Origin: a virus | Lineage: Duplodnaviria > Caudoviricetes | Virus record (IMG/VR): IMGVR_UViG_3300032219_002227 | Span: 32,001-96,000 of that record | Strand: one strand, 5' to 3' | DNA: 64,000 nucleotides | Part shown: piece after piece, positions 1 to 64,000 of the stretch | Position numbering within the stretch: the stretch's first letter is position 1 | Layout of the letters: the number at the start of each line of letters is the position of its first letter | The notes under the pieces: model-generated | Database searches by the model: none | Seen by the model: only the letters and a program-made list of their open reading frames with translations | Told to the model about the DNA's origin: nothing | Position numbers and translations under genes: made by a program

Positions 1-2
1 TA

Positions 3-272
3 GCTTCATTTAATAGCACAGCTGGAGAAATTGCTTACGGCGTTAGTAAAATTGCAAATAAACCGGTTATTGAGTATGAAACTGATCCAACAAATATAGT
101 TAATTCTAAATTACAAACTAAAAGTTATAATTTTTCTATTGATTGTTCTAAATTTAAAAATACTTTTAATTTTGAATTTAAAGAAACAATAGAAAGTATT
201 ACAAAAGGATTAGTAGATAATTTTAATAATATAATTTTTACATCAAGAAATCAATTTAAAGATTATGAATAG
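3..272 (+). CDS. 3' end of probable NAD-dependent epimerase/dehydratase (5'-truncated by window)
   Basis: Open frame from position 3 (ASFNSTAGEIA...SYNFSIDCSKFKNTFNFEF...DYE*); resembles an extended-SDR C-terminus; overlaps next start. Confidence 0.55.
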   Translation, partial: ASFNSTAGEIAYGVSKIANKPVIEYETDPTNIVNSKLQTKSYNFSIDCSKFKNTFNFEFKETIESITKGLVDNFNNIIFTSRNQFKDYE

Positions 273-1503
273 TGAATTTCAAGTATCATACATTGAAAAC
301 AAAAAATGTTTTTGTTGTGGTAATAATAATTTAAAAACAATATTAGATTTAGGAAATCAACCATTAGCAAATGATTATCATAGTAATTTAACATTACAGG
401 AAGAATATCCATTAAGATTAAATTTATGTGATAAATGTTTTCATTTACAGTTAAGTCATACAGTTAACCCAGATTTAATGTTTAAACATTATCTGTATGT
501 AAGTGGTACAACACAAACATTGAGAGATTATTTTGATATGTTTGCTAAAAAAACATTAGAATATAATCCTAAAGCTAAAAATATATTAGATATTGCTTCT
601 AATGATGGAACTCAACTCGATTCTTATAAAAAACTAGGATTAACTACCTACGGTATCGATCCGGCTGAGAATTTATATGATGATGCTGTAGCTAAAGGTC
701 ATAATGTTATATGTGATTACTTTAATATGGGTAATATTGATAGATTTAATGATACTAAATTTGATATTATTACTGCTCAAAATGTATTTGCTCATAATAA
801 GTACACAGTTGATTTTCTTAGATCATGTAATGCTGTAATGAATGATGAATCAGTATTGTTTATACAAACATCACAAGCAAATATGGTGTTAAATAATGAA
901 TTCGATACTATATATCATGAGCATTTATCTTTCTTTAATACTAAATCAATGAAAACATTAGTTGAAAGATGTGGTTTAGTATTGAGTGATGTATTTAAAA
1001 CAGATATACATGGTACTAGTTATGTATTTGTAATTACTAAAAAAGATTTAGGTAGAACTGGAGTACAAGAAATGTTAGAATTTGAACAAAAGAATGGTTT
1101 ATATGATGTTTTAACATATCCTCAATATGCTTTAAAATGTTACAAAGCAACTCATGATTTAAAGAATAAATTACAGGAGCTTAAAAACGAAGGATATATT
1201 TTAGTTGGATATGGAGCTGCTGCTAAAGGTAATACATTACTTAATTTTGGAAAAATTGAATTGGATGTCATTATAGATGATAACCCATTAAAACAAAATC
1301 TATACACCCCAGGAATAAATATTCCTATTCAAAGCTCTGAATACTTGGTAAATTCACTTTCATTAGTTGAAGGCAAAGTAGCTTTTATACCTTTAGCTTG
1401 GAACTTTTATACTGAGATTAAATCACGTATTAAAGCAAAAAGAGATAATCCAAACGATCTATTTATTAAATATTTTCCAACACTAGAAGTAAATGAAGGT
1501 TAA
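265..1503 (+). CDS. NDP-hexose C-methyltransferase (Zn-binding N-domain + SAM domain + C-terminal domain)
   Basis: CFCCG...LDLGNQPLAND, CDKC, DIASNDGT, NVFAH, FDTIYHEH, GYGAAAKGNTLLN are typical of sugar C3-methyltransferases. Confidence 0.9.
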   Translation: MNSEFQVSYIENKKCFCCGNNNLKTILDLGNQPLANDYHSNLTLQEEYPLRLNLCDKCFHLQLSHTVNPDLMFKHYLYVSGTTQTLRDYFDMFAKKTLEYNPKAKNILDIASNDGTQLDSYKKLGLTTYGIDPAENLYDDAVAKGHNVICDYFNMGNIDRFNDTKFDIITAQNVFAHNKYTVDFLRSCNAVMNDESVLFIQTSQANMVLNNEFDTIYHEHLSFFNTKSMKTLVERCGLVLSDVFKTDIHGTSYVFVITKKDLGRTGVQEMLEFEQKNGLYDVLTYPQYALKCYKATHDLKNKLQELKNEGYILVGYGAAAKGNTLLNFGKIELDVIIDDNPLKQNLYTPGINIPIQSSEYLVNSLSLVEGKVAFIPLAWNFYTEIKSRIKAKRDNPNDLFIKYFPTLEVNEG

Positions 1504-2407
1504 AATATCATATCATATAATGCCGTATGAAATAGACTATGCTCTACTATCATACATGCAATTAAAAAAATCAAGATACCATATCCCAGATAATATAGAT
1601 ATTGAGATAGATACTATAATGAATTGTTCTAATTATCTAATTGACTGGGATAAAACAATATTGCCTAAACAATTCTTTATTCAAAAATTTAATGATTTAA
1701 ATGTATTGCTTAAAGACTATACTGTTAATCCTAAAATATATGAAGGAGATGAGTGTTATGGTCTTTTAGATATACAACGTGAATCATATTGTGGAGCAGA
1801 TTATTATATTAATATCACTCCTGATATGTACTTTAGTGAACATCTACTAGCTCTAATGCTAGAGTCTACCAAACTAATCAAAAACAAATACTATGTAGTT
1901 ACTCCAGAAATTCATAAAATGTGGGATAATACCTGGGATGAAATTACTAATCAGAGGTATATGGATGTACCTTATGCAGAATGGAATAATACAGATGTAT
2001 TTGAGATTAGGCATAATATGAAAATGGATAACGATGATATTAGATTGGAACCAACACAACGTAGTAAATGGGCTTGGTGGTTAGATTTATATAACAGAGC
2101 ATTTTATGAAGATTTTGCTCCTGTTCAAGATGATTGGTATGGATATGGTCCTTGGGATTGGTGGTCGCTTATGTTAACAGAATATGCTAAAGCAAGAGGT
2201 GCTGATTTCCAAGAATATGTTTTAAGAGGTCAAACTATATTTGAATATCCAATTGGTTCTTTAAAAGGAAAAGGATTCGTTTCTTATCATAAAGATTTTA
2301 TGCACATGAGAGGAAACGCCCCACAACAAAGGCAGCGATTTGAATCTAATATGCAATTATATTTAGAAAGAGGAATTAAACATTTACAACAAAAAGGAAT
2401 AATATGA
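1493..2407 (+). CDS. Hypothetical protein, possible glycosyltransferase
   Basis: GT-A-like layout (ITPDMYF, YGYGPWD); inside sugar cluster. Confidence 0.4.
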   Translation: MKVKISYHIMPYEIDYALLSYMQLKKSRYHIPDNIDIEIDTIMNCSNYLIDWDKTILPKQFFIQKFNDLNVLLKDYTVNPKIYEGDECYGLLDIQRESYCGADYYINITPDMYFSEHLLALMLESTKLIKNKYYVVTPEIHKMWDNTWDEITNQRYMDVPYAEWNNTDVFEIRHNMKMDNDDIRLEPTQRSKWAWWLDLYNRAFYEDFAPVQDDWYGYGPWDWWSLMLTEYAKARGADFQEYVLRGQTIFEYPIGSLKGKGFVSYHKDFMHMRGNAPQQRQRFESNMQLYLERGIKHLQQKGII

Positions 2408-2748
2408 ATTATAAAGAACAACGTCCCTGGGGGGAATTTGAAAATTTACTAGATAGTGATCTCTGCAAAGTAAAACAAATCATTATTAAACCAGGACAAG
2501 CTCCTAGCTATCAATATCATTTTAAAAGAAGTGAAATATGGGTTGTAGTTCAAGGAATTGGAGAATTAAAACTAAATGATAATATGATTCCTGTAGAAAA
2601 GGGATACGTATTTTACATTGAAAAAGAAGCAAAACATCAAGTAAAAAATACAGGTACTGAAGATCTTATTTTTATTGAAATTCAACTTGGTGAATATTTT
2701 GGCGAAGATGATATCGTACGTTTAGAAGATAATTATGGGAGACTATAA
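2404..2748 (+). CDS. Cupin, mannose-6-phosphate isomerase type II C-terminal-like
   Basis: RPWG, SYQYHFKRSEIW, IEIQLGEYFGEDDIVRLED. Confidence 0.9.
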   Translation: MNYKEQRPWGEFENLLDSDLCKVKQIIIKPGQAPSYQYHFKRSEIWVVVQGIGELKLNDNMIPVEKGYVFYIEKEAKHQVKNTGTEDLIFIEIQLGEYFGEDDIVRLEDNYGRL

Positions 2749-4294
2749 AGTATTAATAACAACAAGCGGATTAGGAAGTAGATTAGGTAACTTAACTGAC
2801 TATACTAATAAGGCTTTAATAAGAGTAGCAGATAAACCTGCTATTTCTTATATTATAGAATCATATCCATCTGATATTGAATTTGTAATAACATTAGGTC
2901 ATTTTGGATCTCATGTAAAGCAATTTTTAGAATTAGCATATCCAAATCATAAATTCACCTTTGTAGAAATAGATAAATATAAAGGTGAAGGTAGTAGTCT
3001 AGGTTATTCTATACTACAATGTAAACACAAAATCAATTGTCCTTTTATATTCCATGCCTCAGATACAATTGTAAAAGATTTTAAAACACCAAATTTAAAC
3101 ACTAACTGGGTAGCAGGTAATTATAAAGAAGATTCATCTCAATATAGAACTCTTAATCTTAGTGATGGTAAACTAATTAAAATAAATGAAAAAGGAGAAT
3201 TGGGACATTATTTTTCATACATTGGACTAGCAGGTATAAAAGATTTTGAATTATTCTTTTACAATTTAGAAAAATTAGTATATGGTGATTATAAAGATAT
3301 TTCTGATGTACATGCTATAAATAATATGTTATCTGAAGTGGATTTTTATTATAAAGAAGTTAATTATGGTAAATGGTTTGATATAGGAAATACTTCTGAA
3401 TTAGTTAAAACTAGAAAGAAATTTAGTTCAAGTATAGATGTTTTAGATAAGAAAGATGAATCAATATTTTTCTTTGATGATTTTGTAATTAAATTTTTCT
3501 ATGACAAAAATATTAGTAAAAATAGAGTTATACGAGCTAATAATTTAAAAGGATTAGTTCCTGAGATTATAGGTTCAACTGAAAATTTTTACAAATATAA
3601 AAAAGCAGAAGGTAAATTATTTTCTAAATCTGTAAATAGAAATAAGTTTATAAATTTTCTAGATTGGGCTCAAAATAATCTTTGGATTAATAAAGAAGAT
3701 ACTGATTTTAAATCTAAATGTTACGACTTCTATATTACTAAAACTAAAAAACGCATCCAACAATATCTAAATAACACCCCAGATAAAGCAGAGTATATAA
3801 ATGGAGAAAAAATTCCATCATTAGATGAAATGTTAAACCAAATAGATATTGACTGGTTATGCAATGGTCTTCCATCTCAGTTTCATGGTGATTTTATTTT
3901 GGACAATATAATAGAAACAAAAGACGGATTTAAATTAATAGATTGGAGACAAGATTTTGCAGGTGATTTAGAAGTAGGAGATGTTTATTATGATTTAGCT
4001 AAATTAAATCATAATCTAGCTATTAATCATGATATAGTAAATAAGAATTTATTTAATCATTCAAAGAAGGATTGTTATATTTTAATAAACAGTAAATTAA
4101 ATGAATGTAAAGGAGTATTATATAATTTTATACAAGAAAATGGATATGATCTTGTAAAAGTAAAAATTCTTACATCTATTATCTGGATTAATATGGCTCC
4201 CTTACATGAATACCCATTTAATGACTTTTTATTCAGCTTTGGAAAATACAATTTACATAAAAATTTAAAATTATGGAACCAAAATACTTTATAG
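2735..4294 (+). CDS. Nucleotidyltransferase fused to APH/choline-kinase-like phosphotransferase
   Basis: N-term SGLGSRL..LT...NK and WFDIGN; C-term HGDFILDNI and LIDWR kinase motifs. Confidence 0.85.
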   Translation: MGDYKVLITTSGLGSRLGNLTDYTNKALIRVADKPAISYIIESYPSDIEFVITLGHFGSHVKQFLELAYPNHKFTFVEIDKYKGEGSSLGYSILQCKHKINCPFIFHASDTIVKDFKTPNLNTNWVAGNYKEDSSQYRTLNLSDGKLIKINEKGELGHYFSYIGLAGIKDFELFFYNLEKLVYGDYKDISDVHAINNMLSEVDFYYKEVNYGKWFDIGNTSELVKTRKKFSSSIDVLDKKDESIFFFDDFVIKFFYDKNISKNRVIRANNLKGLVPEIIGSTENFYKYKKAEGKLFSKSVNRNKFINFLDWAQNNLWINKEDTDFKSKCYDFYITKTKKRIQQYLNNTPDKAEYINGEKIPSLDEMLNQIDIDWLCNGLPSQFHGDFILDNIIETKDGFKLIDWRQDFAGDLEVGDVYYDLAKLNHNLAINHDIVNKNLFNHSKKDCYILINSKLNECKGVLYNFIQENGYDLVKVKILTSIIWINMAPLHEYPFNDFLFSFGKYNLHKNLKLWNQNTL

Positions 4295-5232
4295 GTCCGA
4301 TGTCTAAAAACATTGTTGATGCTATAGTTGATTTTTGTGAAGAAACCAATCACAAAATAGGATTAATCCCCTCTCGCCGCCAAGTAGAATGGAATGGAGG
4401 GTATGTAAACAACTGGACTACAGAAGAATTCAGCAAATATAGTAATCTTATTAAACAAAGAGATCATTCAGGTCCAGGACAAGGTACTTATGATGATAAT
4501 GGTTATGAATCACTTAAATATGATTGCCAATATCTAGATCTCATTCATATAGATCCTTGGAAAAAATATCCATTATTTATTTCTGGATTACAAGAAACAA
4601 TTAAAATGATTAAGTTTTGTTATGAATTAAATCCAAACATTCAATATGAAGTAGGAACTGAAGAAGCTATTAGAAGGTTTGAACCATATGAATTAGCAGA
4701 TTTAATGCATCAATTACAATATCAATTATTACCTGAAGTATATAAACAAATAAAATATCTAGTAATACAATCCGGTACATCTTTAAAAGGAATTAATCAA
4801 ACTGGAACATATGATTCAAATAGATTGAATGATATGATAGGTGTTTGTAAACAATTTAATGTTTTATCTAAAGAACATAATGGTGATTATATACCTGTAT
4901 CAACTATAAAAGAAAAATTTAATTTAGGTTTAGATGCAATTAATATAGCACCTGAGTTTGGAGTTATAGAAACTCAAACTTATCTTAATAATACAGTAGA
5001 CGATAAATTATTTGATCGTTTTTGGCAAATATGTTATGATTCTAGAAAATGGGAAAAATGGGTTAATCCCGGATTTGATCCTTACTTAAATAAAAAAGAA
5101 TTAATTAAAATATGTGGTCATTATGTTTTATCTTATCCTGAATTTATAAATGATATTAAATCTCATTTCTTGGATATAGATGAACAAGTAAAAACTAATG
5201 TAAAAAATAAATTAAATCAACTATATGAATAA
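4273..5232 (+). CDS. GatZ/KbaZ-like TIM-barrel (tagatose-bisphosphate aldolase non-catalytic/sugar-phosphate epimerase family)
   Basis: SRRQVE..GGY, RDHSGPG, IHIDP, YEVGTEE, KEHNGDY, INIAPEFG. Confidence 0.75.
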   Translation: MEPKYFIGPMSKNIVDAIVDFCEETNHKIGLIPSRRQVEWNGGYVNNWTTEEFSKYSNLIKQRDHSGPGQGTYDDNGYESLKYDCQYLDLIHIDPWKKYPLFISGLQETIKMIKFCYELNPNIQYEVGTEEAIRRFEPYELADLMHQLQYQLLPEVYKQIKYLVIQSGTSLKGINQTGTYDSNRLNDMIGVCKQFNVLSKEHNGDYIPVSTIKEKFNLGLDAINIAPEFGVIETQTYLNNTVDDKLFDRFWQICYDSRKWEKWVNPGFDPYLNKKELIKICGHYVLSYPEFINDIKSHFLDIDEQVKTNVKNKLNQLYE

Positions 5233-6373
5233 GCTTCCCTGTATAAATAGAGATAAAAGTGTTATCACTCAACTAGATAACCTTGAACATCTCTATACAT
5301 TCCCTAATTTTCCAGTGTTTTTTGGATGTACAAACGAACCAGAAGAAAAAGATATGCATGCTGACATGATTTGGAAAATAGATCCTGTTACAGGAATTAT
5401 TCAGCTTTCTGAATTAGTTCCACTTGATATTTTATATATGGAACAGCATGTTGATGCTACAGGTCCTACTTGGGATAGATTTAATAATGCTTTTGCTGAT
5501 TATGTAGTAAAAAATAGAAAAGGAAATATACTTGAAATAGGTGGCGGTAGTGGAAAATTAGCTAAAATAGTATTAAGTAAAGAAAATAATATTACTTATA
5601 CTGTAATTGAACCAAATCCGTTATTTGAAGAAACAGATAATTTAAAAGTATTAAAAGGTTTCTTTTCAAAAGAATTTAAAAATCAATTTGATGAAAACAA
5701 TACAGTAATGTTTTCTCAAGTTTTTGAACACGCGTACGAACCAGAAGAATTCCTAAATGAAATTAGTGAATTTCTTCCAATTGGAGGAACATTAGTATTT
5801 GCTTATCCTAATTTAGAACATTGGTTTAAAAGTAAATTTACTAATACTATTAATTTTGAACATACTATGCTTTTAACTGATTATTATGTAGATTATTTTC
5901 TTGCAAAAACTGGATTTGAAATTATTGAAAAAATAGACTATGAAAAACATAGTCATTTCTATACAGTTAGAAAAGTACAAGATAAATCAAATACAAAAAA
6001 TCCAATTTTATATAGTAGATATCATCATTATAAACAGTTATTTAAAGAATATATAGAATATTATCAAAATTTAGTTCAACAAATTAATGAACAAATACAA
6101 AATACTGATTCTGATGTATTCTTATTTGGTGGACATATTTTCTCACAATATTTAATTGGTTTTGGTTTAGATACATCTCGTATTACTTGTATACTAGATA
6201 ATAGTCCTCTTAAACAAGGAAAAAGACTTTATGGCTCTAATTTAAAAGTTGAAAGTTCTAAAATCTTATCTAATTATGATAAACCATTAGTTATTCTTAA
6301 AGCAGGATTATATAATGAAGAAATTATTAACGACATTCATAGTAATATAAATCCTAATACTTTATTTGTATGA
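5225..6373 (+). CDS. Class I SAM-dependent methyltransferase
   Basis: ILEIGGGSG, QVFEH, FEH; C-terminal LDNSPLKQG as in sugar C-methyltransferases. Confidence 0.8.
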   Translation: MNKLPCINRDKSVITQLDNLEHLYTFPNFPVFFGCTNEPEEKDMHADMIWKIDPVTGIIQLSELVPLDILYMEQHVDATGPTWDRFNNAFADYVVKNRKGNILEIGGGSGKLAKIVLSKENNITYTVIEPNPLFEETDNLKVLKGFFSKEFKNQFDENNTVMFSQVFEHAYEPEEFLNEISEFLPIGGTLVFAYPNLEHWFKSKFTNTINFEHTMLLTDYYVDYFLAKTGFEIIEKIDYEKHSHFYTVRKVQDKSNTKNPILYSRYHHYKQLFKEYIEYYQNLVQQINEQIQNTDSDVFLFGGHIFSQYLIGFGLDTSRITCILDNSPLKQGKRLYGSNLKVESSKILSNYDKPLVILKAGLYNEEIINDIHSNINPNTLFV

Positions 6374-6732
6374 TAGAAATTAGACCAAAAACAATTTTTT
6401 GTGACATTGATGGAACTTTAGTTAAACATGATCCTCCATCTTTAACTTCTAAACCTGACTATAAAATGGAGGTATTAGAAGGGACTATTGAAAAACTACT
6501 TGAATGGGATAAAAAAGGGTATAATATTATCTTAACTACAGGCCGAAAAGAAAGTTTAAGAACAGTTACTGAAAAACAATTATCTGAAGCTGGTATATTT
6601 TACAATTGTCTCCTAATGGGAATTGGAGGTGGAGCTCGTTATCTAATTAATGATAAAAAACCAGAAGGAACAGAAGCAGCATTTGTTTATAATATTGTTA
6701 GAAATAAAGGAATAAAAGATTTAGATATATAA
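6370..6732 (+). CDS. HAD-family phosphatase
   Basis: DIDGT, TTGR, INDK motifs. Confidence 0.85.
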   Translation: MIEIRPKTIFCDIDGTLVKHDPPSLTSKPDYKMEVLEGTIEKLLEWDKKGYNIILTTGRKESLRTVTEKQLSEAGIFYNCLLMGIGGGARYLINDKKPEGTEAAFVYNIVRNKGIKDLDI

Positions 6733-6734
6733 CC

Positions 6735-7946
6735 ATGGTTTTAGTATTTAATATATACATAACAGATCAATCATCAAATGGAGGAACGTGGGCTCAATCT
6801 GGGACTAGACAAGATAGAGGAAATCTTCCTAATTATAATAAATTAGATATCTTAAAATATTGCCTATCTAGTTTAGCTGTAGCTTATCCTTGGAAAAGAG
6901 CTATTATTAATGCTGAACTAGATGGTCCTTATAAGACAGAACAAAATTTAAAAGAATTAGAAGAGTATGTTAAAAATGAATTTAAAAATACAGATTTAAT
7001 ATATTCTCCAAAAAGAAATATCCATCAAGGAGATTGGGTTAATACATATGAATTAATAAATGATGATTTAATTTTATTTCAATGTAACCATGATCATATA
7101 TTCATAGATAGCTCTACAGATTATATCCAGCAATTAGCCTCATTATACAATAAGTATCCTAATAATTTCTATATTGCTCTTTCACATCTTCCAGAACATT
7201 TAAGAATGTCAAAATGTGGATACATTGATATATCTCGTGGAGAAACAACTCCAAATTCTCCTTGGATAGATGTAAAAGTAGAAGATAACCATATTTGTAT
7301 AACTAGAGAAAGTTTTGATAGTATGGCTATAATGTCAAAACAAGTATATGAAAATTGGTTTTTAGATGGATATTGGGATAATCTTAAATTTCCACCTAAT
7401 ACTTTTAAAACAGGAAAAGTTGAATTAGGTAGAGCTGAAGGAGCAGGAGTTATTGGATTAGGAGAAATAAAAAGGTATCTTCATCTTCCTATTTTAAATT
7501 TAAATCATATAGTTCCTTTCCGAGAATTATTTAGACATTTTGATGGATATTTTCACCAATTTATTTCCACTAATCAATGTCCTGCTTTGGATATACCAGT
7601 TGGATTTTTTGAAAATGATATTAAAATAAGATATGGATATGATGATTATAAAGAAGGATGGATAAATATTAATCCAAAAAATTCAAATTATTATGCTCAT
7701 GATATCACAGGGGCTGATTACAAATTTACATTACATGATCTGCCTTTAGTTTGGAAATCCAAAATATCTACTATAGATTCAAACTCACAAATAGATGAAG
7801 AAGAAATGATTCAATATAGACTAAAATCAGTTCTAGAAATGATCTATAATAGTCAATATTATAATCCATATATTGATGAAGAACTTCAAAATAAAGTATT
7901 AGAACATTATTTATTTTCTTATCCAAATTATAAATTATCAAAATGA
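6735..7946 (+). CDS. Hypothetical protein, possible glycosyltransferase
   Basis: 403-aa ORF with NHDHIFID and RHFDGY; sugar-cluster context. Confidence 0.45.
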   Translation: MVLVFNIYITDQSSNGGTWAQSGTRQDRGNLPNYNKLDILKYCLSSLAVAYPWKRAIINAELDGPYKTEQNLKELEEYVKNEFKNTDLIYSPKRNIHQGDWVNTYELINDDLILFQCNHDHIFIDSSTDYIQQLASLYNKYPNNFYIALSHLPEHLRMSKCGYIDISRGETTPNSPWIDVKVEDNHICITRESFDSMAIMSKQVYENWFLDGYWDNLKFPPNTFKTGKVELGRAEGAGVIGLGEIKRYLHLPILNLNHIVPFRELFRHFDGYFHQFISTNQCPALDIPVGFFENDIKIRYGYDDYKEGWININPKNSNYYAHDITGADYKFTLHDLPLVWKSKISTIDSNSQIDEEEMIQYRLKSVLEMIYNSQYYNPYIDEELQNKVLEHYLFSYPNYKLSK

Positions 7947-8860
7947 AAAAAATAACAATCAAAGACATAGAAGATGTTGTTGGTTTTAGTATTAGTAATG
8001 ATTGTAAAAAATTAATTGAATCTTTTGATTTAACTTACAGAGAATTAACTAAAGAAGAACGTGATAGTGTTATTTTAAATATAATCAATGTAGTAAATGA
8101 TGATATCGAATATGCTGGAAAACATAGGTTAGAAAAATGGGAGAAGGGATGGTATGAAAATTTTGAATTACTTAAACAAACTAAAGATGTTAACAGTTTA
8201 ATTCCTAAATATTTTAATAAACATAATATTGCTCGTTGGAAAGGAGATTTTATTAAATGTGAAACAGAATATTTTGATTATAAATTACATATTATCTTAG
8301 TTGATGCTATTCTACATCATTATGTAGGGACCAATTATAATAATCTATATGAATTTGGTTGTGGTCCTGCTTATCATCTATTACGTTTTGGAAATTTTAA
8401 TTCTGATATTAACTTAGTAGGATTAGATTGGGCTGTTGCTTCACAAAATATTATAAAAGAAATTAATGAATTAGGAATTAATAATAAAATTACCGGATAT
8501 AATTTTGACTATTTTAAACCTGATCATAACATTGAAATTGCTCCTAACTCAGCAATATTTACTTGTGCCTCATTAGAACAAATAGGAGACAATTATAAAG
8601 ATTTTGTAGATTATCTTATAGCTAAAAAACCAGAAGTATGTATTCACTTTGAACCCTCTTCTGAATTGTTAGATAAAGATAGTTTAGTAGATAAGCTTTC
8701 AATATTATATTTTAATAAGAGAAAATATCTTAATGGATATCTTACTTATTTAAAAAGTTTAGAAGAACAAGGAATCATTGAAGTATTTAGTCAAAGACTA
8801 TATGGTGGTTCTTATTTTATTGAAGGATATCCTTTAATCATTTGGAAAATAAAAAAATAA
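7943..8860 (+). CDS. SAM-dependent methyltransferase
   Basis: YEFGCGPAYHL, GLDW, SLEQ. Confidence 0.75.
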   Translation: MKKITIKDIEDVVGFSISNDCKKLIESFDLTYRELTKEERDSVILNIINVVNDDIEYAGKHRLEKWEKGWYENFELLKQTKDVNSLIPKYFNKHNIARWKGDFIKCETEYFDYKLHIILVDAILHHYVGTNYNNLYEFGCGPAYHLLRFGNFNSDINLVGLDWAVASQNIIKEINELGINNKITGYNFDYFKPDHNIEIAPNSAIFTCASLEQIGDNYKDFVDYLIAKKPEVCIHFEPSSELLDKDSLVDKLSILYFNKRKYLNGYLTYLKSLEEQGIIEVFSQRLYGGSYFIEGYPLIIWKIKK

Positions 8861-8864
8861 TAAT

Positions 8865-9746
8865 ATGAATAATTTAATTGAAACAAGAAAAAAAGTATAT
8901 GAAAGTTTTCCTAAAGAAAATTTAAGCGCAGATTCCTCTGGTATTGTGTTGTTTTATGACATTAACGATAATGATTATAAAGCATTAACTAAGGCAACTC
9001 AAAACTTTCTATGTAAATCTTTATCATTAGTACATGGAAGAGAATTTGTATGGACTGATACTTTTTTAGAAGATCATGATGATTTAATTCAAGAGTTACC
9101 TAATAAAACTCCTAATGGTGTTGTTAATCCTAAAAAAGAAACAATAAATGAATTTATTGAAATTCAAAAAGCAGTAAATAATATTTTTAAAAATTTAGGT
9201 GTATATAAACATATTAAAAAATTAGCTATTCCTAATATTAGGTATAAAAGCACTAAAGAACCAGAAGGAGCTAAAAATCGTCCTTATTACACAAGTAAAA
9301 TACATTCTGATGCTTGGGTAGGTCATAAAGGTGATTCAATTTTTCTAATTGGTGTTTTAGGTGATATTGATAATAATACAGTAGAATTTAATGAACCTAT
9401 TGGAGCTCATGATAATTATCTTCATAAAGCTGAAAGTTTTGATGAGGGAAACACTAGATATGAATCACTTAAATATTTAGGTTTACTAACAAAACAAAAA
9501 TTAGGTGTTATGGATCATGCATGTGCTCATAGAACTCTAGTAAAAGAAAATAGTAAACCTCGCGTATCTTTAGATATTGCTGTATTAGTTGATAGTGAAT
9601 ATTCTCATGCTAATGATGAAGGATTTGATGAAAAAGCATATGCATATTACAATACAGATGTTATTAAATCTATTGGTATTACTATGAATTATCAAGTTGA
9701 TGAATCAATCTTTAATTCAACAACTACTAAAATTACAGTTTCCTAA
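8865..9746 (+). CDS. Putative Fe(II)/2-oxoglutarate-type dioxygenase (double-stranded beta-helix)
   Basis: HSD (HxD) ... H ... RVSLD facial-triad pattern. Confidence 0.55.
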   Translation: MNNLIETRKKVYESFPKENLSADSSGIVLFYDINDNDYKALTKATQNFLCKSLSLVHGREFVWTDTFLEDHDDLIQELPNKTPNGVVNPKKETINEFIEIQKAVNNIFKNLGVYKHIKKLAIPNIRYKSTKEPEGAKNRPYYTSKIHSDAWVGHKGDSIFLIGVLGDIDNNTVEFNEPIGAHDNYLHKAESFDEGNTRYESLKYLGLLTKQKLGVMDHACAHRTLVKENSKPRVSLDIAVLVDSEYSHANDEGFDEKAYAYYNTDVIKSIGITMNYQVDESIFNSTTTKITVS

Positions 9747-10639
9747 TGCTAAAAATATTCTCTAATTTTAGAAATCCAGATACTGATCCTTTATTTGAAT
9801 ATATTAGAGGAAAATATAATGATAAACCTATCACTATATTTTATGAAAAATTTCCTAATTCAAAAGAAGAATTAGAAATAAACCCTTATAATTTTCTTAT
9901 TCTATTAGAACCAAATGAATTTTTTGGACTACATAGCGCAGCTATATCAAATCAACATTTATTTACTGGGATTATTGCTTGGAGTGATCTAATCCATCAG
10001 AATTGTTTTAATGCTATTAAATTTAATTTTAATGGTAGAGTATTAGATAAGGATTTTTGTAATGAAATAGAAAATATAGAAAAAATATTTGAAGTATCTT
10101 TTCTATGTGGAGATAAAAATTTAGTAGAAGGACATAAATTAAGACATAAGGTACATGAATTAGAATCTCAAATATTAATACCTAAAAAATGGTATTATGT
10201 TTTGGATGATTATGATTTAACTACTAATACACGTCCTGGTTATTCTGATTATACTAAGGATTTATCCCATATTCCTAAAGGGGTAGATATAATTGGATAT
10301 GGAAAACGAGTATTATTTAAAGAATCTATGTTCAATATTGTTATAGAAAATGTTAAACATACTAATTGGTATAATAAAATTGGAGATAACTTTTTATCTA
10401 AGACAGTTCCTATCTATTGGGGTTGCCCTAATATTGAAGATTTTGGATATGATAAAAGAGGTATTATAATGTTTGAAAATGAAAAAGAACTATTATCAAT
10501 CATAAACTCACTTACTCCAGAAAAATATAAGGAAATGAAACCTTATATAGATTATAATTATGAGGTAGCTAAGTTAGATGATTTAGAAGATAGAATAAGT
10601 GAAATCTTTGATAGCTTCACCCAACTAAATAACCTATGA
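9746..10639 (+). CDS. Glycosyltransferase family 10 (fucosyltransferase)-like
   Basis: FNIVIEN...KI.D.FL..TVPIYWGCPNI. Confidence 0.75.
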   Translation: MLKIFSNFRNPDTDPLFEYIRGKYNDKPITIFYEKFPNSKEELEINPYNFLILLEPNEFFGLHSAAISNQHLFTGIIAWSDLIHQNCFNAIKFNFNGRVLDKDFCNEIENIEKIFEVSFLCGDKNLVEGHKLRHKVHELESQILIPKKWYYVLDDYDLTTNTRPGYSDYTKDLSHIPKGVDIIGYGKRVLFKESMFNIVIENVKHTNWYNKIGDNFLSKTVPIYWGCPNIEDFGYDKRGIIMFENEKELLSIINSLTPEKYKEMKPYIDYNYEVAKLDDLEDRISEIFDSFTQLNNL

Positions 10640-11112
10640 TACTCCCAGAAGTAAAAATATACCAACCTGATTCATTTGAAGATTATAGAGGAGAATTATA
10701 TACTTTATTTAAACAGGAAGAGCATGAATTAGTTTTTAACCATGATAAAGTATCTGTTTCAAGACAAAATGTGTTAAGAGGAATGCATGGTGATTCTAAA
10801 TCATGGAAATTAATTACCTGTTTAAGTGGTGTTGTATATTTAGTTGTTATAGATAATAGACCTGAATCTTTAAATTATTTAAAATGGGATAGTATAGTAT
10901 TAAGTGAAACTAATAGAAAGCAAGTATTAGTACCTCCTATGTTTGCTAATGGTCATTTAGTATTAAGTTCCCAAGCTACATTCTTTTATAAATGGTCCTA
11001 TCTAGGAGATTATCCAGATGTTAAAGATCAATTTACATTAAAATGGAATGATCCTAAAATTAATATACATTGGCCTATAGACAATCCTATATTATCAAAT
11101 CGAGATAAATGA
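10636..11112 (+). CDS. rmlC: dTDP-4-dehydrorhamnose 3,5-epimerase family
   Basis: FEDYRG, VLRGMH, FANGH, WNDP.I.I.WP..NPILS.RD. Confidence 0.9.
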   Translation: MILPEVKIYQPDSFEDYRGELYTLFKQEEHELVFNHDKVSVSRQNVLRGMHGDSKSWKLITCLSGVVYLVVIDNRPESLNYLKWDSIVLSETNRKQVLVPPMFANGHLVLSSQATFFYKWSYLGDYPDVKDQFTLKWNDPKINIHWPIDNPILSNRDK

Positions 11113-11158
11113 TTTGGATATTTAAAATAATTTAATTATATTCATAAAAATAAAACAA

Positions 11159-11701
11159 ATGGCAAAAGCACTTATCATTACATGGGAAAAATTTCAAGAT
11201 CATGAATTGATCTACCCATATTATAGTTTAAAAGAAGCAGGTTACGAAGTAACACTAATGGCTAATAAACAAGGTAAAATTTGGGGTTCGTTAGGTACTC
11301 ATATGCTTTGTGATGTTGAAACTTCAATATTTGAAGATGAAATAATAAGACAACAATATTTAAATGAGTATGAAATTCTACTCGTACCGGGAGGTGTAAA
11401 AGCGCTTGAGAAAGTAAGACAAGAAAAAGGTGTACTTAAATTTATTCAAGAATGGAATACAGCAGATAAAACTATATTTTCTGTTTGTAATGGAGCCCAA
11501 TTGCTTATTTCAGCTAAAATTTTGAAAGGCAGAACACTTTCAGGATATTATTCAATTGACGTTGATATTGAAAACGCAGGCGCTACTTACGACAGAGGAC
11601 CAGTAGTAGTAGATAGAAATATTATTTCTTGTCCACATTATGATTTTATGGGTGATTGGATGAGAACAGCATATCAAGTACATAATGAGAGAAAAAAATG
11701 A
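11159..11701 (+). CDS. DJ-1/PfpI family protein
   Basis: FQDHE..YPY, VPGG, VCNGAQLL, VVVDRNIIS. Confidence 0.9.
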   Translation: MAKALIITWEKFQDHELIYPYYSLKEAGYEVTLMANKQGKIWGSLGTHMLCDVETSIFEDEIIRQQYLNEYEILLVPGGVKALEKVRQEKGVLKFIQEWNTADKTIFSVCNGAQLLISAKILKGRTLSGYYSIDVDIENAGATYDRGPVVVDRNIISCPHYDFMGDWMRTAYQVHNERKK

Positions 11702-12378
11702 GTAACTACAGTAATAATATAGTTAAAAAACCATGGGGTTATGAATACCTAGCATATCAAAATAAAGATGTTGCTTTATGGTTATTATATATTAAACATG
11801 GTCATCGTACTTCTTTACACTGCCATCCTAATAAAACAACAGGGTTAGTATTATTAAAAGGAAAAGCAGAAGTATCTTTTTTAAATAGTAGTACTATACT
11901 TAATTCTACTGATAAAATAATGATTCGAAAAGGATTATTCCATTCTACAGAAGCATTAAGTGAAGATGGAATATTTTTGTTTGAAATAGAAACCCCAGTA
12001 GATAAACAAGACTTAGTTAGATTTAAAGATAGCTACGGTAGAGAAGGTAAACCATATGAAGATGAAACTTTTGAAATACCTAAAGCAGAAGATTGTTTAT
12101 GGATTTACGAACCTAAAAATGGTGAAACTAAAGATTATATATTTGTTGATTGCTTACTTGATGTAAAAAATATTACTAATATAGAGGACTTTGATAAAAT
12201 TGAAGACTCATTAAATATAATGTTTTTAAAAGGAGGTATATTGGCCGAATATGGTCAAAAAGTAGCTGGACCTGGGGATGTAGTTATATCAAGTACTATT
12301 AAACAACTTACTAAAGTATTCTCTAAATTAGACCCAGATACTATAATAATGATTTTTAAAAAGGAAAATAATGTCTAA
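11698..12378 (+). CDS. Cupin-domain protein (MPI-like)
   Basis: KPWGYE, TSLHCH, FHST, DLVRFKDSYGR. Confidence 0.75.
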   Translation: MSNYSNNIVKKPWGYEYLAYQNKDVALWLLYIKHGHRTSLHCHPNKTTGLVLLKGKAEVSFLNSSTILNSTDKIMIRKGLFHSTEALSEDGIFLFEIETPVDKQDLVRFKDSYGREGKPYEDETFEIPKAEDCLWIYEPKNGETKDYIFVDCLLDVKNITNIEDFDKIEDSLNIMFLKGGILAEYGQKVAGPGDVVISSTIKQLTKVFSKLDPDTIIMIFKKENNV

Positions 12379-12757
12379 TTTTTACCCACCTGGATTTAAA
12401 ACTGAAAAAAAAGTAGTAGCAATTGATTTTGATGGTGTAATACATGATGCTTATAAAGGATGGGGTGATGGTACTTGTTATGGAGATCCACTACCTGGAG
12501 CTTTAGAAGCAATAAAGAAATTAGCCGAGAATTATGATATTGTTATCTTTACTGCTAAAGCAAAGCCAGATCGCCCATTAGTAAATAATAAAACTGGTTC
12601 TATGTTAGTTAGAGAATGGTTTATTAAATATGGTGTAGTAGATTATATAAAGGGTATTACTAGTGAAAAACCAAGAGCTGAACTATATATTGACGATAAT
12701 GGTTATCGTTTTGAAAATTGGAATGATACTTTAAAATTTATAGAAAATGAATTATAG
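12371..12757 (+). CDS. HAD-family hydrolase
   Basis: DFDGVIH, FTA, KP...YIDD. Confidence 0.85.
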   Translation: MSNFYPPGFKTEKKVVAIDFDGVIHDAYKGWGDGTCYGDPLPGALEAIKKLAENYDIVIFTAKAKPDRPLVNNKTGSMLVREWFIKYGVVDYIKGITSEKPRAELYIDDNGYRFENWNDTLKFIENEL

Positions 12758-13574
12758 ATTAAATGCATTTAAAAAAGCATCATTTTGTAGACACTTTGAA
12801 AATGCTGTATATAAAAATGCTCAAAATAAAAATATAAAACTTCCAATCTACCTATCAGCAGGACAAGAATATATCCCCGCTAGTATAGCTACTGTTTTAG
12901 AAGAACAAGGAATTGAACCTAATATCTTTATTCAACATAGAGGTCACTCAACATATCTTTCATTTGGAGCAGATCCCGTTGCATTAGTAAATGAGTTACT
13001 AGGTAGAAAAACAGGATGTGCAGGTGGAATGGGAGGATCTGCTTCTATTCATTCATATGAAAAAAATATATTTGGTCATGATGGGTTAATGGGTAGTCAA
13101 GTTCCTATAGCAGTAGGACATTGTTATGCTACTCGTAAACCAACTATTGTAGTAATGGGAGATGCATCAGCAGAAGAAGATTATGTATTAGGTGCTATGG
13201 GTTGGGCATCAACTAAAAACTTACCTATATTATTTGTAGTTGAAGATAATAATTTATCTATCTTAACTGAAAAGAAAGTTAGACGTAATTGGGAAATGGA
13301 TGATGTAGCTAAAGCATTTAAAATGAGAGGTTTTAATATTGAAGATAATCCTGAAATAATTAAAGAACACCTTAAAGATGTATTTAATGGCCCTATGCTT
13401 TTAAATATCAATACAAATAGAAAATATTGGCACTCAGGCGCAGGACAAGATGGAAATAATTTTGATCGTTATGAAAAAGAATTAAATCTACTTGGTGAAG
13501 AAGCAATTCAAATTGATTTAGAAAATAAACAATCTATAGAAAAGTTATGGCAATTACAGTTAGAGAAACAATAA
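12747..13574 (+). CDS. TPP-dependent dehydrogenase E1 alpha-like subunit
   Basis: GQE, HRGH, GMGGS, GDA...EDN TPP-binding motif. Confidence 0.9.
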   Translation: MNYRLNAFKKASFCRHFENAVYKNAQNKNIKLPIYLSAGQEYIPASIATVLEEQGIEPNIFIQHRGHSTYLSFGADPVALVNELLGRKTGCAGGMGGSASIHSYEKNIFGHDGLMGSQVPIAVGHCYATRKPTIVVMGDASAEEDYVLGAMGWASTKNLPILFVVEDNNLSILTEKKVRRNWEMDDVAKAFKMRGFNIEDNPEIIKEHLKDVFNGPMLLNINTNRKYWHSGAGQDGNNFDRYEKELNLLGEEAIQIDLENKQSIEKLWQLQLEKQ

Positions 13575-14461
13575 AAAATATTACTTATAAACATCTTACT
13601 GAAGGTAGAGGTAAATGTTATGGACAATGTCTTACTGCTGTAGGTTGGGTAGGTGGAACTTTACCTGAACTATATGAAGAAGATGGTATGGTTGAATTAT
13701 CTATGGCTGATGTAGCTGGAGGTTCAATAGTAACAGGTGTAGCCTTATCTGGTGAAAGAGCAATTTATGTTGTTCGATATCAAGGATTTCAATGGTACAA
13801 TGCAGTATCAGTTGTTAACTATGCTGCAAAATCAAAAGAATTATGGAATCGTCCATGTCCTATATTTGTAAGGAGTATAGCAATGGAAGGTGGAATTGGC
13901 CCTGTAGCTGGATCTTCTCATCATTCATTAGTACATCGTATGCCTGGAATTAAAGTATTAGCCCCTATGACTCCAGAAGAATATCAACTATCATATGATC
14001 TATATATGGCCGATAATGATCCATATTATATTTCAGAGCATAGAAAATCATATGATAATACAGAAGAATTGTGTGATGTAGTTGATAAAGAGGAAGTTGA
14101 TTTTACTATATTTCCTATTTCAATTACACGTTTTGAAATGAAAAAACTAATTGAATTGGCTAATCAAGAAGGAATTAAATTAAATATACTTCATCAATTA
14201 TGGCTTAAACCATTCCATGTATTAGATTATTGGACATCAGCTTTAAAAAATTCTAAGTATGGTGGATTAGTAACAGATGATGATTACGTTGAAGGTGTAG
14301 CTAGTAGTATAGCTAATCAATTAACTGTATCTACTGGTAAAGTAGTTCATACATTAGGTTTAGAACCAAGGACAGCAGGATTCCACCCATCAGTAGATAA
14401 TTTACCTCCAACAGCTGAAAAAATATTAGAAAAATTAAAACAAATAAAAAATGAGCTTTAA
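13547..14461 (+). CDS. TPP-dependent E1 beta/transketolase C-terminal-like subunit
   Basis: TGVALSG, NYAAK, PIFVR, PGIKVLAPMTP, SEHRK; overlaps alpha gene. Confidence 0.85.
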   Translation: MAITVRETIKNITYKHLTEGRGKCYGQCLTAVGWVGGTLPELYEEDGMVELSMADVAGGSIVTGVALSGERAIYVVRYQGFQWYNAVSVVNYAAKSKELWNRPCPIFVRSIAMEGGIGPVAGSSHHSLVHRMPGIKVLAPMTPEEYQLSYDLYMADNDPYYISEHRKSYDNTEELCDVVDKEEVDFTIFPISITRFEMKKLIELANQEGIKLNILHQLWLKPFHVLDYWTSALKNSKYGGLVTDDDYVEGVASSIANQLTVSTGKVVHTLGLEPRTAGFHPSVDNLPPTAEKILEKLKQIKNEL

Positions 14462-15614
14462 TTGGCCTTTAATTAATGACAATATTACTCAACAAGATAG
14501 AGAAGTATTGGCCGATTTCTGTTTAAACGGAAAACGTTTTACTAACGGAGAGAAAGTAAAAGAATTTGAAAAAGTATGGTCTGAATGGCTTGGAGTTAAA
14601 CATTCAGTAATGGTTAATTCAGGTGCCTCTGCTAATTTCATTTCAATTGCAATGGTAAAAGAACTAAAAGGTATAGGTGAAGTAATTGTACCCCCAATCG
14701 GATGGGTTTCAGATATATCTTCAGTAGTACAATTAGGAATGAAACCAGTATTTGTAGACATTGATATAAATAATTTCAATATCACAGCCGAAAATATTAA
14801 AGCAGCTATTACTAAAGATACTAAAGCAATTGTATTAGTCCATACTTTAGGATTTAATGGTATGACTGATGAAATTGTTAAGATAGCAAAAGAAAATAAC
14901 CTTATATTAATTGAAGACTGTTGTGAAGCACACGGTGCTACATTTGGAGATAAAAAAGTAGGATCAATTGGTGATATTAGTTTATTTTCATTTTATTTTG
15001 GACATCATATTACTACAATCGAAGGTGGTACAGTATGTGTTAACGATAATAAATTATATGACTTAGCTAAGCTATTCCGTTCACATGGTATGACTAGAGA
15101 AGCCTCATCTGAATTACAAGAACAATATAAACTATCAAATCCAGAATTAAATCCATTATTTACATTTGCTGTAGCTGGATTTAATATGAGATCAACTGAA
15201 TTAAATGCTGTGTTAGGATTAGAACAAATGAAACGTTTAGATTATAATATTGAATGCCGTAGAAATAATCTTAATACTTGGTTACAACATCTCGATTCAT
15301 CTAAATTTATTACTTCATTCAATACAGAAGGTAATAGTAACTTTGCTTTACCACTTGTAATGCAAAATGTTATTAAAAATAAACTAAAAGATGTTTGTAA
15401 TATATTAACTGAAAATGGAGTTGAATATAGAGTAGGAACAGCAGGTGGAGGAAATCAAGCTCGTCAACCATATTTAGAAAAATTTTCATATAAAATATTT
15501 GGAATCCTAAATAAAGCTAATTATATTCATGAAAACGCTCTCTATATAGGCAATCATCCAGAATTAACAGAAGAGCAAATTACTGATCTTTGTAAAAAAT
15601 TAAATAATGTTTAA
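14451..15614 (+). CDS. DegT/DnrJ-family PLP enzyme, His-type (ColD/E1-like C3 dehydratase)
   Basis: VNSGASAN, IEDCCEAHG, SFYFGHHITTIEGG with His at the usual PLP-Lys position. Confidence 0.85.
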   Translation: MSFNWPLINDNITQQDREVLADFCLNGKRFTNGEKVKEFEKVWSEWLGVKHSVMVNSGASANFISIAMVKELKGIGEVIVPPIGWVSDISSVVQLGMKPVFVDIDINNFNITAENIKAAITKDTKAIVLVHTLGFNGMTDEIVKIAKENNLILIEDCCEAHGATFGDKKVGSIGDISLFSFYFGHHITTIEGGTVCVNDNKLYDLAKLFRSHGMTREASSELQEQYKLSNPELNPLFTFAVAGFNMRSTELNAVLGLEQMKRLDYNIECRRNNLNTWLQHLDSSKFITSFNTEGNSNFALPLVMQNVIKNKLKDVCNILTENGVEYRVGTAGGGNQARQPYLEKFSYKIFGILNKANYIHENALYIGNHPELTEEQITDLCKKLNNV

Positions 15615-16572
15615 AGACCAAAAAGTATTAGTTACTGGTGGAAGTGGAATGATTGGGCGTCAATTAGTAAATTTATTAATTGATAGAGGAGCTACAGTAT
15701 ATGTAGCTGATCTTAATGAACCTCTTAATATGCCTTCTGAAATCATATTTAAAAAAGTTGATTTAAGAGACTTTAGTGATTGTAAAAGAATATGTGAAGG
15801 AATGGATTATGTGTTTAATCTAGTTGGTATTAAAGCTTCACCTAAAGTAACATTAGAACAACCATTTGATATTATGGGTCCAATGCTTCAATTTAATACT
15901 AATATGATTGAAGCAGCACTAACAACACCAAGCATAAAATGGTTTCTATATACAAGTACAGTTGGTGTTTATACTCCAGCTGAAGTATTTTATGAAGATG
16001 ATGTTTGGAATGGTTTTCCATCTCGAAATGACTGGTATGGAGGTTGGGCTAAAAGAATGGGTGAATTGCAGTGTGAAGCTTATGAAAAACAATATGGTGA
16101 AGGAAAATGTTCCATTATCAGACCAGCTAACGTTTATGGACCATATGATAATTTCGATCCTAAAAATTCAATGGTAGTACCTTCATTAATTAGAAAAGCA
16201 GCTGAAAACGATATTATTGAAGTTTGGGGTGATGGTTCATCAATTAGAGATTTTGTTCACGCTAAAGATGTAGCAAATGGAATGTTGTTTGCTGTTGAAA
16301 ATAAAATAACTAAACCACTTAATATTGGTAGTGGAAATGGAGTAACAATTAAAGAATTAGCAGAAATAGTAGCTGAATACTTTAATAAACCAATTAAATG
16401 GTTAACTGACAAACCTTCAGGAGATGCTAAACGTATCTTCAGTATGGAAAGAGCATATTCATATGGATTTAAAAATGAAGTATCACTTAAAGACGGAGTA
16501 ATAGATGCTATTGAATGGTTTTTAAAAAATAAAAATATAGTAGATAAAAGATTTAATATTTTAAATAAATAA
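15607..16572 (+). CDS. NAD-dependent epimerase/reductase (GDP-fucose synthase-like)
   Basis: TGGSGMIG, RPANVYGP.DNF, WGDGSSIRDFVH; catalytic YxxxK appears as YGGWAK. Confidence 0.85.
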   Translation: MFKDQKVLVTGGSGMIGRQLVNLLIDRGATVYVADLNEPLNMPSEIIFKKVDLRDFSDCKRICEGMDYVFNLVGIKASPKVTLEQPFDIMGPMLQFNTNMIEAALTTPSIKWFLYTSTVGVYTPAEVFYEDDVWNGFPSRNDWYGGWAKRMGELQCEAYEKQYGEGKCSIIRPANVYGPYDNFDPKNSMVVPSLIRKAAENDIIEVWGDGSSIRDFVHAKDVANGMLFAVENKITKPLNIGSGNGVTIKELAEIVAEYFNKPIKWLTDKPSGDAKRIFSMERAYSYGFKNEVSLKDGVIDAIEWFLKNKNIVDKRFNILNK

Positions 16573-16574
16573 AA

Positions 16575-17534
16575 ATGGGATTTTATACTGGTAAAAATGT
16601 ATTAGTAACAGGAGCTGCAGGTATTACAGGACACGCAGCTGTTAAAAGACTATTAGCTGAAGGAGCTAATGTTAGAGCAACTGTTTATAATAATAGAGAG
16701 TTAGGTATAGAACCTAATTCAAATCTTGAAGTAGTTAAATGCGATCTTATGAAACATGAAGATTGTATGAGTGTATTACAAGGTATTGATGTTGTATTTA
16801 ACTTTGTAGCTTTTATTAGAGGAGCTAAAGGACAAACAGAATACGGAAACGCTTTAGATTTAGTAAGAAACAATCTATTTACTTCAATTAATATGATTGA
16901 TGCTGCTGTTAGAAGTAAAACTCCACTATTTGGATTTATTGGCAGCTCTACTATGTACCCAGATGTTTCTCATCCAGTAAATGAAGATGAAGCATATGAT
17001 TCTGAACCTCATAAATTATACAGAGGTGTAGGTTGGATGAAACGTTATGTTGAACAAGTAATTCGTTATTATCAAGATATCTCAGAAACTAAATTTGGAG
17101 TTGTTCGTACAACAGCAATTTACGGTCCACACGATGCATTCAACGAAAACGGACATGCTATTCCTCAATTGATTCTAAAAGCAGATGCTGGTATGAATCC
17201 ATTTGAAGTATGGGGTGATGGAACTCAAACACGTGATTTTATTTATGTAGATGATGTAGTTGATGCTGTTATGACTGTAGTTGAAAAAGCACCTACAGGA
17301 AGACCATATAATGCTTCTACAGGTAAAGGAACAACTGTAACTGAATTAGTAGAAACAATTACTGATGTTTATGGCTATAAACCAGAATTTAATTATGATA
17401 TAACTAAACCAACAATGATTCCAGTACGTTTAGTAGATGTATCAAGAATTAAAAATGAAGTAGGTTGGGAAGCAAAAACATCGTTAAAAGAAGGATTAGA
17501 GAAAACAATTGAATGGTATAAAAATAATAAATAA
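16575..17534 (+). CDS. NAD-dependent epimerase/reductase
   Basis: TGAAGITG, IYGPHD, WGDGTQTRDFIYV. Confidence 0.85.
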   Translation: MGFYTGKNVLVTGAAGITGHAAVKRLLAEGANVRATVYNNRELGIEPNSNLEVVKCDLMKHEDCMSVLQGIDVVFNFVAFIRGAKGQTEYGNALDLVRNNLFTSINMIDAAVRSKTPLFGFIGSSTMYPDVSHPVNEDEAYDSEPHKLYRGVGWMKRYVEQVIRYYQDISETKFGVVRTTAIYGPHDAFNENGHAIPQLILKADAGMNPFEVWGDGTQTRDFIYVDDVVDAVMTVVEKAPTGRPYNASTGKGTTVTELVETITDVYGYKPEFNYDITKPTMIPVRLVDVSRIKNEVGWEAKTSLKEGLEKTIEWYKNNK

Positions 17535-18544
17535 TGGTTAATGCTTTTATTACCGGTATTACAGGAATGGTAGGATCACATTTAGCTGATTACTTATTAG
17601 CTAATACTGATTGGAAAATATATGGTTTAACTCGATGGAATGACTCATTAGAAAATATTGAGCATCTATCATCTGAAATCAATAATAAAGAACGTATTGA
17701 ATTAGTATATGGTGATTTAAATGATTTAGCTTCATTATTAGCAGCTGTAAATAAATCAAAACCAAACTACGTATTTCACTTAGCAGCACAATCATATCCA
17801 CAAACATCATTTGACTCACCTGTTGAAACACTTCAAACTAATATTTTAGGAACTACTAACCTACTAGAAGCATTAAGACATTCAGAATATAAAAATGCTG
17901 TAATTCACGTTTGCGCTTCAAGTGAAGTATTTGGACGTGTACCTAAAGAAAAATTACCAATTAATGAAGAATGTTCATTCCACCCAGCATCACCCTATGC
18001 AATATCTAAGGTTGGAACTGATCTAGTAGGTCGTTACTATGCTGAAGCATATGATATGACTATTATGACTACACGTATGTTTACGCATACTGGTCCTAGA
18101 CGTGGTGATGTATTTTCAGAATCAACATTTGCTAAACAAATAGCAATGATTGAAGTTGGATTACAAGAACCAAAAATATATGTTGGTAATTTAAAGTCAT
18201 TAAGAACATATGCTGATGTTAGAGATGCTGTTAAAGCATATTATATGCTTGTAACTGTTAATCCTAAAGCAGGTGAGTATTATAATATTGGAGGTACTTA
18301 TACTTGCGAAATTGGAGATATGCTTAATTTTTTAATTAGCCAATCAACAGTACCTAATATTGAAATTGTAACTGATCTAGAGCGTTTAAGACCAATTGAT
18401 GCTGATTTACAAATACCCGATACAACTAAATTTCAAGAACATACAGGGTGGAAACCAGAAATTTCATTTGATAAAACAATGAAAGATCTTTTAGAGTATT
18501 GGAGAAGTAAAGTAAAATCAGGTCGTAAATTTCTAAGACGATGA
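17534..18544 (+). CDS. gmd: GDP-mannose 4,6-dehydratase
   Basis: TGITGMVGSHL, HLAAQS, SSEVFG, SPYAISK, GPRRG, GNL.S.R, RLRPID. Confidence 0.85.
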   Translation: MVNAFITGITGMVGSHLADYLLANTDWKIYGLTRWNDSLENIEHLSSEINNKERIELVYGDLNDLASLLAAVNKSKPNYVFHLAAQSYPQTSFDSPVETLQTNILGTTNLLEALRHSEYKNAVIHVCASSEVFGRVPKEKLPINEECSFHPASPYAISKVGTDLVGRYYAEAYDMTIMTTRMFTHTGPRRGDVFSESTFAKQIAMIEVGLQEPKIYVGNLKSLRTYADVRDAVKAYYMLVTVNPKAGEYYNIGGTYTCEIGDMLNFLISQSTVPNIEIVTDLERLRPIDADLQIPDTTKFQEHTGWKPEISFDKTMKDLLEYWRSKVKSGRKFLRR

Positions 18545-19278
18545 AAATATTAGTTATAGGTGATAGCTGTACTGATATATTCAGATACGGTAAAGTAGAA
18601 AGACTCGCTCCGGAAGCACCAGTACCTGTTATTATTCCCGAAAGAGAAGAATCAACACCGGGTATGGCAGGAAATGTAGTTAGAAATTTAGAAGTATTAG
18701 GTGCGGATGTTACTTTTATTACTAATACAACTAGTATTAGAAAAGTTAGATATGTTTGTTCTAAATATAATCATATACTATTAAGGGTAGATGAAAATGA
18801 TAAATGTGAAAATATAAATGATCAGGTATCAGGAAATATATATTGGAGTGATTTTGATGCAGTTGTAATTAGTGATTATAATAAAGGATTTCTAGATGAA
18901 TTAGATATAAAATATATTTCAGAACAACATCCATTAATATTTTTAGATACTAAAAAAATACTAGGAAAATGGGCTCATGAAATTAATTGTATTAAAATTA
19001 ATTATCAAGAATATCTAAATAATCGTTCAATATTAGAATATGATTCTAATTTAAAAGATAAGACAATAGTAACAAGAGGTAAATATGGATGTGATTTTAG
19101 AGGAGTAAATTATCCAACTAAAGAAGTTCCTGTAAAAGATGTTTCTGGAGCAGGAGATACATTTTTAGCTGGTTTAGTAGTAGAGTACCTCAAAACAAAG
19201 GATTATGAAAAAGCAATTGCATTTGCTCAAGAATGCACAACAATAGTAGTTCAAAAATCAGGAGTATCAACAATATAA
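18541..19278 (+). CDS. PfkB-family kinase, HldE/RfaE domain I-like
   Basis: RLAPEAPVPV, GMAGNV, SDYNKG, DVSGAGDTF. Confidence 0.9.
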   Translation: MKILVIGDSCTDIFRYGKVERLAPEAPVPVIIPEREESTPGMAGNVVRNLEVLGADVTFITNTTSIRKVRYVCSKYNHILLRVDENDKCENINDQVSGNIYWSDFDAVVISDYNKGFLDELDIKYISEQHPLIFLDTKKILGKWAHEINCIKINYQEYLNNRSILEYDSNLKDKTIVTRGKYGCDFRGVNYPTKEVPVKDVSGAGDTFLAGLVVEYLKTKDYEKAIAFAQECTTIVVQKSGVSTI

Positions 19279-19279
19279 T

Positions 19280-20134
19280 ATGGAAACAAAAGCAGTAGTA
19301 TTAGGTTGCCGAAATGATGGCTATAAAGAAGATGAAAGAGTAGTAGCGTGTCTTAATTCAATGGTAGATACGTTTGATGAGGTATGGTTCTGTGATTGGA
19401 ACTCACCTGCCAAAAATGGTCCACTATTATGGAAATTAAAAGATCAAATTTTTAAAACAGGTAAGATTAAACATTTTGTTATTGATGAAAATGCAGCTAA
19501 AATACTTACAAATCACAATGATAAAGTAAGTCCATACGCTTTTATATTAGCTCAAAATCTAATGATTAGAAGATGTAATACAGATTGGATTACAAGTACA
19601 GCAATGGATATTGTAGCTCCAAGTAAAGAAAATTTAGATGTTTTTATTTCTAAAGCTAACAAAAATACATTCTATTCAGTTTCAAGACGTGATGTAGAAT
19701 ATTCAGAATTAGAAAATAGAAATTTCGATTGGAAATTATTTAGGAGCGAAATGGACGCTATAAGTGAACCTAGAATATTCCCAGCTAGAGTATGTCCTAA
19801 TGATGATTATAGTTTAATTAATTGCTGTGGTGATTTTCAAACAGCACATAGAGATGTATGGCATAAAATTAAAGGATTTGAAGAAAAAATGCTGTACGCT
19901 TGTTTTGGAGATACAAATGTTCAAAAGAAAGCAGTATTAAATGGGTTTAATTTAGAAGCATATTTTGATCTTCCATTATATCATTTGTCTCATAAAGGAA
20001 TGGGGAACGATGGTTCATCACCTTCAAAACAATATTATAATGATGTATGGGATTGGGTAGAATGGTTTAATGAATCACAAAATAATGAAAATTGGGGTTT
20101 TTCTAATATAGAAATAGAACATGAAATTTGGTAA
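19280..20134 (+). CDS. Putative glycosyltransferase
   Basis: RNDGY, DWNS, CGDFQ, W.KIKGFEE, LYHLSH; GT-A-like. Confidence 0.55.
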   Translation: METKAVVLGCRNDGYKEDERVVACLNSMVDTFDEVWFCDWNSPAKNGPLLWKLKDQIFKTGKIKHFVIDENAAKILTNHNDKVSPYAFILAQNLMIRRCNTDWITSTAMDIVAPSKENLDVFISKANKNTFYSVSRRDVEYSELENRNFDWKLFRSEMDAISEPRIFPARVCPNDDYSLINCCGDFQTAHRDVWHKIKGFEEKMLYACFGDTNVQKKAVLNGFNLEAYFDLPLYHLSHKGMGNDGSSPSKQYYNDVWDWVEWFNESQNNENWGFSNIEIEHEIW

Positions 20135-20160
20135 TATATTTATAGAAGAATATATAATGT

Positions 20161-20700
20161 ATGCCAAAATTACGTCGACTTAAAGCAGATCCACTTAATA
20201 GAATCATCACAGTAGGATATATCGATGCAGATTCAATCAACGATATCATCCAACTTATATATGAAATTAACGAAGAAGACGTTAAAAAAACGCAAGTAGA
20301 ACCGATAAAATTAATAATTAATTCACCTGGCGGAGAAGTATATAGCGGTTTAGCTTTAATTGATGTAATTGATAATTCATTAACCCCTATATATACAGTA
20401 TGTCATGGTGCTGCAATGTCGATGGGATTAATAGTATACGCTGCTGGACATAGTAGAATAGCAAGTAAATACGCTACATTTATGTATCATGAATCGCATT
20501 ATGAAATAAATGGAAAAGTAACTACTCATAAACAAGAAATAAAAGAAACAAATCGTACTGAAAAAATATGTGATGACTATTTACTTTCTAAAACAAAACT
20601 TACTCTAGCTGTATTAAAAAAAGTTAAAAGTAAACAGGAAGAATGGTATTTTGATGTAAATACTGCTAAAAAATATGGACTAGTAGACGAAATTATTTAA
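20161..20700 (+). CDS. clpP: ClpP-family protease subunit
   Basis: INSPGG.V, AAMSMG (catalytic Ser), FMYH (His), A.KYGLVD. Confidence 0.9.
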   Translation: MPKLRRLKADPLNRIITVGYIDADSINDIIQLIYEINEEDVKKTQVEPIKLIINSPGGEVYSGLALIDVIDNSLTPIYTVCHGAAMSMGLIVYAAGHSRIASKYATFMYHESHYEINGKVTTHKQEIKETNRTEKICDDYLLSKTKLTLAVLKKVKSKQEEWYFDVNTAKKYGLVDEII

Positions 20701-20722
20701 TATTTATATACAAATACACACA

Positions 20723-21028
20723 ATGGCTGAAGAAATAAAATCAAAACTTAAAGTAGACGTTAATCATAACCCAACTAAAAAGGGTATTAAAGTACAATTT
20801 AAACTACCTCAAGCACTTGAAGGTGAAGCTAAAGCAGACGCTACTCGAAAATTACAGTCTAAATTAACACAGGGATTATCACAATATGGGTTAACAGTGA
20901 ATCAAGATACAGATGTACCTTATCCAGATGTAATTGGATTTTTAATTCCAATTGCCGATCTTAGATCACTTATATTAAATTCTATTACACCTAAGTCAGC
21001 AGACAGTGAAAATAATGCCCCAGTATAA
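20723..21028 (+). CDS. Hypothetical protein
   Basis: ORF preceded by ATATTTATA motif at 20700. Confidence 0.6.
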   Translation: MAEEIKSKLKVDVNHNPTKKGIKVQFKLPQALEGEAKADATRKLQSKLTQGLSQYGLTVNQDTDVPYPDVIGFLIPIADLRSLILNSITPKSADSENNAPV

Positions 21029-21030
21029 AC

Positions 21031-21330
21031 ATGAGACGAAAAATACCTACATTTAGAGTAAATTTAGGCCCTGAAACTTCATATGATATGTTAACTGAAG
21101 TACCAGAAGTAGTTCAGATAGTATTAGATGAAACTGTGTTTGCAATCAAAGAAGGTATAGCTAAAAAGAAAAAATCAATTCCTCTATTTGCAGTAGCTAA
21201 TTCAGAGTATTTCATTGAACTGAAAAAAGATCAATGGAAAACATCATTAGAAAAAGCACTTGAATATTATGTTGAAAAGGAAGAATATGATAGATGTATT
21301 GAATGTAGAGACTTAATTAATAAACTTTAA
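21031..21330 (+). CDS. Hypothetical protein with C-terminal UVR-like motif
   Basis: EKEEYDRCIECRDLI; similar to 24216..24539. Confidence 0.6.
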   Translation: MRRKIPTFRVNLGPETSYDMLTEVPEVVQIVLDETVFAIKEGIAKKKKSIPLFAVANSEYFIELKKDQWKTSLEKALEYYVEKEEYDRCIECRDLINKL

Positions 21331-21333
21331 GTT

Positions 21334-21753
21334 ATGGAAGAGCATACTCAAGGAATAAAGACATCAATTGAAAATATAATTGGGTCTGATACAATACTTA
21401 AGCGTAAGAAGAAAACTGAAGACGATATTAATAAGGAATCATTTGAAAAAATAATTCTAACAATGGAAGAAGTACAAGTTAGATCAACTTTACTTCATTC
21501 TGATTTTAAATTAGATTTATTTAATTATGAAGAAAAATTCTATGAAGTTATAGATAGATTATTTACTATGCATTTTGGAAGAGAAGCATCTGAAATAATT
21601 TTCTTTTATATCTATGAAAGAATTAATCCAGACGGAACAATAAATCAATTAGCAGATCAGGATGGACATCCAATTCCTCTTGAATCCCCTTCTGATTTAT
21701 GGATTTTAGCTAACCATTTAAAAGAAAAAAACAATAAAGGTAAGAAAAAATAG
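21334..21753 (+). CDS. Hypothetical protein
   Basis: 139-aa ORF in tight operon. Confidence 0.6.
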   Translation: MEEHTQGIKTSIENIIGSDTILKRKKKTEDDINKESFEKIILTMEEVQVRSTLLHSDFKLDLFNYEEKFYEVIDRLFTMHFGREASEIIFFYIYERINPDGTINQLADQDGHPIPLESPSDLWILANHLKEKNNKGKKK

Positions 21754-21755
21754 TT

Positions 21756-22358
21756 ATGCCTGCTTCTAAAACATACAGTCGAGAAGATATTCTTCGAGCG
21801 ATGCGCTTTACTAAATCAAACCGTGCTGCAGCTCGTTATTTAGGCTGTTCATATCAACATTATAGAGTATTTGCTAAATTATTTAGAGTAGATGAGAGTG
21901 ATTATAATTCACCTACTCTACTTGAAGCTCATAAAAATCAAAGTGGTAAAGGAATACCTAAATTTCTACCTAATAAACGTAAAGAACCAAATGTCAAACT
22001 AATATTTGAAACTGGTACTGGATGGGAATCCTTTACACCTGAGAAGATAAAAGCAAGAGGTGTAGCTGAAGGTTATTTAAAAGAACAATGTTATCATTGT
22101 GGTTTTACCGAACGTAGAGTAACTGATTATAAAATACCCTTACTACTAAACTTTAAAGATGGTAACCGTAATAATTATCTTGTTGATAATCTTGAGTTAC
22201 TGTGTTACAACGATTATTTTCTACTTGTTGCTGACCCACTCACACCAGATCAAGTCCGTCATATCGAAGATAATACAACAGTTAAAGCAGTATCTCACGA
22301 TTGGGACTTAGATGAAGCTCATCTTGAAAATATGAAAGCATTAGGCTTGTTGGATTAG
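21756..22358 (+). CDS. HTH + degenerate HNH-like protein
   Basis: SNRAAARYLGCSY helix-turn-helix; CYHCG...NFKDGNRNN...NLELLCYND lacks catalytic His. Confidence 0.65.
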   Translation: MPASKTYSREDILRAMRFTKSNRAAARYLGCSYQHYRVFAKLFRVDESDYNSPTLLEAHKNQSGKGIPKFLPNKRKEPNVKLIFETGTGWESFTPEKIKARGVAEGYLKEQCYHCGFTERRVTDYKIPLLLNFKDGNRNNYLVDNLELLCYNDYFLLVADPLTPDQVRHIEDNTTVKAVSHDWDLDEAHLENMKALGLLD

Positions 22359-22396
22359 GCAAAATAAGATTGTATATTCAATTATAAATTTAAAAT

Positions 22397-22684
22397 ATGC
22401 GTTACGAATTAGCTAAACAATTTTCTGAGTTTAAAATTCCGGATGAAATAAAACAAGCTGCTAAAGCAGGAGTTCAATTGATTGGTTCTCTTAACTTCAC
22501 TAAGATGATGATGTTTGCAAATGAAGTTCAACTAACCAATGATGATATTGATTATTTTATGAATATGAGACCACAACGTCAAGAAGATGAATCATATGAA
22601 GATATGAAAGTAAGAGGTAAACTCTCAAAAGCACTTCTCAAATACAGACCACACCTATACGATTATTCAGTTTATACAAAATAA
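22397..22684 (+). CDS. Hypothetical protein
   Basis: ORF after early-type promoter at 22358. Confidence 0.6.
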   Translation: MRYELAKQFSEFKIPDEIKQAAKAGVQLIGSLNFTKMMMFANEVQLTNDDIDYFMNMRPQRQEDESYEDMKVRGKLSKALLKYRPHLYDYSVYTK

Positions 22685-22689
22685 AAAAC

Positions 22690-22896
22690 ATGGCACAATT
22701 TTTTCAAGTTAAAGTTCAATTTACCTTTGAAGACGATAAAGGTAAAGTAAAAAAATCAAATGTATTGTATCTTGTAGATGCACAATCAGTTACTGAAGCA
22801 GAAGCAAGAATGGTACAGCATTTAAATGATGTTGGAGAACAAGCATTTGAAGTAAAAGCAGCAGCTGAATCACCAATTATTGAAGTGATTAGATAA
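22690..22896 (+). CDS. DUF4494-like protein (Bacteroidota-type)
   Basis: FQVKV....GKVKK...YLVDA.SVTEAE...FEV....ES.I.EV. Confidence 0.75.
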   Translation: MAQFFQVKVQFTFEDDKGKVKKSNVLYLVDAQSVTEAEARMVQHLNDVGEQAFEVKAAAESPIIEVIR

Positions 22897-22900
22897 AAGA

Positions 22901-22924
22901 AGGGATTGGTAGAAACCAATCCCT
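22901..22924. terminator. Hairpin between convergent genes
   Basis: AGGGATTGGT-AGAA-ACCAATCCCT perfect 10-bp stem. Confidence 0.75.
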
Positions 22925-22946
22925 GTTTAAAATAAAAAAAACTAAA

Positions 22947-23111
22947 TTAAGCTTTCTTCTTGGAAAAGATAGACCATGCAGCACCAACTAAAGTCATTAC
23001 ACCACCAATAACCTCTGCAGAGAGATTTTCATCAATTAAACCTTTAGTTACGATAATACCACCAATAAAGGTTAAAGCATGTCTAACAAGTCCTAATACT
23101 TGATCTTTCAT
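22947..23111 (-). CDS. 54-aa two-TM holin-like protein (not in ORF track)
   Basis: MKDQVLGLVRHALTFIGGIIVTKGLIDENLSAEVIGGVMTLVGAAWSIFSKKKA; ATATTTATA motif upstream on minus strand (23148-23156). Confidence 0.75.
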   Translation of the reverse strand: MKDQVLGLVRHALTFIGGIIVTKGLIDENLSAEVIGGVMTLVGAAWSIFSKKKA

Positions 23112-23201
23112 AATAAATTGTTTTTAGTTAAAAATAATTAGATCACATATAAATATTAAGAAAAATTAGGAGAATGCAAAAAAATATAATATATTTAAAA
23201 T

Positions 23202-23399
23202 ATGATATTAACAATATATATTATTTCGGTTATTTACTGTGTATACAAGATGTATACTTTATATAGAAAAAACAATAACCCCTTATATTCATCTCCAGGG
23301 TTAGACACTTTAGCTATTATAGTTATGGCTCCGGTACTAATGGCTGTAGATGTATCTATGACTTGGATTAGATTGTATAAAGAAAGAAAACAACAGTAA
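23202..23399 (+). CDS. Small membrane protein
   Basis: Two hydrophobic segments. Confidence 0.55.
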   Translation: MILTIYIISVIYCVYKMYTLYRKNNNPLYSSPGLDTLAIIVMAPVLMAVDVSMTWIRLYKERKQQ

Positions 23400-23400
23400 T

Positions 23401-23559
23401 TGTCAGGTGGTGAAAAGTGTGCACACACTGGTATACACACCCACTCGTCTCGTGGGCGCTGAAAACGAAACAGGTATTTAGGTATGGGTTGACCACAAAG
23501 CCGGCTTAATTTGCCAAATACTAAATCGCAGCGTGAAGGTTCGACTCCTTCCCTGACAG
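23401..23559 (+). ncRNA. Enlarged tRNA-like RNA (class II layout, non-canonical anticodon loop)
   Basis: Acceptor TGTCAGG/CCTGACA; T-arm GAAGG-TTCGACT-CCTTC; CCCAC-TCGTCTC-GTGGG arm; CGCTG/CAGCG variable stem enclosing a large insert. Confidence 0.7.
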
Positions 23560-23564
23560 CCTGA

Positions 23565-23800
23565 ACACAGTGAAGTCTAAAAAATTAGTCCGCAGGCCAC
23601 GGGATCGAAAACTCAGGAATGCCTCTTAACAATGCACAAATCTCCTCTAAATCGTTAGTTAGCGGTGTAAAGTAACTCCACTGGAGAATAGAGTTACAAA
23701 TAAGGTTGATTGGGATAGGGTTGCAGGGTAATGCCTGACCTGATAGGATAGTAACGCCAATCATAAAAGCAGATGTCCACGCACCCATCTTCTGCTTTCC
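23565..23800 (+). ncRNA. Unclassified structured RNA candidate A
   Basis: GC-richer non-coding spacer with stems GTAACTC/GAGTTAC, TGATTGG/CCAATCA, AAAGCAGA/TCTGCTTT. Confidence 0.5.
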
Positions 23801-23805
23801 TAAAT

Positions 23806-23892
23806 GCCCTTGTGGTGGAATAGGTAGACACGCAGGACTTAAAATCCTGTTCGCTGAAAAAGCGAGTGCGGGTTCGATTCCCGCTGGGGGCA
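23806..23892 (+). tRNA. tRNA-Leu(TAA)
   Basis: D-loop GGTAGAC; anticodon arm CAGGA-CTTAAAA-TCCTG; long variable arm; GCGGG-TTCGATT-CCCGC; acceptor stem has three G-U pairs; CCA not encoded. Confidence 0.9.
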
Positions 23893-23893
23893 C

Positions 23894-24205
23894 ATTAGTT
23901 ACTGTTCTTTGACATATAAGGAGAAACAAATTATGGAAACACTATCATTCATTTTAGGGATAGCGTTTGTGGTGGTTATTGCTATTGCAGTAGTTGCTGT
24001 TTACGCTTTCGTTAGGGTAAATAAAGTAAAAGAATATTTAGAAAGTACAGAAAGGCACTTTAGTCATGAAATAAGTAATGTTTATCAAGAAATGGCAAGT
24101 CGTACTGATGATATTACTCGTTCAATGGACTCACGTTTTGATAAATTAGAAAATAAATTAACAAATAACAAATAAAAAATAAATAAGTCAAAGACAGTAA
24201 CTAAT
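23894..24205. repeat. 19/20-bp inverted repeat flanking one CDS; left arm contains a boxA-like site
   Basis: ATTAGTTACTGTTCTTTGAC (23894-23913) vs GTCAAAGACAGTAACTAAT (24187-24205), one-base bulge. Confidence 0.8.
23933..24175 (+). CDS. N-terminal TM + coiled-coil protein
   Basis: METLSFILGIAFVVVIAIAVVAVYAF...SRFDKLENKL; ATG at 23933 preferred over upstream TTG. Confidence 0.7.
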   Translation: METLSFILGIAFVVVIAIAVVAVYAFVRVNKVKEYLESTERHFSHEISNVYQEMASRTDDITRSMDSRFDKLENKLTNNK

Positions 24206-24215
24206 ATTTATATAT

Positions 24216-24539
24216 ATGGCATGTCATTATTTAAATTTAAAAAATGCAGACGAATTCTACATGAAAATGAGGAATAGAGACGCTGACATTATTTTAAAAA
24301 TGGCTAAATGTGTATTAAGTGCATTTAAAAGAGGTAAAGATCAAATTGATATATTTGATATTACCTTCAAAAATATGGATCAACTTACATTTACTATTGA
24401 TAAATCTCAATATAAAGAGTTACTTAGTAATTGTATGAAGGATTTAATTGAAATGGAGGAATATGAATTGTGTGCTGAAATAAAGAAGATTTTGGAGGGT
24501 AAGAAAAGAAGTCGTAAATTAAAAGATAAAGTTCTTTAA
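24216..24539 (+). CDS. Hypothetical protein with C-terminal UVR-like motif
   Basis: EMEEYELCAEIKKIL; similar to 21031..21330. Confidence 0.65.
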   Translation: MACHYLNLKNADEFYMKMRNRDADIILKMAKCVLSAFKRGKDQIDIFDITFKNMDQLTFTIDKSQYKELLSNCMKDLIEMEEYELCAEIKKILEGKKRSRKLKDKVL

Positions 24540-24544
24540 CATAT

Positions 24545-24929
24545 GGGGATAACCGGTATCGATCCGGATGTAGAGGTAATACTACATGCAGGCATTTGAG
24601 TATACTGCCTTAGAAGATACTAAACAATAAACGCTGAAGAATTATCTTCATTCACTTTCGAAGATGCAATGTCTTTCGTTGGTGCTGATTACGCAGTAGC
24701 TGCCTAATCAAACACGGGTAAGTAACCTAGGAACAGAACTACTTTGAGTATTCACGATCGACTCATTAAATAAGGACTGTGGATTAGTTTCTTGATGTCA
24801 TAAATCAAGTGGTGGAAACGACCATAACGGTCAGCCCTACTGATCAGATTCGTTCAGATCTAAGCATGTGAGACGTTAGTATTATTGTCTCTTTCGGAGA
24901 CGTGGGTTCGAATCCCACTATCTCCACCA
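24545..24929 (+). ncRNA. ssrA: tmRNA
   Basis: GGGGATA/TATCTCC acceptor with G3-U70, T-arm GTGGG-TTCGAAT-CCCAC, encoded ACCA end; ATAAAC then tag ORF 24633-24707 AEELSSFTFEDAMSFVGADYAVAA*. Confidence 0.95.
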
Positions 24930-24936
24930 AAACAAA

Positions 24937-25218
24937 ATGTGGCCGAATAAATTCTTGAGAGGGATTAAGGCACTGGCTAGATAGCTGAAAAGCTATTGAG
25001 TTGGGTTTCACAGACAGATGAGTTAAAACCACCAACATTAAGGGTAGAATGCGCAACCCGAAAGTGCTCTGGATACGCCGAAGATAAATCATGACGATCT
25101 CCGCAGGCGTTGTTAGTAATCAATCTAACTAGTCTTAACACTTAGACTGATCATCTTTGTGGACTATGGGTGAAAAGGGGTCTGTCCAAGGATTATGGGT
25201 AATCGTTACTCCCATCAA
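24937..25218 (+). ncRNA. Unclassified structured RNA candidate B
   Basis: About 280 nt non-coding, GC-richer, multi-stem (TAGCT-GAAA-AGCTA; ACGCC/GGCGT; CACAGACAGATGA/TCATCTTTGTG; TGGAC/GTCCA; ATGGG/CCCAT), followed by a terminator. Confidence 0.6.
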
Positions 25219-25223
25219 TTTAT

Positions 25224-25253
25224 AGGCAACCAGAAATGGTTGCCTTTTTTTTT
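25224..25253 (+). terminator. Rho-independent terminator
   Basis: AGGCAACCA-GAAA-TGGTTGCCT + T run. Confidence 0.9.
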
Positions 25254-25303
25254 ATTTTGGGCAAAATATTTTATTATATTTAAATAAATAAATTAATTAA
25301 ATT

Positions 25304-25519
25304 ATGAAAAAGATTATGGTAATTGCTGCTAGTATGTTTTTGGCCTCTTGCGGCGGGTCATCTGAAAGTCCAGTATCTACTGATTCAACTGTAGTAGATT
25401 CTATTACAGTTTTAATTGATTCAGTAGCAGTAGCTGATTCATCTGTTGGAGCTGCTCAAGGTAACGGTGACATTACAGGAGGAAGTGGTCAATCTCCTCA
25501 TGGAGTGCCTGTAAAATAA
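25304..25519 (+). CDS. Small lipoprotein
   Basis: MKK + hydrophobic + FLASC lipobox; DS-repeat tail. Confidence 0.75.
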   Translation: MKKIMVIAASMFLASCGGSSESPVSTDSTVVDSITVLIDSVAVADSSVGAAQGNGDITGGSGQSPHGVPVK

Positions 25520-25615
25520 GTATGTTTTAACATATTTATAGCCGTAAAAATTCAAGGTTGTATATAGAAATATATGCAACCTTTTTCTATTTTTACTTCA
25601 TTAAAAATTAAAAGT

Positions 25616-25867
25616 ATGAAAAAATTCTTCAAATCACTATTCAGTGATGACAACAACATAAATGAAAAATCATTTATAGGCTTTTTAGCATTTATAATGA
25701 TGGTTGGATTTGCTATAGCCGACATAATTACAGGTACTTTAGGTAAAGAACTTATGGTTCAGGAATTTATATTTAATTCATTCTTATGGTTAACATTAGG
25801 ATGTTTTGGTATTGCTTCTGTTGACAAATACATTAATAAAAAAGATCAAGAATCTGAGGAGGTATAA
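25616..25867 (+). CDS. Two-TM membrane protein (holin-like)
   Basis: Two TM segments, charged termini; near endolysin. Confidence 0.55.
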   Translation: MKKFFKSLFSDDNNINEKSFIGFLAFIMMVGFAIADIITGTLGKELMVQEFIFNSFLWLTLGCFGIASVDKYINKKDQESEEV

Positions 25868-25868
25868 C

Positions 25869-25979
25869 ATGGCACGAAAGCAATCAAAACCGAAACCAAT
25901 GAGATCAAGAAAAAGTGGTCTTAAAAAGAAAAAGTTAATTGAACAAAATATAAAAGTAATTAAAAATCTAGAAAATTAA
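25869..25979 (+). CDS. 36-aa basic peptide (not in ORF track)
   Basis: MARKQSKPKPMRSRKSGLKKKKLIEQNIKVIKNLEN fills the gap between flanking genes. Confidence 0.5.
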   Translation: MARKQSKPKPMRSRKSGLKKKKLIEQNIKVIKNLEN

Positions 25980-25983
25980 AAGT

Positions 25984-26256
25984 ATGAAAAATTTAGTAAG
26001 TAAATTATTGCCGTTAGTTGACAAGTTTAAAGGTAAAAAGCCAATCGTTTTAATTTTATCTGCTGTAGCAATTGCTGCTTGTATCTTTGCTGTTCAAAAA
26101 GGATACATTGCTGAAGGTTCTATTGATTTTGGAAGTATTATAGATCAAATTAATAATGCTTTCGCTGATAATACTATTATTGTACCTGCAGATAGCATTA
26201 TTTCTCCTGTAGATACTTTAGCTATTGAAATTGTTGATAGCGTAATAACTCAATAA
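25984..26256 (+). CDS. Single-TM protein
   Basis: IVLILSAVAIAACIFAV followed by acidic tail. Confidence 0.6.
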   Translation: MKNLVSKLLPLVDKFKGKKPIVLILSAVAIAACIFAVQKGYIAEGSIDFGSIIDQINNAFADNTIIVPADSIISPVDTLAIEIVDSVITQ

Positions 26257-27000
26257 ATGAAGAATCTATCTAAGGAAGAATTACTTAGTAGACTCGAAGC
26301 AATTAATAGAAGCAATGCTATTATCTATTTTGACCTTGATGGGTACATCTTAGGAGTAAATGCTATCTTTTTAAAAGCAATGGGATACGGAGATGAAGAA
26401 CACAAGCAACTCATCGGAAAACACCATAGTATATTTGTTACTTATGAATATTCAAAGTCTACTGAATACCAGGAATTTTGGAAAACATTAAGAAGTGGTA
26501 GATTCTTTGAAGGCGAGTTTGAAAGAAAGAAAGTAGATGGTAGCCCTATCTATTTACAAGCAACATATAATCCTATCTTTGATGAAAGCGGTACCATCAC
26601 TAAGGTAATGAAGATTGCTACTGACATCACAGAAACAGTAGTCAGTAAAAATAAGATAGATGCTCTTTCTAAAGACCTACAGGCTGAATTAGATAAATCA
26701 CAGCAATTAAAAAATGCAATTGAAGTAGAAAAAAACGCTGCTTTAAATGATTTGGATGTGTTGATGAAGAAAAGTCAATCTGAGTTAATTAAGACAATTG
26801 TAGTGGTTGCTTTGATAGTAATTGTAGGAGTAGGTGTTGTAACAACTATGTTATATTGGATGGCTATGATCACGGGTAAAGACACACAGATTATTGGCTC
26901 GACTTGGAGTAATATGTTTAGTGTATTATTGACAAATGCATTCTCAATAGTTGGAACAATTATGGGTATAAAATATGCCACTCAAGATAAACAAAAATAA
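26257..27000 (+). CDS. PAS/PAC-domain protein with coiled coil and two C-terminal TMs
   Basis: AINRSNAIIYFDLDG.IL..N..FL..MGY...LIGKHHSIFV...FW..L..G.F..GEF.R...LQATYNPI.D..G...KVMKIATDIT (chemoreceptor-type PAS). Confidence 0.85.
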   Translation: MKNLSKEELLSRLEAINRSNAIIYFDLDGYILGVNAIFLKAMGYGDEEHKQLIGKHHSIFVTYEYSKSTEYQEFWKTLRSGRFFEGEFERKKVDGSPIYLQATYNPIFDESGTITKVMKIATDITETVVSKNKIDALSKDLQAELDKSQQLKNAIEVEKNAALNDLDVLMKKSQSELIKTIVVVALIVIVGVGVVTTMLYWMAMITGKDTQIIGSTWSNMFSVLLTNAFSIVGTIMGIKYATQDKQK

Positions 27001-27051
27001 AAATAAAAAAATAAATATTACTAAAAATTAATATTTATAACAAAATAAATT

Positions 27052-27651
27052 ATGGACATTAATAAATTAAAAGGACATATCCCAGACAGCGTTATAACAC
27101 AACTTCCAGACACAATTGCTAAATTTGAATTGAACACTCCGTTACGTTTAGCTCACTTCTTAGCTCAAGCAGGTCATGAATCTGGTGGATTTAAAGCAGT
27201 AAATGAAAACTTAAATTATGGTGCTAAAGGTTTGTTAGGTATATTTAAAAAATATTTTCCAACTCCTGAAAAAGCAGCTTTATATGAGCGCAAACCAGAA
27301 AAAATTGCTAATCTAGTTTATGGTGGTAGAATGGGTAATGGTCCTGAAGCATCAGGTGAAGGATATAAATTTCGCGGACGTGGATATATCCAGTTAACAG
27401 GTAAAGATAACTATAAAGCATTTGACGCTGTAGTATCTGAAGCTATTGTTGATAATCCAGATTTAGTTGCTACTAAATATCCATTGTTATCTGCTGCTTG
27501 GTTCTTCCATAAAAATGGATTACATAAAATTGCAGATAAAGGTGCTACTGATGCTATAGTAACAGAAGTTACAAAGCGTGTAAATGGTGGTACTATTGGT
27601 TTAGCTGACAGAATTAAACATTTTAAAGAATATTTTGCTTTGTTAAAATAA
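27052..27651 (+). CDS. Glycoside hydrolase family 19 endolysin
   Basis: AHFLAQ..HES, ENLNY, FRGRGYIQLTG..NY, VNGG..GL..R. Confidence 0.92.
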   Translation: MDINKLKGHIPDSVITQLPDTIAKFELNTPLRLAHFLAQAGHESGGFKAVNENLNYGAKGLLGIFKKYFPTPEKAALYERKPEKIANLVYGGRMGNGPEASGEGYKFRGRGYIQLTGKDNYKAFDAVVSEAIVDNPDLVATKYPLLSAAWFFHKNGLHKIADKGATDAIVTEVTKRVNGGTIGLADRIKHFKEYFALLK

Positions 27652-27689
27652 TTTGAAAGTCAAAATAAAAGTTATATATTTAAAGAGTT

Positions 27690-28184
27690 ATGTGGAGAAT
27701 AAAACAATTTTTTAAAAGTATTAATAATCTAATAAGGTGGTTTCCCATTATCTGGAAAGACAGAGACTGGGATGACCACTTTATTTTTGAAATACTCAAA
27801 TTCAAACTTAAGAATCAAGCTAAGTATATTGGAAATAAAGATAGACATGTATCTGCTAAACGTGATGCTGAAAAAATGATGTTGTGTGTTCGTTTAATTG
27901 AAAAGGTACAGGATGAATATTATGGAACAGAATATTTTGATTATCATGAATCAAAATTAAATTTTATAGACAGCAAATCACATCCAGGAATGTATGAAAT
28001 GGAAGTAGATTATATTTCAGAACATTTTAATGATTATTTTAAAAAATACCCTCGTATTTATAACCAGGTTAAAACTGAAGATAGACATAAAACTGCATTT
28101 AATATAGCTAGAATAAATGAAGAACGAGCACATAAATTATTATTTAAAATATTAGAACAAAACATTAGAAGATGGTGGGATTAA
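27690..28184 (+). CDS. Hypothetical phage protein
   Basis: WFPIIWKDRDWD...WWD; after early-type promoter at 27659. Confidence 0.7.
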   Translation: MWRIKQFFKSINNLIRWFPIIWKDRDWDDHFIFEILKFKLKNQAKYIGNKDRHVSAKRDAEKMMLCVRLIEKVQDEYYGTEYFDYHESKLNFIDSKSHPGMYEMEVDYISEHFNDYFKKYPRIYNQVKTEDRHKTAFNIARINEERAHKLLFKILEQNIRRWWD

Positions 28185-28327
28185 TTATTTTAATTACTTT
28201 AACAGTACTATTATTAGGTTCATTAATTTGGTTATGGGTTGGTAGTATTGAGTATATGGCTAAAAACCACCCTGATTATAAGGGAGAAGATTTCTTTAAT
28301 GAAGAAGATAAAAATGAAATATTATGA
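28172..28327 (+). CDS. Small membrane protein (not in ORF track)
   Basis: MVGLIILITLTVLLLGSLIWLWVGSIEYMAKNHPDYKGEDFF. Confidence 0.55.
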   Translation: MVGLIILITLTVLLLGSLIWLWVGSIEYMAKNHPDYKGEDFFNEEDKNEIL

Positions 28328-28413
28328 TAGTAAAAGTTCTAAGCACAGGGGTAAATTAGAACATGAAAGATATAAAGATAATTAATCTAATATTTATCTA
28401 AAAATACAAGTCT

Positions 28414-29220
28414 ATGTACTTACAAGCAGTCACTGTCTGTGTTAATTATTCCGATTTCCTAGCTCAAACCATCGCTCACAACAAACAGTTATTTGATCAT
28501 TGGATTATTGTTACAACACCTGAGGATGTAAAAACACAACGTTTGTGTCAACACCACAATGTTGAATGTTTAAAAACTAATCAGTTTACAGAACATGGAG
28601 ATCCTTTTAACAAAGCTAGAGGTATAAATGTAGCGTTGGATTATATGTCTAAACACGATTGGGTGTTGCACATTGATGCCGATATGTATTTACCTCCGCT
28701 TACTAGAGGTATATTAGAACGTATTTCACTTGATAAGAAAAATATCTACGGTATTGATAGAATGATGTGTCCTGATTTTGAATCATGGTTAAAGTATTTA
28801 ACTGATCCTGAACCAACTCATACAGGTTGGGTTTATATTCATGGTACTGCGTTTCCATTTGGTGTTCGTATTGGTGAGTATATGAGTGAAGGTTATGAAC
28901 CAATAGGATATTTTCAACTTTGGAATCCAAACGGCTCAGGAGTAAAACGTTATCCTGAAACACACGGTGCTGCTGATCGTACTGATGTACAGTTTGCTAA
29001 AAAATGGCCTCGTGTTAATCGTGTTTTGATACCTGAGATAATTGGTATTCATCTTGATAGTGAAAATGCTACTGTAGATGAAATGGGTAAAAATTGGAAT
29101 GGTAGAAAAACTAAAATGTTTGGTAGAGGTTATTCATTAGAAGAACCTAAGAAAAAACGATGTTGTTTTAATTTTAATAAATCAAAATCTCCAGATAAAC
29201 CTTGGTGGAAGGTTTGGTAA
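28414..29220 (+). CDS. Glycosyltransferase family 2-like
   Basis: FNKARGIN, HIDAD (DxD). Confidence 0.75.
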   Translation: MYLQAVTVCVNYSDFLAQTIAHNKQLFDHWIIVTTPEDVKTQRLCQHHNVECLKTNQFTEHGDPFNKARGINVALDYMSKHDWVLHIDADMYLPPLTRGILERISLDKKNIYGIDRMMCPDFESWLKYLTDPEPTHTGWVYIHGTAFPFGVRIGEYMSEGYEPIGYFQLWNPNGSGVKRYPETHGAADRTDVQFAKKWPRVNRVLIPEIIGIHLDSENATVDEMGKNWNGRKTKMFGRGYSLEEPKKKRCCFNFNKSKSPDKPWWKVW

Positions 29221-29248
29221 TCCAAAACAATTAATTTAATTTTAGGTT

Positions 29249-29986
29249 ATGAAGACAATTGTATTGGGTGATACCCACGGACGTTCTAACTGGAAATTAG
29301 CAGTACATCAAGATAAACCTGATAGAGTTATCTTTATAGGTGACTACTTTGACTCATTTGAAATATCAGGTGTTGAGCAAATTGCTAACTTCAAAGAAAT
29401 TATCAAATATAAGGAAGATAACCCACAAGTTGAGGTTGTATTATTAATTGGTAATCATGATCACCATTACTTTCCCGAAATTGGTTATACTGGTACTAGT
29501 GGTTATCAATCCGGAATTGCACCTTCAATTAATCAAGTTATAGATGAAAATAGATATCATTTACAAATGGCTTATGGATTTGGAGAGTATTTATTCACTC
29601 ATGCTGGAGTAAGTCCTGTATTTATGGATCAGATATTTGGTGAAAATGATTGGAGTGTAGAAAATATAGTAGTAGATCTAAATGAAATGTTTAGATACAA
29701 ACCTAAAGCATTCGAGTTTAATGGTTTTGATGGTCACGGAGATAATACAACACAAACACCAATTTGGATTAGACCCAGGTCACTAATGAGTGCAAATAAG
29801 AAGCATTCTAAAGGAATAAAGAAACACTACATACAAATTGTAGGACATACACAGATGAGAAGACTAAGTGTAGAACTGTCTAAACAACTCACTGGTGGTA
29901 AATACTATTTTATTGATACAATGGAAACTACAGGAGAATACTTAATTATAGAAGACAATAAATTAAGAACGAATTCAGTAAAATAA
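29249..29986 (+). CDS. Calcineurin-like metallophosphoesterase
   Basis: GDTHG, GDYFD, GNHD, THAG, VGHT. Confidence 0.9.
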   Translation: MKTIVLGDTHGRSNWKLAVHQDKPDRVIFIGDYFDSFEISGVEQIANFKEIIKYKEDNPQVEVVLLIGNHDHHYFPEIGYTGTSGYQSGIAPSINQVIDENRYHLQMAYGFGEYLFTHAGVSPVFMDQIFGENDWSVENIVVDLNEMFRYKPKAFEFNGFDGHGDNTTQTPIWIRPRSLMSANKKHSKGIKKHYIQIVGHTQMRRLSVELSKQLTGGKYYFIDTMETTGEYLIIEDNKLRTNSVK

Positions 29987-29991
29987 ATGTT

Positions 29992-31501
29992 ATGAGTAAA
30001 TTAAAATATATACTACAAGATCTAAAATGGTTAAAGGTATTAAATAGCCCATTCAAACCATTTCGTGTTAGGTTTTATGCTGGTAAAACTAGAATAGGTA
30101 TTCCTTATTTTTATCCTAGAAAATGGGTTAAAGCTACTCCTGAATTAGCTAAAAAAGCAGCATTAAATACAATGCAATCTGAAAAGAGTTGGAATGAACG
30201 AAATCCTAATTATACTAGAAAAATAAAATCATACGAAGAGATATATCAAGAAAAACTAAAATATACATTCCCTGTTCCTCTTAAAGTTGGATTCAGTTAC
30301 TGTGGCTTAGGATGGAAAACAAAATGGACTGATACTGATTTTAGATATGAATGGGGTCCTGTACTATCATTTGTATTCTTTGGTTATCAAATAGCGTTGA
30401 TGGTAGGTCATAAACACAGCTCACATTATTGGGAAGCGTGGTTGTATTACGAATATGCCACAGATAAAACTAAATCTAAACGTGAACGAATAGAACAATG
30501 TAGAAAGGAATTTCCACAAACATGGACAGTATCTTCTATGGGCAAAGAAGAAATCGTAGATTACTATCAACTTATACTTAAAACTAAATATCTATGAGAC
30601 ACGCAGAACGAAAAGCAAATAAAGAAAGACAATTTTTAAAGGAATTGATTGACAAAATGTTTGAATTTGCTGGCCATAATCTCAAATTTGAAGATGTTGA
30701 AGGTAGAAAAGATAACTGGTTCCAGCAATACACAATGACTGAAGCTCAAAATCAAGAGTGGAAAGAGTGGGGTGTGAAACATATTAAGAAGAAAAAACGC
30801 TATTATTCAAAAATAGCTGAGCGTGAAATGGCATTTCTTGACTTATATTGTGGATTAAAAATATCAGATTCTAAATATGGCAAAGAAGAAACAACCGAAG
30901 CGTGAATGGTTTATAGTAATGAACTCACAATTGGAATATTTTAGTGGAATGATGTATGGTGGTGAATTAGTATGGTGTAATGATTATAATGAAGCTAAAC
31001 CATTAGATAACGAACGTAAATTCCAAACATTGAAAAGTCTTTGTTATGGCGAAGAACTTATTTTAGATTATATTTCATGAGAACAGAACAAGAACGTTTA
31101 ATAAGTTATAGAGCAGCGTTTTTAGAGAAAGTTAAAAAATGGAAGTGGGAAGAGCCTGAAGAAAAAATTTGTAAAAAACGTGGTCGTAAAGTTAAAGTAA
31201 TAGATAAACGAATTGAATCTAAACCTCGATCAGAAGGTGAACGTAAAGTAGCACTTAAACAATCTAAATATAATTGGATATGAATTCAGTACATGCTCTG
31301 CATTTTGACAAGTACAAAACAATTGATGGTACTTATTTTGGATTTGAAATTTTTGAAGAAATTTTTAAAGTAATCAATGAACGTGGTTATCAAAATAATG
31401 ATAATATGTTTAAAGCAGGAGTAGCTAGCTCAGAAGCAGCTGTTAGACGTTTGAGAGAAGAATACTATGAAGCTATATCTAAATCAATGATAGATATGTA
31501 G
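29992..31501 (+). other. Run of five hypothetical CDS (29992-30597, 30594-30905, 30877-31080, 31077-31283, 31280-31501)
   Basis: Tightly overlapping ORFs; no recognisable motifs. Confidence 0.65.
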
Positions 31502-31515
31502 TGATATTTATAAGT

Positions 31516-32145
31516 ATGAAATACCTACTTACACTACTTATGCTTATTAGCATAGCGTTTGCTCAAGACACAATTACAATTGTACATAAAGCGTACAAGA
31601 CAACTTATAGTAAATCCAAAAACTACCCTGTTAAGGTAGAATGGTGGTTAACTAAAGCAATGGTAAGTTGTCCTACTAAAATAAAGCGAACAGATAATTT
31701 TGGACCTGATCCAAAACAAATAGCAAGTACCAACTTGCAGCAATATTATAATAACTCCGGTTACGATCGTGGTCATAATTTTCCTGCTGCAGATGGTGCT
31801 TGTGATGTTATTAGTATGACTGAGTCGTTTTATTTTTCAAATATGACTCCTCAAACACCTCAATTGAATAGGGGTGATTGGAAAATGGTTGAGGAATTAA
31901 CTCGTATAGAAGCACTACAAGATGATTCAGTACACGTTTGGGCTGGATCTGTAGGTGAAATAAAAAAAATAGGTAAAATGGCCATACCTAAACAATGCTG
32001 GAAAGTAATTTATGTTAAGAAAACAAATGAATGGTTCGCATTTTTATTCAATAATGATAATACTAGAGCAAACGGTATTAATGATAATAAAGTTGAAGTA
32101 AAATTGATTGAGCAAATCACAGGTTTTAAATTTAAAGCTAAATAA
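31516..32145 (+). CDS. Secreted-type DNA/RNA non-specific endonuclease
   Basis: Signal peptide MKYLLTLLMLISIAFA; YDRGH, SNMTPQ...LNRG.W..VE. Confidence 0.9.
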   Translation: MKYLLTLLMLISIAFAQDTITIVHKAYKTTYSKSKNYPVKVEWWLTKAMVSCPTKIKRTDNFGPDPKQIASTNLQQYYNNSGYDRGHNFPAADGACDVISMTESFYFSNMTPQTPQLNRGDWKMVEELTRIEALQDDSVHVWAGSVGEIKKIGKMAIPKQCWKVIYVKKTNEWFAFLFNNDNTRANGINDNKVEVKLIEQITGFKFKAK

Positions 32146-32184
32146 GATTCATATATTTATTGATACATTAATTTAATAAAAAAA

Positions 32185-32526
32185 ATGAAAAAGCAACTTA
32201 ACGAAATTAAAAGAATGCAGCAGTTAGCGGGGCTGTTGAAAGAAAATCAAGGAATAGTATATAGTAAAAATGATTTACCTGATGCTACTGACCCGGATTT
32301 TCATGATGATTTATATTATGCTCTCAATAAATTAAGAATTTATACTAGAGATCAATACATGTCAGATGCTCCAAAAGAAATGGAACTTGGGTCTGAAGAG
32401 TGGATGGATTTACTTTCAAATATAACTGGAAAGGATACTTACGGTGATGAACTTGATGATACTGATAATAAAATGGCAATGTTAGTTCAAAAAGCATTAG
32501 AAAACATGGGATTTGATGTTTATTAA
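32185..32526 (+). CDS. Putative virion-internal protein
   Basis: N-terminal MKKQLNEIKRMQQLAGLLKE leader; acidic body. Confidence 0.5.
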   Translation: MKKQLNEIKRMQQLAGLLKENQGIVYSKNDLPDATDPDFHDDLYYALNKLRIYTRDQYMSDAPKEMELGSEEWMDLLSNITGKDTYGDELDDTDNKMAMLVQKALENMGFDVY

Positions 32527-32619
32527 AATAAACACTAAATAATAAAATAAAGAGTCTTTGTAAGAAGGCTTCTTTAGTCAGGACAGATATTGTATATTTA
32601 ATTTAAATAAATAAAAAAT

Positions 32620-33001
32620 ATGGCTATCCAAACAAAAGATGATGCTCAGAGCAAAGCAGACCGTAGAGTAGACAATTCATTTTTTAGAAAACCAAAACAA
32701 AAACCACTTATTGAACGTGAATTTAGTGAGTTATATACTTTGGCTGAGCAATTTGAATGGATTAAATTAAAGAAACAACAAAAAGAAAGACAACAACTTA
32801 AATAATATGACTACAAACGCCGAAATGTATCTTAAATGTATGAGAATTGAAGCGTTAGTTGCTTCAATGGTATTAGCAGGTATCACTGATAATCGTAAAT
32901 TAGTAGCAGTAGTTGATGAACATTTCCATCCAACAACAGAATGGGAACAAGAAATGTTTAGTGAAGCTATTATTTATACTAAGCAGGGTATCTTGAATTA
33001 G
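32620..33001 (+). other. Two small hypothetical CDS (32620-32805, 32807-33001)
   Basis: ORF track; preceded by early-type promoter core. Confidence 0.6.
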
Positions 33002-33056
33002 GAAGGCAAAGTAAAGTATTTATATTTAATTATTAAATAATTAAAAAATAAAGGTT

Positions 33057-33830
33057 ATGCAAACAAATTCAATGATGACTAATGCAAGTTACACATTAGA
33101 TCAAATCAAAACAATGGCTCCATCAGTATTTACAACTGAAAAAGCACCTCACCTTACAGACAAGTATATCCAAACTCCAACGTCACGCGTTGTAGAAGAT
33201 TTAATGAGTTTAGGTTGGGAAGTAACTAAAGTACAAGAAGTTAAAGCTCGCAAAGGCAAAGGATTCCAAAAACATATGATCGTATTTCGCAACCCAGAAA
33301 TTATGATTAAGGGTAAAGACGGAGATGATTCATTTCCACAAATTCTACTCACTAATTCGCATGATGGTAAAGCAGCGTTTAATTTTAGGGTAGGTATTTT
33401 TAGATTAGTATGTAGTAATGGTTTGGTTATTAGTGATGCAGATTTCAATAATGTATCAATCAGACATATCAATTACACATTTGAATCACTGCAAGCTAAA
33501 GTAGCAGAAATGATTGCTAAATTACCTAACCTAGTTCAGAAAATTAATTTATTTAAATCAACTGAACTAACTGAAGCTCAAATGGCTGATTTTGCTCAGA
33601 AAGCGATGCAATTGAGAACTAAGGAGCGAGTTAATATTATGGATGTACTTACTGCTGATCGTCCTCAAGATGCAGGTAATGATTTATGGGTTGTATTTAA
33701 TAGAGTACAAGAAAAATTGACTGGTGGTTCATATAGAGCTGGTAAACGTAAAGCACGTTCAATTAAGAATTTTGATAAAGATATTAAATTAAATGAACAA
33801 TTGTTTGAATTAGCTGAAGCATACCTTTAA
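33057..33830 (+). CDS. DUF932/DUF945-family protein
   Basis: APSVF, KHMIVFR, ILLTNSHDG, GIFRLVCSNG, DLW.VFNRVQE. Confidence 0.85.
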   Translation: MQTNSMMTNASYTLDQIKTMAPSVFTTEKAPHLTDKYIQTPTSRVVEDLMSLGWEVTKVQEVKARKGKGFQKHMIVFRNPEIMIKGKDGDDSFPQILLTNSHDGKAAFNFRVGIFRLVCSNGLVISDADFNNVSIRHINYTFESLQAKVAEMIAKLPNLVQKINLFKSTELTEAQMADFAQKAMQLRTKERVNIMDVLTADRPQDAGNDLWVVFNRVQEKLTGGSYRAGKRKARSIKNFDKDIKLNEQLFELAEAYL

Positions 33831-33908
33831 TTTAAAGTAAGGTTAGGGGTATCAAAGCCCCTACCTTATATTTATTTAAATTAATATTTATGATAAAAAA
33901 GAAAACAA

Positions 33909-34937
33909 ATGGAAATCAAAGACATTCTAAGTGAACTAATCACAGCATCAACAAGTGTATTTAATGAAAAAGGTCAACCTGAAAACTTTGATCTAGAAGA
34001 CCTTATCTCAGCATTAGAAAGCTATTATGAAGAATTAGATGAGATCGGTGAATTTTATTTTGCTGATGATGAGGAAAGATATGATTTTGATGAATATGAA
34101 GATTAATTAAATCAAAATTATGAATAATAGAAATCAACATCGTTTGCTTAATGAAGACCAAATTCAAAGTATTACAGAACAATTTACTCAGGATTTAGCT
34201 AAATATCTCGATGAATCAGCTGATACTTTAGTTGATCATTATTTAAGAGATGATGCTGAAGGATTATTTGAAATTGTAAGTCAATGGATTGAAATAGCTG
34301 AAGATAAAGTTATTAAAGAATTAAATACCCAAATTAGTGAAGATCAATTTAATGGTCAAAATGAAGATGATATATTTTATCCAAGTTATGAATTATGAAT
34401 ACATTAGTAATACACCCCGATGATCGCTCAACTGACTTTTTAAAACCTATCTATAAAAATATTACAGCAACTGTAATAACAGGAGGTATTAGTAAAAGTG
34501 ATGTTTTAAAAATGATTTATGAACATGATCGTACTATAATGATGGGTCATGGATCTCCTTGGGGTCTATTTAGTTTAGGTAAATTTTTGGACAGTGGTAG
34601 TTATATAATTGATAACGATATGGTTCATATTTTACTTCAAAAGAAAGAAAATATATTCATTTGGTGTAATGCTGATCAATTTGTTAAACGCCATCAATTA
34701 AAAGGATTTTATAGTGGTATGTTTATTAGTGAGACAAGTGAAGCTAATTACTGTGGATTACCTGGTACTCCACAAAAAGTAGTAACTGAATCAAATGATT
34801 CATTTGCCCAATTGTTAGGTGAAGTGGCTAATTTGTCTGTTAGAGACGCTTATAAGCATGTTTCATCTAAATATAAAATATTAGCTGAAAGTAATTCTGT
34901 GGCAAATTATAATTCACAACGCTTATACTTAAATTAA
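33909..34937 (+). other. Three hypothetical CDS (33909-34106 and 34120-34398, both very acidic; 34395-34937 with MMGHG..G and WCNAD, possible CHAT/caspase-like His-Cys dyad)
   Basis: ORF track; motif recognition tentative. Confidence 0.55.
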
Positions 34938-35057
34938 TATGCTAAATAAACATAACATTAATAACGGAGATGATTACGCTGATTTGTTGATTAAAGATAT
35001 AGGTTGGCAAAGTAAAGGCTATATATTCAATGTAAATAAAAATTAAAAATAAAGGTT

Positions 35058-35414
35058 ATGAAAAAAATTACAATTGAGCAAGCTAGGGAAACTATTGAGA
35101 ATTCATTTAGTACTATCTATTCCAAGGATGATGTGTTAGCAATTTTGAGTCATATCAAGGTTGAATCTGAACCACTTGAATCAATTATTAATATTACATC
35201 TGAGCAGTATAGTGATTTAGCAAGTAATATTGCTCGCAATGTTACTAAGGCAATTGAGGATATGGAATGTATTAATGGCTGGGATTTAACTATGAATTAT
35301 AACGAAGTATCAGTGGATCAAATTGAAGTTAATGAAGTTGAGATTGAAGAAATTGTTGAGGATACAATTAATAAATGGGTAATTGATATAAAGGAAGATG
35401 ATTGTGGTTGTTAA
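35058..35414 (+). CDS. Acidic early protein, paralog of 43033..43329
   Basis: Shared D L.MNY.EV motif. Confidence 0.7.
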   Translation: MKKITIEQARETIENSFSTIYSKDDVLAILSHIKVESEPLESIINITSEQYSDLASNIARNVTKAIEDMECINGWDLTMNYNEVSVDQIEVNEVEIEEIVEDTINKWVIDIKEDDCGC

Positions 35415-35471
35415 TTAGCTTGGGTAGGCAGCGTAAGCTGCCTACTTTTATTTTAAATAAAAAATTAAAGT

Positions 35472-36715
35472 ATGAGGTATACAGAACAAGACAACAACCA
35501 CTTAGCAAACACAGCGTTCATTATTGGTTACTATGAATCTATGCTCAAAGTAACATTGAAGGAAATTCAAGAAGGTAATACAGATTTTGTTAATATTAGT
35601 ATTCCAAGACTAATTGAGAAAACACTTAAGACTTGTGGTGCTGTTTGGGAACAACGATACGATAAACATTGGAATGATACACTTAAAGAGTTTAAGGAAG
35701 CAGAGTAAATATTGTATCTTTATTTCAAATAAAAAGGTTATGAAAAGAATGTATAAAGTTAGATTCAATCTTGGTAAAGGAAAGAACTACATGAAGTGGA
35801 AGGTAGAGGGTCCGGATGGAATTGGTCGACACACAATTAGTTACTACAATCCAGATGAAGTTGAAATTGTAATGCATGAATGTCAACTAAAGAATCAAAA
35901 GAAAACAGCAGAGAAAATATTAGCAGGAGCACACAAAACTGTTTGTGCTTGGATTAAATGTACAGCAGTTGATATACAACAACCTAATACTACACCTTGT
36001 GATGATTTTATTCATCTAAATTACAATCCTAGAGTATTACCTCATTGGTTTATCGATAATGGGGAAAATGCAGATGGAATGGTTATGGAACAAATTGTTT
36101 CAGTGGGTAGAAAATTAGCTGGGAAGTCAAAGTAATTATTATACATTTATTCAAATAAAAATTAAACATATGGCTAATATGAGTTATTGCAGATTCGAAA
36201 ATACACTTAGAGACCTCAGGGATTGTTACAGCAACATGGATAATGATGATTTGAGTAAATCAGAGTTTTACGCACGTAAACAAATGATTGAGTTGTGTTG
36301 GGATATTTATCAAGAATATTGTAATAATATTGATGATGAGTTTGAAGATGAAGATGAATTTGATGAGGATCACCATAGCAGTATTATGTATGGAGTAGAT
36401 AACAATCAATAAAATTAAAAAATAAAGGTTATGCAAGACATTAATTATCCAGTTGGGTTCACTATTTTCAAGTTAGAGGAAGATAAAGAAGAGTACACTA
36501 TTACAGGTAATCTAGCTAAGGAATATCGATTTAGAGATTTTGATGGTGCTTATGATCTTGAGGAGTATATTCAAAAGCATATAGACTGTTCAGGTATTGA
36601 CTTTGATTCAGAGTATTGTCAGTTTTTTGCTTACACTAAAACTGTAGAACGAGCAGAACAATTTGTTGAGGATACAACTGCTTGGTTTAAAAAAGTAAAG
36701 GAATTAGTAGATTAA
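35472..36715 (+). other. Four small early CDS (35472-35708, 35740-36135, 36170-36412 with NMSYCRFENT, 36431-36715)
   Basis: Mostly preceded by the repeated promoter and A-rich leader. Confidence 0.7.
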
Positions 36716-36758
36716 GGTGGCAAAGTAGTAATCATACATTTATATAAATTAAAATGTT

Positions 36759-36890
36759 ATGAAAAATATTGAATTGAAAATCAAACGCAAAGAAATGGTT
36801 GCCGCTGGTGCTTATGATGGACGTTATAAGCAACGTGTGGTGACAGATAAGAAGAAACAAGCTAATAAGATGTGGGCTAGGGCAAAGTAG
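36759..36890 (+). CDS. 43-aa basic peptide (not in ORF track), weakly ArfA-like
   Basis: MKNIELKIKRKEMVAAGAYDGRYKQRVVTDKKKQANKMWARAK; own promoter at 36719. Confidence 0.6.
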   Translation: MKNIELKIKRKEMVAAGAYDGRYKQRVVTDKKKQANKMWARAK

Positions 36891-36925
36891 GGATAATATA
36901 TTTAATTAAATAAAAAATTAAATTT

Positions 36926-38433
36926 ATGAATTGGATTGAATTACGTCCTATCTTACGTGAACGATTTGGTCCACACCGTTTTTATTTTTACAACGACATT
37001 TACAAAACAGGAAATCGTCGTGTTAAAATAAGTTGTTATTCCATTAGACGAGAAATGTATAATTTTATTAAGAGTTTAGATGTGAATATTAATGTTAAAT
37101 TTTATAAAGATTATTACATAACTATACATTATGAAAAATAAAATAAACCTCCATAAAATGGAGGAATTGGGCTTCTTTATAGTAATGGCTGTAGTGTCAA
37201 TTATTATTGGAATGACTATTTTGGTTGGTGTAATTAAATTAGTAGATTTATTGAATAAATAAATAAGTATGACAGCACAAGAAAAAGCAATTAAGTTAGT
37301 CTCAATGAACGAGTTAATAGTGTTAGCAGAAACAGGACATAAGCTAACATTTGATGAACGTAAAGGTATTGCTAAACGACAAGCAATTGAAACTTGTAAT
37401 GAAGTATTAGGGTTTATGGGTGCGGATCGTGGTTATTCATTTTGGGTTGAAATTAAACAAGAAATTGAAAAACTATGAGTGGAGGAAGATTTAATTATGA
37501 TCAACGAAGGATAGGATATATAGCCGAAGCTATTATTGATGAGATAAATAAGAGTGGTAGGAAAAAAACTAGACAGGAACTTAAAGATGAGCGTTGGCAT
37601 GATGATGATTGGTATAAGAAGTATCCTGAAGACCTTTACCACTACAAATATCCAGATGAAGTAATTGCTAAGTTTAAGGATGCTGTTAATATATTAAACA
37701 TAGCAGAAGTGTATGCTCAAAGGGTAGATTGGTTACTATCAGGGGATGATGGTGAAGAATCATTCCTTAAACGATTAGATGAAGATTTAGAAAAACTAAA
37801 TAAATAAACAATGACAGCAAAAGAAATAGAAAAATTAGCCGAAACACAATGGGAAGGATGTCATCATTGTGATGAGAATGATAAATACTTTTGGATTAAG
37901 GGATATGTAGTGGGTTATTTACATGCTAGAGTAGATAGTATAGAAAAACAGATGGAAGCAAGTCGTGCTAAGATAGCAGAAATGTTAATTAATAATTAAA
38001 TAATATGGATGTAGCAGCTGGAGATACAATAAAAACACAGGTGGGTGGGCCATATAAGGTTATTAGCGTTAAGGATAATTTAGTAACGTTTAAAATGAAA
38101 AACGGTATTGGAATGACCATAACACAACACGTTACTGAGTTAATTAAGAATGTAGAATTACATTGTGAATATAGTGGATTACCATCAGTTAAAGCGTATG
38201 AATAATAAATTTAATATATACAAGTTAGAGAAATTAGGTAAACGATAAATCCAGTAAATAATAATACGCGTGATATGAATGCAAGTAATGTAGTTATGTT
38301 GTTAGGTTGGTTTTTTTTAGCAGTAAGTTTTGTGTGGCCGAGGGTTAAATGGGGAGGGATCGTAGTAAAAATCGCGTTTTCTGCGCTGAGTACCGGGTTT
38401 TTTTTAGCAAACATGATATATACTTTTGTATAG
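36926..38433 (+). other. Run of small hypothetical CDS (36926-37141, 37269-37478, 37475-37807, 37811-37999, 38005-38205, 38275-38433 membrane peptide)
   Basis: ORF track plus manual translation of 38275-38433 (MNASNVVMLLGWFFLAVSFVWPRVKWGG...). Confidence 0.6.
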
Positions 38434-38888
38434 TAAGGGTGGAAAACAAGTGTAATGTGGGGATATGTGGGTTTTGTGCAAAGTAATTTTTTAGTCAAAT
38501 GGTGTGATAGTATGTGGAATGATGTTAATGTATGTAGTTAATGACTGTGGTGATAAGGGACTTCATGTTGCATGCCAAGCCAAACTTTTTTTTCCAAAAT
38601 AGTATATATTTTTTTATGCGCCAACTAATCAATTTTGTTTGGGATTTGTGTAAGTTGATTTTTGCTATTTTTTGTTTAAATTTTTTACTCAAGCTTTTTT
38701 TTCACATAAGTTTTTTTTAGGCAAAATTTTTTCCTAAATTTAATTTATAAATTAATTAAGTATGATGTACATTATTATTTTTATTATGCTGTGGGCCATT
38801 AATGAGAATATCATCAGGGCACACAACACGAAAAAGTAAATTTTTTCTCGGCGAAATTTTTTCCTAAATTTAGTTTAAATTAAGGGCT

Positions 38889-39458
38889 ATGAAATTAGTA
38901 GAGAAACCATGGCGGTACGGAACGTACCTCGCCTATGAGGAGGTAGAACCAGAATTTTTTCCCACCGAGAAGGGGGTAAGGGTGTTACCTGCTCCTTTTT
39001 ATTATGAGAAGAAATTGTATTTTGAATTAAAGAAAATTTACACCCCGGGGGAGAAAAAAACATTTCCTGATGGGGGATATGAAGTAGTTGATATGAGTGG
39101 GGGTATTCGTTCCTATAACTTGGACCAAGTGATTATTCACCCCAATGTTTTGCAGCATAAGAAAATGGTTGAGAAGATAACTCGCAAATCAGAAAAGCAA
39201 GCTAAGCAACGTGAACGAACACTCAAAAAGATTGCCCGTGAAAACAAACCCAAACATGGAAGGAAAGGACGTCCAGCGCTTGATCCTGCTGTGAAGGCTC
39301 ACAGAGAAAATATTAAAACAGCAACGCAGGAGCGTTCTGGAGGCAAGCGGGGACGTCCACCTCTAAGTGATGAAGCTAAAGCAGCTAAAGCCGCTAGTGA
39401 TATAGCTCGGAAGACACGTTCAGGAGGAAAGCGAGGTAGACCTAGGGTGGCCAAGTAA
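38889..39458 (+). CDS. AT-hook DNA-binding protein
   Basis: GRKGRP, GKRGRP, GKRGRP in basic C-terminal half. Confidence 0.7.
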   Translation: MKLVEKPWRYGTYLAYEEVEPEFFPTEKGVRVLPAPFYYEKKLYFELKKIYTPGEKKTFPDGGYEVVDMSGGIRSYNLDQVIIHPNVLQHKKMVEKITRKSEKQAKQRERTLKKIARENKPKHGRKGRPALDPAVKAHRENIKTATQERSGGKRGRPPLSDEAKAAKAASDIARKTRSGGKRGRPRVAK

Positions 39459-39491
39459 ATATCATATATTTAATTATTAAAATTAAAACGT

Positions 39492-39698
39492 ATGTTAACA
39501 GCTTATCAACGCCAGTTATTTAGTGATTTAGTTAATTTAAATTGGGAAATTGATCACGGTAATTATCCATCAATAGTTACAAATGCACTTGTAGAGCAGT
39601 ATTGGAAGATAAAGGAGGAATTAATGGATGATATGGGTAGGGATGAGTATAATAATTATGTTAATGGAATGAAACAAATGTTTGCCCCGGCTAAATAG
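39492..39698 (+). CDS. Hypothetical early protein
   Basis: Promoter at 39449. Confidence 0.7.
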   Translation: MLTAYQRQLFSDLVNLNWEIDHGNYPSIVTNALVEQYWKIKEELMDDMGRDEYNNYVNGMKQMFAPAK

Positions 39699-39723
39699 GG
39701 GCTCTATTATACACGAGTAGAGG

Positions 39724-39756
39724 GGGTATGATCCGTTAGGATCGTGCCCTTTTTTT
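39724..39756 (+). terminator. Hairpin + T run
   Basis: GGGTATGATCC-GTTA-GGATCGTGCCC-TTTTTT. Confidence 0.7.
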
Positions 39757-39853
39757 CTAGACACGACTTGGGCTTCGGGTGTAGCCTACCTTTGATTTAG
39801 CTCCAGGAACCAATTAGTTCCAGCCCGTCTTAACTATTCTCATAAGTGACAAC

Positions 39854-39878
39854 TAAATATAATATAATAATCCCGACC
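39854..39878 (-). promoter_or_regulatory. Minus-strand copy of the early promoter
   Basis: Reverse complement reads GTC-GGGATTATTATAT-TATATTTA with the usual 16-nt offset. Confidence 0.7.
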
Positions 39879-39944
39879 ACCTAGTCTCTATTTTTTATAA
39901 TGGTCAGAATATGTTTCGTATATTTAATTATAAAATTAAAAATT

Positions 39945-40208
39945 ATGAAAGTAAAAGATTTAGTTAAGTATTTAGGAGAATTTGATCCGGAAACAGAGGT
40001 ATTAGGTATGTGTACTGATCCAACAAACTTCACCTACAAATCACCTATTCAATCAATTGAATTTGATAGTCCATTTGATGATAGTGGTTATAGTAGTGTT
40101 GATGGATCAGAATTAGATTGGGATAAACATTATTATGAAGACGAAGATATGGATGAACCAAAATATATTGGTCCAAAAGTTGTTTTATTAAATTTAGGTG
40201 ATGTGTAA
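39945..40208 (+). CDS. Acidic early protein (MKVKDL..L..FDPE family), related to 42114..42305
   Basis: ATG at 39945 after promoter 39903. Confidence 0.7.
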   Translation: MKVKDLVKYLGEFDPETEVLGMCTDPTNFTYKSPIQSIEFDSPFDDSGYSSVDGSELDWDKHYYEDEDMDEPKYIGPKVVLLNLGDV

Positions 40209-40266
40209 ACATCACTTTTTTTTTGTCACAATATGTTTTGTATATTTAGTTTATAAAATTAAAATT

Positions 40267-40506
40267 ATGAAAAAGCATTACACATCTAAATTAATTGAAA
40301 TTACAAACACCATTTTTTCCGCCACCGATTTTTTATCAGCTAAACATTTACTGACCGAATTTATCGAAGGTACTCAAGTTAAAAGCAAAAATAAAATGTT
40401 GTTTGATGTTAAAAATTTAAGGACGCTTCATCAGGTGCAGCGTTACACTGCAAATGCGCTTTTAAAATTTGAAGGTTTAGGTACAACAGAAACAAAGGCG
40501 GCGTAA
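40267..40506 (+). CDS. Hypothetical early protein
   Basis: ATG after promoter 40225. Confidence 0.7.
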   Translation: MKKHYTSKLIEITNTIFSATDFLSAKHLLTEFIEGTQVKSKNKMLFDVKNLRTLHQVQRYTANALLKFEGLGTTETKAA

Positions 40507-40555
40507 TAATTTCGTATATTTAATCATTAATAAAAACACAAATAAAAAAAAGGTT

Positions 40556-40795
40556 ATGAACAACACAGAAACAAAATCAAAAGGTCGTCCAGTAGTAGAA
40601 AATTCAGCTCGTCAAATGCGCCTCGCGGCACGCGCCACAAGGGTAGCCGCCGGGGGTGAAGTTAAAAGGGGCCGTCCATCAAACCCAGAATCAGCTCGCC
40701 AACAACGCCTAGCTGTTAGAGCAAGTGGGGTTACGGTTAAAAGAGGTCGCCCGAAAATGGAAAAGCAAGAAGTAGAAGCTACTGTTGAGGCCTGA
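40556..40795 (+). CDS. Small tandem AT-hook protein
   Basis: KGRPVVENSARQMRLA / KRGRPSNPESARQQRLA / KRGRP. Confidence 0.75.
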   Translation: MNNTETKSKGRPVVENSARQMRLAARATRVAAGGEVKRGRPSNPESARQQRLAVRASGVTVKRGRPKMEKQEVEATVEA

Positions 40796-40849
40796 AAAAT
40801 AAGGTAGGTGGTCAAAAATGATCACCTACCTTTATTTAAATTAAAATGT

Positions 40850-41032
40850 ATGGAAAAAGTTTATAATTACGTTACTGAATTTTTGTTTGGGGTTAGGGTA
40901 GAAGGTGAACCAATTGATATGTCACTTCCTAAACCACAAGATGTATCACCGAATGTTGATCCATTATTTTTTGAATGGTGTGAGGAATTTAAAGTCGGAT
41001 GTCAGTTTAAAAATAAACCTACCTTTTGGTAG
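40850..41032 (+). CDS. Hypothetical early protein
   Basis: ATG after hairpin-promoter 40801-40834. Confidence 0.65.
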   Translation: MEKVYNYVTEFLFGVRVEGEPIDMSLPKPQDVSPNVDPLFFEWCEEFKVGCQFKNKPTFW

Positions 41033-41076
41033 GCTAAATTATTTTTTTATATTTAATTAATTAAAAAATTAAAAAT

Positions 41077-41481
41077 ATGGCAACAAGATCTTACATCGGA
41101 ATTAGAAACACAGACGCCTCAGTTGATTACATTTATTGTCACTTTGATGGTTATCCAGAACACAACGGTAAAATTCTTAGGGAACATTACTCAAATATTA
41201 ATCGAGTAAACGAGTTATTGAAATTAGGTGATTTGAGTGTGTTGGGACAATTTATTGGTGAGAAAATGGATTTTGATAAGCGAGTTAGAGATACTTGTCT
41301 GGCGTATGGTAGAGATAGAGGTGAATCGAATGTAGATAAAAAGAATGGTGATTATGATAAGTTGATTACCGATCAAAGTGTTGATTATGTGTATGTGTTT
41401 GATGGTGATTATTGGGAGTGCCACAGCACATGGAACCCAGAACTAATTAATTTATACAATATGGAACAACAAAATAGCTAG
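41077..41481 (+). CDS. Conserved phage protein (MATRS.I...YCH.DGYP type)
   Basis: YIYCHFDGYP, GDLS.LG, AYGRDRGE, YVYVF. Confidence 0.75.
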   Translation: MATRSYIGIRNTDASVDYIYCHFDGYPEHNGKILREHYSNINRVNELLKLGDLSVLGQFIGEKMDFDKRVRDTCLAYGRDRGESNVDKKNGDYDKLITDQSVDYVYVFDGDYWECHSTWNPELINLYNMEQQNS

Positions 41482-41507
41482 TCATACTTTTAATTTTTAA
41501 TGGTTAC

Positions 41508-41536
41508 GCCTGGGGTTTCTACCCCGGGCTTTTTTT
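41508..41536 (+). terminator. Rho-independent terminator
   Basis: GCCTGGGGT-TTCT-ACCCCGGGC + T7. Confidence 0.85.
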
Positions 41537-41582
41537 CATTATGGCCAAAATTAATTGTTTATATTTATATAAATTAAATTAT

Positions 41583-41774
41583 ATGAGAATATTAGATGGT
41601 AAGGAAATATTAGATTTTGAAGGTATATTTATTGAGTTTAATGATGATGGAGTTGGAATGTTTTTGAGTGAGGATAAAAATTTAGATTTTGGTGAGTATG
41701 AGACTTGTGGTGATAGTGGAGAAGTTGAATTAGAGGGAGGAAGAATAATAAAGTGGGGAATATTATATGTTTAA
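41583..41774 (+). CDS. Acidic 63-aa early protein; only one C in CDS
   Basis: ATG after promoter 41544; no Ala/Pro/His/Gln, one Thr. Confidence 0.7.
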   Translation: MRILDGKEILDFEGIFIEFNDDGVGMFLSEDKNLDFGEYETCGDSGEVELEGGRIIKWGILYV

Positions 41775-41823
41775 TATTTGTTTTATTAGAATTAATTATG
41801 TATATTTATATAAATTAAAATGT

Positions 41824-42060
41824 ATGATTAAAAGTAATTATGATTTGGTTTTAGAAGTAATTAAGAATTATGAAAGTGAAAGAATATTAAATGATTTTAA
41901 GATTATTTTTATTGAGGGTGAGAATATAAGTAAAGAGGATTTTTGGAATTTTAATTATAAGTATATTGATGATATAAGTGAAGAATATTATATAAAATTA
42001 AATTGGAAGTATATTGAAAGTGAAGGTGATGAAAGTATATTTGATGGAGTTATGTTTTAA
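41824..42060 (+). CDS. Acidic 78-aa early protein; zero C in CDS
   Basis: ATG after TATATTTA at 41801; no Ala/Pro/His/Gln/Thr. Confidence 0.7.
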   Translation: MIKSNYDLVLEVIKNYESERILNDFKIIFIEGENISKEDFWNFNYKYIDDISEEYYIKLNWKYIESEGDESIFDGVMF

Positions 42061-42113
42061 ATTAAATTAAATTAGTCGAAATTAATTTATTATATTTATT
42101 AAAATTATAAGTT

Positions 42114-42305
42114 ATGAAGGTAAAAGAATTAATTAGTTTGTTAAGTGAAATGGATAGTGAATTGGATGTATTAGGTGAATTTGATAGTGATGGTGATGGG
42201 TTTATGATTAAGGTAGAAGTAGTAAATGTAGAGGAGGGGGATGGAATTGATGATGTTAATTATAATGATGATAGAAGGTATTGTATTATTAAATTAGATT
42301 GTTAA
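42114..42305 (+). CDS. Acidic 63-aa early protein (MKVKEL family); zero C in CDS
   Basis: Promoter 42075; N-terminus similar to 39945..40208. Confidence 0.75.
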   Translation: MKVKELISLLSEMDSELDVLGEFDSDGDGFMIKVEVVNVEEGDGIDDVNYNDDRRYCIIKLDC

Positions 42306-42379
42306 ATTAAAATTAATTAAAAAATATATAGGTGGTCAGAAATGATCACCTACATTTATTAAAATTAAAAATTAAAATT

Positions 42380-42544
42380 ATGGAATTGAATTTAAAGGAT
42401 GTAAATGATCTGTATTATGTAGTAGGTAGAATGATGCAGATAAATAAGAAGGATAGGATGTTTATTAGTGATGAGGAATTAGAAGCATTAAGTGAAAAAC
42501 TGGTTGAATTAATTGAGGTAAAATATGAGGAAGAAAATTATTAA
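42380..42544 (+). CDS. Acidic 54-aa early protein; four C in CDS
   Basis: ATG after hairpin-promoter 42335. Confidence 0.65.
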   Translation: MELNLKDVNDLYYVVGRMMQINKKDRMFISDEELEALSEKLVELIEVKYEEENY

Positions 42545-42601
42545 ATAAACATAGGTGGCCAGGAATGGTCACCTATATTCAACCTATAAAATTAAAACAA
42601 T

Positions 42602-43921
42602 ATGGAACGTACAATCATTAGAACCAAGTATTTAAACGTATCATTAGTGCCAGGTGTATTATTCGGAGTACTGTATGAAGATCAGGAACTAGGTATAGGT
42701 ATAGGGCCAGTAGCACTAACGATTAAATTATTCAATTTCAATCGTAGACGTAAAGTAACTAAATCCAAGTACGATATAGAGGTATTTTAAGGTTAGTAGT
42801 AATAATAAAACGGAGTGGGGCAAGGCCCCATTCATATATTCAACCTATAAAATTAAAACGTATGACAACATTTGACTTATTCATCCAGAAATTTCAGCTC
42901 GGACTTGCTATTGTAGTTTACTTAGGTGTAATGTTATTGTTTATTGATTCAATATTACCTAAAAAGAGAAAAATAATAAAGTAATAGTAGTCAAAATTAA
43001 ACACGTATATTCATCTTATAAAATTAAAACATATGACAAAGAAACAATTGTTAGAAAAATTGAACAGCTCAGAAGAATTAGTAAAGATTGCTTACGTACC
43101 AGTTTCTGAAGTAATTAATTGGGTAAATGAATTAGATGAAGCCGATACTGAGGTATTTAGTAATTTGGTAAAGGAAATAGCAAGTGAAATTGCAGACCAA
43201 GGTTTGGATTTGATTGAAGATTATGATTTGGAAATGAATTACAGGGAAGTAGAATTATCAACTGTAACGTTAGATGAGGGTAGGATAGAAAGAGCAATTA
43301 AAACAGCAATTAATAATTCCAGAGATTAAAATTAATTGCTAAAAATGGATATGGGTGGCCAGAAACGGCCACCTATATTCATGTTATAAAATTAACACGT
43401 ATGACACAGTTTCAACAAGCATTAATCGCAGCATCAGAAAGTAAGTTAAACACACCAACCGTAGGTACATCAAGCGGTAACGTTGATTATTTTGGTTACC
43501 AGTTAGCGGTACACAAGTACAATTTAGGGATAATGTCTCTAGGGATGAAATGCCGTAGTATCACATTCACCCAAATTAAAAAGTACTATGGATTGACAGG
43601 TAGGACAGCTAAGGAATGCTTACCTCAAATGGAGCAGCTGATGAAACAGTATAAGGTAGCGCTTCAAGGTTACGGTGATGAAAGTATAGTTGAGGTAATG
43701 GATATGAATTCCAGAACCAATTAAAACAAAAACGGGGTGGGCGCAAGCCCATCCCTATATTTAACTCAATAAAATAATAATATATGAATATGGTTAACGA
43801 AATAATGAGCGAAGCAGGGTTAGCGATAATAACCGCGGTAGCGATATTGATGTATGCAATGATCGCCAAGCCGGAAAGTGATATCACGTTTGATGAGATC
43901 GACCGCGCGAAGCGCGGTTGA
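42602..43921 (+). other. Small early CDS (42602-42790, 42862-42984, 43033-43329, 43401-43724, 43784-43921)
   Basis: Each follows one promoter copy; 42862 and 43784 translated manually (membrane peptides). Confidence 0.65.
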
Positions 43922-44040
43922 CGAAAGTGCGAGTGATATCGATACGGTATCGATCGATAGCGATCCGATAGCGATATGATAGCGCACTGCTCCCATCCCA
44001 ACCGCGGTCCATCGACGGCCCGGGAGCGGCCCGGTAAAAA
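43830..44040. repeat. CG-rich patch of palindromes and short repeats
   Basis: GTGATATCAC, TATCGATCGATA, ACCGCGGT x2, GATAGC x3, CGGCCCGG x2, ACCGCGC-GAA-GCGCGGT. Confidence 0.8.
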
Positions 44041-44136
44041 AATGACGTATTCTCGACTCGCAACATATCTTTTACCATCGACAATATATACGCATATACT
44101 TTCACATTTTGTCAATATTTATAACAAACATATAAT

Positions 44137-44457
44137 ATGAAACGCATAATTTTAATTTTAAGTATTATTTTTACATTATCGGGTTGTTTATCATATAGAG
44201 AAGTACCTACTAGTTATCGCTCTTTAAGTCCTTTTTATCCATATTTATATGACCCGATATACGATCTTTATCCAAATCCTTACTTATACCAACGCCCACG
44301 TACTATTATTATTACTCCAGCGCCTAGACCTAAAGTTTATTACAAACAAGAACCACGTAGGAATGCATTTGGTCCAACAGCACCACCATCAGCACCACGT
44401 CCACGTCCTCAGCAAGCTCCAATTCGTACGTTCCCAAAACGCGATAACGAAAAATAG
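44137..44457 (+). CDS. Proline-rich lipoprotein
   Basis: MKR + hydrophobic + LSGC lipobox; ATATTTATA at 44115. Confidence 0.7.
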   Translation: MKRIILILSIIFTLSGCLSYREVPTSYRSLSPFYPYLYDPIYDLYPNPYLYQRPRTIIITPAPRPKVYYKQEPRRNAFGPTAPPSAPRPRPQQAPIRTFPKRDNEK

Positions 44458-44521
44458 TTTAAACCCATTTTAACCCACTTTGCAATATTTCAAAGATCTT
44501 TTTTAATAACCTCTTTTATCG

Positions 44522-45156
44522 ATGAAAAAGTATATACAAGACGAAATACTATTAACTAAAGAAGCTATCGCAGAACATATATTAAGACAACGTATCGAAC
44601 AAGCTAACCGCTATGGTCTTACGTTGGAAGAGTTTATGCAAGCCATTGTTGAGGGTAAAACCATTACCCCAATCTCTGGTTCAATATCAAGCTAATATCC
44701 AAAATTTGCCTGTCAAAATAATATAATTAATTTCCAGGTATTATGAAATTAATAACACAAAAAGAAATTAAGGATTATATAGAACTCCCAGATAATGGAG
44801 ATCCATTTCGTATACGACATGCGATTGCGTTTACATTAACTCCTATAGATGATGAACCTGGATGGGAGAAAGTTACATACTATGGATCTAAGTCAGGTCC
44901 TAATTATCAATATATTTCTCATACACAATACGGTACTCGTGTTCGTGTTAATTATAATAAAAAATAAGTTATGAAAAAGTTTATTAGTAATTTAGTAATG
45001 ATTATTGGTCATTTATTTTTTGTAGTGATACATTATTTTTCAATTAAAATTAATGGGATAGATTGGTTTCAATTTTTTTCGTTTGCTATTATTCATGGAT
45101 TATGGTATGATTTTTATTTAGATTATTTAAAAAATCGTATATACGGATCGAAGTAG
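44522..45156 (+). other. Three small CDS (44522-44695, 44743-44967, 44971-45156)
   Basis: Manual translation plus ORF track. Confidence 0.55.
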
Positions 45157-45210
45157 TAGAAGTGATAGCCGTAATGCTATGGAGATAGAAATTTAACATA
45201 TTTATCATAG

Positions 45211-45747
45211 ATGGTATTTAAAATTAAAATGGAAGATAAAGCTGCTTTTTTAAATCGTATGAAAGATACGATTAAAAGTAGTCAAATTAAAGATAATGAA
45301 TTAGAAGATTATTTTGAAGTCACATCTAATAATCCTAAACAAATAGAAAATATTGAATTAATTCTAAAACAATCCCCAAAAATTAACACAATAAAAGAAA
45401 TGAAAAATAGACTAACTAGAAGCGAATTAAAAGAAATGGTTCGCCAACAATTGAAAGCTACTTTAGCTGAGAAAAAGAAAGCAGACGATAAAAAAAATAA
45501 AATTGATGAAGAAGTTACTACTGGTGCTGAAATGGCAGCTAAGCAAATGATGGGTGCTATTTCAAGTGGTGATCCATTTTGGACTGGTGTAGCTCTTGTA
45601 GGCGCAGTAGCTACAGGTTTTATTGCTGGCCCTAAAGTTATTCAAACAATTAAAGGTTACTATCAAGCATTAACTCGGAAAGATCCAGCTAAAGCTGAAA
45701 AATTAAAAAATACAGCTGAACAGGAAGGTTTAGATGTAGGAGTATAA
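45211..45747 (+). CDS. Hypothetical protein, possibly virion-associated
   Basis: Internal MKNRLTRSELKEMVRQQL motif; one hydrophobic segment. Confidence 0.55.
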   Translation: MVFKIKMEDKAAFLNRMKDTIKSSQIKDNELEDYFEVTSNNPKQIENIELILKQSPKINTIKEMKNRLTRSELKEMVRQQLKATLAEKKKADDKKNKIDEEVTTGAEMAAKQMMGAISSGDPFWTGVALVGAVATGFIAGPKVIQTIKGYYQALTRKDPAKAEKLKNTAEQEGLDVGV

Positions 45748-45767
45748 ATTTAACTATTTATTATATT

Positions 45768-45804
45768 GAAGTAGGGTATCTTGAAAAAGATGCCCTATTT
45801 CTTT
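45768..45804 (+). terminator. Hairpin terminator
   Basis: GAAGTAGGGTATCTT-GAA-AAAGATGCCCTATTTC-TTT. Confidence 0.7.
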
Positions 45805-45916
45805 GGAAATCCAAATTTTCTTTAGTAACTTATAACTACGAAAGTTAGTTAGTTAGGTTAGAGTAAGAGACGACGAGAAACGTAAAACGTCGTATATTTA
45901 TATATAAACATATATT

Positions 45917-46386
45917 ATGCGTTATAAAAACAATGTATTAGATAAGTTGACACAACTAGAAGCAGCTGCTAATAGAATTCAACTTCAAGTTAATAGAAAT
46001 ATGAGTCAAGAACAAGTTTTAGAATCTGTTGATATGCTGAAAGAACAGATTGAAAAAACTCGTGAACTTATTTCTTTAGAAGGTGATGATTTTGAACAAC
46101 AATTTGCAAACAGATGATTTGGGCTTGGATTTTAGGAATACATCTTACTGAGTTAGTTGCTGTTGGTATATTTCTACTTGTTAGACGTAATAATACGCTT
46201 GAGAAGGCTGTTATACAACAACAGCAATATCTTGATGCTATTAGTATTATTATTCAAAACTCTCAACAAAAATTAGATGAACTGGATGAAATGGGAGCTT
46301 TTAGATCTGATGATGAAGTAGGTACTTTCTTTAAAAATCTAAAAGAAATACAAGACATACTTAACGAGTTCAATACTAGAAAATAA
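45917..46386 (+). other. Two CDS (45917-46117 coiled coil; 46114-46386 TM + coiled coil with FRSDDEVGTFF)
   Basis: ORF track. Confidence 0.65.
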
Positions 46387-46439
46387 TTTGGTTATGTGAT
46401 TTCCTTTTATTATATTGAGATTAAAATTTAGAAATCACT

Positions 46440-47213
46440 ATGTCTTATTTTGATAATTACGGTGCTGATATATTTGCTGATGAGAAGATATCATTAACTA
46501 AACGAGGTCAACCACGTAAACGTAAACCAAAAGAACCTCGTATCTATTTCACCCAGGATACTGAAGATGCTATTGTAGAATATTTAGCTACTGTTGATAC
46601 TTCTGAACGTAATCGTATTTATAACGAGCGTATTGAATATGGCTTTTATAAACTAGCCGAAAATATTATTCATACGTTTAAATTCTATTACACAGATACT
46701 GATACTATTGAAGAGCTAAAACATGAAGTTATTACTTTCCTATTGGAAAAATTACACTTGTATAATCCTTCTAAAGGCAAAGCATTTTCTTACTTTGGCA
46801 CTATCGCCAAACGCTATCTTATTGTATATAATGAAAACAACTACAAGAAACTTCAGGAACGTGCTGATGTGGATGAGTCTGATGAAGATCAGATGCAGTT
46901 ATATGAGAATGATAAAAATTTAGAGAATCTATTTAATGAAAATAATTTCATGGATCAGTATATTCGATATATTGATACTCATATATACAAATTATTTCCT
47001 AAAAAACAAGACGCTCAAACAGCCGATGCAATTGTTGAATTATTTCGTAAACGTGAAACGTTAGAAATATTTAATAAGAAAGCACTATACATTTATATTC
47101 GTGAAATAACAGATGTATCAACACCTCAAATAACTAAAATAATTAAAAAATTAAAAGTAGTATACGTTCAACTATATAATGACTACTATCAACACGGGTA
47201 TATAAGGATTTAA
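46440..47213 (+). CDS. Phage sigma factor, T4 gp55-like (late transcription)
   Basis: KLAENII..FKFY...EELKHEVITFLLEKLHLYNPSKGKAFSYFGTIAKRYLI resembles sigma region 2; C-terminal HTH-like STPQITKII. Confidence 0.7.
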   Translation: MSYFDNYGADIFADEKISLTKRGQPRKRKPKEPRIYFTQDTEDAIVEYLATVDTSERNRIYNERIEYGFYKLAENIIHTFKFYYTDTDTIEELKHEVITFLLEKLHLYNPSKGKAFSYFGTIAKRYLIVYNENNYKKLQERADVDESDEDQMQLYENDKNLENLFNENNFMDQYIRYIDTHIYKLFPKKQDAQTADAIVELFRKRETLEIFNKKALYIYIREITDVSTPQITKIIKKLKVVYVQLYNDYYQHGYIRI

Positions 47214-47242
47214 TTATTTATATTTATACGCAAACACAATTT

Positions 47243-47632
47243 ATGGCTAATTTTGATGATGTTACTATATTCGGTAATACATCACTATCAGACCTGTTTA
47301 AGCAAATACATAGGAATAATAAGGATGTTGATAAACAAATTAACGAATTAATCGATACCCTTAAACCTATTGCTACTTCTAATGCAGGTTCCGCAGTGAT
47401 GTTAATGCCTACTGTTAAAGATTTAATTGATGTTAACGTTAAAAATAACGAACAATTAATTAAAATGGCAGGTATAGCACAACGTGCTACTACTGCTAAT
47501 GCTACTCAAGATACTAGTTTTATCGATATGGATGAAATTAATGCTTTGCTTGAAGAACAAAATATAATTAAAGAGCAAGGACAAAAATTACTTGAACAAG
47601 TTCCGCAACAACAACAACTTGAAAGTAAATGA
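47243..47632 (+). CDS. Hypothetical helical protein
   Basis: ATATTTATA at 47220. Confidence 0.65.
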   Translation: MANFDDVTIFGNTSLSDLFKQIHRNNKDVDKQINELIDTLKPIATSNAGSAVMLMPTVKDLIDVNVKNNEQLIKMAGIAQRATTANATQDTSFIDMDEINALLEEQNIIKEQGQKLLEQVPQQQQLESK

Positions 47633-48807
47633 GTATAAAAGTAAGAGATAACTTATCTTCTATAGTCACATCTATAGGAAAAAATAATTATACTTCTCCT
47701 AAAAAAACACAAGTAGGAAGAGTGTACGGTGTAGTTACTACTGAAAATACTCCTACAAAGGAAATGTTTGAAAAAGCTGGAGGATTTGGAGCTATAGGAA
47801 CTATATTTTATTTAGACTATGATATAGCTAAAACTATCACAGGTAGTATAGATGCTTCTTTTCTTGAATCTTGTAAGGTAGCTAAACCTGTATATCCTCA
47901 ATTTCAATGTTATCCCTTACTAGGAGAATTAGTTTATTTAGTAGACTTACCATCATCTGTATCTCAAGTATCAAATTTATCTTCTCAAAAATACTACATT
48001 ACTAGTGTTAATCTCTATAATAATCAACAGCAGAATTCTCAACCAGCAAACAATGATGCTAGTTTAGGTCTTACTTTTTCACAAAACTCTGATATTAGAC
48101 CTTTACTTCCTTTTGAAGGAGATAATATAACATCTGCTCGACAGGGTGCTGCTTTAAGATTTAGTACTACTACTAAATTATATAATGATTTAAATAATTG
48201 GAGTTCTATAGGATCAGAAGATAGTCCTATTACTATATTAACAAATGGATTAGCATATCAAACTGGAAGTCAATATTATGTCGAAAATATAAATAATGAT
48301 CTTTCTTCAATATACCTTACATCAACTCAAAACATTTCTTTAAAAACAGATAAAAATGGAGTTTTAAATAATCTTACTAATCCTTTAAATACATCTGATT
48401 ATTTTGGAGCTCAAATAATTTTTAACAGTGATAGAATCACTATTAATTCTAAAGTAGATGATGTAATGATATTTGCTACTAAAAATATAGAAATTAATAC
48501 TAAAAATATTATTAATTTAAATGCAGATGAGCGTGTTCATTTAAATGCTAATACTATATTTTTAGGACCATATAATAATACTAATACTCTTCAGCCTGTA
48601 TTATTAGGAAATAATACTATAGATTTACTTATACAATTAAATAAAACTTTAACTAGTCTTGCTAGTAGTTTATCTAAAACGGTTAGTACAAAGGAAGGAA
48701 CTCCTATAATATCCTTAAAAAAAGCAGGAACAGAGTTATTTGGAGATATTAAAAAATTGAATAAACTATTAAAAGATATTACTTCTAAAAAAGTATTTAC
48801 AGTATAA
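47629..48807 (+). CDS. Putative baseplate hub/spike (gp5/GpV-like)
   Basis: N-terminal OB-like YPLLGELV, FEGD, SSIYLTS, SDRITINSK beta-helix-like repeats, PVLLG. Confidence 0.55.
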   Translation: MSIKVRDNLSSIVTSIGKNNYTSPKKTQVGRVYGVVTTENTPTKEMFEKAGGFGAIGTIFYLDYDIAKTITGSIDASFLESCKVAKPVYPQFQCYPLLGELVYLVDLPSSVSQVSNLSSQKYYITSVNLYNNQQQNSQPANNDASLGLTFSQNSDIRPLLPFEGDNITSARQGAALRFSTTTKLYNDLNNWSSIGSEDSPITILTNGLAYQTGSQYYVENINNDLSSIYLTSTQNISLKTDKNGVLNNLTNPLNTSDYFGAQIIFNSDRITINSKVDDVMIFATKNIEINTKNIINLNADERVHLNANTIFLGPYNNTNTLQPVLLGNNTIDLLIQLNKTLTSLASSLSKTVSTKEGTPIISLKKAGTELFGDIKKLNKLLKDITSKKVFTV

Positions 48808-50063
48808 TGGCTAATAATGTTAACATAGCGTCTGTAATTTCTCCTGATATTGTTAGTACAATATCTAAATCTTCTTCTATTAAATCTTTTGGAGCTCAAT
48901 CAAAAGATAAAAGTAAAGAAATTTTAATAGTAGGAGACCAAACAAAAACAGCTCAAATAGATAATGAACTTGATTCTTTAACTGAGAAAGAACAAAAAGC
49001 AGGAGAAGAAAAATCTAAAACTGAGCAAGAAGCGTTATACAAATTTAATACAAAACAAATAACTCAAGATCAATATAATAAAATAACAGAAGCAACTTCT
49101 GTAGCTTTATTAGCTTCAAAAGCTCTTATTGATATAAATCGAGCAAAATTACAAAAAGATAAAGATAATATAAATAATAGTCCTTATACTTTATTACAAA
49201 ATAATCAAAAAATCAATGACAATAAGATTAAAACATTAGATAAAGATATAAAAAATACAGAAAATAAATCCAAAAAAGATTTAACTAAACAAGTACTATC
49301 TAATCCTACTAAAACATTGGCTTCTTTCTTATCACTCCAGTTGTCAAATAGTCTTTCTTTATTAGTATCTCAAAGAAAAAAATTAGAAGAATTAGTAGAT
49401 CAAGTAAATCTTTATATAGATACTCAAGTTAAAGATGAAACAACAGTTACTATAGCTACTAATTTAAGAAATAATGCTATAGCCTTAATTAATAACAGTA
49501 TTAAAAAAATAGATAATATTAATAAAGTAATTAAAACTATTAATACTATTATAATTACAATATCATTAATATTAGCTATAATAGAGCGAATTCTTAGTTT
49601 ACCTATACCTGTTTTACTCCCTTTGAAAGTTGAATTACAACCTAGACTTCAAAAAATATTAGGACTTTTATCAGCAATTAGTGTTATATTATCTATAGTT
49701 TCAGTATTATTATCTGATGAAATAATTAAACTTATAGAATTAAGAGAACGTTTAAAACAAATTAGTTTAAAATTAGATAATAAAGCTTTAGATAATCTAA
49801 ACGAACAACAATTAAACGATTTATCTAATACTTTTTTACCTGTAGGAATCGGAGAATTTCCTCCGTATAAAGGATTTAATTTTAAAATTAAAGAAGAACA
49901 AAATCTACAATTTGTTGTTAAAGGTAATAAACGTCGTTATGCTGTAGCTATTGATCGTTATGGTGTAGAAGCTATTAAAAGTGAATATTCATTTACACAA
50001 GATCCAAACGATTTAATAGAACAATTAAAATTAGTCATTGATCAACAAAACTTACAAGGTTAA
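48807..50063 (+). CDS. Hypothetical virion-module protein (coiled coil/hydrophobic)
   Basis: Position in baseplate module; C-terminal YKGF..KRRYAVA..SFT..LIEQLK. Confidence 0.55.
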   Translation: MANNVNIASVISPDIVSTISKSSSIKSFGAQSKDKSKEILIVGDQTKTAQIDNELDSLTEKEQKAGEEKSKTEQEALYKFNTKQITQDQYNKITEATSVALLASKALIDINRAKLQKDKDNINNSPYTLLQNNQKINDNKIKTLDKDIKNTENKSKKDLTKQVLSNPTKTLASFLSLQLSNSLSLLVSQRKKLEELVDQVNLYIDTQVKDETTVTIATNLRNNAIALINNSIKKIDNINKVIKTINTIIITISLILAIIERILSLPIPVLLPLKVELQPRLQKILGLLSAISVILSIVSVLLSDEIIKLIELRERLKQISLKLDNKALDNLNEQQLNDLSNTFLPVGIGEFPPYKGFNFKIKEEQNLQFVVKGNKRRYAVAIDRYGVEAIKSEYSFTQDPNDLIEQLKLVIDQQNLQG

Positions 50064-50075
50064 ATATTTATAATT

Positions 50076-50399
50076 ATGAACGCTAAGATATTTAAAAATT
50101 TAATTAAAGAAGCAGTTCGCGAAGCTGTTCGTGAAGAAATTGGTGTTCTTTTATTAGAACAGAAAAAACAAGAACTAAATGAAAATAAAACACTCAGTTT
50201 TACTAGTAATGATGTACCTGTAAATAACGATGCTAGAGCAGCTTTACGTGGTAAAATGGGAAGTATGTTTGGATATGAATCGTCTCAACCACAATTAAAA
50301 GTTGATACTGCTTCTGATAACCCATTTGCTGCTTTTATTGCTGATGCTGGAGCTAATATGACTGCTCATGATAGAGCTGGATTAAGAAATTTAGACTAA
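50076..50399 (+). CDS. Hypothetical late protein
   Basis: FKNLIKEAVREAVREE leader; ATATTTATA at 50064. Confidence 0.6.
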   Translation: MNAKIFKNLIKEAVREAVREEIGVLLLEQKKQELNENKTLSFTSNDVPVNNDARAALRGKMGSMFGYESSQPQLKVDTASDNPFAAFIADAGANMTAHDRAGLRNLD

Positions 50400-50400
50400 T

Positions 50401-50805
50401 ATGCCGATACCTCAAACGATACGAGTAAATCCACTTGATTTACAAAAGAATATTGCTATTGGGGTATCTTTACCTTTTGATAAGCCTTTTACTAGTACTT
50501 ATACTACTAAGGATCAAATAAAGTCAAATTTAATTAATTTACTTTTAACAACTAGAGGAGAAAGACTAATGAATCCTCTTTTTGGAACAGGATTAAGAGA
50601 ATTTTTATTTGAAGGTATAACTGAACTTAATATTGGAAATCTAAAATTAGATCTTATAAATAGCATAAATATGTTTATACCTGAAATTTCAGTTGTAAAT
50701 ATAGATATAACTCCTAGCTACGATTCTAACTCTATAGAGTTAAATTTAAGTTATTTATTAAATATTTCAAATACACCTGATCAAGTAACAGTACAATTTC
50801 AATAA
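50401..50805 (+). CDS. Baseplate wedge subunit, gp25/GPW-like
   Basis: QIKSNL.NLLLT.RGERLMNP.FGT.L..FLFE. Confidence 0.9.
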   Translation: MPIPQTIRVNPLDLQKNIAIGVSLPFDKPFTSTYTTKDQIKSNLINLLLTTRGERLMNPLFGTGLREFLFEGITELNIGNLKLDLINSINMFIPEISVVNIDITPSYDSNSIELNLSYLLNISNTPDQVTVQFQ

Positions 50806-50807
50806 TA

Positions 50808-52643
50808 ATGTCTGAAGAAAAAAATATATCATACTTAAATAAAGACTTTACAAGTTTTAAAAATGCTCTTCAGCAATATGCTAAAACTTATTTTCCTACA
50901 ACATATAACGATTTTACAGAGGCAACTCCTGGTAATTTATTTATTGAAATGGCATCTTATGTAGGAGATGTAATGTCATTTTATTTAGATACCCAAACAC
51001 AAGAAAATTTTCTTTTATATGCTAAAGAAAAGGAAAATTTATATGCAATGTCGTATGTTATGGGTTATCGTCCTAAAGCATCATATGCTTCAAATACAAT
51101 AGTTGATATATACCAACTAGTACCTTCTACAGCTACTTTAGGAATATATTCTCCAGACTATAATACATACGGTCTTATTATCCCCGCTAATACAGTTTTA
51201 ACTTCTAACAGTACTGGAACTAAATTTTTAATAACAGAAGATGTTGACTTTACTCAAACAAGTAGTGTCGAAATATCTTTTATAGATTCTAACTACTTTC
51301 TTTTTAAAAAATCAGTTCCTGCTATATCTGCAGAAGTAAAATCTACTTCAATTTCATTTCCTGGTAATCAAAAATTTGTTACATCTAATATTGTTGATAC
51401 TAATGTATTACAAATATTAAATATAACAGGAAGTGATGGAAATGTATGGTATGAAGTACCTTATTTAGCCCAAACTTCTATATATAAAAAAGTATCGAAC
51501 CCAACTTCTGCTACAGATCAAGTTCCTTATTTATTACAACTACAAAGAGCTCCTAGAAGATTCGTTTCTCGTCTCTTATCAGATAATACATTACAATTAG
51601 AATTTGGAGCAGGACTATCTCAAAATAAAACAGATTCTCAAATTATACCTACTCCGGATAATATTCAATTAGGATTAGTACCTGGAATTTCATTATTAAC
51701 TAACAATTATAATGAAGCTTCAGTAATGTTTACTCAAGAATATGGATTAGCTCCTTCTGGTTCTTTTACAGTAAAATATCTAGTAGGAGGAGGAATAACA
51801 TCTAATATCCCAGCTAACGATTTAACTACTATAAATACCTCAGCTGTATATTTTAAAAATGGTAATCCTGGAGGTCTATTAGCAACTAATGTGCTAAGCA
51901 GTGTTGTATCTAATAATCCTATTCCTTCAACAGGAGGTAAAAATGGTGATACTATAGATGAAATTCGCCAAAATGCTCTTTATGCTTATTCAACTCAATT
52001 ACGAGCTGTAACTAAAGATGATTATATTGTAAGAGCAATGTCTTTACCTTCTGAGTATGGTACTATAGCTAAAGCTTACATATCACAAGATTTATATCAA
52101 TCACCACAGCAAACTGTAGCATTTACTCAACAAAATAATCCTTTATCTTTAGATTTATATGTGTTATCTTATAATGCTAATAAACAAATAACACAAGCAT
52201 CTATTTCATTAAAAAATAATCTATCAACCTATATTAATCAATATAGAATGGTTACTGATGCTATTAATATTAGAGATGCATTTTATATTAATATTGGAAT
52301 TAATTTTGATATTACTATATTAAGTGGATTTTCTAATAAAGATGTTTTAACTAGTTGTATATCTACATTGCAAGATTACTTTAATATAGATAAATGGCAA
52401 ATTAATCAACCTATTACTCTTTCTGATGTTACTTCTAAGATTTTACAAGTAAGAGGAGTACAATCTGTTGTTAAATTAGAAATAGTGAATAAACAAGATC
52501 CTACAGGAAATACTTATTCGTTATATGGATATGACATAGCAGGAGCAACTAAAAATGGAAATGTATACCCTTCTATGGATCCTGCAATTTTTGAAATTAG
52601 ATACCCTAACACGGATATACAAGGTAGAGTAGTAACATTTTAA
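50808..52643 (+). CDS. Baseplate wedge protein, T4 gp6-like
   Basis: DF.SFK..L, DF.E..PG..FIE..SYVGD..SFY.D, GG...DT..EIR, Q.RAVT..DY. Confidence 0.88.
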   Translation: MSEEKNISYLNKDFTSFKNALQQYAKTYFPTTYNDFTEATPGNLFIEMASYVGDVMSFYLDTQTQENFLLYAKEKENLYAMSYVMGYRPKASYASNTIVDIYQLVPSTATLGIYSPDYNTYGLIIPANTVLTSNSTGTKFLITEDVDFTQTSSVEISFIDSNYFLFKKSVPAISAEVKSTSISFPGNQKFVTSNIVDTNVLQILNITGSDGNVWYEVPYLAQTSIYKKVSNPTSATDQVPYLLQLQRAPRRFVSRLLSDNTLQLEFGAGLSQNKTDSQIIPTPDNIQLGLVPGISLLTNNYNEASVMFTQEYGLAPSGSFTVKYLVGGGITSNIPANDLTTINTSAVYFKNGNPGGLLATNVLSSVVSNNPIPSTGGKNGDTIDEIRQNALYAYSTQLRAVTKDDYIVRAMSLPSEYGTIAKAYISQDLYQSPQQTVAFTQQNNPLSLDLYVLSYNANKQITQASISLKNNLSTYINQYRMVTDAINIRDAFYINIGINFDITILSGFSNKDVLTSCISTLQDYFNIDKWQINQPITLSDVTSKILQVRGVQSVVKLEIVNKQDPTGNTYSLYGYDIAGATKNGNVYPSMDPAIFEIRYPNTDIQGRVVTF

Positions 52644-52692
52644 TGTAAAATAATTTAGTAGTTACTATATTTATACGTAGTAATTACTAACT

Positions 52693-53790
52693 ATGGCTGT
52701 TTATAAAATATTTCCTGAAAAGAGTGCTACTCTCTATTCATACTACCCTGCCTTAAACTCAGGAATAGATGAAATATTAGAAGTTAGTACTTTCTATTCC
52801 ATTGGAGGAACCAATGATGTATCACGTATCCTTATAAAATTTCCAACTAATCAAATAAGTGACACTATTACTAGTAAAATAGCAGGAAAGTTATTTGATG
52901 TTTATTTAAAAGCATATCTCGCCAATGCATCTTCAGTTCCATTAAATTATACTTTACTTTCTCATCCTATTTCTAAAGATTGGAATAAAGGAACAGGACG
53001 ATTATCTAATTCTCCTATCACTACAGATGGAGCTAGCTGGACTTTTACTGATCAATCAGGAAGTATTAAATGGATAAATGGTGCTTTTCCTTCAGGAACT
53101 ACAGGATCTTATACAGGATCTAATGTTGGTGGTGGAACATGGTGGACTAGTTCATTATACCAATCGACTCAATCTTTTAATAATATATCTGATAAAGATA
53201 TTGAACTAAAAGTTACTGAAACTGTAAAAGCATGGAATAGTGGTTCTATTAGTAACTATGGATTTATATTAAAACATTCCTCATCTTTAGAGTTTACTAC
53301 AGCTTCTAAGTTTGAATTAAAATATTTTTCAGATAATACACATACTATTTATCCTCCTGCTCTTGAATTTAGATGGGATGATTCATTATATGCTACTGGT
53401 TCATTAACTGTATTTACTTCAAGTTTATGTGCTGTAACAATGTGGAATAATAAAGCTGAATTCCAACAGGATTCAATTCAGCGTTTTAGAGTAAATGTAA
53501 GAGATCAATATCCATCCGTAGCATTCAGAACATCGATTAGTTATGCTAATACAAAAGCATTACCTTCTACTTCATATTGGTCAATAAAAGATTTGGATAC
53601 TGAAGAAATTGTCGTAGATTATGACACTTCATATACTAAAATAAGCTGTGATACTAATGGTAATTATTTCAATGTTTATATGAATGGGTTAGAACCAGAA
53701 CGTTATTATAAAGTATTAATTAAATCTATATTTTCAAACGGAGAATCAATAGTATTTGATAAAGATTATATTTTTAAAGTTATTAGATAA
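52693..53790 (+). CDS. Virion structural protein (DNRLRE-like N-domain)
   Basis: N.G.DEILE, SRILIKF, W..G.G, NYGFILK, T.TIYPP.LE. Confidence 0.6.
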   Translation: MAVYKIFPEKSATLYSYYPALNSGIDEILEVSTFYSIGGTNDVSRILIKFPTNQISDTITSKIAGKLFDVYLKAYLANASSVPLNYTLLSHPISKDWNKGTGRLSNSPITTDGASWTFTDQSGSIKWINGAFPSGTTGSYTGSNVGGGTWWTSSLYQSTQSFNNISDKDIELKVTETVKAWNSGSISNYGFILKHSSSLEFTTASKFELKYFSDNTHTIYPPALEFRWDDSLYATGSLTVFTSSLCAVTMWNNKAEFQQDSIQRFRVNVRDQYPSVAFRTSISYANTKALPSTSYWSIKDLDTEEIVVDYDTSYTKISCDTNGNYFNVYMNGLEPERYYKVLIKSIFSNGESIVFDKDYIFKVIR

Positions 53791-54131
53791 TGTCACAAAT
53801 ACCAGTACAAAAAACTGTATTTAATAAAGATACCTATAGTAGAGTAATTGACACCCAATTCAGTCAGTTTACTTCTCAAGGAGAAGAAGAAACTTTATCT
53901 TTTACAGTTAATGATTTTTTTGAATTATATGATCAAGTATTTTATCAAATACCTAGGGATGGAGATGCAGATTCACATCAATATATTTTACAACGTGAAG
54001 CTGATTATTTAGGAGTTAATATAAATCAAGATGATGTGCAAGCTTTATTAGATGAAATTACAACATTAAGGCAGCAATTACTTGATTCGCAAACAATAGT
54101 AAATGAGTTAACTAGGGTAACTAGACAATAA
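53790..54131 (+). CDS. Hypothetical virion-module protein
   Basis: C-terminal coiled coil. Confidence 0.6.
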   Translation: MSQIPVQKTVFNKDTYSRVIDTQFSQFTSQGEEETLSFTVNDFFELYDQVFYQIPRDGDADSHQYILQREADYLGVNINQDDVQALLDEITTLRQQLLDSQTIVNELTRVTRQ

Positions 54132-57100
54132 TGGCAGAAAATATAAAAATAGTAGGTGAAATTGTTGCTACAGAGCAAATATCTCGTTATAATGAGGCTG
54201 ATCTTAATTTACTTAATCCTTTTACTTTAAAAGAAGATTTTGGACAGCTTAATGATTATATAGAATATTATGTTTATGATGCTGGTGGAAATCTTTTAAA
54301 TACTAATTATAATTATAATAGTTTTAAATTAGATCCAAGTTCTTATATAAATCCTACTAATGGTTCTTTACCTGTAATAGAAATTGATCCGGTAAAAGAT
54401 CTTCAAAATCTAGGATATACCTCAGGGGAATTTAGACCACAATATAATTTTTTTAATAATAAAGTTTCAAACCCAACTGCTGATTTATTCTTAAAAGAAG
54501 TTTCATCTGATAGAACAGAAATAAAAGTAGGCTCTACTGTTCTTACAAATCAACAAATTGAAGACGCTGCTTTATCTCTTATAAATGAATATACAGGGTC
54601 TGCTTACTTTGTTAATTATTTAATTAACTTTGGATCTAATGTACAAGCAGTAGCAGTAAATGTTGCTTTAAATAAACTTGATTCTGGCTATGAAATCTGG
54701 TTTAAACTATATCAGTCTCTATCAATAGATATTCAAGATAAATCAACATTGTGGGTTGTAGAAGAAAAAGTTAATCCTTATTTATTTAATATTAACTTAG
54801 ATAAATTAATTCTTCCTTCTACTGGATCACAATTGAGAGGTCCTAATTTTAGTATTGAAATTCCTAATCAAAATAATGTTGCTACTTCATATCAAACATA
54901 TGATGCTTTAATTAATAACATAAAGAATGTATCTTCTTCATATCAGCAATTATTAAGTATTATTACTTCTCAAAGTATAGACATTAATACAGATTATGCA
55001 GATTTTACAAACTTTGTATTTTTTAGCTCAGCTAAACAAAGATTAACAAATTTTTACGGTAAAGTAAAAGATATAGAAGATTATAGAAATAATATAAATA
55101 CTTATATTCCTTTAACTTCTAGTTATCCTAACTTAATAAACGATTATAATAACGCTACAGCTAGTATAAATAATACTATAGCTAATTTTGATGGATTTGA
55201 ATATTATTTATATTTTGAAAGTGGATCTACTTTAACATCTTCATTAGAATATAGAATTAATCCATATCCAAAAACTGGAACTCAAAGACCACTTAATTTA
55301 TTATCAACTGGTTCAAGTACTGTTTTAACTTGGTATAATGCTTCTACTTCTAGTGCTGAAAATTATGATGATTACAATCAAAATAATTTAATTTATACTG
55401 TACCTTCATTTATAAAAGATGATAATAGTAATGCTCCTTACCTGACTTTTCTTAATATGGTAGGTCATTACTTTGATAATATTTGGATTTATCTTAAAGC
55501 AGTTACTGATATTAATTTAGCTAATAATAATTTAGAAAAAGGTGTTTCTAAAGACTTAGTATATACTGTTCTACAATCATTAGGAACTAAATTATATAAC
55601 AAGTATGGTGATATAGAAAATAATCTTTATCTAGTAGGTCAAGATAGTGGTAGTGTATTATTTGATAATAATTTTACTCCTACTGGTTCTTTTTTAAATA
55701 ATATTCCTCGTAAAGATTTAGTAGCTGAAACTTATAAACGAATTTATCATAATTTACCTTTATTATTAAAAACTAGAGGTACATCTTATGGATTACAAAC
55801 TTTAATATCTACTTTCGGTATTACTGGGAGTATATTAAGTGTTAAAGAATATGGTGGTAATTTAAAGTCTCAAACTTTAGATGAATATAACAGTGATAAA
55901 GTTAGAATATTATCTAATAATATAGTAACAGGAAGTGTTTTATCTCCTCATATTAGTTTACAACAATATCCATCATCGTCTGATTATTTTAGAACTAATG
56001 ATTCTCACTACGTTGATGTTTCTTTTTCTCCTCAAACGCAAATAGATAGTTACGCCTCTACATCTATCGCGACATCAAACTCAACTTGGTCTATAGATGA
56101 CTTTATAGGAGATCCAGGATATTTATATAGTAGTTCATATGATAATTTAAATAGCCAAAGAAATACTTATTATAATTTTAATCCTTCATACTTAGATTAT
56201 GCTGGATTTATTCGCCTGATTCAATTTTTTGATAATTCATTGTTTAAAATGATAAAAGATTTTACCCCAGCTAGGGCAAATCTTTCTACAGGCGTTACTA
56301 TTAATTCTCCAGTATTAGAAAGGAATAAATTTGCCTATGCAAATCCTTCTTCTACTTCTGAAATTACTATCTATACAGGTAGTATAGATGGACCTAGTAT
56401 ATCTTCAGAATATACTGATTTATATGATGGATTAGGAGGAAATAAAATAGCCTATTATGATGGAACTATAACAGGTAGTAATATTGATTATAAAAATGAT
56501 TGGATAGCAAGAAATTTTAATCCTTATTTACTCTCTATTGGTACTATATCTGGATCTGATTTAGATATATTTACTCATTCTGAATTTAATGTATTATTAA
56601 ATAACGTTTCATCTAGTGTATTATCACTAAATAGAAAATTACGTCAACCTATATATACCGGAACTGGATTAAATTTTGTTTTAGCTGGATATTCTTCTAG
56701 TTATTTTGCCGAATTGCAAGACTCATATGAATCTTTAATTTCATATAATAGACCTAGATATGATGGAGTTAAAATAAGTAGCTTATATTATAATAATTAT
56801 ACTTCTGCTTCTTCAACTTACGAAGGAGATACATCATATGGTAAAACAGCTACTATTGATAAACAAGTAAGACAAATAGGATTATTTACAGAAATAATAT
56901 CTTCTTCTTTCTTACCTAGACGTAATAGAATATCTATAAAATATCTTGTAGATGAATTTGGCGGATTAACAGAATTAAACCAACGTAATAAACATTGGGA
57001 AGATGTACAAAGAACATTTATAGCAGGTGATAATTTAAATATATCATTATTTGATAATCAAAAATTTGGTAACCAAAAAACTACTGATGGTGATAAATTA

Positions 57101-57796
57101 ATATTCGATAGTGGATATTCATATTATCCTATTTTATATTTTGCTAGTTGTAGTGCTGATCCTACAATATATTTTGAAAACTTAGGTGGACCTAGTGCTT
57201 ATAGAGCAACAGCTAAGAATGTAAGTTCTTCTTATTCTATAAGTGGATCATCTCCATTAGGATTTCCTATAGCTGGGGGTGTTGTAAAAAATATATTTAA
57301 TTATGAAACTGAAGATTTAAGTAATGTATTTTTTCCTGGCACACTTGCTAGTTTCCCTTCATATTCTGTAGTTGAATCAGGCCAATATAATATTCAAGCT
57401 GAATTTGATGTAACGGTAACTTTACCAGATAGTGGAATAGCTTCTTGGTCTTTACAAGTATTTAAAAACAGCGATCCTACTCCTTTATTTGAAAGTGAAA
57501 ATATATACACTAATGCCTCTCCGATAATTTCATATAGAATATTATTTGCTACTGGATCTGCAGCAGGCGATGTTTGTTCTAGAGGCCCATCTAATTCAGG
57601 TGTTGCTTGGTCAAATACCCAATATCCAGGAAATGGAGATACTATTTTTACTAACTCTAGCTTAACAACCCCAGTTGCTATTACAGGGTATTTTGCACAG
57701 TATATTCCTAATATTCCTGATCCAACATATTATGGACCTACTCGTACTATTTCTGGTAATACAGTAGGAAGTGATAGTGGAGTACCTCAATGTTAA
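54131..57796 (+). CDS. Large baseplate/tail structural protein
   Basis: FLNMVGHYFD, RIYHNLP.LLKTRGT, PARA.L.TG; S/T/G-rich. Confidence 0.65.
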   Translation: MAENIKIVGEIVATEQISRYNEADLNLLNPFTLKEDFGQLNDYIEYYVYDAGGNLLNTNYNYNSFKLDPSSYINPTNGSLPVIEIDPVKDLQNLGYTSGEFRPQYNFFNNKVSNPTADLFLKEVSSDRTEIKVGSTVLTNQQIEDAALSLINEYTGSAYFVNYLINFGSNVQAVAVNVALNKLDSGYEIWFKLYQSLSIDIQDKSTLWVVEEKVNPYLFNINLDKLILPSTGSQLRGPNFSIEIPNQNNVATSYQTYDALINNIKNVSSSYQQLLSIITSQSIDINTDYADFTNFVFFSSAKQRLTNFYGKVKDIEDYRNNINTYIPLTSSYPNLINDYNNATASINNTIANFDGFEYYLYFESGSTLTSSLEYRINPYPKTGTQRPLNLLSTGSSTVLTWYNASTSSAENYDDYNQNNLIYTVPSFIKDDNSNAPYLTFLNMVGHYFDNIWIYLKAVTDINLANNNLEKGVSKDLVYTVLQSLGTKLYNKYGDIENNLYLVGQDSGSVLFDNNFTPTGSFLNNIPRKDLVAETYKRIYHNLPLLLKTRGTSYGLQTLISTFGITGSILSVKEYGGNLKSQTLDEYNSDKVRILSNNIVTGSVLSPHISLQQYPSSSDYFRTNDSHYVDVSFSPQTQIDSYASTSIATSNSTWSIDDFIGDPGYLYSSSYDNLNSQRNTYYNFNPSYLDYAGFIRLIQFFDNSLFKMIKDFTPARANLSTGVTINSPVLERNKFAYANPSSTSEITIYTGSIDGPSISSEYTDLYDGLGGNKIAYYDGTITGSNIDYKNDWIARNFNPYLLSIGTISGSDLDIFTHSEFNVLLNNVSSSVLSLNRKLRQPIYTGTGLNFVLAGYSSSYFAELQDSYESLISYNRPRYDGVKISSLYYNNYTSASSTYEGDTSYGKTATIDKQVRQIGLFTEIISSSFLPRRNRISIKYLVDEFGGLTELNQRNKHWEDVQRTFIAGDNLNISLFDNQKFGNQKTTDGDKLIFDSGYSYYPILYFASCSADPTIYFENLGGPSAYRATAKNVSSSYSISGSSPLGFPIAGGVVKNIFNYETEDLSNVFFPGTLASFPSYSVVESGQYNIQAEFDVTVTLPDSGIASWSLQVFKNSDPTPLFESENIYTNASPIISYRILFATGSAAGDVCSRGPSNSGVAWSNTQYPGNGDTIFTNSSLTTPVAITGYFAQYIPNIPDPTYYGPTRTISGNTVGSDSGVPQC

Positions 57797-57808
57797 AACT
57801 AACTAATT

Positions 57809-58534
57809 ATGGCTTTTACACAAACTAAAACCTTTAGTATAAATCAAAATGGTGTTTCTTTAGACATCGGAGATAAATTAATTTTTAAATTAGTTTTAGA
57901 GGGATCTTCTACAAGTAATTTTACTGCTTCTATAAGTCAAGGATCATTAAACATAGCGTCTTTAGCTGCATCTACCGGATATGCATCAACAGATTGTCCT
58001 TACTTCGATTCAAGCTCTATATCAGCATCAATGGCTTCTTCTAATAACAATATCATAACTTTAGATTCAGGTGTAACTAATTTTCATAACAATAATTATC
58101 AATTTGTACCTAATCCACTTTCTGGGTCTTTAAGTAGTTTATATGATGAATATGGAGATGTAGATTATCCTTTTTCTATTAAATCATATGATATAGCTAT
58201 AACTTATCTATCAGATAAAACATTTGTTGAATCTAGAATTATTAGTACTTCTCTTTCAGCAACTAGTCTTCTTCAATTACATTTAGATGCACCATTATCT
58301 AATTTTTATGCTACTAACTTAATATCAGGATCTTATAAAAGCTTTTTAATATTATCTAGAGTAAACGATGAAACTAACGCACATGCTGTATTTAGAAAAA
58401 GAGATGGAAAAACATCATATGGATTTATAATTCCGGATAATTTAGCTCCGGATGTATTGGCTAATATAGATACTATAACACGTCAAGTAAAACAAAAATT
58501 ATTAGCTGATCAACAAGGTAGTACATCATTATAA
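57809..58534 (+). CDS. Structural protein; appears to continue the preceding protein's fold
   Basis: Starts TKTFSINQNGVSLDIGDKLIFKL; S-rich. Confidence 0.55.
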   Translation: MAFTQTKTFSINQNGVSLDIGDKLIFKLVLEGSSTSNFTASISQGSLNIASLAASTGYASTDCPYFDSSSISASMASSNNNIITLDSGVTNFHNNNYQFVPNPLSGSLSSLYDEYGDVDYPFSIKSYDIAITYLSDKTFVESRIISTSLSATSLLQLHLDAPLSNFYATNLISGSYKSFLILSRVNDETNAHAVFRKRDGKTSYGFIIPDNLAPDVLANIDTITRQVKQKLLADQQGSTSL

Positions 58535-58578
58535 AACTTAATTTTTTAACATATTTATAATATATATAATAAACTGAT

Positions 58579-59241
58579 ATGGCGATTTTAAATTCTGCAA
58601 CTATAACCGTAGATGCAATATTAACTACAAAAGGCCGTGAACTATTAGCTCGCAATGATGGTTCATTTAAAATTACACAATTTTCATTAGCCGATGATGA
58701 AATTGATTATACTTTGTATAATCCAACCCACCCATCTGGTTCTGCGTTCTATGGTGAAGCAATTGAAAATACACCGGTGTTAGAAGCATTTCCTGAAGAT
58801 TCACAAATTATGCGTTACAAACTTGTAACATTACCTCGTGGAACCTCTAAACTACCAGTAATTAATCTTGGATATACTGCCGTTTCACTTAAACAGGGGG
58901 CTTCATTAACAATTACTCCACAAACACTTAATTATTTAGGTGCTACAAGTACATTTGAATCTAATGGATATGTTGCTACAATTGCTGATTCTCGTTTAGT
59001 ATCTACCTTTACTGGTACAGGTATTACTACTACAACTCCAGTTTCAGGATTGAATACAACTACAGGAACTGTATTGTCAGTAACTCAAGTAGGTACTTCA
59101 TTCACATTAACCGGTACTACAATTAATACTTTGTTCGGAACTAGTTTGTCTTCTCTAACTACTACTATTACCGTGATTGGTAGAGATAGTGGTGCTAGGA
59201 TTACTATTCCTCTTAATATTTTAAAAGTATCAACACTTTAA
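58579..59241 (+). CDS. Virion structural protein
   Basis: DAILT.KGRELLA, ITQFSLADDEIDY; T-rich. Confidence 0.6.
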   Translation: MAILNSATITVDAILTTKGRELLARNDGSFKITQFSLADDEIDYTLYNPTHPSGSAFYGEAIENTPVLEAFPEDSQIMRYKLVTLPRGTSKLPVINLGYTAVSLKQGASLTITPQTLNYLGATSTFESNGYVATIADSRLVSTFTGTGITTTTPVSGLNTTTGTVLSVTQVGTSFTLTGTTINTLFGTSLSSLTTTITVIGRDSGARITIPLNILKVSTL

Positions 59242-59254
59242 TATAATATAAAAT

Positions 59255-60175
59255 ATGTCATTTGTAAGATACAACCCAGAAGATCAAGTAGTAAGCTCAG
59301 AAACCGTAGTACGTGGTTTATGGAGTGGAGATACATATAACTTAGCTAATCTAGGATTCTTTACTGCTAGTTCTAATACATCTTATTATTTAAATGTATA
59401 CGATACTGCCGGTACAGCTTCATTACAGTTTGCTATTCAATATGGTAATTTACAAGGATCAGGATCTACTCCTATAAATTCTTTAGTACCTGGTAATACT
59501 CCAACTCGTATCGTATATGGAGAATATAGAAATTTAGTTTATGGAACTGAAAATCAAAACTTTGTATTTAACGGATCTGTATCAGCAAGCGGAATTTATA
59601 TTGTAAATATTGCTCGCTCTCGCTATAAAGAAAGTCTCCAACCAGGTTCTCTTGAATTAACAGTAGGTACTAGAACATTAATTGATGATAGTACAACTAC
59701 TAATTTATCTCGTTTCCTAGGTGAAAATAGATATTATAACCTAATTAGCGGAAGTATAGCTAGTGGTTCATCTAGCACAGCTGTTAATTATGGGTTTTTC
59801 TTCCCCGACATGGGTCTTCTTGTATTAGACTCTGGAAGTTTAGGAGCTAGTGTAACAGGAACTGGATCTGCAGCATTGTTTAATGCTATTAAAACGGGCA
59901 ATAACTTTAAACTTCAATCAGCAGAAACTGTATCTTCAACCTATTTCTTTACACGTGTAAAAAATAGTGAATTTAATTATACTACTAATCCATCTATTAT
60001 AGATGATAATGGTAATTTATTATATACTGCATTAATTAATAACCCACAGACATATCCAACAACTGTAGGATTATATAATGACAATAATGAATTACTTGCT
60101 GTAGCTAAATTAAGTAGACCTTTAACAAAGGATTTTACAAAAGAAGCCTTAATTAGAATCAAATTAGATTATTAA
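59255..60175 (+). CDS. Virion structural protein
   Basis: C-terminal TTVGLYNDNNELLAVAKL. Confidence 0.6.
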   Translation: MSFVRYNPEDQVVSSETVVRGLWSGDTYNLANLGFFTASSNTSYYLNVYDTAGTASLQFAIQYGNLQGSGSTPINSLVPGNTPTRIVYGEYRNLVYGTENQNFVFNGSVSASGIYIVNIARSRYKESLQPGSLELTVGTRTLIDDSTTTNLSRFLGENRYYNLISGSIASGSSSTAVNYGFFFPDMGLLVLDSGSLGASVTGTGSAALFNAIKTGNNFKLQSAETVSSTYFFTRVKNSEFNYTTNPSIIDDNGNLLYTALINNPQTYPTTVGLYNDNNELLAVAKLSRPLTKDFTKEALIRIKLDY

Positions 60176-60178
60176 TGC

Positions 60179-61108
60179 ATGTCTTCATTCAAAAAGTTAA
60201 GCAAATCAGACGTTTCAGTCGTACCGTACTATGCTAACAAGCAATGGAGTATACCTTCTTCTTCTATTTCTAGTTATGCAACTGTCTTTGTAGGAAGTAA
60301 TGTAGCTGGAATTTTTAATCCATCAACGGATCCAACTTCTAATGGACAATATCAAAGATTAATTTACAACCAAATTAATCAATTATTTTACCAATCATAC
60401 AGTGCTTCTTTAAATACATCTTCATTAGCAAATTCAATTTATTATGAATCTGCTTCTCAACAACGTCCAACTTCCTCATACTTTATTTACAATGATAATA
60501 GTAATCTTGTAAAAAATTTCCCTACTGGATCTGGTAATCAAATAATAGTATTATCTATAGATCAAAGTACTTATGGTAATAAAATATTACCAAGATATTT
60601 CCAATTATCCTCATCTGCTAATTTTATAATAGACGACGGATACGGAAATTTAATTGATATAACCTCAGTAGCTAGTACTTATATAACTAATGGGTATTTT
60701 AATGTTGATGCTTATTTTGAAAATAGTTCTCCTGGGGTGTCAACTTATATAGGAAATATATACTATGCTCAGGGATTAGTAATTGTGACAAATCCACTTT
60801 TCTTAAATATATTTAATGAATCTACTTTAGTATTATCTTATAAAAATGAACATACTATCTATGAAAATGAAGTCCGTTGTTTAGTAAAGGAAAGTGATTA
60901 TAATTTATCGTATAATCCAACATTAGTAACTAATTATGCTAGTGGCTCTGTAAAAGATTTTGCTACTGGTTCTAATTTTTATACTTATGCTACAACATTA
61001 GGATTATATAATGACAATAATGAATTATTAGCTGTAGCTAAATTTGGTAAACCAATGTTAATGTCCCCAGACACAGACATGACTTTTGTTATAAAATATG
61101 ACACATAA
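60179..61108 (+). CDS. Virion structural protein, paralogous C-terminus to 59255..60175
   Basis: TTLGLYNDNNELLAVAKF. Confidence 0.6.
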   Translation: MSSFKKLSKSDVSVVPYYANKQWSIPSSSISSYATVFVGSNVAGIFNPSTDPTSNGQYQRLIYNQINQLFYQSYSASLNTSSLANSIYYESASQQRPTSSYFIYNDNSNLVKNFPTGSGNQIIVLSIDQSTYGNKILPRYFQLSSSANFIIDDGYGNLIDITSVASTYITNGYFNVDAYFENSSPGVSTYIGNIYYAQGLVIVTNPLFLNIFNESTLVLSYKNEHTIYENEVRCLVKESDYNLSYNPTLVTNYASGSVKDFATGSNFYTYATTLGLYNDNNELLAVAKFGKPMLMSPDTDMTFVIKYDT

Positions 61109-61529
61109 ATGGAAAGGTTGGGATATAATAGACCCAACAAAATATTTTGGTTTTGTTTATAAAATAGCTAATATAAAAACAGGTAAGTTTTATATTGGTA
61201 AAAAAGTGTTTTGGAATAATAAAAAACACAAACTTACCAAAAAACAACTTGCTGAACAATCAGGACCAGGCCGTAAACCAACTCACGAAGTAATTCGCGT
61301 TGAAAGCGATTGGAAAACCTATTGGGGTTCAAATAAAGAACTTCTTGCTGATATTAAACAATATGGAGAAGAAAATTTTGATTGTTGGATATTATCACAA
61401 TGCAAAACTAAAAAGCAACTCACATATTGGGAAATGCACCATCAATGTTTAAGTGAAGTTTTAATTGGTAAAAACAGAGCATACAACGATAATATATTAG
61501 GTAAATTTTTTACTAAAGACTTGTTGTAG
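61098..61529 (+). CDS. GIY-YIG endonuclease (T4 EndoII/Seg-like)
   Basis: GFVY...FYIGKK, SDWKTYWGS, YWE, YNDNI. Confidence 0.85.
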   Translation: MTHKWKGWDIIDPTKYFGFVYKIANIKTGKFYIGKKVFWNNKKHKLTKKQLAEQSGPGRKPTHEVIRVESDWKTYWGSNKELLADIKQYGEENFDCWILSQCKTKKQLTYWEMHHQCLSEVLIGKNRAYNDNILGKFFTKDLL

Positions 61530-61555
61530 GCAAGATTACTTCGTATATTGAGAGT

Positions 61556-62497
61556 ATGGATAATACAGCCTTACTATTTCTAGCAGAATCAGTACTAGGT
61601 AAGGGACAATCTACAAGTAAAGGCAATTATGCTTTTAAATGTCCTTTTTGTACTCACCATAAAAATAAGATGGAAATTAACTTACGTACAACCGAAAAAC
61701 GTGAGAATTTCTGGCATTGTTGGATATGTGGTGCTAAGGGTAAAACTCTACTTAGCCTATTTAGAAAAATTAAAGTACCACAAGATAAAATAAATGAACT
61801 AAATATTTTAGTCATCCCCGACAATACTAAAAGTATTGAATTAAGTACTATACAATTACCTAAGGAATTTATTTCATTAATTAATACAACTAAGTTAGAT
61901 AAAATATTACAAATTGAATTAAAACACGTTTTAAAATTTCTTAAATCACGTGGTTTAACTCAAGATGATATAATCAAATATAATATTGGTTTTTGTAAAG
62001 ATGGTAAATATGGAGGCCGTGTTATTATTCCTTCATATGATAATGATAAAAAATTAAATTATTTTATAGCTAGAGATTATAAAGGTGAAACACCTCAAAA
62101 ATATAAAAATCCACCAGTAGCGGCTAAAGACGTTATTGGTTTTGAACTATATATAAATTGGGATGCACCAATCGTACTTGTTGAAGGTATGTTTGATGCT
62201 CTTACTATTAAACGCAATGTAATACCTTTATTTGGTAAAGCTATACATGGTAAATTAATGGAAAAATTAGTTAAATCCTCTGTTAATCGTATTTATATTG
62301 CTTTAGATAATGATGCTAGGCGTGATGCTTTAAAACAAGCTGAAATGCTAATGTCATACGGTAAAGAAGTATATATGGTAGAAATGGAAGGTAAAGATGC
62401 TAATGAAATCGGTTTTGAAAAATTTCTTAACACAATTGAGCAAACAGTACCCTTAAACTTACATAGTTTGCTTGAAAAAAAATTACAATTAATATGA
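61556..62497 (+). CDS. DNA primase
   Basis: CPFC..HCWIC Zn finger; RVIIP; VEGMFD and LDND TOPRIM. Confidence 0.92.
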   Translation: MDNTALLFLAESVLGKGQSTSKGNYAFKCPFCTHHKNKMEINLRTTEKRENFWHCWICGAKGKTLLSLFRKIKVPQDKINELNILVIPDNTKSIELSTIQLPKEFISLINTTKLDKILQIELKHVLKFLKSRGLTQDDIIKYNIGFCKDGKYGGRVIIPSYDNDKKLNYFIARDYKGETPQKYKNPPVAAKDVIGFELYINWDAPIVLVEGMFDALTIKRNVIPLFGKAIHGKLMEKLVKSSVNRIYIALDNDARRDALKQAEMLMSYGKEVYMVEMEGKDANEIGFEKFLNTIEQTVPLNLHSLLEKKLQLI

Positions 62498-63276
62498 TTG
62501 ATAAAAACGTCAACATCATAAAAGATCCTAAGATTAAGCGCATTGTAGAGTATAGTGAAGATAATAAACAAGTAAATGTTTTAGATCAACGTTTTTATAG
62601 ACGTAATGGAGAATATTATCCTTCTGTATCTAGTATTTTAAATTATTTTCCTAAAAATAAATTTTTTCATGAGTGGCTTAAAGATGTAGGACACAACAGT
62701 GAAATTATTGCATCTAAAGCAGCATCTGAAGGTACTCAAGTACATAATGCTGTTGAGGATTTTTTAAATGGAAATGAAATAAATTGGATTGATGAGCAGG
62801 GAAATGCTAAGTATTCTCTTGAAGTGTGGAAAATGATTCTTAAATTTGCTGATTTTTGGAATACACACAAACCAGAACTAATAGCAACTGAGTACCATAT
62901 ATTTTCAGATAATCACAAATATGCAGGTACTGTCGATTTAATAGTTAGAATAAATAATCAAATTTGGTTACTTGATCTTAAAACATCTAATTCACTTCAT
63001 ACCTCTTATAATCTACAGTTAGCATCATATGCTGTTGCATGGAATGAAACGCATACTGATTTAATTGAACGCACTGGTATTTTATGGTTGAAAGCATCTA
63101 CTCGTGGTGAAGGTAAAGGGGATGCAATTCAAGGTAAAGGATGGCAACTAAAAGCTGTAGATGGAATTGCATCTAATATGGAGATGTTCCTAAAAATACG
63201 TGACATTTATGATTTAGAAAATCCTGATTCTAAACCTATTACGGAATTATTACCTACATCAGTTAAAATTGTTTAA
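62494..63276 (+). CDS. PD-(D/E)XK exonuclease
   Basis: YPSVS, GT.VH, AGTVD...DLKTS, QLASY. Confidence 0.85.
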   Translation: MIDKNVNIIKDPKIKRIVEYSEDNKQVNVLDQRFYRRNGEYYPSVSSILNYFPKNKFFHEWLKDVGHNSEIIASKAASEGTQVHNAVEDFLNGNEINWIDEQGNAKYSLEVWKMILKFADFWNTHKPELIATEYHIFSDNHKYAGTVDLIVRINNQIWLLDLKTSNSLHTSYNLQLASYAVAWNETHTDLIERTGILWLKASTRGEGKGDAIQGKGWQLKAVDGIASNMEMFLKIRDIYDLENPDSKPITELLPTSVKIV

Positions 63277-63321
63277 AATATTTATATGTAGGTAATTATT
63301 AAACTATGTACTCTATAAACA

Positions 63322-63606
63322 ATGTATAAAGAAATAATTGTTTTACTTGCTCAAACTTTATACAATATACTTAAAGTATTAGAAATAAAATATACATATC
63401 AAAATAAAATACCAGCGCTTTTATTAAATTCAATCTGGATAAATTTAGTAGCATTAGCATCTACATATTATGCAATTGATGATTTATTAAAAGGTAAGTT
63501 TACTGTTGTTATATTTTATGTAGTTGGTTCTGTTCTAGGAAAATACTTAGGTATGAAATTTGGTAATCCTCGTAATCAAATTTGGAAAAAACTATTTAAA
63601 AAATGA
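63322..63606 (+). CDS. Small membrane protein
   Basis: Three hydrophobic segments; ATATTTATA at 63278. Confidence 0.6.
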   Translation: MYKEIIVLLAQTLYNILKVLEIKYTYQNKIPALLLNSIWINLVALASTYYAIDDLLKGKFTVVIFYVVGSVLGKYLGMKFGNPRNQIWKKLFKK

Positions 63607-64000
63607 CTACTTACAAAGCAATAATAGTTTCGGATTTACATTTAGGTACTAAAGACTCTAAAGCTGAGGAATTTTTAGAATTTTTAGATAACCATCCAAC
63701 AGATCTTTTAATACTAAATGGTGATATAATTGATGGGTGGGCATTAAATAGAGGAGCTAAGTGGAAAAAAAAGCACACTAAAGTACTAGGTAAAATATTA
63801 AAACTATCTAATAAAATACAAGTAGTTTGGATTAGGGGTAATCATGATGAATTTATTCAAGAATTTATAGGTTCTCATTTTGGCGGTATAGAATTTAGAG
63901 AAGATTATAAAATTGAATACGCTGAACATATTGAATATGATAATTGGGAAAGAAAATGCTACTACGTATTTCATGGTGATGTAATTGATGTATTTATAAC
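63603..64000 (+). CDS. LpxH-like metallophosphoesterase (3'-truncated by window)
   Basis: SDLHLG, NGDIIDGW, RGNHD, FHGD. Confidence 0.85.
   Translation, partial: MTTYKAIIVSDLHLGTKDSKAEEFLEFLDNHPTDLLILNGDIIDGWALNRGAKWKKKHTKVLGKILKLSNKIQVVWIRGNHDEFIQEFIGSHFGGIEFREDYKIEYAEHIEYDNWERKCYYVFHGDVIDVFI

Follow-up and report, generated by a model that had tools for sequence, protein, structure and literature searches.

A tRNA-like RNA with a giant variable arm in a phage RNA island, and its relatives in phages and bacterial chromosomes

Class II tRNAs (tRNA-Leu, tRNA-Ser, and tRNA-Tyr) carry an extra helix between the anticodon and T arms, in a variable arm of ~13–21 nt. The species 1 and species 2 RNAs of phage T4 (rnaC and rnaD) are stable RNAs of 119–139 nt that lie in a tRNA cluster, directly after tRNAs, and rnaC has a tRNA-like T arm. 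To our knowledge, the function of these two RNAs is still unknown. HYER1/5 and the assemblies of OLE, ROOL, and GOLLD are RNA homodimers paired through palindromes; ROOL and GOLLD are also linked to phages, and both occur near tRNA genes. Palindromic pairing is a documented route to homodimers of natural RNAs (PMC12990946). Allo-tRNAs have, by definition, an 8/4 or 9/3 acceptor/T branch, and missense suppression or a regulatory function has been proposed for them (Mukai et al. 2017, PMC5389517).

We analyzed a 64,000-nt stretch of viral DNA (hereafter, the window; positions 32,001 to 96,000 of IMG/VR record IMGVR_UViG_3300032219_002227) in which a tRNA-like RNA with an unusually long variable arm, the giant-arm RNA, is encoded at positions 23401–23559. 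Its likeness to class II tRNAs includes the 7/5 acceptor/T branch, the position in tRNA arrays, the extra helix between the anticodon and T arms, and the nucleotides U8, G9, A14, G18 G19, U54 U55 C56, and A58; the 3-bp D stem with a 13:22 mismatch is as in tRNA-Leu. In contrast to class II tRNAs, the giant-arm RNA has a branched variable arm of 78 nt and a hairpin in the D loop, and it combines a GUC anticodon (tRNA-Asp is normally class I-shaped) with U37, often C33, G73, and U1:A72. An arm of 78 nt is ~3–4 times as long as the arms of natural elongator tRNAs. Compared with a canonical tRNA, the cloverleaf, the 7-bp acceptor stem, the 5-bp T stem, and the conserved tertiary nucleotides are all present, whereas detection by ARAGORN or RF00005, U33, and purine 37 are absent. 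The giant-arm RNA is built on, and may work like, a class II tRNA, from which it departs in detection, U33, purine 37, and arm length.

Known families gave no assignment. Rfam 15 had no match at the site even at E ≤ 10, RF00005 included, and ARAGORN missed the giant-arm RNA without its intron option. With introns allowed, ARAGORN called a tRNA by forcing a 78-nt intron; the resulting product has no U33, and the call disregards the real anticodon-type arm.

Like allo-tRNAs, the giant-arm RNA is non-canonical, long-armed, and found in metagenomes and phages, and GUC is among the commonest anticodons of allo-tRNAs. Its branch is 7/5 with covariation, however, not 8/4 or 9/3, and its arm is several times longer; identity as an allo-tRNA was rejected on the branch. 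With tRNA-Asn, the cofactor of ND-AspRS and GatCAB in the transamidosome, it shares U1:A72, G73, and a GUN anticodon read by AspRS-type enzymes, and it differs in having GUC instead of GUU, the giant arm, and the D-loop insert. T4 rnaC and rnaD are, by analogy, the nearest counterparts in kind. They are nevertheless non-homologous: model R1, built from phage copies of the giant-arm RNA only, scores rnaC at 15 bits, the level of ordinary tRNAs, and neither T4 RNA has the GUC loop or the GACCAC arm. As in the palindrome-paired homodimers, the self-complementary sequences of the giant-arm RNA differ among members yet stay palindromic; those homodimers are not tRNA-shaped, and the dimer proposed here is read from sequence alone.

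Two other identities were considered and rejected. A tmRNA combines a tag reading frame with a tRNA-like domain that has no anticodon arm; the covarying anticodon arm and the lack of an RF00023 match at the site speak against this identity, and the true phage tmRNA is located at 24545–24929. The Y-RNA-like scaffold suggested in the preliminary description of this site found no support: there was no match to the bacterial Y RNA YrlA (RF02553), the two ends pair as an acceptor stem, whereas a Y RNA has a Ro60-binding terminal stem and an internal tRNA-like module, and neither a TROVE domain nor a Ro60 gene is present in the phage.

Anatomy and fold of the window RNA

The window RNA has the following parts.

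23401..23559, plus strand: full-length gene of the tRNA-like RNA, spanning positions 1 to 73 (model R1, 171 bits, E 1.8e-41; alignments)
23401..23407, plus strand: 5' strand of the acceptor stem, U1 G2 U3 C4 A5 G6 G7, forming 7 bp with 23552–23558
23408..23439, plus strand: class II type D arm, with U8 G9, A14 A15, G18 G19 at 23430–23431, and A26
Within the D arm, plus strand: D stem of 3 bp, G10-U11-G12 with C-A-C at 23436–23438
23416..23429, plus strand: 14-nt D-loop hairpin insert, with the perfect 10-nt palindrome GUGUGCACAC at 23417–23426
23440..23456, plus strand: anticodon-like arm CCCAC / UCGUCUC / GUGGG, with a 5-bp stem and the loop U32 C33 G34 U35 C36 U37 C38
23457..23534, plus strand: branched variable arm of 78 nt, with helices P1–P4 and an apex; U48 at 23534
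Within the variable arm, plus strand: helices P1 GCUG/CAGC, P2 CGA/UCG, P3 GGUAUU/AAUACU, and P4 GGUA/UGCC, with the internal loop AACA/AAA
23485..23496, plus strand: conserved apical strand UGGGUUGACCAC, with GACCAC in 90/94 viral members and in the long chromosomal forms
23498..23507, plus strand: perfect apical palindrome AAGCCGGCUU, 3' of the apical strand UGGGUUGACCAC
23535..23551, plus strand: T arm GAAGG UUCGACU CCUUC, 100% paired, with covariation in 4/5 pairs
23552..23560, plus strand: 3' strand of the acceptor stem, discriminator G73 (23559), and encoded C74 (23560); G73 in 93/94 members and C74 in 94/94

At 159 nt, the window RNA is about twice the length of a tRNA, and the search with model R1 identified it as single-copy in the 173-kb phage. 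It shows the traits of the giant-arm family as a whole, namely U1:A72, G73-C74, the class II D arm, and the loop YYGUCU(C/A), together with a long arm that has a YGA...UCR base and a GACCAC apex.

Taken singly, the sequence folds just slightly better than its shuffles (z = −2.14), and support for the fold is mainly comparative. We fitted 95 sequences to model R1 for pairing statistics; across this alignment, 98.6% of cells pair, compared with 41–48% when the partners are slid by 1–3 columns, and both-side (compensatory) changes occur in 34 of the 41 pairs. The observed values were reached by 0/500 shuffles. In the acceptor stem, 100% of cells are paired and six of the seven pairs covary, with U1:A72 in 95/95 sequences; the D-stem pair 11:24 changes from U:A to C:G in 25/95 sequences; and all five pairs of the anticodon-like stem covary. 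The variable-arm helices (4–7) are 95–99.7% paired, with both-side changes in 15/17 pairs. The tertiary-contact nucleotides of the D arm and the T-loop bases U54, U55, C56, and A58 are invariant in the alignments. Using RNAalifold on 49 relatives, we obtained 41 predicted pairs, 25 of them with compensatory changes. Since G-U pairs are confined to the plus strand, it is the plus-strand RNA that is constrained.

All features listed in the preliminary description, made from the window sequence, are present at the stated coordinates. The 7-bp acceptor stem and the perfect T arm are present, as are the CGCUG/CAGCG base stem and the inner GGUAUUU-A-GGUA / UGCC-AAAUACU stems of the variable arm, and the 7-nt loop does lack U33 and purine 37, having C33 and U37 in the window, which agrees with the earlier judgment that it is ill-suited to normal decoding. 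The D-loop insert is likewise present; its proposed pairing as a GUGUG-CA-CACAC hairpin had to be corrected, however, because a 2-nt loop is infeasible, and a 3-bp stem with a UGCA loop, or a self-complementary 10-mer, is the better reading. The earlier argument against simple decay was confirmed by relatives, among which pairing is kept by compensatory changes (the 34/41 pairs above). The window RNA is under selection as an RNA, and decay is excluded. We regard it as almost certain that the window RNA is a real RNA gene of the giant-arm family.

Family members and genomic context

Searching with a neighboring protein, we identified nine related contigs that carry the element at 70–84% identity. 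A 19-nt core of the arm, GGGTTGACCACAAAGCCGG, is exact in 57 IMG/VR contigs, 55 of which hold full elements, and a degenerate pattern of the 5' half matched at least 119 stretches in IMG/VR. From these stretches, among others, 94 distinct phage members of 114–176 nt were parsed from IMG/VR contigs. When the 5'-half pattern was used without the D-loop insert, at least 120 metagenome stretches were obtained, which yielded at least 69 distinct members of 88–172 nt. An exact search for the T arm plus acceptor stem found no match in IMG/VR. The core search of 185,579 species genomes found a 518-bp MAG scrap as its sole true member; the core of the chromosomal relatives has diverged, and these were recovered by the 5'-half pattern and not by the core search.

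Among cultured phages, BLASTN matched the tRNA-Leu alone, and Flavobacterium phage immuto, Microcystis phage Mel-JY01, and LR756508 gave no member with model R1; based on these results, no cultured carrier is known. The giant-arm RNA family is common to Bacteroidota-like bacteria and their phages, and it is absent from Rfam. In the literature, we found no paper with a clear description of a similarly armed tRNA-like RNA from Bacteroidota or from phages of these bacteria. In the viral-RNA catalogue of Fremin et al. 2023 (PMC10690425), the candidate DNAVirus_1850 has 27 hits in IMG/VR, and a tRNA-Asp call overlaps one of them; this candidate may correspond to the giant-arm family, which the catalogue would then include without describing it.

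Among the matches listed, chromosomal members often lie on contigs of 100–943 kb and often occur as tandem pairs. In such a pair, one member is short and has a GNRA-type arm tip, and the other is long and carries UAUGGGUUGACCAC plus AAAUUAAUUU; in the long forms, AAAUUAAUUU occupies the place of the apical palindrome. The metagenome members, among the matches listed, mostly have the loop UUGUCUC, with U1 in 65/69 and G73 in 69/69; the canonical U33 is thus found in most chromosomal members, of which the short ones are 88–112 nt long. Model R1 scores the chromosomal members at 75–97 bits, compared with 15–32 bits for ordinary tRNAs. A homolog of the Lrp/AsnC regulators lies 141–208 nt upstream, always divergent, in 23 of the 48 loci with room for it among the matches listed, and the nearest Atlas clusters of this regulator are mostly Bacteroidota. 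Because bacterial chromosomes carry homologs, the phage holds a copy of a host-type RNA.

The source of the window is a complete phage genome of 173,246 bp with terminal repeats, in which we found one tRNA, one tmRNA, and one copy of the giant-arm RNA. The nearest isolate is a Flavobacterium phage. The baseplate protein shares 45% identity with its counterpart in Flavobacterium phage immuto, and a Bacteroidota host is likely on the basis of this similarity. The phage encodes a DUF4494 protein and ClpP, and its genome has no genes for AspRS, GatB, asparagine synthetase, Ro60 (TROVE domain), CCA-adding enzyme, TGT, RtcB, or an Rnl2-type ligase; any partner would therefore be a host protein. The neighbors of the giant-arm RNA are as follows; in the window, ARAGORN and Rfam detect no RNA other than the tRNA-Leu and the tmRNA.

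23202..23399, plus strand: gene for a 65-aa two-helix membrane protein, ending 1 nt before the giant-arm RNA
23806–23893: tRNA-Leu, identified by ARAGORN and Rfam
24545–24929: tmRNA, identified by ARAGORN and Rfam

These genes form an RNA island on the coding strand, which runs from a promoter-like AT-rich region through the 65-aa gene, the giant-arm RNA, 245 nt of non-coding DNA, and the tRNA-Leu to two small ORFs, the tmRNA, ~290 nt of non-coding DNA, and a terminator at 25224–25245. From the promoter region near 23190 up to position 25224, no terminator was found. A permissive Rfam search gave a sub-threshold match to the abiF motif 55 nt downstream of the giant-arm RNA. The 65-aa membrane protein has no match in Pfam or PHROG, and a homolog of its gene lies directly upstream in 51/51 loci of the window RNA's subfamily; at one locus (L084), the 65-aa gene is present without the giant-arm RNA. 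In 26 of 29 motif-checked cases, the upstream stop codon is 0–8 nt from the 5' end of the RNA.

Elsewhere in the family, many members are flanked by tRNAs and have no ORF close by. An ordinary tRNA ends within 40 nt upstream of 19/94 members and starts within 40 nt downstream of 19/94. C74 is encoded in 351/377 ordinary tRNAs of the same loci, and the giant-arm RNAs share with them this 3' trailer of C74 followed mostly by A. A canonical tRNA-Asp (GUC, A37) with the loop CUGUCAC coexists with the giant-arm RNA in 14 loci with tRNA arrays. At one locus (L009), the only normal-sized tRNA-Asp of the phage also has U37; U37 alone, therefore, does not forbid decoding. Descent of the giant-arm RNA from the phages' own tRNA-Asp or tRNA-Asn was considered and rejected, because its body is no closer to these than to other tRNAs.

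Conserved loop, aspartate identity elements, and palindromic arm tips

In a set of members chosen by the arm core alone, the loop reads N-C-G-U-C-U-(C/A), with GUC invariant and U33 in one member. Positions 34–37 were fixed by the search pattern in the 94-member viral set, all members of which have U37. Within the viral set, positions 32–33 vary (UC, CU, CC, or UU), with C33 in 69/94; position 38 is C in 80/94 and A in 14/94; and G2 is present in 92/94, G73 in 93/94, and C74 in 94/94, alongside U1:A72 in 95/95 aligned sequences. U33 is needed by the ribosome for the U-turn.

The identity of bacterial tRNA-Asp is set by G73, G34 U35 C36, C38, G2:C71, and G1:C72, the last of which is strictly conserved in bacterial tRNA-Asp (PMC9976931). 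All of these elements are found in the giant-arm RNA except G1:C72, which is replaced by U1:A72 in 95/95 sequences. Because the nucleotides held constant are those of the aspartate identity set, while U33 varies, charging by AspRS is probable. AspRS, a class II enzyme, comes in from the side of the variable loop, and the giant arm might therefore hinder charging. The pair U1:A72 also promotes the amidation of Asp on tRNA-Asn by bacterial GatCAB, whereas the G1:C72 of tRNA-Asp blocks it, and supernumerary D-loop nucleotides (U20A) act as a GatCAB antideterminant (PMC1635274). The 14-nt D-loop insert of the window RNA sits elsewhere than U20A.

Both added hairpins end in palindromes. Following GACCAC, the apical tip is a perfect palindrome of 8–10 nt in 87/90 members, with at least 13 different sequences, which include AGCCGGCU, GCUUGCAAGC, GCUAGCUAGC, GCUCGAGC, GCUGCAGC, AGCGCGCU, and AGCAUGCU; the mean length of the apical palindrome is 9.0 nt, compared with 4.5 nt in shuffles. 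The D-loop insert has a perfect palindrome of at least 8 nt in 50/94 members, and its longest palindrome averages 6.3 nt, compared with 3.6 nt in shuffles. Relatives have other palindromes at the same place in the D loop (GCGUACGC, GUAGCUAC, GGAUAUAUCC, and GCUCUAGAGC). At least seven different central tetramers are self-complementary, for which the chance expectation is 1 in 16. Since a plain hairpin has no need for four self-complementary central bases, the pattern fits selection for a symmetric duplex, and palindromic tips that vary in sequence suggest the self-pairing of two copies. The predicted co-fold of two copies is slightly more favorable than that of ordinary tRNAs (−13.6 vs. −10.2 kcal/mol); with energies this close, thermodynamics alone does not establish dimers.

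Other pairings of the arm were rejected. The apical GGUU/AGCC helix predicted by RNAalifold is unsupported in the GGGGUAGACCACC subfamily, and a palindromic hairpin or duplex is preferred. A pseudoknot between GACCAC and G7–U11 is contradicted by the change of U11 to C together with its D-stem partner while ACCAC is unchanged, and pairing of the anticodon GUC with the GAC of the apex comprises 3–4 bp, which is at the level of chance. The window shows no enrichment of GUGGUCAA as a target in trans.

Possible roles of the giant-arm RNA

Tentatively, we favor a composite reading in which the giant-arm RNA would mature like a tRNA, would probably be aspartylated, and would use its arms to act outside the normal decoding cycle. 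Its release from the operon transcript would follow the route of a tRNA, by way of host RNase P, 3' trimming, and CCA addition, after which the host aspartyl-tRNA synthetase would probably charge it. Pyrimidine 37, C33 in most phage copies, the ~25-bp arm, the D-loop hairpin, and the presence of a normal tRNA-Asp alongside all suggest that it would be kept out of bulk decoding. The phage copy may add to the supply of a host RNA whose work lies away from the ribosome, much as phage tRNAs and tmRNA supplement their host counterparts; because the host gene adjoins a metabolic-type regulator, this is likelier than an anti-host weapon. The giant arm and the D-loop hairpin would serve as handles, and the palindromic tips would pair two copies symmetrically, which would suit a partner with two-fold symmetry. 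A more specific version, rather unlikely when taken as a whole, is that the RNA represents a new class of tRNA-derived molecules: aspartylated and non-decoding, it would form symmetric homodimers or larger arrays through its palindromic tips and would act as an aminoacyl carrier or platform for a host pathway governed by Lrp/AsnC, which the phage would boost.

The full tRNA core, the GUC anticodon, G73, and the location in tRNA arrays would also suit an odd but working Asp decoder, an extra isoacceptor whose loop changes (U37, C33) and large arms the ribosome would tolerate; these changes might also confer resistance to a host nuclease or toxin attacking tRNA-Asp. U37 occurs in the normal-sized tRNA-Asp of L009, most chromosomal members have U33, and the forms of 88–112 nt are near the size of a large but usable tRNA; moreover, escape from anticodon nucleases through changes in the loop is documented for phage tRNAs (PMC10264068). 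We nonetheless consider such a decoder rather unlikely, given that a phage with a full tRNA set has a canonical tRNA-Asp in any case and that the window phage keeps just tRNA-Leu and the giant-arm RNA, an odd choice for a common codon family. The near-universal U33 is replaced by C33 in 69/94 members, and the 78-nt arm far exceeds the arms of elongator tRNAs, with its apex, which decoding does not need, as the most conserved part. If AspRS loaded Asp and GatCAB then amidated it by way of U1:A72, the RNA could instead be an asparagine carrier, with its loop and arm shielding Asp codons. U1:A72 in 95/95 sequences, the aspartate identity set, and the placement of chromosomal copies beside a divergent Lrp/AsnC-family regulator are in keeping with a carrier of this kind, and the phage copy would raise the supply of Asn for an AT-rich, Asn-rich proteome. 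It is improbable all the same, as the phage has no genes for GatB, AspRS, or asparagine synthetase, phage copies have a D-loop insert of 10–25 nt (extra D-loop nucleotides being a GatCAB antideterminant), and "AsnC" is a family name only.

The preliminary description had proposed a tRNA mimic, with a decoy or a processing signal among its possible roles; a conserved, structured, tRNA-shaped RNA is what was found, but these roles fared less well. As a decoy or sponge, the RNA would neutralize a factor that targets tRNAs with GUN anticodons, such as a defense anticodon nuclease, or it would titrate AspRS. Defenses that target tRNAs, and phage tRNA counter-measures, are well documented; the CGUC/UGUC loop is fixed while decoding features are lost, and the sub-threshold abiF-motif match lies 55 nt downstream. 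The same RNA is, however, carried by bacterial chromosomes beside a metabolic-type regulator of the Lrp/AsnC type, often in tandem, which is unexpected for an anti-defense decoy, and we know of no tRNA-Asp-specific nuclease in these hosts; these points make a decoy quite improbable. Very improbable, in our view, is a role in cis as punctuation or a stabilizer, in which RNase P cleavage would fix where the membrane-protein mRNA terminates at its 3' side, with the fold freeing or protecting the neighboring RNAs. The stop codon 0–8 nt before the 5' end of the RNA in 26/29 cases and the shared operon with tRNA-Leu and tmRNA fit this role, but any tRNA would suffice for it, and many members lie between tRNAs without an ORF nearby. 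It would leave the GUC-U37 loop, the arm apex, the palindromes, and the stand-alone chromosomal copies unexplained, and the loop and apex are conserved far beyond the need of a punctuation mark. Finally, the ARAGORN call of a tRNA with a 78-nt intron raises the reading of an interrupted tRNA; a decaying pseudo-tRNA is considered with it. We give this reading almost no weight: the forced splice produces loops without U33 and a stem containing G-U while the covarying anticodon-like arm is ignored, Rfam has no group I match, and neither RtcB nor an Rnl2-type ligase is encoded by the phage. The inserts covary and the apex is the most conserved part. Decay is further contradicted by the existence of at least 160 distinct members that are intact.

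Few non-decoding tRNA-shaped RNAs are known, and each has opened new biology: tmRNA, Y RNAs, viral tRNA-like ends, and cell-wall tRNAs. The giant-arm family has more than 100 distinct members in phages and chromosomes, yet it is invisible to tRNA finders and Rfam. Because phages that have discarded almost all of their tRNAs keep the giant-arm RNA, it probably matters for infection. Resolving its function could reveal an off-ribosome use of aminoacyl-RNA or a new RNA–RNA assembly, and better annotation of phage "RNA islands" would follow.

Conserved non-coding stretches around the tRNA-like RNA

Two conserved non-coding stretches lie in the RNA island:

window 23560-23805 (+): 245 nt, separating the tRNA-like RNA from tRNA-Leu
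window 24930-25223 (+): ~290 nt, with the tmRNA on one side and the terminator (25224-25245) on the other

The first, whole or as modules, is present in 66 related loci, the distant L085 among them, with identities of 68-89%. It did not match any Rfam family; the sole Rfam hit within it was a sub-threshold abiF-motif at 23615-23646 (30.5 bits versus a gathering score of 37). The second stretch is kept in 17 related loci (75-96% identity), in some of which its counterpart sits upstream of the tRNA-like RNA, and it likewise had no match in Rfam.

Family members and ordinary tRNAs in related loci

Three loci, a phage contig (L135), a bacterial contig (L179), and a phage with a 22-tRNA array (L009/L010), contain the following:

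L135 3961-4271 and 5274-5435 (-): two adjacent members of the giant-arm family plus a third tRNA-like element
L179 5539-8021 (-): RtcB RNA ligase and RlaP-type RNA-repair nucleotidyltransferase, just past the AsnC-type regulator
L009/L010 1795-1869: normal-sized tRNA-Asp(GUC), loop CUGUCUA

The adjacent members in L135 are 157 nt and 147 nt long, the shorter, second one carrying an AU-rich hairpin in place of the arm apex; the third element (162 nt, 5' start AGUCAGG) is more distant. In L179, the AsnC-type regulator flanks tandem tRNA-like genes; because the RNA-repair neighborhood was seen in this locus only, it may be due to chance.

The tRNA-Asp(GUC) of L009/L010 is the only normal-sized one in that array, and its loop has U37 and A38, as in the giant RNA. 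Among all ordinary tRNA genes of the related loci, 93% encode C74; what comes next is usually A rather than CCA. This C74-then-A 3' trailer is an unusual convention common to these phages.

The upstream membrane protein gene and the phage tmRNA

Two further features of the window are:

window 23202-23399 (+): conserved gene for a two-membrane-helix protein (65-85 aa), motif ...APVLAxVDxSxTWIR...KEAEEA
window 24545-24929 (+): phage-encoded tmRNA

The tmRNA tag, AEELSSFTFEDAMSFVGADYAVAA, is unusually long at 24 residues, and within 5 kb the phage also encodes ClpP (20161-20700) and two small proteins with UVR motifs. We found ~80 homologues of the membrane protein; all of them appear to come from metagenome-type sources, and cultured phages yielded none. 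The stop codon of this conserved gene lies 0-8 nt before the 5' end of the tRNA-like RNA. RNase P cleavage at that end would leave the 3' end of the membrane-protein mRNA almost at its stop codon, and an mRNA trimmed in this way might be exposed to the phage's own tmRNA.

Follow-up and report, generated by a model that had tools for sequence, protein, structure and literature searches.

A conserved non-coding RNA of uncultured large phages, encoded among tmRNA and tRNA genes and probably a distant relative of manA

In the stretch of 64,000 nucleotides analysed here (positions 32,001 to 96,000 of the Caudoviricetes record IMGVR_UViG_3300032219_002227; hereafter, the window), positions 24934-25221 are a real non-coding RNA gene with a conserved fold, a member of a so far uncatalogued family found in large uncultured phages (Table 1). 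On balance, the interpretation that we favour is that of a free-standing gene whose product, a structured non-coding RNA of some 288 nt, is a distant and enlarged relative of the manA RNAs, binds to itself and is co-expressed with phage tRNAs or tmRNA. Its fold, its relationship to manA, the self-complementarity of two of its loops and its genomic neighbourhood are the focus of the present analysis; the three other explanations that have to be weighed, namely an RNA unrelated by descent to manA, a tRNA-like processing element and a cis-acting riboswitch, are discussed together with the evidence that bears on each of them.

The virus record from which the window is taken spans 173 kb, carries direct terminal repeats and has a G+C content of about 30%. 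A preliminary description, made from the letters of the sequence, had recognised a non-coding, G+C-richer segment lying between the CCA end of a tmRNA and a strong terminator, and all the elements of this picture were recovered: the tmRNA, whose CCA end is followed after a 4-nt gap by helix P1 of the RNA; a G+C content of 42% over 24934-25221 compared to 29.7% window-wide; and the 25224-25245 stem with its U run, beginning 2 nt past the 3' strand of P1. A protein-coding reading of 24934-25221 was rejected, the stop-free stretches being short, no frame being consistent and the variability showing no 3-nt codon periodicity. The tag of the tmRNA is unusually long (24 residues, AEELSSFTFEDAMSFVGADYAVAA), and a similar long tag, ending in YALAA or YAVAA, is found in relatives; as to the wider neighbourhood, a ClpP-family protease gene is located at 20161-20700, 4 kb upstream of the RNA, while downstream, at 26257-27651, a gene for a PAS-domain protein lies immediately 5' of a GH19-type endolysin gene.

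The single-sequence fold of the RNA is only marginally better than that of shuffled sequences (z = -1.83); the case for structure therefore rests on the comparison with relatives. A neighbouring protein, used as a lead, gave ten related phage loci, among which the RNA is present in two distinct sequences (L002/L003 and L005); five related phages (L004, L006, L008, L009 and L011) have the same tmRNA without the RNA. Three pattern scans based on conserved blocks located the RNA on about 34 IMG/VR contigs and on 36 metagenome contigs; a scan of 185,579 prokaryote species genomes, cultured or binned, with an exact pattern gave no match, and BLASTN of the RNA element against 50,697 phage records matched nothing. 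A covariance model (R1) identified 60 copies in the fetched loci, 54 of them distinct, and a single copy in the 173-kb genome of the window. The search for homologs, suggested in the preliminary description as a check on conservation, thus returned 60 loci with 54 distinct sequences and a covariation-supported fold; moreover, the independence from tmRNA that had been postulated there for this structured RNA is borne out by the relatives that keep the tmRNA without it and by other loci which carry it apart from the tmRNA. In two of the relatives the slot after the tmRNA is occupied, in place of the RNA, by an ORF with HNH-endonuclease motifs (CxxC ... HH ... CRNCH; L008:4808-5270 and L011:644-1100), an observation which suggests that the post-tmRNA site is a hotspot for gene exchange.

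Table 1. Features of the RNA gene and of its immediate surroundings (positions of the window)
Feature	Position	Strand	Remarks
tmRNA gene	24545-24929	+	ARAGORN, 24-residue tag; Rfam RF00023, 69.1 bits
Whole structured RNA	24934-25221	+	288 nt, from P1 5' strand to P1 3' strand; covariance model R1, 334.7 bits; covariation
P1, 5' strand AAAAUG	24934-24939	+	pairs with 25216-25221, one A.A mismatch
J1/2 dinucleotide UG	24940-24941	+	UG in 54/54 distinct sequences; aligns to 'GUG' of the manA consensus
P2	24942-24971	+	GCC/GGC closing pairs, GAAUA / AA internal loop, 7-bp hairpin (24950-24956/24960-24966)
P2 loop GAGA, candidate pseudoknot 1	24957-24960	+	with UCUC 25098-25101; 100% paired
P3	24974-25003	+	helices 3 and 4; UGGC/GUUG plus AUAGCU/AGCUAU hairpin with GNRA cap GAAA (24987-24990)
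P4, 5' strand GACAGAU	25013-25019	+	long-range partner 25180-25186
P6 arm	25032-25072	+	helices 7-9; terminal loop Y with palindrome UGCGCA at 25050-25055
P7	25075-25110	+	helix 10; ACGCC/GGCGU; large loop contains CGAUCUC (25095-25101)
P8 hairpin	25112-25129	+	helix 11; GUUAG/CUAAC, 8-nt loop; 3/5 pairs covary
P9 arm	25130-25166	+	helices 12 and 13; UAGUC/GACUA plus CACUUAG/CUUUGUG; loop X with palindrome UGAUCA at 25148-25153
Purine-rich strand GGGUGAAAAGGGG	25168-25180	+	invariant or nearly so in 46 sequences
P4, 3' strand GUCUGUC	25180-25186	+	partner of 25013-25019
P5	25195-25215	+	helix 14; 5-bp hairpin, 11-nt loop, directly adjoins P1 3' strand; 100% paired
P5 loop AUCG, candidate pseudoknot 2	25202-25205	+	with CGAU 25095-25098; 97.7% paired
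P1, 3' strand CAAUUU	25216-25221	+	partner of 24934-24939
Intrinsic terminator	25224-25254	+	9-bp stem, GAAA loop, then U run; hairpin part 25224-25245

RNAalifold on 46 sequences, together with a model-based alignment of 60, gave a fold of 14 helices, over which 97.6% of the cells are paired in the 54 distinct sequences. Compensatory change is seen in 45 of the 64 pairs, as against 9-18 in slid controls, and none of 500 shuffles reaches the observed value. The closing helix P1 is weak in the clade of the window, whereas elsewhere it extends to 9-15 bp with quite different sequences (overall range 6-15 bp); its pairs 1, 2, 4, 5 and 6 are formed in 80-100% of the 54 sequences. P2, corresponding to helices 1 and 2, is paired in 100% and 99.5% of the cells, with covariation in 8 of 10 pairs, and helices 3 and 4 of P3 covary in 9 of 10. 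P4 (helix 5) is 99.1% paired, three to five of its pairs covarying depending on the analysis (5/6 at most), and encloses some 160-165 nt comprising the arms P6-P9 and several near-invariant single strands; within this domain GGU at 25169-25171 may pair with ACC at 25028-25030, as modelled in helix 6, which is invariant throughout.

The GAAA-tetraloop hairpin noticed in the preliminary description is indeed found, with covariation, at 24981-24996, and a 3' hairpin that it had listed corresponds to P5, paired in every cell. Its long-range pairing between CACAGACAGATGA and TCATCTTTGTG, supposed to enclose the inner stems, did not survive the comparison: 77% of the cells pair in the 54 distinct homologs, a value reached by 458 of 500 column shuffles, and change on both sides is limited to one pair, so that covariation rules out this enclosing helix and assigns GACAGAU to its true partner, GUCUGUC at 25180-25186. 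Three further candidates were discarded. A short manA-like P4 (AUCUUUG/CAAGGAU) shows, by eye, wobble changes and breaks only, with no compensatory pair, and clashes with the well-supported P9 and P4; UGUG/CACA (24938-24941/25009-25012), predicted on 12 sequences, is not kept in clade 2 or in L032; and the apparent covariation of loop X with the strand 5' of P6 is due to an alignment offset in clade 3.

The CGAUCUC sequence of the P7 loop is the common target of two candidate pseudoknots. In the first, with the P2 loop, one pair alternates between G-C (40 sequences) and A-U (13), in several clades; in the second, with the P5 loop, one pair is U-A (45) or C-G (9), a change that may be a single event, which makes the support for this contact weak.

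Searched against Rfam at gathering thresholds, the locus returns tmRNA and tRNA only and the RNA matches no family. In particular, cmscan over 24850-25320 and over 24932-25222 gave no match up to E = 10 to RNase P, SRP, GOLLD, ROOL (RF03087) or 6S; the comparison with GOLLD, ROOL, 6S and RNase P had been proposed in the preliminary description, whose statement that RNase P and SRP signatures are lacking agrees with this outcome. Its term 'unclassified' holds as far as no family reaches its gathering score, and has to be qualified by a sub-threshold relationship to manA (RF01745). Indeed, among the Rfam matches that span the structure, manA ranks first for representatives of three clades: the window (20.1 bits, E 0.005), L057 (24.8 bits, E 1e-4) and L037 (30.9 bits, E 2e-6), the last being aligned over the full-length model with a 169-nt insertion placed in P4; in a fourth representative, L032, the match is confined to P5 (13.8 bits). 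The window also gives a local match to BjrC1505 (27.3 bits), which covers mainly the terminator. The gathering score of manA is 55.2 bits, which none of the four representatives reaches, and the RNA is by Rfam's own criterion not a manA member; the true manA of P-SSM2, taken as the reference architecture, scores 181.6 bits with RF01745. In the reverse direction, the best match of model R1, searched with filters off, is this same P-SSM2 manA, at 9.4 bits and partly out of register.

The manA alignments of the three clades agree in their registers, namely P1, GUG, P2 with GAAUAA and UAAG, the GNRA hairpin, and P5 followed by P1. Both RNAs are phage-borne and share the succession of P1, UG and a P2 consisting of a GAAUAA/UAAG internal loop and a hairpin, a 2-nt J2/3, a GNRA-capped hairpin in P3, a P4 helix, and a 5-bp P5 with an 11-nt loop starting with UA (UA...A.U), directly adjoining P1. 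The differences are concentrated in P3, P4 and the loops. While P3 of manA is multi-branched, with three hairpins (GUGGUG, GNRA and ACCA loops), the RNA has the GNRA hairpin only (24974-25003), and the first and third P3 hairpins of the manA model are deleted in all three alignments (window, L037 and L057); P4 of manA is a short hairpin, in place of which the RNA has the domain of about 165 nt formed by P6-P9 and conserved single strands. Moreover, in our own reading of the manA consensus, the P4 loop UACUGUA complements the P5 loop UACAGUA; this complementary pair is absent from the RNA, which has two self-complementary loops instead and whose P5 loop matches CGAU of the P7 loop.

Taken as a whole, this resemblance makes it quite likely that the RNA is real, if distant, kin of manA. 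Against a shared core stand scores far under 55.2 bits and the weak reverse match, and convergence on common RNA modules may account for the likeness. The corresponding alternative describes a monomeric RNA, unrelated by descent to manA, which would act by protein binding, as a decoy or as a ribozyme; the GNRA hairpin, the UAAG-type loop and the 5-bp hairpin beside the closing helix would be convergent modules, and the palindromes sites for dimeric proteins or the product of chance. In its favour are the sub-threshold manA scores, with a reverse match of only 9.4 bits, and a conserved sequence of about 165 nt without manA counterpart; moreover, the strand GGGUGAAAAGGGG recalls the J11/12 region of bacterial RNase P. 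It is nevertheless an unlikely explanation, given that manA is the top structure-spanning match in three clades with P1, UG, P2 and P5 in the same registers, that neither RNase P nor any other family reaches E = 10, and that self-complementarity is kept through change in two loops and not in five others, a pattern easier to reconcile with RNA-RNA pairing than with a fixed protein site. The specific idea of an RNase P S-domain was dropped, as no RNase P family, be it through the P4 catalytic core GAGGAAAGUCC ... or any other part of the models, lends it support up to E = 10.

The two loops in question are loop X, capping P9, and loop Y, capping P6. Loop X reads UGAUCA in 41 and UAGCUA in 9 of the distinct sequences, two paired changes through which the palindrome is retained, and is palindromic in 50 of 54, as against 7.8 expected from shuffled loops; in L046 and L076 it is replaced by a longer insert. 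Loop Y reads UGCGCA in 33 sequences, UGGCCA in 9, UGUACA in one and AUGCAU in one, besides G.U-tolerant variants, and is palindromic in 44 of 54 (49 when G.U pairs are allowed), where shuffling predicts 5.2; in five clade-2 sequences its self-complement is G.U-tolerant or 4-nt only. No such enrichment is found in five other loops. Palindromes that vary in sequence and yet stay self-complementary would be the signature of homotypic kissing-loop contacts and, read in this way, the alignment suggests that the RNA self-assembles via loop-loop contacts. Covariation as such cannot separate contacts within one molecule from contacts between two, and each palindrome switch may represent only one or two evolutionary events; as a palindrome of 6 nt is unable to fold back on itself, pairing between copies of the RNA is the simplest reading.

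At 41 of the 60 loci, the distance from the RNA to a tRNA or tmRNA on the same strand is no more than about 60 nt. In the window and in L014, L020, L043, L046, L069 and L074 the RNA is immediately 3' of tmRNA; in clade 3 it is flush between two tRNAs (for example Gly/Asn or Gly/Ala), while in clade 2 it is immediately 5' of tRNA-Arg or tRNA-Thr. Neither a terminator nor a downstream ORF is present in clades 2 and 3 or in L013; most clade-1 homologs carry terminators of unrelated sequence 3' of the RNA. In L005, L013, L021 and L022 the RNA is found apart from tmRNA, behind its own promoter-like box, and elsewhere a promoter-like box (TATATTTATA...) and a terminator of its own are present. These tRNA and tmRNA contexts, together with the promoter-like box and the terminator found elsewhere, lead to the conclusion that the RNA is an independent gene travelling with tRNA-type genes.

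Several recurrent elements accompany the gene. An A/T box, TATATTTATA(TA)CA, occurs 5' of the RNA and of ORFs at many loci (window 24205-24212; L002:4735-4750) and may be the promoter of the phage group of the window; it resembles the -7 promoter element of Bacteroidota type (TAnnTTTG). A different box, GTTCTTTGACAT, is found directly 5' of P1 in clade 2 (L037, L038 and L044) and, in L041, 5' of an ORF downstream of tRNA-Met; in that phage group it probably serves as a promoter or a regulatory element. In L005 (4860-4910), L012, L016 and L018, a conserved hairpin of some 50 nt (GUACUUAGCACAG ... CCCAGGCUAAGUC) is interposed between the promoter-like box or the tmRNA and the RNA; it is absent from the window. 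Finally, in L032, on the minus strand, a tRNA-like sequence with a 7-bp acceptor-like stem and a T-arm GGGTTCGAATCCC follows the RNA after about 25 nt, with no ARAGORN call.

In the window, since the nearest promoter-like box is at 24205, a single transcript comprising the ORF, the tmRNA, the RNA and the terminator is likely; the co-transcription with tmRNA and the release by tmRNA 3' processing that were envisaged in the preliminary description would fit the 4-nt spacing and the flush, tRNA-flanked relatives. On this view, the upstream ORF, the tmRNA and the RNA would probably share one transcript, from which maturation of the tmRNA 3' end would release the 5' end of the RNA, and the 3' end of the RNA would be defined by the terminator that follows it. 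Where the RNA is flanked on both sides by tRNAs without a gap, its release is probably due to tRNA maturation, with RNase P and tRNA 3' processing as the activities that would excise it.

The association with tRNAs lends itself to another explanation, in which the RNA is a processing element or tRNA-like spacer, whose P1-P5 stack mimics an acceptor/T-arm minihelix and which, with no self-assembly, recruits or titrates RNase P, RNase Z or tRNA-targeting defence nucleases. The topology does match that of a tRNA (a closing helix, two nucleotides, UG, inner arms, and a 5-bp hairpin adjoining the 3' strand of the closing helix), and the RNA is flush within tRNA arrays; P1, however, ranges in length from 6 to 15 bp, the 11-nt loop of P5 lacks the T-loop consensus, neither ARAGORN nor the Rfam tRNA model makes a call, and the two palindromic loops are left unexplained. 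We therefore hold this explanation to be improbable.

The neighbourhood also bears on a regulatory role in cis. Canonical manA is located in the 5' UTRs of pur, manA or psb genes of marine cyanophages, as in P-SSM2, where it precedes purL/hsp20 with no tRNA nearby, whereas the present RNA belongs to tRNA/tmRNA arrays or is a terminated stand-alone gene. It was for manA in 5' UTRs that the role of riboswitch candidate was first proposed (Weinberg et al. 2010, PMC2864571), and in the window the terminator lies only 2 nt past P1; by analogy, a ligand-sensing fold could act as a riboswitch or attenuator, controlling the terminator at 25224-25245 and hence the downstream small membrane and lysis genes. 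Terminator sequences, however, vary freely among the homologs, with no conserved alternative pairing, and the RNA lies between or before tRNA genes in clades 2 and 3, which, like L013, lack both terminator and downstream ORF. The riboswitch reading fits poorly with terminators that lack conservation and with the many copies devoid of a downstream ORF, and we regard it as very improbable.

Returning to the favoured reading of a free-standing, self-binding relative of manA, the RNA would act in trans rather than in cis, and the most likely mode would be the pairing of the two exposed palindromic hairpin loops between copies, as homotypic kissing loops; a monomer with two contacts of this kind would be expected to give either chains or closed oligomers with an even number of copies. 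The assembly would be analogous to the kissing-loop cages of manA, ROOL and GOLLD. For manA, a cryo-EM study has reported decamers and a 60-mer cage, assembled via kissing loops and a GNRA-receptor contact (bioRxiv 10.64898/2026.07.01.735769); deposited manA models include 23NT and 24QD. ROOL and GOLLD, described as phage RNAs that are 'often near tRNA islands', have been reported to form cages or homo-oligomers by kissing loops and A-minor contacts (PMC12286853). ROOL (RF03087) and GOLLD resemble the present RNA in being orphan RNAs of phages or prophages that often adjoin tRNA islands, and differ in being 2-3 times larger and in that their assembly has been shown, that of the present RNA being only proposed. 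A further parallel, in genomic setting and in maturation, is offered by the species 1 and 2 RNAs of phage T4 (rnaC and rnaD), stable, small RNAs (~120-140 nt) of unknown function, which are encoded within the tRNA cluster of the phage and mature from the precursor of its tRNAs; the T4 RNAs are smaller, with no sequence similarity to be expected.

The more specific proposal, in which the RNA is the building block of a multimer made of RNA only, joined by two homotypic kissing loops into a closed even-numbered ring or cage or into a chain, and co-expressed with tRNAs and tmRNA, is put forward tentatively, its chances being in our estimate somewhat short of even. As to function, the proximity of tRNA and tmRNA genes hints at the translation machinery or at tRNA metabolism, components of which might be sequestered or scaffolded; this is a guess from context.

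For 15 years manA has been an orphan riboswitch candidate, and RNA-only cages were reported in 2026; if the kinship proposed here is correct, the manA core exists also in a much larger, free-standing form, wedged among tRNA and tmRNA genes. The neighbourhood of the RNA is that of the cage-forming ROOL and GOLLD, and three orphan phage RNA classes would thereby be tied to one context. The two palindromic loops provide a simple, mutable handle on whether self-assembly is selected. If the proposal is true, this RNA, manA, ROOL and GOLLD would represent a general phage strategy, in which RNA compartments or scaffolds are built around the translation machinery.

Follow-up and report, generated by a model that had tools for sequence, protein, structure and literature searches.

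Selection keeps cytosine out of an array of small gene cassettes in an uncultured 173-kb phage

An uncultured phage, known from a 173,246-bp IMG/VR virus record, carries a block of small genes whose coding strand contains almost no cytosine. The block is an array of mobile cassettes whose proteins have been recoded to do without C, and comparisons among related phages indicate that the exclusion of C is kept by selection, not by C>T decay. The window analysed here is a stretch of 64,000 nt corresponding to bases 32001-96000 of the record, and coordinates refer to it unless another sequence is named.

The block, its signals and its products

On the + strand, the cytosine-free block (41547-42336) comprises 311 A, 306 T, 171 G and two C in 790 nt, where about 109 C would be expected. 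The two C are found at 41704 and 42077, and the mean C content across the window is 12.8%. A recount reproduced every C count and position given in a first-pass annotation of this DNA, made from the sequence alone. That annotation had also proposed a genome-wide scan of C content, in which the block proved to hold the three longest C-free runs of the 173 kb (372, 259 and 157 nt, adjacent to one another), the fourth longest measuring 83 nt; similar blocks were found in relatives. No runs lacking G, A or T and comparable to the C-free ones were present anywhere in the 173-kb genome. The C fraction of the 235 ORFs is 0.132 ± 0.033, against 0, 0, 0.013 and 0.024 for the four genes of the block, the next lowest ORF being at 0.054. 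Since every gene in the genome lies on the + strand, it is the coding strand that lacks C, and the template has almost no G.

The genes themselves had been correctly described. The first, g1 (41583-41774, +), encodes an acidic protein of 63 aa without a Pfam or PHROG match and has one C, in an ACT threonine codon (41703-41705). The next two, g2 (41824-42060, +; 78 aa, a predicted compact helical domain) and g3 (42114-42305, +; 63 aa), have no C at all, and g4 (42380-42544, +; 54 aa), which belongs to the block-closing family, has four. The protein encoded by g3 is a rewriting, in 15 letters, of that of a paralogue at 39945-40208 (+), which contains 26 C and uses P, T and Q where g3 has S, G, D and M. 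The ordinary gene located just before the block (phrog_1987; 41077-41481, +; 47 C) was used as a synteny marker and as a substitution control. The frames of the block are open despite the stop-rich C-free alphabet: frames of at least 63 codons occurred in 1% of shuffles, the observed maximum being 102. C-free RNA is predicted to be weakly structured (-0.08 to -0.11 kcal/mol per nt versus -0.172 ± 0.036 for other small genes). When a trend in C with distance from the promoters was looked for, most units carried zero C.

Each of the three first genes is preceded by a putative promoter motif, AATTAAT-N4-TATATTTA, at 41549-41567 (g1), 41790-41808 (g2) and 42080-42098 (g3), all on the + strand. These are the only three copies in the 173 kb, and all are upstream of block genes. 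In this phage and its relatives, the motif is separated from the start codon by 15-25 nt, as read from the sequences, and 16 of the 17 copies in the C-free relatives sit in or at C-free blocks. Its TATATTTA box is similar to the Bacteroidota -7 element TAnnTTTG, a likeness that suggests use by the host polymerase. C42077, 3 nt upstream of the third copy, had been taken for a conserved promoter C, which did not stand: the copies of the relatives mostly read GTTAGAATTAAT, with T at that place, and GTC is found in few.

The left edge of the block is formed by a predicted intrinsic terminator (41508-41537, +; a 9-bp GC stem followed by seven T; -19 kcal/mol, z -4.06), and the C-free run begins 10 nt past it. 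Both elements of the earlier description, a start right after a strong terminator and a promoter core for each gene, were thus found (terminator 41508-41537; motifs at 41549, 41790 and 42080). Three copies of a predicted hairpin accompany the block. The first (40801-40832, +) has the core GGTGGTCA-AAAA-TGATCACC, a 14-bp stem (-21.6 kcal/mol, z -6.75) and is fused to a promoter-like motif; the second (42329-42352, +; -14.1 kcal/mol, z -4.56), with the sequence GGTGGTCA-GAAA-TGATCACC, closes the block; and the third (42551-42576, +; -17.4 kcal/mol, z -5.05) shows compensatory stem changes and a GGAA loop. The first C after the block lies inside the stem of the second copy, and normal C content returns after the third. 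A scan found four terminator-like sites in 2 kb, versus 0.3 expected. In relatives L005, L007 and L025, two hairpin copies flank the block and a T run follows the left one. The hairpin with its promoter-like box is a conserved, putative terminator/promoter element in its own right.

The stems of the three copies differ by compensatory T-A to C-G changes, and their loops are of the GNRA type (GAAA, GGAA) or AAAA. The idea that g4 gained its C after being isolated by the extra hairpin was dropped, since relative L029 has the same four-C g4 within its array. Just upstream of the block, two early proteins (38889-39458 and 40556-40795) contain repeated K/R-G-R-P (AT-hook-like) motifs and may be DNA-binding proteins for AT-rich DNA; the DNA of both genes is locally C- and G-rich.

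The products of the block use 15 amino acids, A, P, T, H and Q being dropped, and across phages they measure 50-125 residues. They are small and acidic, as had been remarked, Asp and Glu making up 24.5% of the residues in pooled C-free genes versus 11.5% in the genome. They evolve fast, non-synonymous codon changes far outnumbering synonymous ones, a ratio that is inflated because the C-free code offers fewer synonymous sites. Scans of the block proteins against Pfam and PHROG gave no usable match. The predicted structure of g2 is compact and helical (pLDDT 91.6, pTM 0.80); the model matched nothing in the PDB at E <= 0.001 and, in BFVD, an uncharacterised homologue only, with no functional match. 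The model of g3 (pLDDT 58.5) was too uncertain and was set aside. The first-pass proposal that these are first-wave anti-defence proteins thus found no support from family matches (Pfam, PHROG) or from the fold of g2 (PDB, BFVD), and calling them 'anti-defence' is a guess.

Mobile cassettes and selection against cytosine

Relatives were identified through the neighbouring gene 41077-41481 and, for L025 and L029, by searching for the bracketing hairpins. In L005/L006, C-free stretches of 1665 and 293 nt are separated by one C (1 in 1959 nt) and hold six C-free ORFs. L007 has no C in 1475 nt (five ORFs), L016 none in 828 nt (two ORFs), L025 none in 307 nt, exactly between two hairpins, and L029 one in 925 nt, starting 4 nt after a hairpin. 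Pooled with the block described above, this amounts to 4 C in about 6.3 kb. Homologues without any A, P, T, H or Q were also found in protein databases, accounting for 21 of 46 for g2, 16 of 23 for g3 and 17 of 53 for g4; the remaining ones contain 1-6 such residues (most 1-4), versus about 17 usually. Because independent metagenome assemblies, as well as hundreds of metagenome proteins, carry the same feature, a one-off assembly or sequencing artefact is excluded. Megablast against GenBank phages gave no match.

The gene content of the blocks turns over. At least ten unrelated small-protein families occur in combinations that vary among this phage, L005, L007, L016, L025 and L029. The g4 family, C-free or C-poor in the relatives, is the only one always present and closes the block in every one of them. 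Close relatives L047 and L049 (genomes of 166 and 163 kb) possess g4, with 3-4 C, without g1-g3, and the latter are therefore inserted cassettes in the present phage. L019/L020 are C-poor, short of C-free. Among complete relatives, G007 has a single C-free run of 137 nt and G009 several of 124-167 nt, while G006 and G008 have no C-free run of at least 120 nt.

Some blocks show further peculiarities. The C-free block of L016 starts with 152 nt of pure A/T (L016:6295-6446), upstream of its first gene. In L049, the g4-family gene is duplicated in tandem (L049:6001-6389; 3 C in each copy), with a conserved hairpin between the copies. A hydrophobic mini-ORF of 32 codons lies within the C-free block of L005 (L005:8930-9030) behind its own dedicated promoter, and its single threonine codon (ACT) contributes the only C of the 1959-nt block.

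Comparison of orthologues indicated how C is kept out. Pairs of C-free orthologues diverge by 23-35% at the nucleotide level, and none of their 62, 43, 50 and 47 differences involves C. For the flanking genes compared between these genomes, C takes part in 39 of 80, 24 of 44 and 52 of 140 differences (35-55%); at a rate of 0.45, the probability of observing 0 of 62 is below 1e-15. Opposite a C of the homologue or paralogue, the C-free gene has T in 36 cases, G in 31 and A in 24. Recodings include TCA(Ser)>AGT(Ser), ACT(Thr)>AGT(Ser) and CCG(Pro)>AGT(Ser). The last, between g3 and its paralogue at 39945, is the contrast that had been cited against C>T decay, and it proved real on alignment. In the g3 family, the ancestral FDPE has become FDSE, FDGE or FNGE depending on the lineage.

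Codon usage was reshaped as well. Serine, always encoded by AGT, makes up 5.9% of the residues, where passive loss of C-containing codons would leave 3.0%. Across the C-free genes taken together, about 500 codons are of the NNY type and not one ends in C, versus 10-20% in ordinary genes. G-ending synonymous codons are 3-6 fold more frequent, GTG representing 21.5% of Val codons (versus 3.6%), TTG 23% of TTR (versus 9%) and AGG 37% of AGR (versus 8%). Overall, C falls to 0.3%, T rises from 30% to 39% and purines from about 55% to 61%; the rise of T in C-free genes, 6-9 points, takes up about half of the lost C share. The three residual coding C of the near-C-free blocks (ACT in g1, ACT in the L005 mini-ORF, GCT in L029) all occupy the second position of Thr or Ala codons. 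The earlier view that C>T decay alone cannot explain the block is thereby borne out: the homologue alignment that had been proposed as a check reveals compensating changes such as TCA>AGT, replacements are spread over T, G and A, and orthologue differences never involve C.

Host and guanine modification genes

The nearest cultured relative is Flavobacterium phage vB_FspM_immuto, with about 35% identity over a 1221-aa protein and a colinear layout. This relationship points to a Bacteroidota host; the 173-kb phage probably infects Flavobacteria and appears to rely on the host RNA polymerase. A tmRNA gene, whose tag peptide ends in ...YAVAA, adjoins a tRNA-Leu(TAA) gene in this genome (24545-24929 and 23806-23893).

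In immuto, dG is completely replaced by fdPreQ1 through DpdA3 (10.1101/2023.04.13.536721). A cluster located outside the window (G000:C1:5468-12239, G000 being the present phage) encodes homologues of QueD, DpdA3, QueC and FolE, together with a phosphoribosyltransferase, a GT2 glycosyltransferase and a dCTP-deaminase-like protein. The DpdA-like protein matches immuto DpdA with an E value of 1e-38 in a protein search, and is not detected by the PF01702 profile. QueE was not identified, and a 277-aa ORF of the cluster matched no Pfam family. To judge from these genes, modification of G is very probable in this phage. Unlike in immuto, QueF and DpdN are absent from G000, as they are from G006-G009, and the fdPreQ1 chemistry can therefore not be transferred to this phage, whose modified G is probably a different one. 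The resemblance to immuto extends to its syntenic region, which contains one strongly C-depleted gene (3 C per 300 nt). An association between DpdA and the blocks was considered and is not supported, the DpdA-positive relatives G006 and G008 being without C-free runs of at least 120 nt. The 58-bp repeat at the termini of the record results from assembly overlap and does not mark physical genome ends.

Possible reasons for excluding cytosine

We propose that the block is an array of mobile cassettes, probably immediate-early, each made of a dedicated host-type promoter and a small ORF, the array being insulated by terminator hairpins. Purifying selection acts against each C of the transcript, that is, each G of the template. 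At the very onset of infection, adding C opposite a template G would be a costly step for the host RNA polymerase, and the messages would have been rewritten to need ATP, GTP and UTP only. Three causes of such a cost can be envisaged. CTP could be the scarcest NTP in a slow-growing aquatic host, which is our first choice; a defence could poison or drain the CTP pool; or every G of the incoming DNA could be a 7-deazaguanine derivative. The immediate-early timing, elongation as the site of the cost and the choice among these causes are what we infer from the arrangement. That selection removes the CTP-addition step from immediate-early transcription is, in our estimate, somewhat less probable than its negation. 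The first-pass suggestion that the mRNAs could be made without CTP accordingly keeps its place as the leading class of explanation, as a proposal only.

Several features favour this reading. The near-total exclusion of C, including from synonymous sites, spacers and leaders, implies that even a lone first C is costly. Such a cost favours a step that operates nucleotide by nucleotide, either C addition opposite template G or an enzyme acting on single C, and speaks against explanations based on a threshold (Rho) or on motifs (restriction sites, motif-specific RNases). In extent, the block matches a transcription unit, an argument for the level of RNA or transcription over that of DNA. Where C is tolerated, the closing hairpin follows directly on the unit concerned, the last of the array (L029, with 14 C; g4 in the present phage); if CTP addition is what matters, this would be because nothing downstream is delayed there. 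Moreover, the presence of FolE, QueD, QueC and DpdA3-like genes, taken with dG replacement in immuto, means that the template of the block may be the only strand segment without modified bases.

Other observations count against it. A 7-substituted 7-deazaguanine hindered bacterial RNA polymerase in vitro at initiation and not at elongation (PMC4838386), which is unfavourable to a cost of CTP addition. The 3-6 fold rise of G-ending codons is not predicted by an economy of CTP. All other early genes contain C and would face this obstacle too, and the benefit must therefore be one of speed or priority, a weaker claim. The need is not general in the clade, given G006 and G008 without a long C-free run and L047 and L049 with a C-poor g4 only, and the patchy distribution of blocks among DpdA-positive relatives argues against an intrinsic requirement. 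A literature search disclosed no CTP-specific anti-phage defence. Prokaryotic viperins, which the first-pass annotation had invoked as a source of chain-terminating ddhCTP, are reported to be mostly promiscuous and to make ddhCTP, ddhUTP and ddhGTP (10.1101/2023.09.13.557418), so that dropping C alone would not confer immunity. This promiscuity, along with the apparent reliance of the phage on host RNA polymerase, weakens the viperin reading.

We considered the possibility that a C-free, G-enriched message evades Rho, allowing poorly translated first-wave transcripts to escape premature termination. Rho loads on nascent RNA at YC dinucleotides in C-rich, G-poor stretches and is described as reading up to six YC in series; its avoidance has been published as a driver of a pyrimidine depletion of coding strands, seen as a purine bias in genes of bacteria with runaway transcription (PMC13323073). 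As in that bias, selection on the coding strand lowers C relative to G here, synonymous sites included. A rule of 'C below G' would predict the enrichment in G-ending codons and fits the strong G>C skew of the early region as a whole (0.28-0.35); the last unit accepts C at its 3' end, where termination would be harmless; and the relatives that are C-poor and not C-free (L019/L020), like immuto gp143, suggest a graded pressure. Yet, if up to six YC are read, a few C per 1-2 kb should be neutral and accumulate, and only 4 C are present in about 6.3 kb of blocks; the roughly 500 synonymous NNY sites have none. The bias described in the literature is a graded one that reduces C and U alike, giving purine-rich coding strands, whereas here C alone is nearly gone, in one small regulon, U goes up, and purines reach only about 61%. 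Polarity also matters less with one promoter per gene. We regard Rho evasion as unlikely, although it is the rival to be taken most seriously.

A message without C would also be immune to an agent that acts on C in RNA, such as a host or phage endoribonuclease whose site includes C (a MazF-type ACA enzyme or a C-C cutter, for instance) or an enzyme that deaminates or modifies cytosine in RNA, and would outlast other messages. A cost per C agrees with the near-total exclusion, the only C of the transcription unit is held in a stable GNRA-capped stem, out of reach of single-strand-specific enzymes, and the low predicted structure of C-free RNA would fit as well. Against this, the literature search found no single-C-specific enzyme, none was identified in the phage, and motif-specific nucleases would deplete motifs and not each C. 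The latter argument also weakens the earlier appeal to MazF motifs and to restriction sites, which would explain the loss of motifs and not of every C at about 500 NNY sites. We consider a C-directed attack on RNA decidedly improbable.

Phages are known to avoid restriction sites and to express small acidic anti-restriction proteins first, such as Ocr of T7. The block could similarly be a restriction-proof or modification-independent leading segment, one strand of which lacks 7-deazaguanine. Palindromes containing G or C are impossible in it, as is any site that requires both G and C on one strand, a class that takes in almost every palindromic type II site and the majority of type I sites; its products are small and very acidic, like DNA-mimic anti-restriction proteins, and are encoded behind their own promoters; and modification of G by the phage is very probable. 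But it is a whole nucleotide that is avoided here, not motifs, and avoiding sites does not require the removal of every C. The proteins bear no likeness to Ocr or ArdA in sequence (Pfam, PHROG) or in fold, the g2 model being unlike known DNA mimics. A modified genome would already be resistant to restriction. The block is located mid-contig, the repeat at the contig ends being no mapped end, and its edges match transcription signals and no DNA-end feature. The earlier idea of a restriction-proof block meets a further difficulty, since a clean island of 0.8 kb cannot shield a 173-kb genome unless it is the first part to enter. An explanation at the DNA level thus has little chance of being right.

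Mutation alone, i.e. strand-specific C>U deamination of a heavily transcribed non-template strand with selection merely keeping frames open, would suit a block that coincides with a transcription unit, the share of lost C that went to T and the fact that T is the commonest replacement relative to the nearest C-containing orthologue (L019), but it is extremely improbable in view of the G and A replacements, the multi-step changes TCA>AGT and ACT>AGT, the excess of AGT serine, the gain of G-ending codons, the confinement of residual coding C to second positions, the absence of stops arisen from CAA, CAG or CGA and the ratio of C>T to T>C rates, above about 500, that it would require. The remaining odds belong to something not yet thought of.

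Whatever its cause, the architecture has a precedent in the promoter-early stem-loop (PeSL) cassettes of the T4-type phages RB49 and phi1 (Arbiol et al. 2010, PMC2839356). In both cases, the early region is hyperplastic and filled with small ORFans, each of which has a strong early promoter of host type upstream (recognized here from sequence). Stem-loops provide termination or insulation, the regulatory cassettes flanking the genes are almost identical, and closely related phages differ in gene content, as recombination between cassettes would produce. However, PeSL genes are of ordinary composition, their phages are of the T4 type whereas the present one is related to immuto, and the stem-loops found here are restricted to the edges of the array (40801, 42329 and 42551, fused to promoter-like motifs), with none between genes, since no G-C stem can form in a strand lacking C. 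Literature searches retrieved no account of naturally cytosine-free genes; the nearest findings were the layout of PeSL cassettes and the purine bias, which is graded.

G-less and C-less cassettes are familiar as laboratory templates for in vitro transcription. Like them, the block can be transcribed with three NTPs only. Unlike these engineered, non-coding constructs, it is natural, protein-coding, diverging and held by selection. We give a little under even chances to the view that some phages maintain a mobile pool of 'three-letter' immediate-early genes, whose messages are made and kept whatever befalls CTP or the C of RNA.

The blocks provide a data set of natural, evolving proteins made from three nucleotides and 15 amino acids, in which rewriting can be followed (T>S/M, P>G/S, Q>E/L). 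If the proposal is true, proteins in nature can change over to a 15-letter alphabet without losing the ability to fold, and C-free cassettes would be natural parts for CTP- and Rho-independent expression. Purging every C at the price of five amino acids would point to a bottleneck or an attack that is specific to one nucleotide, acts within the first minutes of infection and is missing from current models. There would then be a widespread and hitherto undescribed one-nucleotide barrier at the start of infection, whether it comes from a limited supply of CTP, from a defence directed at C or from the modified G of the phage itself.

Follow-up and report, generated by a model that had tools for sequence, protein, structure and literature searches.

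The stretch of DNA analysed here (the window, 64,000 nt) covers bases 32001-96000 of a 173,246-bp IMG/VR virus record with 31% GC, on which the long open reading frames lie nearly all on the + strand. Because the two ends of the record overlap by 58 nt, we take the 173,246-bp genome to be a circular assembly. It belongs to a large family of uncultured freshwater phages whose hosts are probably Flavobacteria. At 23806-23893 and 24545-24929 the phage carries a tRNA-Leu(TAA) and a tmRNA (Rfam tmRNA, 69 bits) that is full-length and has a tag peptide of its own. The word ATATTTAT(A) occurs about 58 times in the whole genome, mostly on the + strand and 4-27 nt before start codons, and likely represents a phage promoter class with very short leaders.

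The CpG maximum of the window lies at 43861-44040, past a terminator-like hairpin and overlapping the 3' end of a short open reading frame (Table 1). A first-pass annotation of this DNA had counted 26 CG dinucleotides there; we recover the same number, about 10 sd over the mean of 2.4 ± 2.4 per 180 nt. The patch has a GC content of 0.57 and a CpG observed/expected ratio of 1.8, as compared with 0.62 for the window, and it ranks second in GC among windows of the whole 173-kb genome. Outside the window, a 2-kb stretch of 48% GC at genome 12-14 kb holds the highest-GC 150-nt windows. A small GC-rich gene with three RGRP-type (AT-hook-like) repeats, at 40556-40795, forms the window's second-highest CpG peak; because it encodes an RGRP-repeat small protein, we rejected this peak near 40.6 kb as kin of the patch. 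GC skew changes at the patch as well, falling from about +0.3 to about 0.

The first-pass annotation also held the patch to be saturated with palindromes. The words it listed are present (GATATC twice, ATCGAT three times, CGATCG, CCGCGG twice, CCCGGG), as are the repeats GATAGC (three times) and CGGCCCGG (twice) and the nested inverted repeats, but their density is what the dinucleotide content yields. Measured against 1000 dinucleotide-preserving shuffles, the patch holds ten 6-nt palindromes where 6.5 ± 2.4 are expected, a count that 107 of the shuffles reach, and its 4-nt value is attained in 136 of 1000. Nor are the palindromes kept in relatives: among the 6-nt set of 43928-44112, only TATATA is palindromic in 50 aligned relatives, and the others stay palindromic in just 1-7 of the 50. 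In the range first assigned to the patch, the first 90 nt overlap the 45-aa ORF, and the conserved sequence runs on past its end to 44099. The proposal that promoter usage switches exactly at the patch holds in part, as ATATTTAT boxes already occur upstream (20-33 kb, 41.5-42.1 kb).

Table 1. Positions of the features at the locus (window coordinates, except for immuto)
Feature	Position	Strand	Remarks
Terminator-like hairpin of upstream gene	43734-43764	+	9-bp stem, 7 GC pairs; runs into early-type TATATTTA box
45-aa ORF, one hydrophobic helix	43784-43921	+	3' end overlaps left flank of the patch
Variable left flank	43880-43934	.	GCGCG-rich words and hairpin ACCGCGC-GAA-GCGCGGT; sequence not conserved
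Five direct repeats of 10-11 nt	43935-43987	+	GATATCGATAC, GGTATCGATC, GATAGCGATCC, GATAGCGATAT, GATAGCGCAC
Near-invariant 30-bp core	43988-44017	+	TGCTCCCAyGCCAATTGCGGTCCATCGAyGG
Spacer, sequence variable, length fixed	44018-44046	+	CGGCCCGG twice, 11 nt apart
Conserved word GTATTCTC(A/G)AC	44047-44057	+	From alignments of relatives
P1 box CCATCGACA(A/G)TATATACGCATATAC	44075-44099	+	TATATA invariant in 50/50 relatives
ATATTTATA box and lipoprotein gene (44137-44457)	44115-44457	+	LPAM_1 signal, E 9e-5
C-rich conserved spacer TTTAAACCCATTTT...CTTTGCAA...T-run	44458-44537	+	P2 GTATATAC box at 44530-44537
57-aa 'LTKEAF' protein	44522-44695	+	Possible small DNA-binding protein
P3: third GTATATAC box, ~55-nt purine-rich stretch, ATATTTAT box	45137-45210	+	Precedes 178-aa gene
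Probable divergent sigma factor (257 aa)	46440-47213	+	In first conserved gene block after the element
ATATTTAT(A) examples	44115, 45198, 45894, 47220, 50064, 52667		
immuto ACCCGT arrays	L072:313-420 and 721-900		Two arrays

Anatomy of the conserved element

The conserved sequence is a non-coding, single-copy element of about 170 bases at 43935-44099. What precedes it varies. The terminator-like hairpin lies outside the element, and the 45-aa ORF, which found no match in Pfam or PHROG, is replaced in relatives by unrelated small genes. In many relatives the place of the left flank is occupied by 2-4 repeats of about 21 nt, of the type GCGCG..GTACAAAAA (phased A-tracts); because this flank is variable, the exact 27-mer of the window's hairpin has no copy in IMG/VR.

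The element opens with five direct repeats with the consensus GATAGCGG (TRF: period 11, 4.6 copies). Successive repeats lie one helical turn apart (11, 10, 11 and 11 nt), and this spacing is kept in relatives: across 67 distinct ones, [GT]CG[GA] recurs at -53, -42, -32, -21 and -10 relative to the core, with a peak of the autocorrelation at lag 11. The core that follows, in which the window carries the variants ATCC and CC, includes the near-palindrome CCATCGA(T/C)GG. Nearly all relatives keep an A7 tract in the spacer (44036-44042), and the P1 box in relatives carries the palindrome GTATATAC. Despite varying sequence in between, the distance from the core to the TATATAC box is 91-92 nt in all 76 of 76 loci. 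The TATATA is invariant in its place 92 nt from the core, yet the AT-richness of the box region is not unusual, because the whole genome has 31% GC.

Conservation among related phages

When the upstream gene (43401-43724) was used as query, it recovered 16 IMG/VR loci, five of them with a CpG-rich patch at the same place. A 28-nt pattern of the core finds exactly one copy in each of 55 IMG/VR contigs, and an independent pattern of the right-hand box adds 28 contigs with one or a few base differences in the core, so that the element is present in at least 83 IMG/VR contigs, one copy apiece. In the genome of the window a profile search likewise finds the element a single time, and four further complete genomes each hold the exact core pattern once. 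By contrast, none of 185,579 species genomes of bacteria and archaea (GTDB) contains the core pattern, and neither the region nor the element matches any of 50,697 cultured-phage records by blastn.

Across 83 of 83 loci, the median DNA identity to the window's element is 74.5% (covering 88% of the element), which is on a par with core genes such as the sigma-like gene (77.5%). Because stretches of the element served to collect the loci, selection accounts in part for how invariant it appears. The genes on both sides differ among relatives, and DNA homology to relatives is almost nil upstream of the element, low from 44.25 to 45.2 kb and general only from about 45.75 kb. The element is therefore an island of conservation amid variable genes. 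The first-pass annotation had made conservation of position in relatives the touchstone of its proposal; this holds strongly for the sequence element, and because its position is conserved, a cis-acting DNA signal is supported.

RNA structure and coding potential

In AT-rich genomes a GC-rich island is often an RNA gene, and the window's copy does fold better than its shuffles (z -3.25, + strand), with single-sequence minimum free energies of element copies averaging -52.5 kcal/mol. Across 51 copies, however, the consensus fold (RNAalifold) reaches just -4.1 kcal/mol on the + strand and -2.3 on the - strand, with zero compensatory pairs on either. Because no structure is shared across copies, the good fold of the window's copy reflects its GC-richness. 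The patch has no Rfam match at the gathering score or at E 10 and no tRNA match with ARAGORN, and the conservation follows an 11-nt DNA period. We consider it highly improbable, in light of these results, that the element is a structured non-coding RNA gene or leader. Coding on the minus strand, where a frame is open in 41 of 51 copies, was rejected given the 11-nt repeats, length variation by 1 nt and the lack of 3-nt periodicity in substitutions.

Boxes and genes downstream

In most relatives the P1 box is followed by the C-rich spacer of about 100 nt and then by a second GTATATAC box; here and in a few relatives, the lipoprotein gene is an insertion that parts the element from its spacer and P2. 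The layout of P3 is common to nearly all relatives, about 75 nt ahead of the conserved 178-aa gene, and its succession of GTATATAC box, purine-rich stretch and ATATTTAT box stands at the same place in about 60 loci. The purine-rich stretch could be a leader or a small RNA. At 4-8 copies per complete genome, GTATATAC is at chance level (a reversed control is equal), but four of the five complete genomes have 2-3 of their 6-8 copies in the 1.1 kb that follow the core, and the fifth has one of four there. A composite of GTATATAC plus an ATAT box was rejected as a general promoter class, since it occurs just about once per genome.

The conserved block beyond has the order T5orf172-type gene, 178-aa gene, two small genes, 257-aa protein and baseplate genes; in one contig (L096) the element stands directly ahead of it. 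The T5orf172-type protein, about 160 aa and full-length in most relatives, is truncated in the window, where a 74-aa ORF (44743-44967) matches its N-terminal part only. The 257-aa protein is probably a sigma factor, to which three weak but concordant pointers lead: Pfam Sigma70_r2 at E 0.015, an NCBIfam ECF sigma model at E 1e-4 (below the NCBIfam cut-off), and a Foldseek top list made up nearly entirely of sigma factors, at E 0.08 or above and none reaching 0.001.

The 57-aa protein is encoded at 64 of 84 loci with the element and at none of 12 related loci without it. Its invariant pattern is LTKEA...A..YG[LM]TLE, and an AF2 model (pLDDT 76) predicts an N-terminal coil and two helices, with weak structural matches to ribbon-helix-helix chains (Z 2.3-2.8). 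A ribbon-helix-helix or helix-turn-helix binder would fit this model. Searches of Pfam, PHROGs, NCBIfam, PDB sequences, Foldseek and ESM Atlas gave no usable match, and more than 1000 distinct metagenome homologues include none that is named and none with a Pfam domain. Because 24% of element loci lack it, the 57-aa protein cannot be the sole binder of the element.

Possible functions of the element

A conserved, single-copy, non-coding stretch with phased repeats and fixed spacing would most likely be a docking site for DNA-binding proteins that govern either the transition from early to later genes or the initiation of DNA replication; from sequence, we infer protein binding, promoter activity of the boxes and a regulatory role. 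Our best reading, which we favour tentatively and at less than even confidence, is a control region for the early-to-middle/late switch to which protein binds. The five GATAGCGG-type sites and the 30-bp core would be occupied by a protein of the phage or the host along a single face of the helix, the conserved A-tract would bend the DNA, and the complex would act on the TATATAC box held 91-92 bp away. This box is the first of three clustered GTATATAC boxes that head the conserved genes past the hypervariable early region, the probable phage sigma factor among them. Because the complex would act on a box heading these genes, the element would time the start of middle/late transcription, whether by activation, repression or a block to read-through, and the 57-aa protein could be an accessory or autoregulatory binder.

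Several observations point this way. The element is widespread, unique in each genome and conserved at the level of core genes between neighbours that are not; its repeats are helically phased and its core-to-box spacing is constant; it has no shared RNA fold and is not coding. Boxes at chance level genome-wide cluster just past the core, the conserved block can follow the element directly, a sigma-like gene lies 2.4 kb downstream, and the 57-aa protein co-occurs solely with the element. Against the switch stand the boxes P2 and P3, which have neither repeats nor core, so that the element is not general to its box class; a candidate binder that is missing from about a quarter of the loci and whose predicted DNA-binding fold has Z < 3 and no family match; the part that locus selection plays in the apparent invariance; and the fact that phased repeats, a bend and an AT-rich box suit a replication origin equally well. 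A functional parallel may be the phi29 p4/p6 early-late switch region, where, as would be the case here, a nucleoprotein complex on phased sites between early and late units sets the switch. There is no similarity in sequence or protein, all genes here lie on one strand, and any resemblance would be functional only.

The main rival is an iteron-type origin, which we regard as possible but rather unlikely. An initiator would bind the phased repeats and core, the A-tract would bend the DNA and the TATATA-rich box would melt, perhaps aided by transcription from the box as at T4 oriF/oriG, promoter-plus-unwinding origins that we group with the iteron type as a likeness. A single-copy site conserved like core genes, with tandem repeats at the helical turn, a bend and an AT-rich palindromic box at fixed distance, recalls lambda ori, P1 oriR and pSC101, and in some relatives the box is followed by another array of CG-rich repeats. 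Unlike those origins, the element has repeats of only 10-11 bp that are GC-rich, and an extra 30-bp invariant core with no counterpart there. No initiator gene was found adjacent to or overlapping the element: the neighbouring ORFs have no replication-family matches, and no known initiator type is as small as the 57-aa protein. Further, cumulative GC skew climbs monotonically with no switch of polarity at the element, the box region is not unusually AT-rich for this genome, and the element's close association with the sigma block and the clustered boxes suits regulation at least as well. The cultured relative immuto (NC_055915, 66.3-66.9 kb) adds a comparison that fits origin and regulator equally well. 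There, two ACCCGT arrays at 12-nt spacing (about 9 and 14 copies) flank a 300-nt purine-rich, nearly C-free centre that holds AGTATATACG; an annotated 31-aa minus-strand ORF over the first array, gp150, is probably spurious. Like the element, this region consists of non-coding, helically spaced short repeats with a AGTATATACG box, upstream of the same block (T5orf172, sigma-like gene, baseplate). It differs in its repeat word, its 12-nt period, its two long arrays and the absence of the 30-bp core, and about 25 small genes separate the arrays from the block. A shared architecture with a differing repeat word is what a co-evolving pair of binder and site, such as an initiator and its iterons, would be expected to give.

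The remaining alternatives are less probable. The first-pass annotation had raised a genome end, packaging site or injection-stop signal, in which case small terminase subunits would wrap the phased repeats, with cleavage of the DNA close by. In size (about 160 bp), clustered short repeats, bend and occurrence once per genome, the element resembles P1 pac, lambda cosB and the T5 injection-stop region, and as a unique, bent site with phased short repeats it is also like SPP1 pac. Moreover, the element lies closer to the upstream end of the contig in 53 of 55 cases, at a median of 1.9 kb (vs 19.7 kb). Unlike those sites, the element is far from the terminase genes, with TerL domain matches at genome 117.5-118.5 kb, 41 kb from the element at 75.9-76.1 kb, and fixed termini are not apparent. 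The five complete genomes all assemble as circles, with overlaps of 58-127 nt (127 nt in two of them), which we read as assembler overlaps. Contig ends lie from 2 nt to several kb away, and fall at differing places within the element in a few contigs (e.g., L036, L090); for three of the five complete genomes they are 5-12 kb upstream. We therefore rejected the clustered ends as physical termini; the clustering fits assembly breaks in the hypervariable early region, and a pac/cos-type site, genome end or injection-stop is improbable. Segregation or site-specific recombination, through a ParR/parC-like centromere, a dimer-resolution site or an attachment site, is very unlikely. The 11-bp direct repeats beside a small gene with weak ribbon-helix-helix matches do recall R1 parC/ParR and the operator arrays of omega, CopG and Arc/Mnt; as in those, direct repeats of about 11 bp, one per turn, adjoin boxes that look like promoters and a very small gene, here with a putative ribbon-helix-helix pattern. 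The core also contains a near-palindrome. However, R1 parC has two arrays flanking a promoter where the element has one array of five, the fold of the 57-aa protein is only predicted, and the element persists without this protein at 24% of loci. Integrase, resolvase and ParB_N were sought in the genome and none matched (Phage_integrase and Resolvase models), and because the core is absent from the 185,579 bacterial and archaeal genomes, there is no attB among them.

The idea of a decoy or sink for restriction and methylation enzymes drew on the many restriction-type palindromes in the window's copy, and its probability is close to negligible. These palindromes are neither enriched over shuffles nor conserved, and CCGCGG occurs three times in the genome against an estimated 2.5 or so expected from base composition. 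A QueC gene is present at genome 6966-7625, outside the window (E 9e-37), and immuto replaces all G with 7-(formylamino)methyl-7-deazaguanine, fdPreQ1 (bioRxiv 10.1101/2023.04.13.536721). By analogy with this cultured relative, the phage probably replaces its guanine with a 7-deazaguanine; because a TGT-family Pfam model detected no DpdA in the window's genome, the case for replacement rests on QueC and immuto. With guanine replaced, a decoy would probably be unnecessary. The same pathway may bear on the cytosine-free early genes.

Replacement of guanine also enters a bolder proposal, which we consider a long shot: a sequence-specific site that would join replication and late transcription, on DNA in which 7-deazaguanine takes the place of guanine. 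An origin or clamp-loading site at a fixed distance ahead of the first late-type box would do in one fixed place what nicks and replication forks do as the mobile enhancer of T4, and recognition of the G-rich repeats could distinguish incoming, modified DNA from DNA newly synthesised.

Implications for the phage family

The 28-nt core pattern is a sharp marker of the lineage, with one match per genome. The element itself sits between the hypervariable early cassettes and the conserved block of sigma and structural genes, and would offer a handle on the timing of the programme or the start of replication in a phage family without an experimental system. If the DNA carries 7-deazaguanine, as that of immuto does, a G-rich site of this kind would lend itself to testing how modified major grooves are read by proteins.
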